Shown piece after piece: positions 1-64,000 of a DNA stretch of 64,000 bases. A program made the position numbers and the translations under genes. Numbering within the stretch: position 1 is the first letter of the stretch; every line of letters begins with the position of its first letter. Below the pieces are notes generated by a model that was given only the letters and a program-made list of their open reading frames with translations, searched no databases and was not told where the DNA came from. This DNA comes from Octopus vulgaris (taxonomy: Eukaryota). Location of the stretch: positions 115,010,001 to 115,074,000 of the forward strand of contig OX597822.1 of assembly GCA_951406725.2 (NCBI GenBank), written 5' to 3'.

Positions 1-250
1 TTTGCCGAACCACTTAGTTATGGGGACGTAAACACACCAGCATCGGTTGTCAAGCGATATCGGTAGGGACAAACACAGATACACAACCATACATATTTAT
101 ATACGACGGGCTTCTTTCAGTTTCCGTCTACCAAATCTACTCAAAAGGCTTCGGTCAGCCTGAGGCTACAGTAGAAGACACTTGCCCAAGGCGCCATGCA
201 GTGGGATTGAACCCGGAACCATCTAGTTGGGAAGCAAGCTTCTTATCACT
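1..250 (-). mobile_element. tRNA-derived SINE, family S1 (partial)
   Basis: Reverse complement matches the S1 copies at 18778 and 58779 (GGTTCCGGGTTCAATCCCACTGC..CCTTGGGCAAGTGTCTTCTACT..GGTAGACGGAAACTGAAAGAAGCCCGTCG). Confidence 0.85.
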
Positions 251-254
251 GTAC

Positions 255-420
255 AGAAAACAAACATAAAGACAGCTGAGGGAACAAGCAGGTGCATTAG
301 TTCGACATTCGGGAAGAATGGAAAAGTCTTTCACGTTTATGGCCATTGCTCTTCGACAGAAAGGGATGAGAGGAAAAAATATATAGAGAAAAAACGGAGA
401 GAGCAAAAAAATGTGTGGGG
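255..420 (-). mobile_element. short hammerhead-bearing repeat, family H2 (degenerate copy)
   Basis: Minus strand CTTT-CTGTCGA-A-GAGCAATGGCCA-TAAACGTG-AAAGACTTTT, homologous to 9930-10080 and 20632-20790. Confidence 0.6.
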
Positions 421-647
421 ATTAACGGTTTAACATGATGAAATGACCGGAAGAAAGAAGCTGAGTAAGGGGGAGATAATTGTGATCCGGCTGGGGTGCA
501 CAAGTGCATGTGTGTATGTAAGAATTGTGTGTGTGTGTGAACGGGGTGAGCGCATGAAAATGTATGCGCAGGTGAGCTAAGAATTATGTGAATCTGTGTT
601 CGGGCATCAGAGAGAGTACATGTATGTGTGTGTATGTATGTGTGTGA

Positions 648-682
<35 letters not shown>

Positions 683-929
683 CGTGTGTATGTGTATGTG
701 TGTGTGCGTGTGTGCGTGTGTGTATGCGTAAGCTAACTAGCAAGTGAGTTGTGTAGAATGGTGTATGAGAGTATGAGAGGCTGTGTATAACACATACACA
801 CACACACACACACTCACGTACAATTAAAAAGGTAGCTAAACACAAGTAGGCTTCATAGGTGTATTTACATACAATACAAAATAAAGAAAACAAAATATGC
901 AAGAGAAATTATATAATAGTCTTTGCTTG

Positions 930-1612
930 AGAGTTGGCAATGAAATGCAATCGGCTGACCGGATGAATTCTTAGAACTTTTAAAACGAGAGATCAAGAAA
1001 CCATGATGATCCTCTGAAGGGCATCTGTCCAAGTCGATTTGACTATTGCTCCCAGCTATGGTCAACAACCAATGTCTAATTAATTGCAGAACTTGAGGCA
1101 ATCCAACGAAGTTACACAAAGAAGAAGATAGCTTCTATACAGCATATAAGCTACTGGGAAAGACTCAAGAGAATGAGATTCTATTAGCTAGAGCGAAGGC
1201 AGGAAAGATATGCCGTAAAATGCGTCTGGAAAATCCTAGAGGGACTTGTCCAAAACTTTGGCATTGAGAATTACACTAACACTAGAACAGGGCGTCACTA
1301 CATAGTGCCAAAGACTCCAATTTGCTATGAGAATAATGGGACAAGATATTGCAATATCCTTGGCTTTAAAGGTTCACAGCTCTTCAATATCCCGCCGAAG
1401 GACCTTTGAGACTTACATGGGGTGGATGTAGATGCCATCAAAACAAAACTAGATCTTTTACTGTCAAGAGTCGCAAATGAGCCAACTTCACAGCAGGAAG
1501 TGCAAATGAGGGCAGCAGCGTCAAACTCCCTCATGCACCAAATGTTATGTTCTAAAATGAATTAGTGAAGTAAAAAGTAGGTAGCAACACCAGATGGTGG
1601 TGTCCCAGCATG
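930..1612 (+). mobile_element. CR1-type LINE 3' remnant (decayed ORF2 C-terminus and tail)
   Basis: Translates with frameshifts to FDYCSQLWS..ELEAIQRSYTK..SYWERLKRMRFY.LERRQERY..WKILEG, then GSQLFNIP..KTKLDLLLSRVANEP. Same family at 26165-27420 (-). Confidence 0.8.
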
Positions 1613-1631
1613 ATATGCATACATACATACA

Positions 1632-1667
<36 letters not shown>

Positions 1668-1671
1668 TAGA

Positions 1672-1984
1672 AGTAGATAAAAGGTACAACAAGGCACCAA
1701 TATTTACTGGGAAATATCAATCGTAATAAATACGACGCTGTTGTATAGCTTCACTGCGTATATACAAGCAAAGACGTGTGTGTGCAACAATAATGAAAAA
1801 AAATTTGTCTTACTTCTAGGAAGAACATCTGATAAATGGACAACCTAGAATCGGATAATGCAGGACCGGTTTCTGACTCTTCAAATACGTTTGACAACGT
1901 AAATTTGATTAGTCTTCATCAGCTGCATTTACCTAGACAAAATTTCAAATGTTGCCACATCTATGCCAGTATACTCGTCTGAAC
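1672..1984 (-). mobile_element. short hammerhead-bearing repeat, family H1
   Basis: Near-identical reverse complement of 17830-18142; 3' end abuts a (TA)/(TACA) microsatellite. Confidence 0.8.
1857..1929 (-). ncRNA. type I hammerhead ribozyme motif (minimal stem III)
   Basis: AATGCAG-CTGATGA-A-GACT..AGTC-A-GAAA-CCGG-TC-CTGCATT on the minus strand, identical to 17885-17957. Confidence 0.75.
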
Positions 1985-3300
1985 CCCAAAACTTCAATTG
2001 AAGAATTATACTTTTCTGTTATATTTGCTGTAATGAACTGGAATATCTATGTTTCGAATTTCATCAAAATTGCAGATGAGGGTTATTTCCCTCTTTACAC
2101 ACCCTAAAAAAATTGTAATCGTGCCACATGTATCCTATACTACTGATTTTTATGCGCATATTCCAAAATTCCAGTCTTAAAGAACCTGTTAAAAAGATTT
2201 TGCTCCTGAAAAATGAAGGTCATGGAGCTCTAAAATGTGAGAGTTAAGGCCCCTGTTGGGGGTGGTCATCTTAATGTCAACCAGAGAAGTTGAATTGTTG
2301 AGAATCTTTTTAACTTGGGTCTTATATCTATTGTTTGAATTTCTTTGAAATAGGAAATATATGTTCACTGGTTTGTAAAAGAGAGCAAAGCTACAGGAAA
2401 CCAAAAGACGAATGATCACAATAAGCAGTCAGTTACCCTACCCTAGTCGTTACCACTCCCAATGTAGCATTCCTCACCATCCAGGTGACAGGCACAACCG
2501 TAAGATGCATTACGAATCTATAGCAATTGGAAGGGCGTGACCCAACTGAAATCAACATTAACAACTGTGTGACGTGAGGGCTTAGGAGAAATTAAAGTGT
2601 CACCTCTGGAGTCTGCAAATGACCACTATACTGATACGTAACTGGACAAAATAAATTTACAATCTATAAATGTCTTTGAATAACCAGTCACTCATCTGGG
2701 AAGGCTTTGAAATCAATGTTACCATCTGGGGACTATGTGTGACGGAGTGATAATAAAAAAAACTGAAAGGAGGTGTGCAATCAAATAACTTTACTCAACA
2801 CTTTGCAACTGAATCAGTGGAGGCAAAGATGCCTCTCATTTACTTGACAGTTTTTGCACCATATTACAAAAATCACAATGTAAATGTATGTCAAAACAAA
2901 CTGTTACACTGTTGTACCATTGAATTAGAAATAATGCCCAACTTTTATGCTCGGGTAACCCTACAGCTTCCAAGAGCACAACTATATTCGTTTTTGCTTA
3001 GATAAAATGACAAAATTGTGGGTGTTAAGTCCCCATGGAGGGGTCTTTCTAACTTTGTAAGAAGATGACATTTTATAAATATTACTTCATTTGTGTCTAA
3101 TATCTATGGTTAAAATTTCATCAACAGCAAAACTATATGAATTGTCATGGGGGTTATGTCCCTTATGCATAGAATATAATTTCCAAATTTCCTAAAGATC
3201 CATTCAGTACTTTTGACCTAGTTTTGGATCATAAAAGAAATGACTAAAATTTGAGAGTTAAGGCTCCCATTAGGGTGTTTTATACACACATACACACACA

Positions 3301-3357
<57 letters not shown>

Positions 3358-3627
3358 AGATATAGATATAGATACAAACACACACACACACACACACACA
3401 TACAAAGATAAATTGATAGATACAACTGAGTGAGCAAACAAAAATATGAGACACAGCCTAGTGCTTTTTTTTATGTTGATAAGCCTGGTACTTATTCTAT
3501 TAGCTTGTTCTTGTGAAACCAGTAAGTTATGTGAATGTAAATAAATGAACAGCAGTTCATATGTATACATACATATATATATACGATTGATTTGTTTCAG
3601 TTCCTGTCTATGAAATCCATATATATT

Positions 3628-4290
3628 ATTGTTGGCATCCTTTTTGTCTCGGGAGACAATGGAGTTGCGCATAAAATAATCTAGTCCGGCTTTTACATTT
3701 CATGTCCTAATACATCTCCTGCTGTGGCTGTGTAGTCCTATCCTGGACAAACACTCCTCTGGCAGGTGCCGCAAATGTAGCGAAGGCTTAGCCTGGCTGG
3801 TTGTAATGTCATAGTTTCTTGTTGACGTATTTTCTTGTCTTTTCTTTTCTCCTCTCTCTCTATGTCACTCCTTTGTTTTCTTTCTTTTATGGTACGTCGC
3901 CAATCTCCACGGTTGCTGGCAACTGCTTCCCAGTTGGTAATATTGATGTTGCAGGCATTCATTTCCCTTTTGCAAACATCCTTGTATCGAAAGAACGGTC
4001 TTCCCACAGACCTAGTGTCCCCTAGCAAGCTCTCCGTTGAGTATGTCCTTGGGGATTCTGCCATCTTCCATACAGCTAACATGTCCAAGCCATCTCATAC
4101 GTCTTTGTGTGAGGAGTGCAAACATGCTTGGTATCTTTGTTGGGGACATGATTCTGCCATGTGATGCGAAGGATTTTCCGGAGGCATCGCAGGTGAAAGA
4201 TATTTAGGTGACGCTCTTGGCGTGTGTATGGCGTCCAAGTCTCGCTTCCATACAGTAGAGTGCTAAGTACACATGCTGCATGGGCCCCAC
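3628..4290 (-). mobile_element. RTE-clade LINE 3' remnant
   Basis: ACVLSTLLYGSETWTPY..FHLRCLRKILRITWQ, GRPFFRYKDVCKREM..WEAVASNRGDWR and C-terminal YICGTCQR, which are typical RTE ORF2 C-terminal motifs; frameshifted. Confidence 0.85.
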
Positions 4291-4335
4291 TTCTCATGCA
4301 GTACCATTTGAACATTTGTACACATAGTCACTATC

Positions 4336-5956
4336 TTTTTTTTTTCTTAATTATCGTTTTTTTCCCAAAACTTTGTCCTTTCTTTTTTCCCTCTCTTTTT
4401 TTTAAACAATTAATTTTACTTTTTTTTCCTCTTTAACGCCTCATGTAAGGCTCCAGTTCTAACAGGTCGATTACTGGTGGCAGCTCGTTGAACTCCACCA
4501 GTGCTCCGGCTGGGTCAATTCTATCCCCGGACATGCCCCTAAGTTTCTTATAGGTTTCCCTATCGACCACAATGGCCTTCACACTCTCTGGGTATACGTC
4601 GTTTGGAAACTTTACTCTTATAATGTGCTCGAACTTTAAGATTGTTTTCTCCACCTCCTTGTTCTTGGAATAGGTCACGAAATTCCATTTGTTCCTGCCT
4701 CCTCTCGGTTTTCTCTTTTCTTCCTCCACTACCCTTCCTATTATAGATTCCTCTATACTCTTCTCTGAGACTGGGACCTACTCTTTCTTCGTCTCTGCTG
4801 TAACCAGTTTCTCCATTTCGTCCTCTTGTAGTTGAATTCCTGAGTCTTCCGTCAATTTACCTATCATCTTCATATTTGTTTCCTCCTTCTCTGACTCTTT
4901 TTCACACATCTTCTCAATTATTTTTTCCTTTTCCTTTTCCGTCTCACTTTTATCGTCTTTCTTTCTCGTTACCTTTTTCTTTTCCATTTCTTCGTTTTCT
5001 GATTAGTCGGTGGTGGGCTTACCCTACTGCTCCTCCTTCTTCTTCTTTCCACTAGTGTGAATTCTTCTACCACTGTTGTCTCATTATTCTCGCCTCTTAC
5101 TGCCTGTTCGACATTTTCTTGAATTTTTCTCTGTTGTTTCTGTGGACATCTCGCCTTCATGTGTCCCTTTTCACCACATTCAAAACACACAGGTGGTCTG
5201 CCCTCCACCTTCATTCTTAGTGAGAAACCGTCAGGCAACACTATCTCCTCGGTTATTCTATTGAGGTCTTCTACTGTTGTTCTGGTGGCCTTCAATATTC
5301 TGGCTCCGTCCTTCATGTTATACATAATGGCTGTCAGCTCAGGGGGCACTTGTCCCACCCGAACTCTCGCCACACGTTTTCCGCAATACGATGGCAAAAG
5401 AATCCATTCTCCCGAACGAATTGCCTCCGTCGCATGTCTTATTACTTCCTCCTCCGATATAAATCGCACATCCACAGTGGCAAACCTTCTGCCTCTCGTT
5501 CTGAAGGTTATAAACTTTTTAATGCCTTCCAGCACTTTTTCAATTTCCTCTCCTGCTGCTATTTCTATTTTCCCTGTGGCGACCTTCTTGGTCTTGTAGG
5601 TCACCGTTTTCTTTATTCCGCTGTTCGTCAGCTCTTCAGGTGTCGTTAACTTTATCGTTTCACCCTCCTTCTTTATCAGCTTCTCGCAAGCTTTCATTTT
5701 CTTGGCTTCGACTTTTATTTCAAAGGTCTCTAATGTTCTTTCCTCTGCTCCTCTTCCGGTTGCGGCTGCATAGCTGTGTCCACCCGCTGGCGGCTTCTTC
5801 ATTTTCCTCAACGGGAAAGTTTAACAACACAAAAATTAACGGTATAACAAACGGAGTTAACAGCGATATCAACGAACAGCAATAATCAACAATAAATTCT
5901 ACTCACAATGACAACTCAACTTCAATAACTCAACTTCAACGACTCAACTTCAGATG
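4336..5956 (-). mobile_element. ORF1-only non-LTR element, copy A (L1/Tx1-type ORF1, HAL1-like)
   Basis: ORFs 4969-5811, 4778-4987 and 4433-4729 form one frameshifted frame containing VEGRPPVCFECGEKGHMKARCP (CX2CX4HX4C). It ends in an A-rich tail near 4336-4400 with no RT or endonuclease motifs. Confidence 0.7.
4433..5811 (-). pseudogene. gag-like ORF1 zinc-knuckle protein (disrupted)
   Basis: RTRGRRFATVDVRF..LLPSYCGKRVARVRVGQVPPE..EGRPPVCFECGEKGHMKARCP, then a Lys/Glu-rich region and a C-terminal globular segment. Confidence 0.7.
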
Positions 5957-5978
5957 AAAGCAATTACACACAGGTTCC

Positions 5979-7651
5979 TTTTTCTTTATTACCCACAAAG
6001 GGCTACACACAGGGGACAATACAAACATTGGGGGCATAAAACATCACAATTACACAAAGTATGAATAAATGAAATATGAAAATGAAAAATGAAAGTGATG
6101 CTAACGGCCCCATCTGCTAGCATCACTTACCTGTCCTTCTTCCTTAATCCGGAATGAAATGCATATAATCCTCCAGTTTAGAATTATATCTCCTTTCCAG
6201 TTCAGACAATCTTCCCATCTTCAATTTTATATCTAACCAGTTTATAGTTTCTCCTTGCACATTCTTCCCCAAGTTCCTTTAATAGGTTTCCGGAATTACC
6301 GCGTACATTACCCCCACCCTGTCCCAACAGTCATTCCATTTTACTTTCCCCCAGTCTTTTATTATTTCCCTTACATCTTCTGTGTTCCAAATACCAAGTA
6401 TATTGGGCCTAGGATTTTTAGAGTTATGCTGTGTGTTTGCTTCTTTTTTGTTTTCTTGTTGGTGGGGAGCGGGTGGGTTAACTGTCTGCAGGGGAAGGGT
6501 GGGCCTCAGAGGGTGCGAGTGGTGTTGGGGTGGATTAGGGGTTCAGGACGATTCACTTTTCTCCTTCTCCTCCTTCTTTTGCCGTCTTCCCATTCTTTTG
6601 GTACTTTTTCCTCTTCCGTTGTATTCTGCTCCGTTGTATTCTGCCCCTCCTCGGTGGTCACTACTTCTCTTTGAGGTTCCAAACTTATTTCCTTTGATGG
6701 GTGAGGGCAGTTAGCTCTTATGTGACCTTTCAGGCCACACTTGTAGCAGTGCGGAGCTCTGCCTTCCACCCACACTCACATAAAAATATTTCCTATTTTG
6801 ATACTCTCTGCCAGTTGATCCAATATTTCGGCTTCCGCTTGCTCGTTCATTTCGAGAACTGCACCCTTCCAGCCTCCTTCATCCTTCACCGTGGCATGGA
6901 GAATGTATACTTCCTCCTCGCATCCAATGATGATTACTGCCACGATCCACTCGCCATCGATATTGGGAGGTATTCCCTCCTCGCTGATCCGGGTTGTCAT
7001 TCTACCCAGATACGGGGGCAGAAGGAACACCTTTCTGTCCTCACAGTCCCCGCCGCCATTCTTCTCGCTACACTTTCGTTCTCAAACTGGACCACTACGG
7101 TACCGAAAATTACACCTCTTGCCAGGAATACAATTTCTTCTTCAGTACTTTTCAGCGCCTCTTCGATTACCTCCATTCCGACTACTTCTATTTTTCGTTT
7201 TTCGTTAGCATAAACTCGGTACGTGATGGTCTTTCGTTCGTGCCATTCTCTTCTCTTTTGTGGCGGTGACAATTCCACTTCATCACTGACCTTTTTTACG
7301 AAAGCCTGATAGCTTGGCAACTTGGCCAAGTCTATTTCCTTCTCTATCGACCTTGTTGCTCGCGCGTATGTTGTTCCTAATTATTTGTCCATTTTCTTTA
7401 CAGCCCTTTCAAGCTCCTCTTCAGAGGTCGACAAATCCGACACAGTGAGACCTTCAAACATGTTTCCTCTTGCCATCTCTCCTTTTGGGAGGGGCAGACC
7501 GCTTCTTCCTTGTCTGTCTCTACACAGACAGACAAAAATCCAAAAATCGTTTAACAATAACGTTCAACGATAAAAATTAACAAATCAACAATTTAACCAA
7601 ATCAGCTACTCACAGGTTCAAAATAACGCAGTTCCAATTCGACTTCGCCGC
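5979..7651 (-). mobile_element. ORF1-only non-LTR element, copy B, with a 22-bp flanking direct repeat
   Basis: AAAGCAATTACACACAGGTTCC at 5957-5978 and 7652-7673. Minus-strand 3' end GTGGGTAATAAAGAAAAA. Frameshifted ORF from ATG 7476 (MARGNMFEG..) to VEGRAPHCYKCGLKGHIRANCP. Confidence 0.8.
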
Positions 7652-8253
7652 AAAGCAATTACACACAGGTTCCAAAAAACGACTACAGTCAAACTTCATA
7701 TAGATACTTTATGCTAGCTAATTTGCAGATGATCTAATGTAAAACCCGAGGTAAAGGGTATGTGCACAGCACCATCTGGACTATTCCATTTCTGCACTTT
7801 AATTTTATTTTTAATTTATTCCCATTCATGTGAAACCACTTATTCAAGTTCGAGTCATTGATGCAATTTTATACCAATTGCTACTTTTACTTTTAATTGT
7901 TATGTTACGATTTAATTATTGTATTATACTTTAGTTTGATTTTAATTATTACTTACTACATATAATTCAATTGTTATTATTATCTCTAATTTTTATTGTT
8001 AAAGTGAAAGTATCTGACATAAAAAAGAGAGATGTTTTTGTTTCACTTTTAACACGTAATACTGAAATAGTGGAGAAGATATGATATTGCTATGGGCAAG
8101 ATATGATATTGCTATGGGCAAGAAGTTGAACACTTTTTTTTGCCCATGACACTACATGGACCCCAAATAATGCATGTGTAAAGTTTGAATGAAATTGGTT
8201 GTGTAGTTCTCAAGTTTTAGGGAAACAGACAGACAGACAGACACACATTCTCA

Positions 8254-8270
<17 letters not shown>
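7652..8270 (-). mobile_element. Helitron-like element, 5' part
   Basis: Minus strand begins (TA)nAAAACTGAGAATGTGTGTCTGTCTGTCTG..AGAACTACACAACCAATTTCATTCAAACTTTACAC, the same style as the Helitron 5' ends at 10628 and 37230. Homologous to 45461-46057. Confidence 0.65.
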
Positions 8271-8303
<33 letters not shown>

Positions 8304-8602
8304 GCACTTTAATATCTAGCTGCACGACAAATAACTAGTAATTAGATCGTCGTGTAAATTCCTCTATGTTACAATCAGAGACGTGAATGAGCCCATATCA
8401 CAGACCTCGTATAATTTTGGTTGGAATCTGCAGTTGGGTGAATCACAGAGAGCATAAAGCATACAAAGCAGGGCATGTTGTTTCTTCTATTTCCCTTTGA
8501 TTTCCTGAAAAAAGGGGTCCTAAGCCCGAAATATCAAAATACATGATAAAAGTACAAACCATCGACTTATATTATATCATATGACTTACTTTACAACATT
8601 TA

Positions 8603-8644
<42 letters not shown>

Positions 8645-8654
8645 GCACAGACAC

Positions 8655-8820
8655 ATTTCGTTTTTGTATTTCGTTTGCAAGATTCTTAAGAGCCAACGAA
8701 ATGGTTGCAAGACAAAACGAAAATTTTAGAAAACATAAATAAGTAAATGGGTGGAAATCGAACCGGTGAGTGTGTTAAATAATAAGGAACTAAAAAAAAT
8801 GACTTTCCCCATACACTATG
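8655..8820. mobile_element. fragment of the MITE family at 21738-22049
   Basis: GGTTGCAAG..AACGAAAATTTT..AAATGGGTGGAAATCGAACCGGTGAGTGTGTTA matches the right arm 21925-22040. Confidence 0.6.
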
Positions 8821-9110
8821 TGTATGTATATATATGTGTGTGTGTGCGTGTATATATATATATGAGTGTGTATGTATGTACGTGCGTGCGCGTATGAGTC
8901 TGTGTGAGAGAGAGAGGGAGGGAGGGAGTCTAATTTGAATAGGTTCTATTTACTTGGGGATCTGGTCATCGAAAGAGGTCTCCAGATGAAGAAAGCTTTT
9001 ATTATATCTGTTTATATATGTATGTGTGTCCCTGTAGGCATATATATATACATACATATATATATAAAGCTGTTTAGAGTAGATATTAAATCTTGATCTT
9101 AGCGATAAGA

Positions 9111-9160
<50 letters not shown>

Positions 9161-9266
9161 TGTGGTGCGTGTGTGAGAGAGAGAGCGAGAGACAGTGTAT
9201 GTTTGTGTGTGTGTGTGTGTGTGTGTGTTTATGTACGGGTGCATGCTCGTGGGATTTAGGCATGTG

Positions 9267-9301
<35 letters not shown>

Positions 9302-9405
9302 TAATGGGTGTGTATGTATATTTGTGCACGTATTTCCTTGTTTCGACCTTAATTTAACATACAAGGAAGATAAAGAGGATAAAGAGACTCGTTCTACTTT
9401 AGGTG

Positions 9406-9447
<42 letters not shown>

Positions 9448-9852
9448 TGAGTGAGGGAGAGGGAGAGGGAGAGAGAGAGAAGTGTTGGGGAAAGTGGAAG
9501 AAGAGAAAGATGCTGAAATAAAGCTAGAATACTTATTAGTGCTTGTTCTAATTATTATCTAATAACTAAAGAAATATTTGTTTTGGAAATATATATCTCC
9601 ATAAAGTGCAGACAGGGCACCATTGAATGACATATGCAACCCCTGGGGTGATCTTAAATATTGCTATGAGGCTATATACAAAAGATTGAATAGCTGGTTA
9701 TCAGTTTCGTAGTGTTTTACAGGATAATGTTAATGAAGTCGTTCTGAAAGTCCTTAGTTGAACTAAAGCTTCCTATTTGGCTGAGCTGAAGAACCACTTA
9801 ACTCCATAGCAGTGTGAATCGGTGCCTTTCAGATGCAAACATAGAAACAGCC

Positions 9853-9929
<77 letters not shown>

Positions 9930-9930
<1 letters not shown>

Positions 9931-10078
9931 CTCCACATCTTTCTTTCTGCGTTCCTTTCTGTGGAAGAGATTAGGCTCGAAACGTTAAAGACTTTTTCAG
10001 TTCCCGAGCGTTATACTAATACATCTGTTTATTTTCTACACCACCTGTTTTCGTTTTTTTCTTTTCGTGAATTCTCCC

Positions 10079-10080
<2 letters not shown>
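9930..10080 (+). mobile_element. short hammerhead-bearing repeat, family H2
   Basis: CTTT-CTGTGGA-A-GAGATTAGGCTC-GAAACGTT-AAAG (9955-9990) followed by the family 3' segment; both ends lie in (TA)n. Confidence 0.7.
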
Positions 10081-10160
<80 letters not shown>

Positions 10161-10194
10161 GTGCACGTACAATTATAAGTACACACACATAAAC

Positions 10195-10515
10195 AGGGCG
10201 CATGGCTCAGTGGTTAGAGCGTCGGGCTCACAATCATGAGGTAGTAAATTTGGTTCCCAGACCGGTTGTGTGTTGTGTTCTTGAGCAAGACACTTTACTT
10301 CACAGCGCTCCAGTTCACTCAGCTGCAGGAAAGAGTTGTGACGTCACTGGTGCCAAAGTGCATTAGTTTTTGCTTTCCTTTGGATAACATTGGTTGCGTG
10401 GATAGGGGCGGTTGGTATGCATGGCCGACTGGTGGTCTTCCATAAACAACCTTACCTGGACTTCTGCCTCGGAGGGGAACTTTCTAGTCACAATCCCATG
10501 GTATTTCATGACCGA
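10195..10515 (+). mobile_element. tRNA-derived SINE, family S3
   Basis: A-box-like TGGCTCAGTGGTTAGAGC, a degenerate B box, central TTGTGTTCTTGAGCAAGACACTTTAC and a CTTTACCCTTTAC tail. Confidence 0.7.
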
Positions 10516-10578
10516 AGGGGATCTTTACCCTTTACACACACACACACACACAGAGAGAGAGGCACGCACACACACACA

Positions 10579-10627
<49 letters not shown>

Positions 10628-10918
10628 TTATATATAAAAGAGAAGTTGTGTATCTGTCTCCTACGATTTAGATTCCTAACTACTCCCACATTTTGCGGTG
10701 CAGTTTAACCAAAACCGGGTATCTTATAGTCGTGATTCATATCGAGCCCTTCTGGGTATTAGCGCGCGTCTACGATGAGTCTACGATTTAAAAAAAAATT
10801 ATCATAATTTTTTTCCATTTTTAATGCATTTTTTTGCTATTTTTTGGCTATAACTCTCTAAAAATGCTTATATAGTTATTTCCCTTACAAACCCGAGCAA
10901 CGCCGGGCGATACTGCTA

Positions 10919-10919
<1 letters not shown>
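10628..10919 (+). mobile_element. non-autonomous Helitron
   Basis: 5' TATATATAAAA..GTGTATCTGTCT, 3' hairpin CCCGAGCAACGCCGGG (10892-10907) and terminal CTAG|T. Second copy at 37230-37615. Confidence 0.85.
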
Positions 10920-10994
<75 letters not shown>

Positions 10995-11296
10995 ATACTG
11001 TTGATGTGTTAAGAATTCATATACTCCTAGAGATTGTAGGATAATTCTGTTTGGAATTTGTTCTCGAAGTACACATAAAGTTATAATAAGAGCATGTAAA
11101 TATCGGGTTGGAAAATCCTTTTCGATGGAATAAGTAGAAGGCTGCCAGTGAGTCTCGAAACCACATCTCCTGTAGACATGACAAGTGTTCACACATTGAG
11201 TGTGAATGTGTGTGTGGGGGCGAGGCGGGAGGATGGGCGCGGCGTGGGTGCGTATGTATATGCATGTGTATGTATATGCATATATATATAACTATA

Positions 11297-11334
<38 letters not shown>

Positions 11335-11335
<1 letters not shown>

Positions 11336-12163
11336 AGCCTGTCTCAAAAGTCACTAATGCGTTTCACTTTGTAACGACTTCCTTAACCTTACAAATAAAT
11401 GAATGAACATTTGATACGATATAAAGGACATAAGGAAAAGTCTGCAATACCAAAATGACATCGCTTAAATGGTAGCCATTTTCGGCTTCGCACGCACGTG
11501 CTCTTTCCAAAACTTGCCCCATAACACCCTCAGGATTTTCAGACCCCACTTCTCTGATTTCTCTTCTGATGTTCTCCTTCAGTTGCACCAGGGTCTCCGG
11601 TTTGTTGACGTAAATCCTCTCATTCAGGTATCCATGACTGAGACCATTTTGCGCCCAGCCATTCAAAATAGACCACACACATGCTTCCAGCAAGATGGGG
11701 CAACTGCTCATACAGCAAGAGAAATAATGCAGTTGCTACAGCAGTGCTTTGGAGAGAGAATAATCTCCCGCTACAGCAGCGTCAACTGGCCCTCACGTTC
11801 TCCAGACTTGACTATCCCGTATTTTTCCTTGCTGGGGAAACCTGAAGAGAAGGTTTACGGCAACAAACCGGAGACCCTAGTGCAACTGAAGTAGAATATC
11901 AATAGAGAAATCAGAGAAGTGGGGTCTGAAATTTCCTGAGGGTATTATGGTGCAAATTTTGGAAAGAGCACGGCCGTCCGAAGCTGAAAATGGCTGCCAT
12001 TTAAGGGATATTATTTTTCACATGTGATGCAGTGGTGTTGCAAAATTTGACTTGTGCATATTAATTTCCATTATGTCCGTTATTTTCTTTCAAAATTTCA
12101 TGCATTTATTTGTAAAGTTAAGCAAGTTATTAAAAGTTGAGATATATCAGTGACTCTTCAGAT
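11335..12163 (+). mobile_element. Tc1/mariner-superfamily remnant with inverted duplication of its 3' end
   Basis: FQQDGATAHTAR..ERIISR..WPSRSPDLT (11469-11894). Segment 11340-11620 is an inverted copy of 11850-12160. TA|CAG left end. Confidence 0.8.
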
Positions 12164-12431
12164 GTATGAATGTATATATAATATAATGCATTGTATATGT
12201 ATATACTTATAATATACATACATATATGTACATCCGCTTGCACAAGTACATATACACATAAATATGTGGTTATATATTCATGTAAACACGTATACATATG
12301 TTTATATATGCATATAAAAAAGGCATATAAATATACTTATATAATTATATATGTACATACTCGTATATATATACATACATACATACATACATATATACAC
12401 ATGCCTCCATAAATGCAAATATACCCAAACG

Positions 12432-12577
<146 letters not shown>

Positions 12578-13149
12578 ACAGTTTGAAGAAGAAAAGTAAA
12601 TAGTAAAAGAAACGATAAGGAAGGAAGTGAAATGAAAGAGTGGAGAATGAGCTCGGATAGTTTTACTGTGGCAATTTAATCACGACTAGAGTCCGCCACC
12701 CACGATTTCAATCTCCTGCTGAGTTTTATATTACGGGTATGTAGTCCTATATCACAGGATATGTTAAGATAAATACGGTGTACATGTAGTTAGCTGCTTG
12801 CTTGCTCATACATACATACATACAAAGCTGTAGGTGTGGTGGGTGTCTATATACATTTTGTCTTTGCGCACTACATGCTTCTGTGCTTATGAGTGCTGCA
12901 TTATAAATATAAATACACACACACATACACACACATGCACACGCACACACACACACACATACATACATACACACACACACATACGTGCACACACACATAC
13001 ATACATACATGCATACATACATACATACATACGTGCACACACACACACGTACGCAAGCTCACGATTCACGCACTATCTATTTTCTTACTCCGTGTGACGG
13101 GCTTGTACGATGTTTCTTGTGCAGTTCCTAAAATACCAGGTTACACATA

Positions 13150-13267
13150 CATGTATGTGTGCGTGTGGTGTGTGTGTGTGTGTGTGAGTGTGTGTGTGTG
13201 TGCGTGTGGTGTGAGTGTGTGTGTGTGTGAGCGTGTGGTGTGTGTGTGTGTGTGTGTGTGTGCGTGT

Positions 13268-13303
<36 letters not shown>

Positions 13304-13424
13304 TGTGTGTGTGTCTGTGTGCGTGTGGTGTGTGTGTGTGAGTGTGTGTGTGCGTGTGGTATGTGTGTGTGTGTGTAAGTGTGTGTGTGTGTGAGTGTGT
13401 GTGTGTGTGAGTGTGTGTGCGTGT

Positions 13425-13472
<48 letters not shown>

Positions 13473-13510
13473 TGTGTGTGTGAGCATGTGTGTGTGTGTG
13501 TGTGTTTGTG
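13150..13510. repeat. imperfect (TG)n microsatellite
   Basis: Direct reading. Confidence 0.95.
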
Positions 13511-13976
13511 CGTGCGATGATTGCAATTTCGCGCTCAGATAGAAAGAATATCAACACACCCACTCATGCGTACAGCTACTTAAGCCTATTTTGGGGGTCT
13601 GTATGCGTGATTATATAGTTTACCCTAGAAAACCTCCACACGGTCATGGTGCACAAGTTTTATTCCCGACCAGCATGCATTGTTAAGTACCCTACTTCCG
13701 CTAACAATGGCTAAATTATAAAGATCGTTTCACAAAGGCGAAGAACGTTCCTCTATGGTCTCTTACCTTTGTAAAGAAAATACAATAAACTACACACACA
13801 CACGCACACAAACAAAGGCACACACACACACACAAACAAAGACACAGACACACACACACACACATACACTCTTGTATGTATACATATTTGTGAATAGATG
13901 CATGGTGGTGCACCAGCATAACAGCAGCCGCATGACTGAACCGATTGAAAGAATAAATGTATATATGTTTGCATGC

Positions 13977-14088
<112 letters not shown>

Positions 14089-14089
14089 A

Positions 14090-14560
<471 letters not shown>

Positions 14561-14569
14561 AATGTGTAT

Positions 14570-14882
14570 ACATATAAGTTCAGTAAAAATTTAGATTCGG
14601 ATGAATATGGTACTTAAGTTAAAGGCGCCAGAATTTGGTATGGTATTATCCATATAATTCAAAATGGGGTGATTATAATCAAAATAAGCAACAAGGATAT
14701 CCAAAGGTAATGCAATACGGTCGTTTCATGCGACTCCATTTAATTAAACAATGCAAGTATTACATAAGTTTTAAATGCTCTACCATTTAAAACTGATGTA
14801 ATACTTGCATTGTTTAATTAAATGGAGTCGCATGAAACGATCGTACTGTATTACCTTTGGATATCCTTGTTGCTTATTTGGA
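14570..14882. repeat. long inverted repeat (Penelope-like inverted structure)
   Basis: Arms 14682-14777 and 14784-14880 separated by CTCTAC; contains GAAACGATCGTA (14834-14845). Confidence 0.8.
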
Positions 14883-14924
14883 TATAAATATATATATATA
14901 TTTCATACGCACTTACATATATAC

Positions 14925-15830
14925 ATTTATATATATATAACATTCTTTGTCTCTCTATCTCTATGTCTATCTGTTCCCTATGCATTCTCAAACGGCTCGA
15001 CCAAGTCAGATCAAATTTTACAAGGTAATAGTATCAGTCTCCGTGACTATCACCATGCATTTTGGTTTTTCTCATTTGAATTAAAACAATGTAACACTGG
15101 CGCTTATTCGGTATTACGTGTCAAAAGTGAAAGAGTAAGATTTACATTGTAATGTGATATAATATTGTTTCACTTTTATTCTTTCACAATTGATTCTAAT
15201 GTGTCACTTTTATTTTTTCACTTTTAATTTTAATGTAATAAGCCTATATTGTTTCACATTCATTGTTTCACTTTTAATTCTAATGTGATAACACTAAGAT
15301 AATTTTTTCTATTATGTTTATGAGACTTTCCCAAGATCTTTTAATGCAAGGACTACTTGAATTCTGGGGTCAATATAATCAACTAGCACAGAAGTGAGAT
15401 GAGACTCTCTCAAAATCAGCAAGGGCATGCTGCGGCACGTCAAATGGAGTCTCAACAGAGAAGGAAAATGAGACTTTCTCAAGATCAGCAAAGGCATGGG
15501 GAAGCACGTCATATGGAGGTGTCAACACTTCAAACGATCGGTCGTGTTAGAAGCAGGGCCGACCACCCCAAAGGAGCGAATATCCACTTGCAGCTTTTTG
15601 CTGCGTTCAAAATTCACATAGCCCCCCCCCAATTTTCTATGACAGGTTATGGCCTGGAATACTCCAAAAGGGCGCATGACATGTCGCTTTGTCGAATTAG
15701 CCCATTATTTACTCCACAAATGTTTTGTCGTCAATACTGCACTTTCCCGTATCACCTGTTTCAACATAATTAATAAATACACAAACTATGCCATTTTAAT
15801 CCCCGAGCAACTCCAGCTGTCTCATACACA
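14925..15830 (+). mobile_element. Helitron remnant with RepHel N-terminal repeat fragment
   Basis: 5' CTATGTCTATCTGTTCCCTATGCATTCTCAAACGGCT..AAATTTTAC; repeated RLSQ(N/D)QQ.H..AR.ME (15399-15520), resembling the Arg/Gln-rich N-terminal repeats of Helitron RepHel; CCCGAGCAAC near the 3' end as in the other Helitrons. Confidence 0.55.
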
Positions 15831-15833
15831 CAC

Positions 15834-15978
<145 letters not shown>

Positions 15979-16039
15979 TATTGATCTAAATTTTGTGAAA
16001 AGGGAAATAACACTGACATCTCATTTTAATAGATATATT

Positions 16040-17144
16040 TGCCAAAATTACATAAAAATGTCTTGAAATACTAAAGAGTAAATTTATTCAATAAAATCGC
16101 CATTGGCTTCAACCACGGCTTCCTGTCACTCTTCTGGATGGTCTCCTTGTTTATGTTGGTGAATGCTGCCATAATCCATGTCTTCAGTTTATGTTTGGTG
16201 TTACAAAGTGTTTTGCTGGTCACTCGCTCAATTCCACCCTACACATAATAATCAAAGGGCTTGCAGTCTGAGGAGTTAAGGGGCCAGATGTCAAGGGTGA
16301 TGTCGTCCCAGAAATTATCTGATAGCCCTGACTGGGTTCTGCTGCTAGTGTGGCATGGTTCAGAGTCGTGTTGAGTCTGAGGCCGCGTGTGAAGATGAAT
16401 GGAAGCATAACGTCACCAACACTAAGTGATCAATCCAAACACCAGGATGTTCACTGAATGTTTGATTTTTATAATTCTCGGTACATGATTTGGGGACACG
16501 ACAACCCAACAATTGTTCTATGTGTCCATCCTGACAGAAACTTTTCTTGTCTGAGAAAAACCAAAGCATGTTCAATTGGAGGGGATGCTTGAGTTTCTTC
16601 AAAATTTCGTAGCGCTGTTTTTCTTTTTGTCCTTGAAGGATTGGGATGGAAAATTGGCCCTTTCTCATCTTGTATGAGGAATATCGTATGTCTTCAATAA
16701 GAAATTCAGACACTCCCACGTCCTGACGAAGGACCTGATTGATTTGGATGTATCGTTGTTAATCATGTCCTGGATCTCTACAACAAATTCAAGAGTTCTG
16801 TTCTTATCAGAACGACCAGAGTGAGTTTTCCGAGCTGCCGTATCTTCGTAGTCACCAACACTTTCAACTCTTTCTAACTCATTCCGAATCCTCTCCACTG
16901 TCTTGAGATTGACACCTAGACACTCTGAAATGTTGGTTTTTGGAACTTCCAGAGCAAATGCCAAGCTGTACAGCATGTCGTTTCCAAATTTCTGGAAAGG
17001 TGAATTGCGTCATGATGTTGTTTTTCGCACAGACAGTGCCCAAGTGACCCTACTATACTGTGTAGTCGAAAAAATCAAAGACAAACAATGCACTTGCGCG
17101 TAATTAAATATATATAATGGCGACAACTTACCAATCACACCCTG
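16040..17144 (-). mobile_element. Tc1/mariner-superfamily transposon remnant (DD37D/maT-like)
   Basis: HTH region (LGVNLKTVERIR..KSIRSF), LWFFSDKKSF and WPLNSSDCKPFDYYV; right terminus CACCCTG|TA. Confidence 0.8.
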
Positions 17145-17164
17145 TATATATGTAGATACCTACA

Positions 17165-17177
17165 TATGTTGTTGTTG

Positions 17178-17247
<70 letters not shown>

Positions 17248-17272
17248 CATTATTATTATTATTATTATTATG
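17165..17272. repeat. (TTG)/(TTA)n microsatellite
   Basis: Direct reading. Confidence 0.95.
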
Positions 17273-17457
17273 ATAATTAGGGAAGATCAATTCCAGTGCC
17301 ACAGAAATGAGACATTCAAATTATACATAAATTAAATTGAATTACTCTCAATAATTAATTCATATATATAAAAATAGTGTTAGACGTGTAGTCTGAAAAT
17401 TGGAAATTTTGGGGATTATGAATAGAAATAGTAAGTATAGTATTTAATATTTTATAT

Positions 17458-17711
17458 ATAGATAAATGGTACAACAAGGCACCAATATTTACTGGAAAAT
17501 TTGAAGAGTCAAAAACCGGTCCTGCATTATCCGATTCTAGGTTGTCCATTTATCGAATGTTCTTCCTAGAGGTAAGACAAATTTTTTTCATGTTTGTTGC
17601 ACACACACGTCTTTGCTAGTATATACGCAGTGAAGCTATACAATAGCGTCGTATTTATTACAATTGCTATTTTCCAGTAAATATTGGTGCCTTGTTGTAC
17701 CATTTATCTAT
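17458..17711 (+). mobile_element. H1 copy 5'-truncated inside the ribozyme and capped by an inverted copy of its own 3' end
   Basis: ATAGATAAATGGTACAACAAGGCACCAATATTTACTGGAAAAT (17458-17500) is the reverse complement of 17669-17711; the body starts at TTTGAAGAGTCAAAAACCGGTCCTGCATT. Confidence 0.85.
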
Positions 17712-17829
17712 TTTTATATGTATAATTTTACCCTTATGGGCTATCTTTTATTGGAAAGTAATACGTTCGTATTGCATTATTATTTTCTTTGAAACTTCTT
17801 CACTGTTCTCGTTCTGTTAATGTTTTGGC

Positions 17830-18133
17830 GTTCAGACGAGTATACTAGCATTGATGCGGCAACATTTGAAATTTTGTCTAGGTAAATGCAGCTGATGAAG
17901 ACTAATCAAATTTACGTTGTCAAACGTATTTGAAGAGTCAGAAACCGGTCCTGCATTATCCGATTCTAGGTTGTCCATTTATCAGATGTTCTTCCTAGAA
18001 GTAAGACAAATCTTTTTCGTGTTTGTTGCACACACGCGTCTTTGCTTGTATATATGCAGTGAAGCTATACAACAGCGTCATATTTATTATGATTGCTATT
18101 TTCCAGTAAATATTGGTGCCTTGTTGTACCATT

Positions 18134-18142
<9 letters not shown>
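17830..18142 (+). mobile_element. short hammerhead-bearing repeat, family H1
   Basis: Matches 1672-1984 (-) and 17500-17711; ends in (TA)n. Confidence 0.8.
17885..17957 (+). ncRNA. type I hammerhead ribozyme motif
   Basis: Stem I AATGCAG/CTGCATT; core CTGATGA 17892-17898; long stem II (GACT/AGTC, TCAAA/TTTGA, TACGTT/AACGTA); GAAA 17941-17944; palindromic ACCGGT stem III; GUC triplet ending at 17950. Confidence 0.8.
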
Positions 18143-18173
<31 letters not shown>

Positions 18174-18199
18174 CGTGTGTGTGTTTCTATAAACATACA

Positions 18200-19029
18200 T
18201 ACTCCCATACATAAATACAGTTATTTTTTTCTTTGGCATTAATCCACAATTCTAGTTGATCGATTGCCTAGGAACGTGATTTATTTATAAACCGTTGTGG
18301 TCACTTGTTTTTCTCCAATAGTTGTTCAGAACTCTGGTTGGTTGATTGTCATTTGTTTATCAAATGTCCTGCTCACTTACTTTTGTCTGACAGTCATCGA
18401 GCGATGTCACGATCGGTTGAATGCTTAATAACATCCCTTATTTTTGTTTTTTATTTTTCTCCTCAGAATTTGGTTTTAATTCAACCGGCGACTCCTATTG
18501 TGACGTCACGAAACAATGTCTGGAAAGTGTAATAAAGCGGTTTAACTTTTGATTGCAAGTCCTGGTCAAAGCACGCTACCCGAATGTTTTATTTATTTTT
18601 ATCTTATTGTTTCTTGTCGAGTCGAATATACTATTTTTTCATTCTGGTGTCTTGTTTTAAAGTATTTAGATTTGGTTTCTATTTATGAAAGACATATTTT
18701 TCTTAGTTAAACTAAATCGTACTGACGTGTCCTGATGTTTTGATATTTGTGGTGCTTGTTTGTTGGAGATTTATATAGGTGCAGGCGTGGCTGTGTGGTA
18801 AGAAGCTTGCTTCTCAACCACATGGTTCCGGGTTCCGTCCAACTGCTTGGCACCTTGTTTGAGTGTCTTCTTTAGCCTCGAGCCGACCAAAGCTCTGCGA
18901 GTGGATTTGGAAGACAAAAACTGTAAGAAGCCCGTCGGATATATATGTGTGTGTGTGTGTGTGTGTGTATGGGTGTATGTGTATGTGTGTGTGTGTGTGT
19001 GTATGGGTGTATGTGTATGTGTGTGTGTG

Positions 19030-19107
<78 letters not shown>

Positions 19108-20145
19108 TATTTATGTGTGTTTGAGTTTGTCCACCGTTTGACAAACGATGCTGGTGTGTATATGTCACAGTAACTTAGCGTTTCGGCTAAAAAGACCGAT
19201 AGAATTAAGTACTATGCTTACAAAGAATAAGTGATGGGGTCGATTTCTTCGACTAAAACCCTTTCAGGCGGTGTTCCAGCATGACCGCAGTCAAATGACT
19301 GAAACAAGTAAAAGAAAAGATAAACGAATAAAAACATGTTTACTCACGGGTATTTTTCTGGTCCTGGTCCTGGTTTCTCCTATCTGTTGACACTGGACCC
19401 TCATACTGTGCCGTTTGTTCCCTGTAGTCTACTCCACACGCACCGCATTTTATAACATATTTGACATTCCCTGACGCACATGTTAAATGTCGCTGTTAAG
19501 CAGTTTCTTTATATACCTAAATTGTCATTTACTGTTAATTACTTTTTGTGCTTTGAGTATGTTTTTCCATTCCTGGGTCGTTCATAAAAAAAAAGTGGTA
19601 TTCTAGGGAATTATGTATGCTTCTGTACTTCTTGGCTAGTGTATTGATATATAAGGTAAAGTACTGAATGCATCAGGCTTTTTCTATGATTTTCATAATT
19701 TCTGAGTGTCTATTGCTTTTTGTACGTTCCATTCTGTTATTGATTAAACTTATTAGGTATTGTCCTTTCCAATCCCCACGCAAAACTCTCGTATGTTCCA
19801 ACTTGTGTGGAAGGAAACACTGGACCCATATATATCAATTGTTTTGTCTCATTTTGTCTCAAAGTCGTATCATTCCTGTTTTTATTCGTTACTGTAAATT
19901 TTATCTTCGTCTCTTGTTTTCCTGTTCGTCTCTGTTGTCACATTCTTTCCTTTCTACCAAGCAAATCTAATGCCCATAGCTTAGCTTTTGCCTTGGGGCT
20001 GGCCTTTTCGGAGCAAATCTCAGAATTAAACAGCCGAAATTTGCCATGATGAATCGGTTTCTGACTGAAGAATGAAGGCTCTGAATTACTGTCCGTTTTT
20101 CCGTGTTTGTCAATTCGTGAATTTCACGTTCTTTATATATAAGTT
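18200..20145 (-). mobile_element. Penelope-like element remnant (RT-EN linker and GIY-YIG, decayed), interrupted by a SINE, with an oppositely oriented pLTR-like segment at about 19790-20145
   Basis: Minus strand TLPYISIH.PRSTEAY (about 19660-19610), TCASGNVKYVIKCGACGVDYREQT..QQIG..KIPVSKH (19483-19336) and EKYVF.K.KPNLN (about 18705-18665). Outer limits are uncertain. Confidence 0.65.
18778..19325 (+). mobile_element. tRNA-derived SINE S1, full length with internal microsatellite
   Basis: GGTGCAGGCGTGGCTGTGTGGTAAGAAGCTTGC head with A/B boxes, internal (TG)/(TA)/(GA)n, 3' GGCGGTGTTCCAGCATGACCGCAGTCAAATGACTGAAACAAGTAAAAG. Confidence 0.9.
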
Positions 20146-20147
20146 TT

Positions 20148-20215
<68 letters not shown>

Positions 20216-20279
20216 CACACACACATTCACACACATACAGATATACATATTCTTTTGTTCCATTACTCTTATACCTGTT

Positions 20280-20960
<681 letters not shown>

Positions 20961-20969
20961 TTTATATTT

Positions 20970-21180
20970 TTCTTTTATTCTTTTGTTCTTTTACTTGTTT
21001 CAGTCATTTGACTGCGAGCATGCTGTAGCAACACCTTTAGTCGAAGAAATCCACTTCAGGACTTATTCTTTGTAAGCCTAGTACTTATTCTATCGGTCAC
21101 TTTAGCCGATGTTTCAGCGACGTAACGCACCGACATCGGTTGTCAAGAGATGGGGAGGGGGACAAACACACATACACACA
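20970..21180 (-). mobile_element. SINE S1, 3' half
   Basis: TTACTTGTTTCAGTCATTTGACTGCG..GTTGTCAAG..GGACAAACAC. Confidence 0.8.
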
Positions 21181-21194
21181 CACTCACGCACACA

Positions 21195-21230
<36 letters not shown>

Positions 21231-21737
21231 GGCTGTCGGCCGAGGAAGCTACACTTGGCCTCGGTTCCGCATTTTGTTTTCGAAAATCGTCAGTTTTCTC
21301 CGGAAAATAGCAGTACTTCCTTGTCATTTTCTACCCGAGGGGAGAATAACGGATCCTTCTTCTGCTGGTAAGTTTCTTTTTTGTTAAAAGTCTGCCTATT
21401 TCTTAGGGGACTTATCGAATTTATTCCATTTTTTATTCCGCGTAGAAAAATAAAAAAATTTGTTCAATGGCAGTTAACAAATGGTTTCGAGGGCGTTTCA
21501 GTCGTCGATGAGAGAGGGGGAAAGAGAGAGGAGTGTCTTGTCATAAAAATGAGAGGGGGTGACTGTTCTTCGATTGTTGGCGTAACTACTAGACAAGCAA
21601 GCAGGTAAAACAAAATGACTATCCCAATCACAAACAACAACTCCGACACCACCACCACCATCACCTCTACCACCACCACTACGAACAAGAACAAGGACAA
21701 CAACAACAACAGCAACAGTTCGTGTGTTGAAGCAGAT

Positions 21738-22049
21738 TATGCTGTGTCTGGGAGAATCAAATTGTCTTAATGCTTTCTTATCTAACACACTCACCGGTTC
21801 GATTTTCTCTCATTTATTAGTAAAGTATTTTATTAGTTAAATAATTTCTTCTAAAATTTTTGGTTGCCTTTTGCAACATTGTCAATGGATGTTGGCTCTC
21901 ATCCGTTGTCAACATCTACTGCCAAGGTTGCAGAAGGGAACGAAAATTTTGAACGAAAAATATAAATAATAAATGAGTGGAAATCGGACCAGTGAGTGTG
22001 TTACATGATAAGGCATTAAGACAATATGGCTCTCCCCAGACACAACATT
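21738..22049. mobile_element. MITE/foldback element with long imperfect TIRs
   Basis: TGCTGTGTCTGGGAGA..ATTGTCTTAATGC..AACACACTCACCGGTTCGATTT pairs with AAATCGGACCAGTGAGTGTGTT..GCATTAAGACAAT..TCCCCAGACACAACA. Confidence 0.75.
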
Positions 22050-22163
22050 ATTATTATCATTATTATGTACATGATAACGATGTACATGATAACACTTCCA
22101 ATCAGTTGAGATCAGAAGCCACGAGAGCCACTACCTCGTACTGCATCAGGGCTTTTATTATTG

Positions 22164-22245
<82 letters not shown>

Positions 22246-22249
<4 letters not shown>

Positions 22250-22786
22250 TTATGTTTGACTTTTGCTTTACATTTGTACAAATTAGCTCCATGTTTCACC
22301 CAGAGACCTCAAGAGACAACAAGTTGAAAGTTCATGTTCGTGTTTTGCCTAGGGTGCCATATATCTGGTTTTGTACATAGCGTTGTTCTAGAGAATGTTT
22401 AAAAAACCATAAGAAAATTATGTTTATTTTAAAACTTGAGATTACATAGAAAGTATTTTGCGTAGGATATGGGTAGTTCCCATGAGCACCATCTTTTGAA
22501 TTTCTTCCATTTTGGGGTTTCCTAGTATCTGAGCTAGGTAGCAATCAGCCCCTTTTGCTATTATTCCCAGGGCACCTATGGCAACATGTATTGTTTTAGT
22601 TTTCAGGTTCCACATTTTGCTAATATCTATTTCAAGATCTTTATACTTGCTCAGGTTTTGGTAGGTCTAGACAGATACGTTTATATCGATTGGGACAGTC
22701 ATATCAATGAGGAGGCATGATTTTTGTCTGAAGTCTTTCAATATGATGTCTGGCCTATTCGCATCTATCTTTCTGTCAGTTTGAAT
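22246..22786 (-). mobile_element. R4/Dong-like LINE 3' fragment (RLE endonuclease) with (TAA)n tail
   Basis: DANRPDIILKD..CLLIDMTVP..KYKDLEIDISKMWNLK..IGALG; (TTA)n at 22155-22245. Confidence 0.85.
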
Positions 22787-22806
22787 TATTATTATTATTA
22801 TTATTA

Positions 22807-23240
22807 TGTTTTTTCCTTCTTTCTTCAAATTTTCTTCCGTTTCTCGCCGAGGGTTTTCCATACACCTAGGGCAGAGAAGCTCATTGTATGCATTTCCAGA
22901 TTACACGCGCAAATTCAAAGATAAAATATGTATTTAAAAATTAATAGCTAAATAAATTCATGGATGGATGTTATTTTCACAGCGATAGAGCTCTTCTCAG
23001 TACATGAGCCGTTCCAGTTAATACGATTTTTTGCACTTCCTGTACGGATGGTAAACCTGGAATCATTTTCAAATAGGTTTCACTACCATTTTTTATCATT
23101 CCTAGAGATCCTACAATCACTGGTACTGTAGTCGCCTTGAGATGCCACATGTTTTCAATTTCTATTAGCAGGTCTTTATATTTACTAATCTTGTCAAATT
23201 CTTTCGCCGCTATATTGTGATTACAGGGAATACTGATGTC
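22807..23240 (-). mobile_element. R4/Dong-like LINE 3' fragment, second subfamily
   Basis: DISIPCNHNIAAKEFDKISKYKDLLIEIENMWHLKATTVPVIVGSLG; its 3' end runs into (TAA)n at 22786-22806. Confidence 0.8.
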
Positions 23241-23261
23241 AATTAATAAACACGTCCTTTT

Positions 23262-24640
23262 TACTATGATAGAAATTGTTTGTTTTTAGATTCCACATTC
23301 GAGTTACCTCTATTTCCAGGTCTTTGTATTTTGAAAGTCTCTCCATTTCTTTTAGAGAAAAGTTGTCATCTGCTGGTATTGATACATCAATTAGAAAGCA
23401 ATTTTTTTCTTCATGATCTCTGACAACTATATCTAGTCTGTTGGCCTTAATTTCTCTATCTCTGTGTATTGGCATATCCCAGAATATGGTTGCTTTCTCG
23501 TTTTCTGTGACCTTTTCTGGTGTGTGCCTATACCATCTTTTTTTTCTGTTGTTATTCCATAACGTTGGCATAGCTTCCAGTGTATGTAGGACCCAACTCT
23601 GTCGCGTCTGTGAATATATTCCTTCTTAGACAGGACTGGGCAGCCAGAGATATGATTTATTGTTTCTTGTCCATCTCCACATATTCTGCAGTTACTTGTT
23701 ATATTTCTTTTCATTACATGTTTTTGCTAATTTCTGGTGGAGAGGCTTTGGTCTTGTGCTGCAATTAAAAATCCTTCTGTCTCTGTTTTGAGCCCTGAGC
23801 TTCTCAACCATTGCTGGGATTTTTCTTTGTCTATTTCTTTTGCATTTAGTTTAGTCCAGTATTTGCCATGAAAGGGTGTTCCTTGCCATCGTTTTATAAT
23901 GATCTGTTGCTGATCTAGTTTTAGTTTTGATTTCATTTGCTTTATAGCTTTTGATGTCTTCTTCTTCTTCTTCTTCTTCTTCTTCTTCTTCTTCTTCTTC
24001 TTCTTCTTCTTCTTCTTCTTCTTCTTCTTCTTCTTCTTCTTCTTCTTCTTCTTCTTCTTCTTCTTCATATCTTTTAGGTTGTATGATTTCTTGTTTGTAT
24101 TGACAGCTTCCTTAAATACTGAGAACAATTTTTTTTGTTTTGCTCGTGTTTTGCCGCTATTTGTATCAGTTTTCCTTCCTTCTGAAGTAGATATTTTTGC
24201 AGTCCTATTGTGGTTATTTTATAGTAGTTTTCCAGCTGTATAAGGCCTCTACCACCATCTATACGTTGTATGTATAGCCCTTCTATGTCAGATTTTGGGT
24301 GATGCATCCTAGATCCTGTCATTATTTTTCTTGTTTACCTATCTATTTTGGTCAGTTCATTTAGTGTCCAGTTAAGGATATTGTAGCTGTAACTTGTAAC
24401 TGGGACGGCTAAAGTGTTGATACCTATTATCTTGTTTTTAGCATTGAGCTCTGTTTTCAGTATTGATCTGACTCGTCTATAATATTCTTTTTTTATTTTC
24501 TCTTTCATTTGTGTGTGTTGTGTCTTATCTAGTTCATGGATTCCTAAATATTTGTAAGTTTGGCTTTGGTCTAATTCTCTTATTTCATTGGCTTTATCTA
24601 GTGTGATGTTGCCACTCTTAACTAGTTTTCCTCTTTTCAG
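23262..24640 (-). mobile_element. R4/Dong-like LINE fragment (RT thumb, CCHC finger, RLE)
   Basis: HHPKSDIEGLYIQRIDGGRGL, ETEGFLIAAQDQSLSTRN, CRICGDGQETINHISGCP and KANRLDIVV..LIDVSIP; interrupted by (CTT)n at 23957-24066. Confidence 0.9.
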
Positions 24641-24737
24641 CGAAAAAGATGTTTCTATTCTTCCTGAGTGTTAAACTAATATACCTGTTTGTTGTTCTTA
24701 CACCTATCTTCGTCTTTTGTTTTCAGTGAATTTGAAC
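24640..24737 (+). mobile_element. H2 3' fragment
   Basis: TTCTTCCTGAGTGTTAAACTAATATACCTGTTTG..CTTCGTCTTTTG; also at 63595-63700. Confidence 0.6.
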
Positions 24738-24745
24738 GGTGTGCA

Positions 24746-24805
<60 letters not shown>

Positions 24806-26164
24806 ATGCAAGAAATGAAAATGTCCCTCAAACCTAACCGACAAAACCTGCAACTGACAAAATCCTTTGCAAACTTAAGGAAATTAACTCCAAATGCTTA
24901 ATCGTAGCAGAGAAAAATCGATGAGATACACTTGCTGCTCCAGAGAAATCAACGAGAAAGAAGCAAGAACTTCATAGGTAGAATTTACTCAAACTATGTG
25001 TGTGTGTGTGTATTTGTGTGCATGTTTGCGCGCGCGCACGTAAATTAGAACGTTCTAGCCAGAAAAATGGTATGTGGGTCTGGGGGCCAAAGGAGTGTGG
25101 CTCAGAATGTAAAACCTGAGCTTGGGAAATTCCAACACCACAAATCCAAGAAAGTTAAAACCTGGAAATTATGGAAAGCGTTGGTCTGTTGACATCTTGT
25201 GGAGGATGAATGGACAGAAAATGACCGACGGAAAATGGACAGAGACGAATATGTACTTTGTTTCTAACAGGTGACGTAAGACAACGTAAAGTAGGTGACC
25301 GCAGAATGTTCGCCTGTGTGTATGTGAAGGTGTCAAAGTGGCTATTTGGCTGGTAATGGTCAGTAGTGATAGGAAAACAAAGAATTAGACGATGAGTCAA
25401 AGGTTCTAATCAAGTCCATGGATAGCTAGAGTAAGTATGCATGTACGTGTGTGTGAAAAGGAGAGAAATTATCGATGAAGGAAAATGTGCATAACTATGT
25501 ACCTGAGGGAAGACTATGTGTCGGTGTGTGAGTGCAGAAAGACAGGTATGATCATCGGAGAAGGTGGGATGTGTATGAGTAGGTAAATGTTTGAGTCATA
25601 GGAGTTTGAGTATGTGATGTGTTTGACGTTATGAGGGAATTAAGAATTAAGATGAGGGAGGAGAGAAGATAGGAGAGTGAAGAGTCACGGGTGTGTAATT
25701 GTTGACAGGACAATGGAAACGTGGGTGTGAAAATACAGGCTAAGTAAATTGAGAATAGGAATTTAAAGAGGAAGGACTGAAAGTTTATAGAAAGAAAGAG
25801 AAAAGCTTTTTTTCCCTCAGCGAGAAATGTGAAATGTGGCGTGGAGTAGTCGGCGGCCAGTTTTTCAGATGTATACAGAATTGCAGACGGAACACTCGAG
25901 CGCTTAGTTATGATTGAGGAATAAATAGCAGAAAGTCATTAAAGTGGAGGGTGGATGGGTGGGTTGGTTGGTTGGTTGGGTTTTATGACAGTTGGTGCTG
26001 CAAAGGAAAGGATAAATGTTGCAGCAGGAACAGAAGAAGGAAAGGACCCTGGTGGGAGACGCATGAGCGGGTAGCAGGCTTTCCAGGTTCGAGTAAAGAA
26101 GAGATAGAAGAATGAAATGGCATTGTTTTAATTCTTATTTATATTCAATTCATTCCGTATTCAC

Positions 26165-27420
26165 TTCAGTTTTCTTCTTAGTTTCAGCCCGAAGGTTGCG
26201 GCTATGTTGGAGCATCACCATTTGCTTTGCTACACTTTCACTAAACCTCATCTGATGCGTGGCATTTGGTGAATAAGAGAGTTTGATGTTGCTGCCCTTA
26301 TCTGTGTTTCTTACCTTGAGGTAGGTTCATCGGGAACTCTTGACAGGAAGAGATCCAGTTTTGTTTTGAAAACGCCTACATCCATGCCAAGCAGGTCACT
26401 CAGGTTTAGTGGGAGGATATTGAAGAGCTGTGGACCCTTGAAGTCCAAACTGTTGTAGTATATGGTCCTGTATTCTAATGGCAATTTGGGGAGTTTTGGT
26501 AGCATGCAGTGGCGCCCCGTCCTGCAGCTTGTGTATCTGGCAATGCCACAATTTGGTACAAGTTCTTCTAGGATTTTCCTGATGTATATTACTGCGTATC
26601 TTTCCTGCCTTCGTTCTAATGAGTAGTTTTAACTTTTTCTGTCTCTCCCAGTATCTGACATGTTACATTGAGACAATCTTCTTTATGTAGCTTCGCTAGA
26701 CAGCCTCGAGTTCCGTCGTTAATTTAACAATGTTTGATGAGCACAGTTGGGAGTAGTAATCCAGAGGACCATCATGGTCTCCTGCTCTCCCGTTTTGAGA
26801 GTTCGAAGGATTCATCCGGCCAAGCGTCTGCATTTTTTGCCAACTTGATAATATACACCTGGAAAGATGCATCATTATTTGTGTCGATGCCTAGATTACG
26901 CTCTGATTTTGATTCAGGGGTCGCAATTCCTCCTGGGCCAGTGTATCTTGTCTTTTTTCCATTGAGCTTCGTGTGTTCGTACTGCAGAGCTTGGAATTTT
27001 CCAGCATTAAACTGCATAATATTTTCCTCTGCCCACCTGCATATTGTGTCCAACCCCCGTTGCAGATACGCAACCTCTCCAACGTTCTGTATCATCTGAG
27101 TGACTTTTGTATCGTTTACATAGTTTGGTATGCTACTTGAGCAGCTGAGGGCATGTATGAGAAGGCCATTATGAATAGCAGCGGCCTCGAGCCAGTGCCC
27201 TGTGGAACACTACTCCTTATTTGTGTTTCATTGGACTTCTATCCTTTAGAAAGTGATGAAGCCATTCTCCAAGTTTTCCAACAATGCCAAGATTATGCAG
27301 CTTGTGACATGGTTGTGCACAACATACATATTACTTGGATGTTTAAATTATGCTATACACGGTGATAATAACTTAATTTTTGACTGCTTCATAAAGTGGG
27401 TGAATATTTTATTGCTTGGG
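26165..27420 (-). mobile_element. CR1-type LINE remnant (RT C-terminal half to 3' tail)
   Basis: VPQGTGSRPLLF, YVNDTKV, LQRGLDTICRWAEENIMQFNAGKFQ and KGPQLFNILP..FKTKLDLFLSRVPDEP. Confidence 0.85.
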
Positions 27421-27589
27421 AAAGAAAACACGGTACACGGGCTACAGCGAGGAGCGGTCAGTATATTGTGTGAGTTTCCGCCAGAAGCATCACTCCCTTG
27501 CTTTTTCTGCACATCAAAAATCCTGGAGAAATGTGTTTACATTACTATAATTGCAACCACAGCCATGGTTTTCTGACACATACACTCAT

Positions 27590-27665
27590 GCATGCATACA
27601 TACATACATACATACATACATACATACATACATACATACATACATACATACATACATACATACAT

Positions 27666-27713
<48 letters not shown>

Positions 27714-30700
27714 TTATATATCAAAGAGCAAATAGGAAATACTATATAAACAGATGCACATCTGCACAAATCACATACACAAAGATTACATCACACTTGA
27801 AAGAAGATACATTGACAAGCATTTATCCCTGCAAGTATAAAAGCACGCATACATAATTACATACATACATACATACACACATACGTACATACGTATATAC
27901 ACACATACACACATACATACATACTTACATACACACACATACATACATACACACATACATACACACATACATACATACGTATATACACACATACACACAT
28001 ACCTACATACTTACATACACACACATACATACATACACACATACATACACACATACATACATATATACATACATACATACACACATACATACATACATAC
28101 ACACATACATACACACATACATACACACATACATACATACATACACACATACATACATACATACACACATACATACATACATACATACATACACACATAC
28201 ATACATACATACATACATACATACATACATACACACATACATACATACATACACACATACATACATACATACATACATACATACATACATACATACACAC
28301 ATACATACATACATACATACATGCATGCATACATACATATATACATGCATACATACATACATACATACACACATACATACATACGTATATACACACATAC
28401 ACACATACATACATACTTACATACACACACATACATACATACACACATACATACATACATACATACACACATACATACATACATACATACACACATACAT
28501 ACACACATACATACATACACACATACATACATACATACATACATACACACACACATACATACATACATACATACATACACACACACATACATACATACAT
28601 ACATACATACACACACACATACATACATACATACATACACACATACATACATACATATGATATATACATACATACATACATATCTACATACATACATACA
28701 TACACACATACATACATATATACATACATACATACACACATACATACATACATACACACATACATACATACACACATACACACATACATACACACATACA
28801 TAGATACACACATACATACATACATACACACATACATACATACATACATACATACATACATACATACATACACACACACATACATACATACATACATACA
28901 CACATACATAGATACACACATACATACATACATACACACATACATACATACACACATACATACATACACATATACATACATACATACATACATACATACA
29001 TACATACATACATACATACACATACATACATACATACATACACACATACATACACACATACATACATATATACATACATACACACACACATACATACATA
29101 CACACATACATACACACATACATACATACATACACACATACATACATACATACATACACACATACATACACACATACATACATATATACATACATACATA
29201 CATACATACACACATACATACATATATACATACATACATACACACATACATACATACATACATACATACACATACATACACACATACATACATATATACA
29301 TACATACATACACACACATACATACATATATACATACATACATACACACATGCATACATACATACATACACACATACATACATACATACACACACACATA
29401 CATACATACATACACACATACATACATACATACATACACACATACATACATACATACATACATACATACATACATACATACATACATACATACATACATA
29501 CATACATACATACACACATACATACACACATACATACACACATACATACATACATACATACATACATACATACATACATACATACATACATACACACACA
29601 TACATACATACATATGATATATACATACATACATACATACATACATACATACATACATACACACATACATACATACATACATACACACATACATACATAC
29701 ATACATACATACATACATACATACATACACACATACATACATACATACATACACACATACATACACACATACATACATATATACATACATACATACACAC
29801 ATACATACATACACACATACATACACACATACATACATACATACACACATACATACATACATACGTACATACGTATATACACACATACACACATACATAC
29901 ATACTTACATACACACACATACATACATACACACATACATACACACATACATACATACGTATATACACACATACACACATACCTACATACTTACATACAC
30001 ACACATACACACATACACACATACATACACACATACATACATATATACATACATACATACACACATACATACATACATACACACATACATACACACATAC
30101 ATACACACATACATACATACATACACACACATACATACATACATACACACATACATACATACATACATACACACATACATACATACATACATACATACAT
30201 ACACACATACATACATACACACATACATACATACATACATACATACATACATACATACATACACACATACATACATACATACATACATGCATGCATACAT
30301 ACATATATACATGCATACATACATACATACATACACACATACATACATACGTATATACACACATACACACATACATACATACATACATACACACACATAC
30401 ATACATACACACATACATACATACATACATACACACATACATACATACATACATACACACATACATACACATACATACATACACACATACATACATACAT
30501 ACATACATACACACACACATACATACATACATACATACATACACACACACACATACATACATACATACATACATACACACACACATACATACATACATAC
30601 ATACACACATACATACATACATATACATATATACATACATACATACATACATACATACATACATACATACATACATACATACATACATACATACATACAT

Positions 30701-32134
30701 ACACACATACATACATACATACACACATACATACATACACACATACACACATACATACACACATACATAGATACACACATACATACATACATACACACAT
30801 ACATACATACATACATACATACATACATACATACATACACACACACATACATACATACATACATACACACATACATAGATACACACATACATACATACAT
30901 ACACACATACATACATACACACATACATACATACACACATACATACATACATACATACATACATACATACATACATACATACACACATACATACATACAT
31001 ACATACACACATACATACACACATACATACATATATACATACATACACACACACATACATACATACACACATACATACACACATACATACATACATACAC
31101 ACATACATACATACATACATACACACATACATACACACATACATACATATATACATACATACATACATACATACACACATACATACATATATACATACAT
31201 ACATACACACATACATACATACATACATACACACATACATACACACATACATACATATATACATACATACATACACACATACATACATATATACATACAT
31301 ACATACACACATACATACATACATACATACACACATACATACATACATACACACACACATACATACATACATACACACATACATACATACATACATACAC
31401 ACATACATACATACACACATACATACATACATACATACATACATACATACATACATACATACATACATACATACATACACACATACATACACACATACAT
31501 ACACACATACATACATACATACGTACATACATACATACATACGTACATACATACACACATACATACATACATATGATATATACATACATACATACATACA
31601 TACATACATACATACATACATACACACATACATACATACATACATACACACATACATACATACATACATACATACATACATACATACATACACACATACA
31701 TACATACATACATACATACACATACATACATACACACATACATACATACATACATACATACATACACACATACATACATACACACATACATACACACATA
31801 CATACATACATACACACATACATACATACATACATACATACACACATACATACACACATACATACATATATACATACATACATACACACATACATACATA
31901 TATACATACATACATACACACATACATACATACATACATACATACACACATACATACACACATACATACATATATACATACATACATACACACATACATA
32001 CATATATACATACATACACACATACATACATACATACATACACACATACATACATACATACACACACACATACATACATACATACATACATACATACATA
32101 CATACATACATACATACATACATACATACATACA
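27590..32134. repeat. giant imperfect (ACAT)n array with ~1.97-kb higher-order duplication
   Basis: Direct reading; landmark variants recur about 1960-1980 bp apart. Confidence 0.95.
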
Positions 32135-34032
<1,898 letters not shown>

Positions 34033-35370
34033 ACGTACATACATACATACACACATACATACATACATACATACATACATACACACATACATACATACAT
34101 ACATACACACATACATACATACATACATACATACATACATACATACATACATACATACATACACACATACATACATACATACATACATACATACACACAT
34201 ACATACATACATACATACATACATACACACATACATACATACATACATACATACATACATACATACATACATACATACATACACACATACATACATACAT
34301 ACATACATACATACATACATACATACATACATACATACATACATACATACATACATACATACATACATACATCACATACATACATACATACATACATACA
34401 TACATACACATACATACATACATACATACATACATACATACATACATACATACATACATACATACATACATACATACATACACATACATACATACATACA
34501 TACATACATACATACATACATACATACATACATACATACATACATACATACATACATACATACATACATACATACATACATACATACATACATACATACA
34601 TACATACATACATACATACATACATACATACATACATACATACATACATACATACATACATACATACATACATACATACATACATACATACATACATACA
34701 TACATACATACATACATACATACATACATACATACATACATACATACATACATACATACATACACACATACATACATACATACATACATACATACACACA
34801 TACATACATACATACATACATACATACACACATACATACATACATACATACATACATACACACATACATACATACATACATACATACATACATACATACA
34901 CACATACACACATACATACATACATATGATATATACATACATACATACATACATACATACATACACACATACATACATACATACATACACACATACATAC
35001 ATACATACATACATACATACACACATACATACATACATACATACATACATACATACATACATACATACATACATACATACATACATACACACATACATAC
35101 ATACATACATACATACATACATACATACATACATACATACATACATACACACATACATACATACTTACATACACACATACATACATACACACGTACATAC
35201 ATACATACATACGTACATACATACACACATACATACATACATATGATATATACATACATACATACATACATACATACATACATACATACATACACACATA
35301 CACACATACATACATACATACATACATACATACACACATACATACATACATACATACATACACACACACA
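34033..35370. repeat. imperfect (ACAT)n array
   Basis: Direct reading. Confidence 0.95.
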
Positions 35371-35593
35371 TAAACGTATTTGAAATCAGAGGTCACCATA
35401 ATGGTAAGCTGTAAGTGGCTGGAGTAGAGCCAGCTTCAGAAATGGGTGTATACACATACGAGGATGGAGATGAGGAGCGGTAGGTGTAGGGCACAGAAAG
35501 AGAAGGGAGTGTATATTGCGTCCGGATGAAGGATGGGCAGTATGATAGTTATGCATGAATCATCATGCACACATACATACATACACACACATT

Positions 35594-36886
<1,293 letters not shown>

Positions 36887-36936
36887 TATATATATATATG
36901 CATATACATAAATATATTTTTATATATACATATATA

Positions 36937-37185
36937 GAGCGCAGGCGTGGCTGTATAGTAAGAAGCTTTCTTCCCGACAACATGGTTCCGGGCTCAGACC
37001 TCCTGCGGGGCACGTTGGCCAAGTGTCTTCTACTATAGCCTTGTAAGTGGATTTGGTAGACGGAAATTGAAAGAAACTCGTCTTGTATATGTATATATGT
37101 GTGTGTGTGTGTGTGTTTGTGTTTGCCCCACCACCACTACCATCGCTCGACAACCGATGTTGGTGTGTTTATGTCACCATAACAT
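36937..37185 (+). mobile_element. SINE S1 (internally deleted, 3'-truncated)
   Basis: GCGCAGGCGTGGCTG..GGATTTGGTAGACGGAAA..CAACCGATGTTGGTGTGTTTA. Confidence 0.8.
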
Positions 37186-37186
37186 A

Positions 37187-37723
<537 letters not shown>

Positions 37724-37811
37724 GTGTATATATGCCACTGTGTGATATGGGTGTATGCGTATACGTGAGAGAAAGCGCGTGCCAGTGCATATGTATATAA
37801 ATAAGATATAT

Positions 37812-38640
37812 ATTTCGTTTCTGCGTTTTAGCCATGTAGCTGTGGTCATACTGGTGCACAATTGTGACTTTCCGCAGCCCCCTGACGCTTATGTCGTTGA
37901 TTTCTTTCTGTATGCCGGGATTTCATATCACCCGCCTTGGTTGTTGGTTCATTTAATGATCGATAGAGTTTGACAGAGCCGTCCTCATCTGTACTTCATA
38001 TCTGTACTTCATCTGGTATCGTGGAGAGGAGATTATACAATTCCTTGTTTGAAGGTAGCCACATCCTGTACGTTACGTAATTCTTCTGGTAGAACATTGC
38101 AGAACTTTGGATCCCAGCCTCATGTAGCAGATGTTCCTCACTTTAGATGGAGCGGACAGCACATTTGTTACGACGCCATGGCATCTAGTAAGTAGTGCAT
38201 TAGTATAACTCTTTATCCCGATGTTTCATACTAGCACTTCCGGAATGTGCATAAATCATTACATATCTTTCAAATCTTCGCTTCACGAACTAAAAATGAA
38301 GTTTTTTTCTCTAAATCCAGTGCTCCCTCTTTATAAGGTGTCTCGTTATACCGTGTCCCTGCACATAACGCAGGCGGATTGATGGACCCCAAATAATTTG
38401 AAGCAGAATTTCTCATTATAGCCCACAACTTGCAAAAACTTTGATTAAAAGCAGAATTCCAATGAATTTCAACGAAATACATACCTTAATCAACGGCTTG
38501 AACATATTGCAATCGCTTACCGTATAATTATATGCTAATTGCATGTTTTGTTTTGAAAACAACACTTTTTTGACCGGTGAGCACTTTTGACAGTTCGTTT
38601 TCCACGATTTGATTGGATGGTTTGAAGAAGCTTCCACCAA
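37812..38640 (-). mobile_element. old CR1-type LINE 3' remnant
   Basis: Minus strand PKFCNVLPEELRNVQDVATFKQ..LLSTIPDE is homologous to the CR1 C-termini above; tail GTGCACCAGTATGACCACAGCTACATGGCTAAAAC. Confidence 0.55.
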
Positions 38641-38687
38641 TCAAAGGGTTCGAATGAGTCAAACAAATTAATATTTTAAGGAAATAG

Positions 38688-39088
38688 TTCTTTTCTACTC
38701 TAGGCACAATGCCCGAAATTTTTGGGGAAGGGGGCCAGTCGATTAGATCGACTTTAGTACGCAGCTGGTACTTAATTAATCAATCCTGAGAGGATGAAAG
38801 GCAAAGTCGACCTCGGCGGAATTTGAACTCAGAACATAATGACAGACGAAATACCTATTTCTTTACTACCCACAAGGGATTAAACACGGAGAGAACAAAC
38901 AAGGACTGACAAACGGATTAAGTCGATTATATCGACCCCAGTGCCTAACTGGTACTTATTTAATCGACCCCGAAAGGATGAAAGGCAAAGTCGACCTCGG
39001 CAGAATTTGAACTCAGAACGTAGCGGCAGACGAATTACCGCGAAGCATTTCGCCCGGCGTGTTAACGTTTCTGACAGCTCGCCGCCTT
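38688..39088 (-). mobile_element. dimeric tRNA-derived SINE, family S2
   Basis: Head AAGGCGGCGAGCTG..GAGTTCAAATTC; central GGTCGACTTTGCCTTTCATCC..AAGTACCAG occurs twice (resembles the Meta domain, from recall); two different 3' tails. Confidence 0.85.
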
Positions 39089-39212
39089 AATGGAAGTAAT
39101 TAACGCCTTGGAGGTACGATTTATATAAAAGGGCGACCATATTCCACTTCATTCATTACAATTTCATGCTATCTTGCAGATATTTAAAAAAAAGTTACCG
39201 TATGAATACACA

Positions 39213-40767
39213 ATGCCTAAAAGGAAATCCTATTCTGTAAAAGAACAGTTAAATCTGGTTTACCGCATACGAAATGGCAATACCAAAGCCAAACTATCGA
39301 GAGAGATCGGTGTTCCAGAGTCCAATCTGTGTAGTTAAAGACGAGGCTAACCTCAGGAGTTATGTAAATACAGTTGTGAGGGCCTAACGAGGAAGAAGGC
39401 CAGGATTACCACTGACAGTGAACTTTAGAAAGCAGTTTTCACCTGGTTTGTCCAGGAGCCGAGTGGTGGCACACACCTGTCACGTGCTATTATTAGAACC
39501 CAAGGCAGAGAAGTTTCCTAGTCAGAGCAACCTGACCAGCCTGACCAGCAGAACTTTCTAGCCAGCAAGGGATGGTTGTACAAGTTCCGGAAGCGACATG
39601 GCACAGGTGCTGTAAAGATCAATGGTGGGCAGAGATCAGCAGACAGCCAAGCTGGAGATGACTTCCCAGCTACCCTGAAGCAGCATATGGAAGCAGAGTC
39701 CCTCAACCCAGAACAACTGTATAATGCAGATAATCCGGCCTCAACTAGAAGATGCTACCAAACAACACCCTAGCAGTAACAACAAATGCCCATCAGACTT
39801 TGGGCTACAAAAAGGTAAATAACAGACTCGCCATCCTCTTTGTCTGCAACGTGACAGGGGCCCACAAGCTTAAACCCCTGGTTGTGGGCATGTTTCGATC
39901 ACCCAGGTACTTCGACCATGTAAACATGAACAATCTACCAGTGTTTTACAAACACTCAGCCAGCTCATGGATGACAGCCAGCATATTTGAAAAATGGTTC
40001 TTCAAGTCATTTGTCTCTAGTATCAGGAGCCACCATAGGAGCCTCAACCTGCGGGAGAAAAGCATCTCCCTGCTGGATAACTGCTCCGCCCACCCACAGG
40101 GAGACTTCCTACAGAACAGAGATGGCTAGATCAAGGTCCTCTATCTACCCAAGAATACAACAGCAAAATACATCACTATGGTGTTGGCATCATTCAAGCC
40201 TTCAAAACTACCTACAAGAAGGGGCTCATCCTGGAAATGATAGAATCTCCACTTAGTGTTCCAGACTATCTGAAGCACCTTACCATCAAGGATGCCAGTT
40301 ACTTGTCAGGCAGAGCCTGGGCTTCAGTGACAACCAGGACCATTGCCAACTGCTGGAACAAGGCTCTTGGTGTAGCCTTCCCACAGCCCCAACAGCCAGA
40401 ATTAGGGTCATAAAAAGAGGAATTCATGGTATTCACTGAGTAGGAGGCCAGGGCAGCAGAACAACGTCTAGACGATCACCTAGAGGATACAATAACCCTG
40501 CAAGACTGGGTTAACAGGTAGAAAGAAGCAGAGGAAGCCATTGTGGAGCAGATTAATGAGTAGCCAGAAGATGACACAGAGGAAGCGGAGACACCAGCTC
40601 CAGCCAAGTCCCCCGCAGAGGCTGTCTCACACCTCAAATGGCTTATAGAATACACTGAGTGTGAAGACTATGACCGTCTATACCACGCACCGAGGAACCT
40701 GCTCAGGCAGACACAGATCTAAATGAGGAAGGGACTGTGCCAGAAGCTGACAGACTTTTTTATGTGA
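39213..40767 (+). pseudogene. pogo/Tigger (CENP-B-like DDE) transposase, disrupted
   Basis: MPKRKSYSVKEQL HTH, FLASKGWLYKFRKRHG, LYNAD, NVTGAHKLKPLVVG..SPR, SSWMTASIF, LLDNCSAHP, LPKNTT and C-terminal QKLTDFF; several stops and frameshifts. Confidence 0.9.
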
Positions 40768-40859
40768 TTGAATAAGAAACAATTAAATGCGAACTTTCAT
40801 ACACTGTAACTTTATTAATTAAACATACATTTAAGGGCTTTCAAATCATTCACTAGGTG

Positions 40860-41195
40860 GCATGATGGTCAAAAATGACCATTCCCAAAGTGGGAAAACC
40901 ACCTGTAAACTTGTATTTTGCTCATAGCAGCGTCCTTGTAAGCTGTTTGAAGCATGATAACTGTTTTGGCGCCGTTTTCCCCAGCAGAAAACAGAATTTC
41001 ACAGAAGCACACTGTTCCTTCGTTTCAGCCATAGAAAAAAATCGACGAACAGGGGAGAAATACTATGACATCACAAGACGACGCCGGTCGGCAAATTGAG
41101 GGCAGCATCAAGTGGCTGCTAGCGACAGAAGCCTGAACTACAACGGTTTTCTGCCAAAGTGAACGTTTCCGGTTAATTTTGGGTATCCCCTCATA
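40860..41195 (-). mobile_element. mariner remnant, 5' end with HTH
   Basis: MAETKEQCASVKFCFLLGKTA..MLQTAYKDAAMSKIQVYRWF; terminus TA-TGAGGGGATACCCAAAATTAACCGGAA. Confidence 0.8.
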
Positions 41196-41461
41196 TATGT
41201 CCAATGTATAAACGTATACGGACTCAAAGACAGAGACCTTATAGAATAGAAGAGAAAATAAGAAAAGAAAAAAAATGTTGAAAGAAAGGAGTCGTAGATA
41301 TGTACAAATACATGTGTTTGTTTCTGGATTGTCTGTCTGTTCTGTGTCCACTTAGGTCAGTGTATTTCTTTACACGTTGAAGCAAGTGTTGGTAAATGTG
41401 AGAGATATTCTATGCATGTATATATGTGCTCATATATGTGTGTGTGAGTGTGTGTGTGTGT

Positions 41462-41507
<46 letters not shown>

Positions 41508-41994
41508 TTGTGTGTGATTGAGTGTGTTTGTTTGTGCACCTGAGCATATATTCTTACCTATGATCTTTGTCCGAATATACACACGTATATACGGGGGCGA
41601 GTGGAGCCCCATATATAAGTGTGTGTATATGTGAGAATGTATACATACTTGAAACATGCACACATATATCCATGTGTGTTTATGTGTATGTATGTACGTA
41701 CGTGTGTGTGCGTGTGTGCGTGTGTGTGTGTGTGTGTATCTTGTGTATTCAATTATATGTACGACTGCTGCCGTTATGTTCAGAACTCTTTCCAACTTCA
41801 GACAATAGTTCTCTGTTACATAATGCAATAAAGAGTTTCAAGATGATCCGATGTGATTATGCATCCAAATGCACTTGGAACATCCACAAAGGTTCGCCAG
41901 AACAAATGATATAAACAAGCTTTTATTGTAATTTCTGATATATTTATCTCTATCTGTGTGTGTGTGCTTGTTTTTATGGTGAATAATATATCTT

Positions 41995-42200
41995 TTATCT
42001 TTTCTTTTATTTGTTTCAGCCATTAGACTACAACCATGCTGGGGCACTGCCTTGAAGAATTTTTAGTCGAATGACTCGACCCCAGTATTTAGTCTATCGA
42101 TTTCTTTTGACGAACCGCCAAGTTGCAGGGACATAAACATGCCAACATCGATTGTCAAGCGGTGTTGGAGGACAAACACAGACACAAAGACGCACACATA
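41995..42200 (-). mobile_element. SINE S1, 3' half
   Basis: TTGTTTCAGCCATTAGACTACAACCATGCTGGGGCAC..GTCAAGCG..GGACAAACAC. Confidence 0.75.
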
Positions 42201-42289
42201 CACACACACACATACATAGATACATACATATGAAACGGGGGAAAATGAGGGCAACAGCAACGCCCGCCGGTTGCTGTATACCCGAGCAC

Positions 42290-43850
42290 GTTGTTCTTTT
42301 ATAAAATATTTCAAAGCAATAAACCTCATTACAAAAACAACATTAAGGAGGCAATGCACCTCTTCCATTGACTCCATACGAAGCCACTTTGAGGCAATAT
42401 ACCGCTTACTCACATCCATTCAGGTATCAAATTAGAATCTTCTTCCCCGGCCAGACTCCACGCCTCAGAAAAACACCTGGACGGTTCCAAGTCGGGTCAA
42501 TTTAACATAAATCTATAGGTATCCTTGGGGAAGGAATCCATTATCCTGAACAGTTCGTTCTCCCTCATTACCGTCGCAGCCACCTGCGAAGGCCAGACAG
42601 GGTCCTCCGTGCGGGATAGGATCCCCTCCCTTCGGCCCTTCATTTTGAGCTTGTCAACAAAGCGCTCCAATGTCCCTGCCTTATAGAAGAGGACCATAAA
42701 TTCCTCCTCCATATCACGGAGGGCCTGTACAATCTCCATCTTTAGTGGCACAACTCCTACCAAAGATGATTCGGGACACGCCGGCAGTGTATCATCAACC
42801 GCAAGCGATGTCCAATTTTACTGTTTTTATTTTTGTTCCTTTGAGCCACGGGAGGGTGGAATTCCTCCGCCTTGTCCAGCAGATCCTCCTTTTCTCCCGC
42901 AGCCCTCGGTTCCTTCGCTGGACAACTATTGTTGCCCACCTTTCGTTTTCTTCCTTTTTTCGAGGAGGCTTCCACCTCCTCGACTTCCTCCTTCTCTCCC
43001 TCCAATGAGGGAGCAGGGAGTAGTACTTCTATTAACTGCTCCAGGACCCTATTTTCGTCCTTGGGGCAGTTCTTCTGGATATGACTGGGTTCCAGGCACA
43101 GGTGACACTTGGTGGAGCGTCCCTCAAGCATCACCGGATACCTAGACCCGGTCATCCTTAAAAAGTCTGGAAAAACCAGAATTTTCTGCTGATTGGGTTC
43201 ATAGGGTAAATACAGCTTTTGACTCCTCCCAATCAAACGCAGGCAAATTTTTACATTGAGTAGCTTGGTACTGCTGCCACCCAGACCCCGGCAGATAGTG
43301 TCTTCTATCCACTCGGATTCAATTCCAGGTGGCAAACCGCAGACCCAAGCCCTCGTCAACATCTTCCCAGAATAAGTGGGAAGGAACAAAATTTCACTGC
43401 CCTGCAGGGGCAGGCTTGCGAATTCGCAAGCTTCTTCGGGGTAGTCAAACAGCAACCACACCGTTGCAAATATGACCCCCCGAGAGAAATTTCTCTCGGG
43501 GGGTCACTTTCTTCTATCGAAGACATTTTAACAAAAATACTTCCGTATAAACGGTGAAAATATTGCCAATTTCCCCAAACAGGGACACAATTCAATTTTT
43601 AAACAATAACCAAAGCTCCTTCTCCCAAAGGGGGGAGGGTTACGGTTTACAATTATTTAACAAATGCAACACAACAACGCTTTCCTTACGAGGAACCAAC
43701 AAACGTGATAACAATAGTTAAACAGTAATAATAATAACAACAAACCTTACGGTGAATCAAAAAGCAGTAGTCAGTAGAAGCTATAGTCCTTTATGGATAA
43801 GAAATAAACCAAAAGCAGTACTCAGCAGTAGCGTATGTTCGAGAAAACAG
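42290..43850 (-). mobile_element. ORF1-only non-LTR element, copy D (divergent family member)
   Basis: LFLPTYSGKMLTRAWVCGLPPGIESEWI..LEGRSTKCHLCLEPSHIQKNCP and an acidic tract; no RT motifs; boundaries approximate. Confidence 0.65.
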
Positions 43851-43857
43851 ACGTTAC

Positions 43858-45460
43858 TTGTTTTGTTATTACCCATAAAGGGCTGACATAGAGGGGGACA
43901 TTACAAACATTGCGGACACAAAACATCACAAAAATACAGAAACGTATGAAAGATGAAAAATTGTGAAAATGAGAAATGAAAGCGATGTTAACGGCCCCAT
44001 CCGATGACATCACTTACCTGTCCTTCCCTATATCGGTATAAAAAAACATGTAGTCCTCCAGTTTCATCCCATATATGTCTTCCAGTTCATATCTCTTATC
44101 CGGTTCAATTGTTTTCCTAATCAATTTATAACTTTTTTAAAGTTTTTCCTTGAGTTCTTTTTCTTCCTCCTCTGATATTACTACATAAATCAACCCCGCC
44201 AAATCCCAGCTGTCTTGCAATTCCACCTTTCTCCAGTCCCTCAATATTTCGCGTATTTCTTCCTTGTTTATTACACCTAATATATGGGGACGAGAATTCT
44301 TAAAGTTATCCTGTATGTCTGTGTTAGCTTTTTTGTTTTCTTGTTGGTAGGGAGCGGGTGGGTTCAGTGTCTGCAGGGGAAGGGTGGTCCACAAAGGGTG
44401 CGGGTGGTGATGTGGTGGGTTGGGGTTAAGAACAGTTTGCCTTTTTCTCTTTCTTTTCCTCCTTCTCATGGATTCCTATTCTGCTGGTAATTCCTCCTCG
44501 TCCACTTGCTTCTCTTCCGCTGAATTCTGCTCATCCTGGGTCTCTCTACCTCTCTTGCTGGTTCTTTTGTTAGGAGAGGACAGTTAGCTCTTATGTGGCC
44601 CTTCAAGCCTCATTTGTAATAACGAGGAGCTCTGCCCTCCACCCATACTCTCATAATGATGTTTCCCATTGCTATATTCTCGGCCAGTTGTACCAACACC
44701 TCCGATTCCGCCTGGACATTCATCTCCAGTACTGCTCCTCTCCATCCTCCCTCGTTCTTCACCGCGGCATGAAGAATGTCCACCTTATCTTCATTAGCAC
44801 TGATGATGGCTGCCACAATCCACTCTCAGTCTATGTCTGGTGGTATTCCCACCACCCTGATCCGGGTCGTCCTCCTTCCCAGATACGAGGGCAGAAGGAT
44901 ACCTTCTCCGACTTTATTGTTTTCGCCGCCATTCTCCTTGCCACTTTTTCGGTTTTAAATTGTACAATCACGGTGCCGAACCCAACGCCTCTTGCGAGAA
45001 ATGCTACCTCCTCTTCTGTCATTCTCAGTGCTTCCTCTACCATTTCCATGCCGAGCAAATCTATTCTCCTTTTTTCGTTAGCGAATACTCTATACGTAAT
45101 GGTCCTCTTCTCACACCAGTCTCTTCTTTTCCTTGGCGGCGACAATTCAACTTCACCACCGACCTTCGTAACAAATTCTTGATAACCTGGCAACTTAGCC
45201 AGGTCTATCTCTTCTTCCGTTCACTTCGTCGCTCGTGCGTATGTTGTTTTCTCTCCGAGTGCTCTGCCCAATTTCCTCACTGCCTTTTCCAGCTCCTCCT
45301 CAGAGGTCGACAGGTCCGACTCACTGAGGCTTGTAAAAACATTTTTCCTTGCAATTTTCTCCCTTAGTGAGGGGCAAACCGTTTTTTCCTTGTCTGTCTC
45401 AATACAGACAGACAAAAATCAACAATACCGTTTAACAACATTTGATAAACAATAACAGGC
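43858..45460 (-). mobile_element. ORF1-only non-LTR element, copy C (same family as B)
   Basis: SDLSTSEEELEKAV..ELSPPRKRRDW..FLARGVGFGTV..VWVEGRAPRYYK.GLKGHIRANCP; 3' end CCCTTTATGGGTAATAACAAAA. Confidence 0.8.
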
Positions 45461-46057
45461 AAAGCAAGTACACACAGGTTAAAAAAAACGACTACAGCCA
45501 AACTTCATATAGATACTTAATGCTAGCTAATTAGCAGGTAATCTAATGTAAAAGCCGTGGTGAAGGGTATGTGCGCAGCTCAATCTGGACTATTCCATTT
45601 CTGCACTTTAGTTTTATCCTTAATTTATTCCCATTCATGTGAAACCACTTATTCAAGTTCAAGTCATTGATGCAATTTTATACCAGTTGCTACTTTTACT
45701 TTTAATTGTTATTTTACGATTTAATTATTATATTATACTTTAGTTTGATTTTAATTATTACTTACTACATATAATTCAATTGTTATTATTATCTCTAATT
45801 TTTATTGTTAAAGTGAGAGTCTATGAGAGCTGTTTTTGTCTCATTTTAACACGTAATACTGAAATAGTGGAGAAGATGTGATATTACTATGGGCTCGCCC
45901 TAGGCAAGAAGTTGAACTTTTTTTTGTCCATGACACTGCATGGACCCTAAGTACGGCATGTGTAAAATTTGAATGAAAATGGTTATGTAGTTCTCAAGTT
46001 TTAGGGAAACACACAGACAGACAGACAGGCACACATTCTCAGTTTTATATATATAGA
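45461..46057 (-). mobile_element. Helitron-like element, 5' part
   Basis: Minus strand starts A|TCTATATATATAAAACTGAGAATGTGTG (canonical Helitron 5' TC after A); homologous to 7652-8270. Confidence 0.7.
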
Positions 46058-46317
46058 TGATGTTGGATTGTGTTATTGTGTAGGGTTTAGTGAAGCGTGG
46101 AAGGAAATGTGTAAACAGGTTAGTCAAACTCAAGTGGTCCGAATTCAGGTCATGACACTCTTTGTAGAAATTTCGTTTTCGTAGTGCTCGAGGCTTCTCA
46201 AATGTATGTTTATAGATGAATCAGGTGGTCACTCAGCTCGCATGTAGATGCATGACGTCATCTATACATCATAATGAACAAATACAATGATTCAGAATTC
46301 CCTATGTTTGTCCGTCT

Positions 46318-46477
46318 CTAGGCATGGCTGTGTAGTAAGAAGCTTGCTTCTCAACCACATGGTTCAAGGTTCAATCCCACTGCGTGGCACCTTAGACAAG
46401 CGTTTTCTGCTATAGCCTCGAGCCAACCAAAGCCTTGTGAGTGGATTTGATAGACGGAAACTGAAAGAAGTCCATCG

Positions 46478-46508
<31 letters not shown>

Positions 46509-46685
46509 ATGTGTGTGTGTGTGTGTGTGTGTGTATATTTGAGTGTCTGTGTTTGTTCCCCCCACCGTCACTTGACAACCGATGTTGGTGTGTTTACGTC
46601 CCAGTAATTTAGCGGTTCGGCCAATCAGACCGATGGAGTAAGTACAAGGCGTATGAAGAATAAGTCCTGAGATCTATTTGTTCGA

Positions 46686-46686
<1 letters not shown>
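46318..46686 (+). mobile_element. SINE S1
   Basis: Head, internal (TA)(TG)n and most of the 3' half. Confidence 0.85.
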
Positions 46687-46731
<45 letters not shown>

Positions 46732-47360
46732 CTGCAACAGTACATACGTTTATCTACAAGCACACAGATACACACGTTTCCACCCGTTTCAACTTGTATG
46801 CAGTCATTTTTCAATTTTAAAAAAAATAGCGAATTCTCGCACTCAATCTTACCTCCGCTATGAGCAAATACGGACGCCCATTTTCAGCATCCATGGAAAT
46901 CCCACTTTTTACATATGAAATCCATCATAACTAAAAGATAATGCATTTTTACTTTTATTTTTTTTTTTAGAATCAATATATAACGGTGCAATAAAATAGC
47001 TCTGTCTCTCAGATATTTTATTACCTGAAGAGCCTTCTAAGAGCGATACTAAGAGATGTAATTTAAGCATAGTATATGTAGCGATTATTAGGAAGAAAAC
47101 TATAAAAATCTAGACATTCTTGGGATATTTAGTGTTCAAACTTTTCATAGTTATATTAGGTATGTGATGGTCATAAACATATAGACATGCATCCATGTAT
47201 ATGGCGAAACTGAGAGATTGCGAAAGAACATAAAATAAAAAAAAGTATATCAGCACAGGATATAAAATAAGTACAATATATATATCGATATGCTATAAGG
47301 TACTATAAAACTTACATAATCTGCTAACGAAAAAAACAAATCTCTTTCGCTAATAATATA

Positions 47361-47710
47361 TTAGGTTGTCTGGAAAGTCCGTGCCGATTTTTAAAGGAAA
47401 GGAAAAGGTCAATAAATACTTGCCATAACATTTTTAATCAACCAAGTATGAACCATTTTGTTGAACAATGCGTCTCCATCTTTCCTTTAACTTGAAAATA
47501 CCCACTTCCCAGAATTGAGGTGGTTTCATGGCAGAGAATTCATCAAAGTATCTTTTTACGTCATCCAAGGAATTGAAATGTTTACAATTAAGACTATTCT
47601 GCAGAAACCTGAATAAGTGGAAATCCGAAGGAGCAATATCTGGTGAATATGGAGGATGGGGTAACACATCCCAGCAAAGCTGCAGCAATTTTGGTCTGGT
47701 CCCCAAAGCA
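47361..47710 (-). mobile_element. mariner (DD34D) 3' remnant with TIR
   Basis: WDVLPHPPYSPDIAPSDFHLF..GIFKLKERWRRIVQQNGSY; terminus TA|TTAGGTTGTCTGGAAAG. Confidence 0.9.
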
Positions 47711-48368
47711 TCAAGTGCCGGATGCTTTGAACGAAGCAATATTTACAAACCATTAATGTTCAATATTGCTGTCAGAAAATGTTTAATACACAGCGTTATT
47801 AGCCTTGAGAGATCTCATATACGCATAAAAGCACACACACAGGTCTGCAGACGAGAATCGTCTGTCATGCGTGCTGGAACTCTCATATCACGTGTTTTTT
47901 TTTTTTTGTACTGGAAATCATCAGTAGGAGGTATCCGGTTGCAGCATCCTAGTCAAATCTCACAATTACGGTATATAGAATGAGAATGTTGACATCTTTT
48001 CAGACGCTGATAGCGGAAATAACCAACAAATACCACCCCACTCAACTCTAATAAACGCAGTATTTTGTGTTCTAGCAAGGCATCCAAGTTAATTTGGATA
48101 TAAAGATTATCTTTTGGTATTGATACTGATTCCGTCGCTAATAACTAATTAATTAATATACAAATTTTGTATCTTGCTTCTAATATTAGTGAGCTTGTAA
48201 GTAAAGAGCTTGTAAAAAATTAAATGTGGTACTCAGGTACACAGTTTCTGACGAAGATTCCTCAAAAGGGAGAAACTTATGAAGAATATTCTGCCTTTCC
48301 CTGTCTGAGAACTTACGCAATATATGCTCGTCAGTGTGTGTCTGTGTGTGTTGGTATATGTATGTATG

Positions 48369-48402
<34 letters not shown>

Positions 48403-48416
48403 TGTATGTATGTATG

Positions 48417-48503
<87 letters not shown>

Positions 48504-48510
<7 letters not shown>

Positions 48511-48738
48511 ATGTTACATTACTCGGTAGTCAAGATAAAACTCTGAGTTTCAGATGCCGAAGTGGGAATCCACAACACCATCTCTTCGGTTATCTGGCTA
48601 TTTGAAATTCCACTTCGGCATCTGAAACTCAGAGTTTTATCTTGACTACCGAGTAATGTAACATATTGTATAGATAAATTTCCTCTATTTACATAATATT
48701 GAGGTCTCTTTCATTCTTTTGTTATCTTACCGTTTTAT

Positions 48739-48740
<2 letters not shown>
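48504..48740. mobile_element. inverted-repeat element between (TA)n tracts, carrying a hammerhead motif (family H3)
   Basis: Arms at about 48504-48565 and 48610-48672. Confidence 0.75.
48533..48595 (-). ncRNA. type I hammerhead-like motif, core CCGAAGA
   Basis: AGATAA-CCGAAGA-GATG..GTGG-ATTC-CCAC..CATC-T-GAAA-CTCAGAG-TT-TTATCT. Confidence 0.55.
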
Positions 48741-48772
<32 letters not shown>

Positions 48773-48887
48773 GCGCGCGCATATATAGGATTGGTACAAA
48801 TACCAAATAAGAAAAGTCAACACAGAAACCGCAGTGAACTTTCCTAAGCAGTGACCTTTTAGTATATATATGTATATATATATATAT

Positions 48888-49090
48888 ACTAAAAGTTTCC
48901 TGGCTTTGGTAAAAGAAAGTTCAGAAGGAATAGTTAATTGTGATTTTATTCAACATATTCTCCTCTCTGATTCATTTGCTTATTGCATCGGTCCTTGAGT
49001 TTTTCTAAGCCATGTAAAAGAATTTTGTGCCTCTAACCAGGTTTTTGGCGACAACCTTAAAGCCTGGAACTTCGCAGCACCCATTCGTAT
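48888..49090 (-). mobile_element. mariner-derived MITE
   Basis: AAAAGTTTCCTGGCTTT..AAAGCCTGGAACTT termini; homologous to 51610-51800. Confidence 0.6.
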
Positions 49091-49095
49091 ATGCA

Positions 49096-49164
<69 letters not shown>

Positions 49165-49335
49165 GCGTGTGTGTGTGTGCGCGTGTGTTTGTGTGTGTAT
49201 ATAGGGGAAGGGGATGAACCTCATTCGTAAATTTTGAATTCGGCGGTACTGGACGTTGAATATGATCTGTCTGAAACTGAGTTGGAGAGGTATATTCAAT
49301 TCTTCCAGTACTTTCGGATTTAATATTGTGAAGTT

Positions 49336-49416
49336 CCATGCTGAAGAGCAAAATGTTTGGGTAAAGTATAAATTCTACATTCTTTATACTGATCTAATTC
49401 CGAAACGCGTCCATGG
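49336..49416 (+). ncRNA. type I hammerhead ribozyme motif (family H4)
   Basis: CCATG-CTGAAGA-G..AGTATAAA/TTTATACT..C-GAAA-CGCG-TC-CATGG; palindromic ACGCGT stem III; GUC ending at 49411. Confidence 0.75.
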
Positions 49417-49604
49417 GTAATCAAATATCGATTGATTTTCGTTATTTTTCCTCTCTCCCTGCGTGGGTTGTTTTCGAGTATTTTGTTTTTGTTCGGGAGT
49501 CGCTTTTTAAAGAAGAGGAAATAGCTAAGGTTCTTTGGCTGCTATTTCTAAACTTCGGTATGTGGTAAAGCAAATCTTTGCTGAACCCTAATTATAAAAT
49601 ATGC

Positions 49605-49637
<33 letters not shown>

Positions 49638-50031
49638 CAGATAGATAAATATATAGTTAGTTATACAAGTATATATATATATATATACAGGAAGCTGTTG
49701 CTCCTTTTTATACCACTTCTTTAATCGTCATTGTCAAGGGTTTCGTAGGGCAGCACCCACTTTGATAGAGGCTTCATTCTTTCTTTTTTTACTTTTTTGG
49801 CGCGTGGGGGGCGGAGATCTATTTCCATAAGTTCAGTATATCTATAGGGTTTTCGGTGTACGCAGCAATCTTGACGGTGGAACAACGAATTGGTAGAGGC
49901 TACCCTGCATTCGTTCCAGCCTTATGCAGACGGCTGAGCTGGTATGTTAGAAGGAAATGCATCTCTCCTGCCTTTTAAATATTTGGGTGAACGTGTGTAT
50001 GTGCGCTGTCTATGTTTAAGTATCTGTGTGT

Positions 50032-50076
<45 letters not shown>

Positions 50077-50300
50077 CGCCTATGTATCGTATGTCTCTCT
50101 GCTTGTACGAATTTGACTGTATGAATTTATAAATATGCTTATGTCTGTATGTGTGTGTACATGTATATATATACGAAATTACTACGATGATCCGGTTCTT
50201 GACTGAAGACTGAGGGTTTCGAATGTCCTGTCCGTGTTTATTGTGTCGTCTTCTAAGAGTTATACGTTCTTGTCCATGTTGTATTTTTCTACATACCTTA

Positions 50301-50332
<32 letters not shown>

Positions 50333-51046
50333 ATTTGTGTGTGTGTGTGCGTGCACATATGCCTCTATAAATGTGTGTAGTTTATGTTTCAACGGTTGAC
50401 GTCAGACTGCGATAAGGTAATGTAGTTGCTTGTACTTTCCGTAAAAGACTTGGCAACATGAATCAGCAGCGCCTTCACCACCACCACCACCACCACCACC
50501 GCCGCCGCCACCAGCACCACCAATTTTACTACTACTACTACTATTACTGCTGCTGCCGCTGCCATCAGCTGCACTAACGCCACTATTACCATCACGATCA
50601 CGACCATCGCCATTAACACACACACATACACACCATACCGCTTCACCTCCCTGTTTTCGACTCCATCTTAGCTTCTAGATACACTTGGTCAGTCACGTAG
50701 GCAAAGCAGAACTGCTTGCTTAGCATATCTCTTCCAACTCAACGTTACGGACGCTGAAGCGTCATAACAACTTGTTGGTTGTTTTAAGGCAAATACACAT
50801 GGACATTAACACGCACGCAGAAACAAGCATACACACCCGTGCTCTTAATCACTCACATACACACACACATATACATACAAACACGTGCGCATGGGTAATT
50901 ATATACAGGCATACACACTTACATCACATACAAATACACCCATTCTTTCTTAAACAGATGTTGTAAATTTGGCACAGACATGCCCCTGATAGATATATAC
51001 AAAAACACACACATATGTATGTTGTATATATATGTGCATGTATGTT

Positions 51047-51079
<33 letters not shown>

Positions 51080-51222
51080 CATGAACATATGTGGCGTAAT
51101 TGTATAAACCCACATATTTCGTCCATATATATGTTTGCATTTGAGTGCGCGATGTAAACGTACGTGTCTCTTTGTTTATGCACAAATACACGCAAACCTG
51201 CACGCACACACACACACACACA

Positions 51223-51267
<45 letters not shown>

Positions 51268-51609
51268 TCTTATGTACATACAATTTTATCACTGAGCTCT
51301 GAAATTTCACTACTCGGTTTCGAGTTTTGGTAGGAAATTATTTTGAAAAAAATATCCATTTCCTTTTAGATATGAAAAGTCTTGAGAAGCCATTAGAATC
51401 CACCCTCCCCTGCCCTTTTGTTCTGAAGAATTTAGTGAAGTCAACAGAGTCGTTTCTGCATCGGGTTGTTTCTCATAAGATATATAAAGCCATTTTGAAA
51501 ACATCATAATTTTCAAGAAGTACTCCTGTCATTGAAATGAAGAAGGAGCTTCCACGGAGCCGCTCGACCTGCTGGAAATTGCAGCTAAATCTTTCTCAAA
51601 CTAAATGAT

Positions 51610-51800
51610 ATGGTGGGGTGCCGCTGAAAAGTTCCCGGCTTTAAGGGTGTCAGGAAAGGCTTGGTTGGAGCACCAACCTTCCGATTTTTTTTTCTTTACA
51701 CGGTTTAGAAAAACTGAAGAATCGCTGCAATAAGTGAGTCAATCTGAGAGGAGAATATGTTAAATGAAACCACAATTAACTGATCCCCTTGTATTTTCCT
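51610..51800 (+). mobile_element. mariner-derived MITE
   Basis: GCTGAAAAGTTCCCGGCTTT; the internal part translates GLEKLKNRCNK.VNLRGEYV, resembling a mariner C-terminus. Confidence 0.6.
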
Positions 51801-52104
51801 GATCATAGATCGGCTTCAGATTGATCTTGGGCTAAACAAACAACTTCATAGATATTTTGTGCAATCACGTTAATGGATTCCAATCAACTAAGTTCTATCG
51901 ACTCCAGTACAAGATTGGAACTTATTTTATTGAACTCGATGCAGCAAGAGTCAAAGTTGATTCCTACAAAATTTGAACCCAAAACGTAAGGTGCTGGATG
52001 AAAACACCCCAGTAAAGCATTTTGTCCGACGCTCTAATCATTTGGCCACTCCTGTCTTTGCATTCTATATATTTCTTTTCTTTAAACTCGCTCATTTCTG
52101 CGAA

Positions 52105-52307
52105 AAACATAAATCGACCCCGGGACTTATTCTTTGTAAGCCCAGTACTTATTCTATCGGTCTATTTTGCCGAACCGCTAAGTGACGGGGACGTAAACAC
52201 ACCAGCATCGGTTGTCAAGCAATGCTAGAGGGACAAACACAGACACAAACATATACATACACATACATACATATATATAGATATATACGACAGGCTTCTT
52301 TCAGTTT
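52105..52307 (-). mobile_element. SINE S1 (partial)
   Basis: TCGACCCCGGGACTTATTCTTTGTAAGCCCAGTAC..GACAGGCTTCTTTCAG. Confidence 0.85.
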
Positions 52308-52549
52308 CTAGCCATATTTCGATTTAAAATGTCGGTTTTAATGCACGAGTTTGAAACTCGGTTAACGTGTAGTTAGGGGCAGAACAGTACTATTAAGGGC
52401 TATTTCACAGGGCTATTTTATAGAGCTAGAACCGGTGGCAGTTAAGAAAGAACTTAACTGGATCTTGTCGGAATATTTTCAAATGAATGACTTCTTTTAA
52501 CTTAATTCAAAGGTCGGCTTTTGGTGATAATCTGGTTAATATATTGATT

Positions 52550-52750
52550 TCAAAGTCTAGGACAAGGCCAGAAATTTCGGGAGAGGGTGTAAGTGGATTA
52601 TGTCGATCCCATTGTTTAACTGGTATTTTTGTTCATCGATGCTGAAAGATGAAAGGCAAAGTCCAACTCTGCGGAAATTGAACTCAGTACGTAGAGAAAT
52701 GCTGTCAAGCATTTTGCTTGGTGCGGTAACAACTCTGCTAGCTCATGGCC
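52550..52750 (-). mobile_element. SINE S2 monomer (decayed); a further remnant lies at 51880-52050
   Basis: GATGAAAGGCAAAGTC..GAACTCAG..AAGCATTTTG. Confidence 0.65.
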
Positions 52751-53026
52751 TAAACTAGAAACTGCAACGGAAAGTGACGTATTATATTTGAGTAGTATAA
52801 ATTTTGTTGTGTACCGAAGATAACAAGGATTTTTGTGATGTAATATCTGTGAAACCAAGTGGAAGACAATATAATGTCAGTTACATAGTATTTCCACACA
52901 CGTTTATTCATATTTGTGCTCTGTTTAGTATCTTTGTTCATAATTACCGCTTGGTACGGAAAAGAACAACTCGTCTACTAATAACAAGAAACAACCTGAG
53001 TAAAACTGGTAGTCATGTCATCATTA

Positions 53027-53165
53027 TAGGCGCAAGCATGGCTCTGCGGTAAAAGGTTTGCTTCGCAACCACTTAGTTCCGAAACCATGTTACTATAGCC
53101 CCGGGTCGATCAAAGACTTGTGAATGGACATCGTAGACAGGAACTGAAAGACGCCTGTCGCGTAT
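53027..53165 (+). mobile_element. SINE S1 5' part (decayed)
   Basis: AGGCGCAAGCATGGCTCTGCGGTAA..GGAACTGAAAGACGCCTGTCG. Confidence 0.7.
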
Positions 53166-53675
53166 ATATACACATATACACACACTCACGCATATTTATA
53201 TATATATAATTAAAAGGGCAGGCAACAGGTTGCTCTGCCGCATACCGAAAGAATTAGAAATGGCAGTCAGAGACTGTTTATTTCCATTTTCTACAAGTGG
53301 AGGCTCCATATACGACATAACCCTGCGATTCACATACGCAAATAAACGAAAACAATCTCTTACCGTTAATGGTGAACATGTTTCTAGATCGTAGGCGAGA
53401 AATTGCCTAAAGTCTTTCGTCAGCACCATCTTCGTTAGATTTATCAAATGCCACCAGCCTCCACCTCTGATCAGGCGTCATCAGATGGTGGGGGGAAGTG
53501 TGCATAGGTTAAAACTAAGTAAACGACTGAGACCGTAAATTTTCCCTCCAAAATTCTGCCATGCGCACCACTGGTATAATCGCAATGGAGTAAGAAATCC
53601 AATTGGTAATATAATAAAAGGGTAAGTAATTTTTTCGATGGTTTTTTAGACAACCCTTTTATTATATTACCAATT

Positions 53676-55091
53676 ACATACATACACACATACATACAAA
53701 CATACATACATACACACATACATACATACACACATACATACATACATACACACATACATACATACATACACACATACATACATACACACATACATACATA
53801 CATACATACATACACACATACATACATACATACATACATACATACATACATACATACATACATACATACATACATACATACACACATACATACACACATA
53901 CATACATACATACATACATACATACACACACATACATACATACACACATACATACATACACACATACATACATACATACACACATACATACATACATACA
54001 TACATACATACACACATACATACATACACACATACATACATACACACATACATACATACATACATACACACATACATACATACACACATACATACATACA
54101 TACATACATACATACATACACACACACATACATACATACATACACATACATACATACATACATACATACATACATACATACATACACACATACATACATA
54201 CATACATACACATACATACATACATACACACATACATACATACACACATACATACATACATACATACATACACACATACATACATACACACATACATACA
54301 TACATACATACATACATACATACATACACACATACATACATACATACATACATACACATACATACATACACACATACATACATACATACATACATACATA
54401 CATACATACATACATACATACATACATACATACATACATACATACATACATACATACATACATACATACACACATACATACATACATACATACATACATA
54501 CATACATACATACATACATACACACATACATACATACATACATACATACATACATACATACATACATACATACATACATACATACATACATACATACACA
54601 CATACATACATACACACATACATACATACATACATACATACATACACACATACATACACACATACATACATACATACATACATACACACATACATACATA
54701 CACACATACATACATACACACATACATACATACATACACACATACATACACACACATACATACATACACACATACATACATACATACATACACACATACA
54801 TACATACACACATACATACATACATACATACATACACACATACATACATACACACATACATACATACATACATACACACATACATATATATATACATACA
54901 TACACACACATACATACATACATACATACACACATACATACATACACACATACATACATACATACATACACACATACATACACACACACATACATACATA
55001 CATACACAGATACATACATACATACACACATACATACATACACACATACATACATACATACATACACACATACATACACACATACATACAT

Positions 55092-55160
<69 letters not shown>
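53676..55160. repeat. imperfect (ACAT)n array ending in (CA)n
   Basis: Direct reading. Confidence 0.95.
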
Positions 55161-55164
<4 letters not shown>

Positions 55165-55166
<2 letters not shown>

Positions 55167-55612
55167 CAACATTAGATATGTACATATATAAACACTAAGG
55201 TACTACATGAGTACCTATATCGCTAAAAAAATAGAAGTCAAAAATGTCTTCTGTACCACCGAATACTCACAAATATTTTACAGACACGATAGGAAAAAAT
55301 ATCAGTGAACAATAATGTCTTACCTCTACTGGGTCAAAACAAGAAAATGCTTGTCAACCTGGTACCGGTTTCGAGGTAAGGCATTATCATTGTTCACTGA
55401 TATTTTTTCCCTATCATGTCTGTCATAGATTTGTGACTATTCGGTGGTACAGAAGTATTTTTTGACTTCTGTCATTAGCGATATAGGTACTCATGTAATA
55501 CCATTGTGTTTATATATGTACATATCTAATATTGTATGTATATATTTTATTAATTTGCCTGTACGGCTGATAATTCGCTTACCACTCGTGATGGTATTTT
55601 AATATCATCCCT
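55165..55612. mobile_element. inverted-repeat element (Penelope-like inverted structure)
   Basis: Arms 55165-55326 and 55373-55536; the spacer ends in TACCGGTTTCG (minus strand CGAAACCGGTA). Confidence 0.75.
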
Positions 55613-55757
55613 ATACACACACACACACACACACGCACACACACACGCGCACACACACGCACACGCACACATACACAAACATATATATATATATATTTAC
55701 TCACTTGGAAATGGATGCGTGGTGTTCAATCAAATAATAGTTTAAATAATATATATA

Positions 55758-55854
<97 letters not shown>

Positions 55855-55869
55855 ATGTGTGTATGTATA

Positions 55870-56038
55870 TATATTATTTATATTTTTATTTGATTGAACG
55901 CCACGCATCCATTTCCAAGTAAGTTTATCTTAATCTTTTTGATGTGGCTCTACTCTATACTGTTTTCTCCCCTTCACCGTTTTCTATCTCTCTCTCCCCT
56001 CTTTCTCTCTCTCTCTCCCCTCTTTCTCTCTCTCTCCC

Positions 56039-56078
<40 letters not shown>

Positions 56079-56575
56079 CTCGTTACTCACACTTGACCAT
56101 CGTCCATCTTCCTTTTCCTCACGTGACCTTCTTTCTTTTCCTTCGGGACTGTCCTAAGGTCTGGACATCTGCTATCTCTCTTCTTTCTTGTCTCTTTTCG
56201 AAGAAAATATTTCTCCCAGCGTTTGCTATTTTCCGCTCGTTCTGGTCTAACGATCCTCCATGTTTGTTTTCGTTCGGATTCTTCGTATGTCTCCACTGTC
56301 CTGTTTTTGTTCCCGACTTTGAACCCTCCATAAATCCAAAATTTTATTTTGGTACGTATGGGAGCAACTGTCTTCGAAAACTCATATTGTCGCTCAGTGC
56401 TCGAAATGAGGAGTAGATAGACAGCCAACAACTGATGAAGGGTCGTTCTTTGTGTTACTTGTCCTGTTTCCCATTTGTTTCTCTCGTTTGCGTATATTGA
56501 ACCCATTTGTTTTCGTATTTCATATTGTTTACTGTTGGTGACGTCCTGTACCCATATATGCATGTGTCTGTGTGC
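55870..56575 (+). mobile_element. pyrimidine-rich pLTR-like repeat between (TA)n tracts
   Basis: Composition and 3' motif (ACTGATGAAG..TGTCCTGTTT) resemble 19790-20145 and 50170-50300; no coding support. Confidence 0.35.
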
Positions 56576-56751
<176 letters not shown>

Positions 56752-56773
56752 TGAAACTGAAAGAAGCTCGTCG

Positions 56774-56805
<32 letters not shown>

Positions 56806-57026
56806 AACGTGTCTGTATGTTTGAGTTCGTCACCTCCAACATCGCTTGACAACCGATGCTGATGCATTTACGTCCCCGTAACTTAGCGTTTCGGCCTAAA
56901 AGACCGATAGAATGAGTACTAGGCTTACAAAGAGTAAGTCCTGGGGTCGATTTGCTCGACTAAAGGTGGTGCTCCCGCACGGCAGTAATCAAATGACTGA
57001 AACAAATAAAAAGTGTAAAAAAAAGA

Positions 57027-57075
<49 letters not shown>

Positions 57076-57310
57076 TGAGTATGTGTCTTTGTGTCTTTGT
57101 GTCTGTGTTTGTCCGCCACTACGATTTCTCAACTGGTGTTGTTTGGTTTAAATCCTTGTATTTATACAGTATGACAAAATGGACCGGTGCGATAAGTATC
57201 AGACCTTAAAAAACAAGTACTGGTGTGGTGGTGATCTGTTCGACTGAAATCCTTCAAGGTGGTGCCCTATCATAGCTGAAACAAGTAAAAAACTGAAACA
57301 AGTAAAAAAC
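56752..57310 (+). mobile_element. two tandem SINE S1 3' portions
   Basis: 56752-57020 and 57080-57310, each ending GGTGGTGC..CTGAAACAA. Confidence 0.75.
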
Positions 57311-58458
57311 GAACATTTTCTTAGCCAAATTAGATTCTTAACGCGACATAAGCTATCCACAGCAATCTCCTAACACTTTCTCTTCTGTGCTTTTTCCTTA
57401 CATTTGTTTCAATGTCCCCCCTGTAATCCTCAGTTCTTTTTCGACTACCACTGTTAAGTAATCCTCTTGTGCCTTGTCTTCCTTTTTACCCTCAGAGTTT
57501 CAATGAAGGATTTACTTTACCGAAAAATTTATTTAGTCCTTGCTCATCTGCACGTACGTCTACGGTATTTGTTGGCTGATAGGTTTTTGCTTGGCTTTGA
57601 TCCTGAGATCTTTCTTGCTCAAAAAGGATCTCTAGTGTTAATGATGTTTTTGAGGCACCTGTGTGGAATGTTTGGTGGGTTCTGATGATATGTTTCTAAA
57701 TTTTTCCTGAATCATAAACAAAAAGGACCGATGCTACTATTGAAAATTTGATGCGTAATATGTCTTTAGAGACAGGTTGCTTTCCACCCAGGCTTTGAAA
57801 ATAATATGCATTTAATTATTTAAATAGTTTAAATTATGGCGAGTGCGATACAAGAAAATCTGATATTATATAAAGCGTTTAAGTGAAGGAGGAAGAGAGT
57901 AAATATTTGACAAGAAATATTCTATTAAATATTTAGCTGGATAACCTCTGATGTGGGACTTGATGAAGTAGTAAGGGAGAATATGGTAAGCAAGACTGAG
58001 TGTAGGAGTTATATATATTCAATATCATACGAGTTAAAATAAGAATATGATAAGAATAAATTAGAAGTATTTAAGCATAGTAATGGTTGATAAATTGATG
58101 GTATTTATATTGCTGTTGGAGGGTTCCTGTCAGATAATATGTCTCCGGATTTGTGATTAATGCTGCATGTTATGGTTAGATGAGGTATTGTATGAAAACT
58201 GCGGAGAAATGGTGTTATACATGAAAAGAAGCGTGTGGTGGGTGGTGCCCATTAATTTAGATAGGAGAATAATATGAGTGCTATTAAGATAACCAAATTA
58301 AAATCAGATGGTATTCGTTTAAGAACCTGCTTTACAATTAGGAGGAAGTACGGTATAGAAAATACTTTAGATTGATTTCTATTAGCAATTGGTTAAGAAT
58401 TACAAATTGTGCTCATATGGTACGTCGAAGACAAACTGATTTAATATTAGATACATAT

Positions 58459-58640
58459 AAGGTGGCGAGCTGGCAGAAACGTTAGCACGCTGGGCGAAAT
58501 GCTTAGAGGTATTTCGTCTGTCTTTACATTCTGAGTTCAAATTCCGCCGGGGTCGATAAATTAAGTATCAGTTGCGTACTTAATCGACCGGTCCCCTCCC
58601 CAAAAACTTAGGGCCATGTGCCTAGAGTAGAAAAGAATAT
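58459..58640 (+). mobile_element. SINE S2 monomer
   Basis: AAGGTGGCGAGCTGGCAGAAACGTTAGCACG..GAGTTCAAATTCCGCCG..GTGCCTAGAGTAGAAAAGAA. Confidence 0.85.
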
Positions 58641-58778
58641 TAGATGCACATATAGTACTAATGTGTAAAATGAGTTTTGCAGTAACAGCAAGGTAAAATT
58701 AATGCACAAATGTTTATGGGGAAAAGAATGCATATCGGAAATACATGCAACCAAGTTAATTGCAATATTTTATTGTTA

Positions 58779-59735
<957 letters not shown>

Positions 59736-60324
59736 CGAAATGACTAGACTTAGTTGGAGGTTATTGGCCGGTGTTAGAAAGGGAGAATGCATGCCAGTAG
59801 AACCTTTTAATTTTGTTTTCCGGGTATACTCACTAACCAAAAGTGTATCTGTTGTGAAATAATTTGTAAATCAATATTAGATTTAGAAAGCGAAGAGAAG
59901 CCAGCAAAAAAGTGATTGGGATCAGAAGGAATGGTGTAGCACATTCACTCTGTTGTGCTATTTGTCAAATTACTGTAAAAATTCCGATTCTAGAGATTGA
60001 CATATCATCTAAAAGAACATATAGAAACATGGTTAATAGATGAGAACGAAGAAATAAAAAAATGACTACTCTTATATACTGTGCTTTGTTGTAGTATTAT
60101 AATATAGAAGATGTATCAGTTGGACAATGAAGATGGAAATATATGATGGGTATCTTTCGAAGTATATCATTTTTGCATTTATTTTATTTTATTTGCCTCT
60201 GTCGCTGGACTTCAGCCATGCTAGGGCAAGATTTCGAAGAACTTGGTCAAACAAATAAATCCGCGTACTTATTTTTAAAGTTTGGTACACAGAAATATTT
60301 TGTGATTCAGCACTCCCATCACTT

Positions 60325-60463
60325 ACACCACCACTTCAGGGTAAATGTTTCTTGTAATATGGCACGAAAATGTTTTCAAGCTTTAGATAAACACTTTCCT
60401 AAATTTAGCCAGTATTATAAAATTTTCAATAGACACACGGTTAAACTTGCGTACTCTACCTAA
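60325..60463 (+). pseudogene. Penelope-like RT-EN linker fragment
   Basis: NVSCNMARKCFQALDKHFPKFSQYYKIFNRHTVKLAYS resembles the DKHFP..KIFNR.TVK.SYS linker motif of GIY-YIG retroelements (from recall). Confidence 0.6.
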
Positions 60464-61082
60464 TATAGCTGAATATTCAGTAAGAATATATTCAGTATTC
60501 AGTAATTATTCAGTAATAATATATTCAATAATTCAGAATATTCAGTAATTAAACTGTGCGATTTATGATACTACAACAACTGACCCTCCATCTCAACTTC
60601 TTACCGCATAGCCACGCCATGGTCAGTAACAATAAATACATGTTGTTTTGTATGAATTAAGGTGTGGCTAATTCTCTGAATTTAGATCCAGCACCTTAAT
60701 TCAAAGATCAAAAGATCACAAATAAAACTTTTGATCTTAATTTTCATCACATTTTCTAATCACATTAGCACACAAAAACATATATATGTATATAGACAAA
60801 TAAGTATAAATACATACACACATATAGATTCATGCAAAAATAAACACACACATACGCACAATATAAACACACATTCATACAAATGTAGGCATGGGAATAT
60901 ATACATGTATGTACATTCATATACATGCATATAGATAAACATATGTACATATACAGGTATGTATAGACACAAGCACATATATACGTAGTATATCTTTATG
61001 AATTAAGGTGCTGGATGTAAATTCAGGGAATTGACCATTCTTAATTCGTGCGAAACAACGTATATTTATTGTTACTGACCAT

Positions 61083-61250
61083 GGAGCAGCTGTGTGGTAA
61101 GAAGCTGGCTTCCTGACCATATGTCTTCGGGTTTTATTACCACTGCATGGCACTTGGGCAAGTATCTTCTACTATCACCTCGGGTTGACCAAAACCTTGT
61201 GAGTAGATTTGCTAGGCGGAAACTAAAAGAAGCCCGTCGAATATATATAA

Positions 61251-61336
<86 letters not shown>

Positions 61337-61545
61337 CTTTGTCTTTGTGTCTGTTTATCTCCACTCCTCTCTGCTTGACAACCGGTGTTGGCGTGTTTAC
61401 GTCCTCGTAACCTAGGTGTTCGGCAAAATAAAACGATAGAATTAGTACGCTTAAAGAATAAGTCCTGGAGTCGATTTGTTCTCGACTAAAGGATGGTGCC
61501 CCAGCATGACCGCAATCACATAACTGAAACAAAAGAATGAAAGAA
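61083..61545 (+). mobile_element. SINE S1
   Basis: Head, internal microsatellite and 3' GGTGCCCCAGCATGACCGCAATCACATAACTGAAAC. Confidence 0.85.
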
Positions 61546-62004
61546 TACCAGGCTAATTTTACCAAGTCTCGGCCTTTCCTAGATTATAGATCGATTGAGA
61601 AAATTTCGTACGTTTCCTTAGAATCGAATTGCTTCCTTAACCATGATGTTTTGGTGATCTGATGAATAAGCTATCTTTATTCGTTTTGATTTTGTGTATA
61701 TGCAGTTTTATTGTATAATGAATAGTATGCTTATTAATGCAGACATGAAAATATAAATTATTATACACTGAAATTATTACACGAAGAAGGCTGCGAAACG
61801 AACATCATCCTGTCATACTTGCTGAATTTTTACGATAGACATATATATATAAATTATTAAGGTAGCTATTCGCAATTTAGAACTGATTGGCAACTAGTAC
61901 TGTTGTCACTATAGTGACGGAGGACGCAGAAAAACAGTTGGTCATCAAATTGAAAGGTTACTGAATAATTTTCAGAGCACCATATCTAAATAGGTTTACA
62001 TCAA

Positions 62005-63377
62005 AGCGTTGGCTCCGGTCATCTGCGAGCCTTTAACACGTCTATTCAATATGTCATTGGCGACGGGTGTTATTCCTGCGGACTGGAGAACAGCGATAAT
62101 CTGCCCAATTTTCAAGAAAGGGAGCCGCGAAGACCCGCTTAACTACCGACCGGTTTCCCTTACTTCAATAATTAGCAAGATGTTAGAAACCATCCTTAAT
62201 TAGTTAGTTAGTTAGTTAATTTGGCTCAAAAGCAAATAGCAAGGCCATGTAGGGGGACATGGAGTTAAGTACAGGGTGGTGTTCATGTAAAGAGTTCAGG
62301 CCACTTGAGGTCCAGGGAGGCTTTGAACAAAGCGGTCGTCGGCATCTTCACCATCTCGTCTGGCAGCTTGTTCCACGGATCCGCAACCCGGATCTTAAGA
62401 AAAGTATGATGCTCCACCTCCAAAACACAGCCTCTATCTCTGATTCGCAACACGGCTTCGTGCCGAAGAGATCATGCTTGACCAACTCACTGGTAATGGA
62501 AGATTTGGTGACGCGCATCCTCGATGATGGTGATGCTGTTGACATCGTTTTATTGGACTTTGCCAAAGCTTTTGACTCGGTAAACCACCTCCTATTACTT
62601 GTCAAGCTTCAAGCATATAGTTTCCATCTGGATATTGTACGATGAGTTGGTGCCTTCCTCTCAGATCGCTCCTTCCAAGTCCAAGTTAATGGTTCGCTGT
62701 CCGACGTCTCCAGTGCGAGCAGTGGCGTGCCTCAAGGTTCAGTGCTTGGGCCCTTATTGTTCTTATTCTTCATAAATGACTTGCCCGACGACCTCACGCA
62801 ACACACACTTCTATTTGCCGTTGATGTCAAACCGGTCGCTCATCACGGTGATATAGAGGATCTTCGTCGATGCCTCCACCAAATTTGGAGATGGTCTAAC
62901 GAATAGGACCTGTGTCTGGATGTGTCAAAGTGCTGTTATCTGCCTGTTGGCTCTCCTCCAGCAACTCAACTTGATTTGAAGAAAGGCTGAAGACGCTCGA
63001 CTTTTATTCTCTAGAAAAACGACGACGCCGTGGAGATCTCATTCTTGCTCACAACATCATAAGCGGAAAGCGTAACCTCTCGAAAGAGCTGTTCTTCACT
63101 CCTGCTCCAGAGCGTCGGCTGCGGGGTCATTCCGAAAAGCTCTATCTGCGACGATTTCATCTCAATCGAAGGAGAGGGGCTTTCTCCGTTCGGGTTGCGG
63201 ATCCGTGGAATAAGCTGCCTGACGAGATGATGAAGATGCCGACGACCGCTCGGTTCAAAGTCTCCCTTGACCTCAAGTGGCCTGGACTCTTTACATGAAC
63301 ACCACCCTGTACATAACTCCATGTCCCTCTACATGGCCTTGCTTTTTGCTTTTTGAGACAAAAAATTAACTAACTAG
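62005..63377 (+). mobile_element. CR1-type LINE RT remnant with (TAAC)n tail, carrying an antisense insertion of its own family
   Basis: PADWRTAIICPIFKKG..NYRPVSLTS, QHGF..RSCLTN, LDFAKAFDSVNH and GVPQGSVLGPLLF..FAVDVK; internal deletion near 62985. Confidence 0.9.
62200..62393 (-). mobile_element. 5'-truncated copy of the same LINE's 3' end
   Basis: Reverse complement of about 63190-63375, flanked by CTTAA (62195-62199 and 62394-62398). Confidence 0.85.
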
Positions 63378-63497
63378 CTGTCATTGGCTTCGATGTTTCC
63401 GTTTGACGGCAAATACTCCAAGCTTCAAGGTCACTGTCGATCTGCTCCTTGAAAAACAATATATACAAATACATACATACATGTATATGTATGTAAG

Positions 63498-63598
<101 letters not shown>

Positions 63599-63707
63599 CG
63601 TCAAAGAAGTTCCCATTCTTCCTGAGCGTTAAACTAACTCACCTGTTTGTTGTTCTTTCACTTGTCTTCGTCTTTTGTTTTTGGTAATTTGAACTTTTAG
63701 CGTGTGC

Positions 63708-63761
<54 letters not shown>

Positions 63762-63838
63762 GTAAAGAAACAGAAATGTTGTATAGAAGTAACATATATA
63801 TCAGTTTGTGCACACATACTTTGTGAACATGCGTATGT

Positions 63839-63882
<44 letters not shown>

Positions 63883-64000
63883 CATTTAGTAGTGACTGAT
63901 TCACAGAGTTACATATGTTTTATACCAGAATACTTCAAAAACGTGCACAGAACCGGAAACTCCACAGTGGCGACGCAGAAAAGTGTCGACCAAACAAATA

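Follow-up and report, generated by a model that had tools for sequence, protein, structure and literature searches.

Within a 64,000-nt stretch of the Octopus vulgaris genome (the window), two related retroelements encoding only an ORF1 abut the same position of two copies of a Helitron-like repeat, raising the question of how they came to lie there. A first-pass annotation had read them as a single HAL1-like family, mobilised in trans and homing to one site in a Helitron. Following up on this, we find it probable that these are non-autonomous ORF1-only LINEs, likely Tx1-derived, that inserted independently at one site of a Helitron-like repeat. The features behind this reading are collected in Table 1.

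Table 1. Features of the two loci and related elements in the window.
Feature	Position	Strand	Remarks
Presumed RTE-like LINE 3′ fragment, high-copy	3650..4335 (left end approximate)	-	directly behind A; 112-aa stop-free frame at 3741-4094
Element A, second ORF1-only family	4336..5956	-	A-rich 3′ end; no 22-mer in 3′ flank
22-bp target site, downstream copy	5957..5978	-	exact; between B tail and A 5′ end
Element B	5979..7651	-	5′ UTR, one broken RRM-RRM-like/CCHC/C-terminal-domain ORF (7476 to 6144), 3′ UTR
Older, diverged target-region copy in B 5′ UTR	7599..7628	-	24/30 ungapped to 7652-7681
22-bp target site, upstream copy	7652..7673	-	TATA-like motif begins 29 nt upstream (7702)
H, 5′ part of high-copy, non-coding Helitron-like repeat	7674..8262	-	93.1% to H′
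SINE-like element with B-like 3′ tail	38853..39090	-	nested in head region of related SINE
Element D, third family	about 42300..43858	-	homologous to A, B and C; 3′ end uncertain
Element C, B relative with like ORF1-only layout	43859..45460	-	73.3% nt to B
Homologous target site	45461..45482	-	19/22 identical
H′, second Helitron-like 5′ part	45483..46057	-	starts TC after A

Two pairs at one target site

The elements form two head-to-tail pairs, H-B-A and H′-C-D, one per site. Both H copies within the window are loaded with a pair, and the pairs are short, interstitial and 38 kb apart. Elements B and C had been described from the start, but A and D, further ORF1-only relatives directly behind them, had been left out. 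With these included, the ORF1-only structure stands as a family trait, but the proposed single family does not: judged by their sequences, the elements are at least three divergent families (A; B and C; D), with 25-35% amino acid identity between them.

As originally reported, B is flanked by an exact 22-bp direct repeat, with a mismatch at the next base on both sides; any repeated 16-mer appeared in only 1 of 200 shuffles of 4336-8262. The 5′ end of C does adjoin the homologous site in H′, as claimed. A, B and C begin at the identical base after the 22-mer despite an A/B amino acid identity of only ~28%, and the 5′ end of D is not at this common junction. The two 22-mers of B match each other at 22 of 22 positions and that of C at 19 of 22; local duplication explains this better than a leader shared by the family would. 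The concern that the 22-mer might be the elements' own 5′ end is thereby weakened, and we return to it below. A target site duplication is present in one of the four elements (B). Behind A lies a fragment of a putatively RTE-like LINE, behind C lies D, and behind D lies unrelated sequence; the missing duplication at these three junctions is contrary to what precise targeting predicts. The target does not belong to a curated RNA gene, since an Rfam scan of the window found 0 matches reaching the gathering score. A pattern search of a metagenome collection for the 22-mer core returned 0 matches, as did each search of metagenome, viral and genome collections for a high-copy H motif.

The host repeat had been called a Helitron, and its 5′ end agrees with this in H′, where a clean A|TC end lies at 46057, while H runs into a (TA)n tract that hides any 5′ TC. 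A Helitron 3′ end was not found: we saw no 3′ hairpin-CTRR in the 1.5 kb that follow A or the 1 kb that follow D and no 3′ half behind either pair, and the 3′ part may be deleted. Over 28 nt, H matches the 5′ end of a Helitron-like element located near 37230; further elements of this type in the window show only weak alignment to H and offered neither an empty site nor a 3′ end. Contigs from 4 of 24 listed sequencing runs (X1-X4) were compared with 4150-8262. In X1, summed contig depth over H, which is not a copy number, was 2-7x10^5 vs. 147-2858 in most ORF bins, and the fragment behind A reached 2.8x10^5 in bin 4150-4287. The TATA-like motif places a possible start site at the 22-mer, but a start site is a weak idea for this target: among 571 positions in H, 71 are preceded by a motif of this kind at a distance of 25-33 nt, and both loci represent one family.

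Unequal divergence across the junction

From 60-nt samples counted by eye, the first-pass annotation had argued against one co-duplication of element and host. Its counts were exact (Helitron parts 55/60, ORF1 parts 41/60), and the full alignment agrees with them: H and H′ are identical at 523 of 562 positions (93.1%), B and C at 1160 of 1582 (73.3%; Fisher p=3e-26), with 83% identity in the B/C UTRs alone (p=1e-5). The K2P distance between H and H′ is 0.073. For B vs. C, the dN/dS that had been proposed as a check is 0.117 (dN 0.19, dS 1.66 over 295 codons); judged by this ratio, the ORF1 of the B/C lineage is shown to have been under past purifying selection. The dS has a bootstrap lower bound of 1.11 and is >15 times the H/H′ divergence. 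Because B and C are far more diverged than H and H′, a single co-duplication of the Helitron and ORF1 parts is excluded, as had been argued. The step from 73% to 93% identity, together with the same junction, also upholds the view that the elements reached the same nucleotide in two copies of one repeat independently of each other. B plus H aligns with C plus H′ in one continuous 2.3-kb alignment, and no strand-biased A-to-G cluster was found between B and C (93 vs. 76).

The target-region copy in the B 5′ UTR reaches a score attained by 1/1000 and 0/1000 dinucleotide shuffles. Since it matches at 24 of 30 positions, it is older than the B insertion, and as a captured copy it adds support for a long association with this site. 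No comparable copy was found in the 5′ regions of A, C or D. A split target in the D 5′ region was considered and rejected, shuffles being as good in 776 of 1000 cases.

Coding content and clade

In line with the claim that B encodes a CCHC-knuckle ORF1 alone, B contains one ORF and no RT. Its zf-CCHC match (E=8e-4, 19.8 bits) is just below the 20.8 cut-off, and the frame is decayed, with 2 internal stops and, as read from three-frame translation, ~4 frame changes. C is more decayed, with its knuckle destroyed, and its 3′ end carries neither a 22-mer copy nor a duplication. The A ORF runs from 5802 to about 4433 with one frameshift, one stop and in-frame deletions, and matches O. bimaculoides P0006 from N- to C-terminus. 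It contains a zf-CCHC (E=7e-5), and its residues 55-144 form an RRM fold (Z 9.5, rmsd 2.4, 82 aligned to the La RRM); Foldseek gave no match at E<=0.001, with RRM proteins in the top rows. D matches O. sinensis protein P0013 at 61.5%. The start of the D ORF is disrupted where a perfect palindrome of 34 bp lies (43473-43506), and D is followed by a GC-rich hairpin. A family HMM matched 9 of 1441 stop-free segments, all 9 of them in A, B, C or D.

With respect to the HAL1-like class, the elements encode an ORF1-type nucleic-acid-binding protein (zf-CCHC in A and, sub-cut-off, in B; RRM fold in A). No ORF2 lies between ORF1 and tail in B and C, which is less certain for D, and the family has multiplied under ORF1 constraint (dN/dS 0.117; contigs of relatives in 4/4 runs). 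A scan of the window for RT/endonuclease motifs gave 2 matches, neither in a reading frame of elements A-D, and no autonomous partner LINE was found within the window. Among 150 listed homologs, none of the 30 scanned had an endonuclease or RT domain, and searches with the B segment and with alignment A2 found no longer or fused homologs, which is weak evidence. No Pfam family or structure of L1 ORF1 was among the matches listed, an absence that does not exclude one.

An Atlas search returned clusters combining ZCCHC3 RBD1/RBD2 and zf-CCHC at 0.87-0.88, a sub-threshold lead only, which would point to Tx1 through a putative ZCCHC3-Tx1 link that our literature search did not find described. The C-terminal domain matched no named family in the Atlas. 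ORF1s with RRM-type domains and a CCHC knuckle resemble those of other LINE clades too. Derivation from Tx1, which we hold probable, depends on the sub-threshold Atlas lead. The available part of PMC9004415 does not mention ZCCHC3. Table 1 of PMC13282606 gives 13 recently active L1-Tx1 families in O. vulgaris.

Tails and sequencing contigs

Directly behind ORF1, B and C have the same short 3′ UTR, hairpin and tail (83% identity). In B, the 3′ UTR spans 165 nt from stop to element end and includes the hairpin and a SINE-like tail. All 15 predicted hairpin pairs are kept between these two sequences, 1 with a two-sided change. Of the AATAAA plus A tail first described for B, the AATAAA is there (AATAAAG), but the A tail is just five A's within the SINE-shared terminal segment. 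The alignment of the B tail with the SINE tail was reached by 0/300 shuffles, while that of the C tail was within chance (123/300); A vs. B was marginal (13/300) and the D tail gave no match (289/300). The available part of PMC4824008 names no partner LINE for octopus SINEs.

Contigs of relatives covered 30 of 30 bins in all four runs; the best 24 of 1586 loose ends and 15 of 45 joints were listed. One hint from the contigs is a third 5′ UTR of the B family, which meets the 22-mer at the identical position in three of the four runs (one contig each, short side 29-30 letters). In one X3 contig, a B-type tail and a B-type 5′ UTR are joined without the 22-mer, and in 6 X4 contigs D-like sequence is fused to H at 7808, ~135 nt off the site. 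No empty site with a single 22-mer was seen, and a loose end at 7652 or 7674 was absent among the 24 listed of 1586. The sequencing-run search had no RNA dataset among the matches listed.

Mechanism and competing explanations

Under independent insertion at the Helitron-like site, A, B, C and D would each have arrived by target-primed reverse transcription, with enzymes that a full-length LINE, probably of the Tx1 clade, likely supplied. The partner's endonuclease would nick the DNA immediately past the T-run, reverse transcription would be primed through the 3′ hairpin and tail, and duplication would rebuild the target site. Because the site would be rebuilt, B may have landed between H and an older A, the stack growing at its Helitron-proximal end. 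The B lineage may once have gained target sequence at its 5′ end by flank read-through. ORF1p is predicted to have been kept for binding and packaging the RNA of the element that encodes it, and it may interact with proteins of the autonomous partner. A more speculative extension, possible but doubtful, holds that transcription starts at this site within the Helitron, with a TATA-like box ~30 nt upstream. A diverse, old guild of ORF1-only elements would land there to borrow the promoter and would carry read-through copies of the landing site in their 5′ ends (as in B), building polar multi-family stacks at dispersed loci, a HeT-A-like cooperative array away from telomeres. Because such copies travel in the elements' own 5′ ends, each insertion would supply new landing sites.

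The 22-mer, and perhaps the whole Helitron-derived head, could instead belong to the elements themselves as a 5′ leader or promoter module that families exchange, with pairs arising by landing before a neighbour's leader or by template jumping and with no homing to free Helitrons. We think this unlikely, but it would account for a 5′ junction that is fixed in A, B and C beside a variable 3′ junction, the reverse of the usual pattern of target-primed reverse transcription, as well as for the absent Helitron 3′ half at both loci and the possible start that the TATA-like motif puts at the 22-mer. Contig depth points both ways: in X1, depth at 7724 was only ~2.6 times that at 7486 (2767 vs. 1069), but in X4 it was ~30 times (3009 vs. 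96), and bin 7600-7737 was 22-74 times as deep as its neighbour 7462-7599 in 4/4 runs, although short spurious matches can inflate bins. Against a shared leader, the 22-mers around B are identical though A and B differ in family, while the closer relative C matches at 19/22, and H′ opens at a clean A|TC Helitron-type end.

It is highly unlikely that there is no mobile ORF1-only class and that these are remains of full-length LINEs whose ORF2 was lost after insertion. Such loss would suit the decay of four of four copies, the poorly defined 3′ ends of A and D and the internally deleted B-like contigs (joint 6114 to 6445) in 4/4 runs. However, B and C, at a dS of ~1.7, have the same ORF1-to-tail layout at 83% identity, a common junction at which independent ORF2 deletions would not coincide, and B is closed by its duplication. 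A single capture of ORF1 by a Helitron, followed by spread through rolling-circle transposition or segmental duplication, is scarcely credible, despite the continuous B+H/C+H′ alignment, the intact Helitron-type 5′ end in H′ and the GC-rich hairpin behind D. The step in identity at the junction, a dS >15 times the H divergence, second pair members that differ (A vs. D) and the lack of a hairpin-CTRR end all speak against it. As a single event, Helitron capture is refuted by the B/C vs. H/H′ divergence; later carriage of an already loaded Helitron is possible as an add-on to independent insertion.

Relation to known systems

Non-autonomous LINEs that retain ORF1 include HAL1 (L1 clade), Ag-Sponge (CR1 clade) and HeT-A (Jockey clade), according to the available parts of PMC5786205 and PMC5753468. 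The octopus elements resemble these in carrying a single gene of ORF1/gag type and no RT, in their LINE-type 3′ end, in presumed trans mobilisation and in comprising several independent lineages, but the same parts of those sources describe no Tx1-derived example and no insertion at one DNA-transposon base. HeT-A also forms head-to-tail arrays, but at telomeres (PMC13534243, available part), whereas the pairs here are interstitial. Crocodilian SINEU-3 and Tx1-Mar insert in Mariner-N4 (Mariner-N4_AMi), often in tandem around the target site duplication, some SINEU-2 copies have a flank-derived 5′ extension, and Tx1-9_AMi is found in Harbinger and Xenopus Tx1L in Tx1D (PMC4494074, available part). 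The octopus loci share with that system an apparent preference for one defined stretch of a different transposon, tandem insertion around a duplication and 5′ extensions derived from the target flank. In that system, according to the same part of PMC4494074, SINEs without coding capacity are the passengers and Mariner, piggyBac, Harbinger or LTR elements serve as targets, whereas the octopus passengers code for an ORF1 under purifying selection, the host is Helitron-like and the clade is only putatively Tx1. The word "Helitron" occurs 0 times in PMC4494074. The host repeat resembles the non-autonomous Helitron HLE1, as described in the available part of PMC11417382, in the TC after A of H′, its non-coding nature and very high copy, and H also has its 5′ end in common with a window element ending in CTAG; it differs in that no 3′ hairpin-CTRR was found and no RepHel partner was seen in the window.

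ORF1-only LINEs and transposon-targeting Tx1/SINEU elements are each known, and their combination appears to be new as far as we found; our literature search returned no description of it or of a Helitron target. If true, protein-coding ORF1-only retroelements, described from the L1, CR1 and Jockey clades, would have a site-targeting counterpart in a mollusc, and rolling-circle transposons would join the known LINE targets; the decayed copies in the window are a modest example of such a system. Because several families kept a constrained ORF1 and gave up RT, the role of ORF1p in a trans-moved element becomes testable, candidates being packaging of its own RNA or recruiting and steering the partner machinery. 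Named homologs are all from Octopus, where ORFs of these families are annotated as "uncharacterized" or "CCHC-type" genes, and three homologs are seemingly fused into WD40, RGS and LDLa gene models.

Two loci with separately aged parts

Four retroelements with only an ORF1 (an RRM/CCHC gene without reverse transcriptase; A to D) occupy two loci, each headed by a copy of a Helitron-like repeat (H and H'). B is flanked by a 22-bp direct repeat (22-mer), read as its target site.

Order of the repeats and ORF1-only elements at each locus
Feature	Coordinates	Strand	Locus and setting
H	8262-7674	minus	first locus, followed by the 22-mer
B	7651-5979	minus	first locus, 22-mer on each side
A	5956-4336	minus	first locus, after the second 22-mer, followed by a presumably RTE-like fragment
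H'	46057-45483	minus	second locus, followed by a 22-mer-like site
C	45460-43859	minus	second locus, after the 22-mer-like site
D	43858 to about 42300	minus	second locus, adjoins C

The first-pass annotation had argued from 60-nt samples against one co-duplication of repeat and element, and our recount reproduced its 55/60 and 41/60 matches. Full alignment showed the same inequality: H and H' matched at 523/562 positions (K2P 0.073), whereas B and C matched at 1160/1582 (K2P 0.337; identity difference, p=3e-26). A single co-duplication is thus excluded, and the B and C lineages separated long before the H copies. Across 295 codons in four ungapped blocks, ORF1 of B and C gave dN 0.19, dS 1.66 (bootstrap interval 1.11 to saturation) and dN/dS 0.117, indicating purifying selection between the B/C split and the H/H' split.

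The insertion site and its host repeat

The direct repeat around B is exact and cannot be extended, and even a repeated 16-mer arose in just 1/200 shuffles. The first base after the 22-mer is the common start of A, B, and C. Because B's two flanking copies are identical to each other while C's site matches at 19/22, the sequences fit a local duplication, with B arriving at the boundary between H and an A that was already in place. Inside B's 5' UTR (7628-7599) the target region occurs once more (24/30, ungapped), with scores for the two sites reached by 1/1000 and 0/1000 shuffles. Since the flanking 22-mers are still exact, this inner copy predates B's insertion. An ancestor of B at such a site may have taken flank sequence into its own RNA, an origin also put forward for SINEU-2B's 5' extension (PMC4494074). 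Another copy with a similar extension was found in one contig of sequencing run X3. At both loci the site has a TATA-like motif starting 29 nt upstream, a weak signal because 71/571 positions in H pass the same spacing test.

The host had been called a Helitron. In support, H' carries the 5' hallmark of HLE1 Helitrons, TC after A (PMC11417382), and 25/28 nt of H agree with the 5' terminus of another element in the window, one ending in CTAG; however, no Helitron 3' end was found at either locus. H should be named Helitron-like. A duplication was likewise absent at 3/4 of the 3' junctions of A to D. Both the missing duplications and the missing 3' ends may stem from deletions in this repeat-rich stretch, from blunt insertion, or from template jumping. 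Other Helitron-like non-coding repeats (37230-37616, ending in CTAG; 10612-10987; about 14930-15830) align weakly with H and lack an ORF1 element.

Contigs came from 4 runs covering 3 studies and no more than 4 samples; their depths are sums and do not give copy numbers. In 3/4 runs a single contig joined the 22-mer to a further B-family 5' UTR, and the shorter side of these contigs spanned 29-30 letters, under the tool's 31-letter bar. Other joins speak against one strict site: in one contig a B-type tail runs into a B-type 5' UTR with the 22-mer missing, and in run X4 6 contigs, matched by eye, connect H at 7808 to D-like, low-complexity sequence. No empty site was observed among the contig ends and joints listed for the 4 runs. 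Depth over H exceeded that of most ORF bins by two to three orders of magnitude, but two bins inside B's ORF were also high, so short matches can inflate bins. Depth at 7724 relative to 7486 was about 2.6 in run X1 and about 30 in X4, so the runs disagree on how the 100 bp beside the site compares in abundance with the rest of H.

ORF1 protein and affinities

The four elements are mutually homologous (tblastn between families, 25-35% identity, E 1e-5 to 1e-12), and an HMM built from 57 homologs matched 9/1441 stop-free window segments, every one in A, B, C, or D. All four copies are decayed. The first 278 residues of A, modelled with AlphaFold (mean pLDDT 78.5), show a predicted RRM at residues 55-144, with the La RRM as best clean match (Z 9.5, rmsd 2.4, 82 aligned). 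Next comes another alpha/beta unit, part of which is deleted, and then a CCHC knuckle. The C-terminal domain is conserved within A's family, and an Atlas search gave it no named family; an Atlas match to ZCCHC3-type RNA-binding domains, scoring under 0.9, is a lead only. The architecture is of the LINE ORF1 type, which does not itself name a clade.

Profile search returned 647 proteins at E<=0.001, and 0/30 homologs scanned, from the 150 matches listed, had an endonuclease or reverse transcriptase domain. Named homologs of A's protein were all (6/6) from Octopus bimaculoides or O. sinensis, and 6/10 further homologs looked up bore Octopus names, the other 4 being unnamed; these homologs point to octopus as the source of the window. 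Three homologs (P0045, P0103, P0150) are joined with WD40, RGS, and LDLa domains; gene-model artefacts or exonised insertions are the probable cause.

The feature noted in the first-pass annotation is real. Three features tested for the class of ORF1-only LINEs are present, a target-site duplication was seen at 1/4 elements, and the system probably behaves as a HAL1-type passenger, carried by a LINE that targets transposons. Tx1 is a candidate clade. The literature places ORF1-bearing non-autonomous LINEs in the Jockey, L1, and CR1 clades (PMC5786205, PMC5753468) and gives Mariner, piggyBac, Harbinger, and LTR elements as the targets of Tx1 families and the SINEs they carry, where insertions stand in tandem around a target-site duplication (PMC4494074). 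Two cephalopod repeat papers report L1-Tx1 and Helitrons (PMC13282606, PMC8967140), and the accessible passages of both lack "ORF1" or "nested". Among the titles and abstract openings searched, drawn from openly accessible papers, none described ORF1-only elements targeting a Helitron.

Untranslated regions and other repeats

B and C end 165-170 nt past the stop codon, with 83% identity there. Their shared 3' hairpin keeps 15/15 predicted pairs, with a two-sided change in 1; whole-UTR folding was notable for C (z -2.9) and not for B (z -1.0). B and C have the same perfect 5' splice-site-like motif just past the ORF (minus strand, 6125-6134 in B and 44012-44021 in C), where it makes up one arm of the hairpin. 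Over its last 47 nt, B matches the tail of a SINE-like element (38853-39090; 0/300 shuffles); the bin with B's tail had a summed depth of 3.4x10^5 in X1, which is not a copy number. C's tail matched that element at chance level (123/300), D's had no match (289/300), and A's was marginal against B's (13/300). At 38690-39090, the SINE-like element with the B-like tail lies nested within the head of another, related SINE in the same orientation, and the sequence past its tail matches its own head.

The 5' UTRs of both B and C retain an inverted repeat (22/26; 7510-7535 and 45390-45415) some 35-60 nt ahead of the start codon. In D, the N-terminal part of the ORF is lost at a 34-bp perfect palindrome (43473-43506), a fold-back in which coding sequence forms one arm and an inverted copy of it the other. 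A GC-rich hairpin (42255-42276, minus strand) comes directly after the apparent end of D and has no CTRR behind it.

Elsewhere, a decayed transposase-like reading frame (39200-40770) is presumably pogo/Tigger-like, and fragments resembling other LINEs (23242-24218, 932-1544, 26263-27209) are ones we take to be R4/Dong-like and CR1-like. Very long compound microsatellite arrays of ATAC/GCGT-type units (27573-35380 and 53675-55195) dominate the self-alignment.
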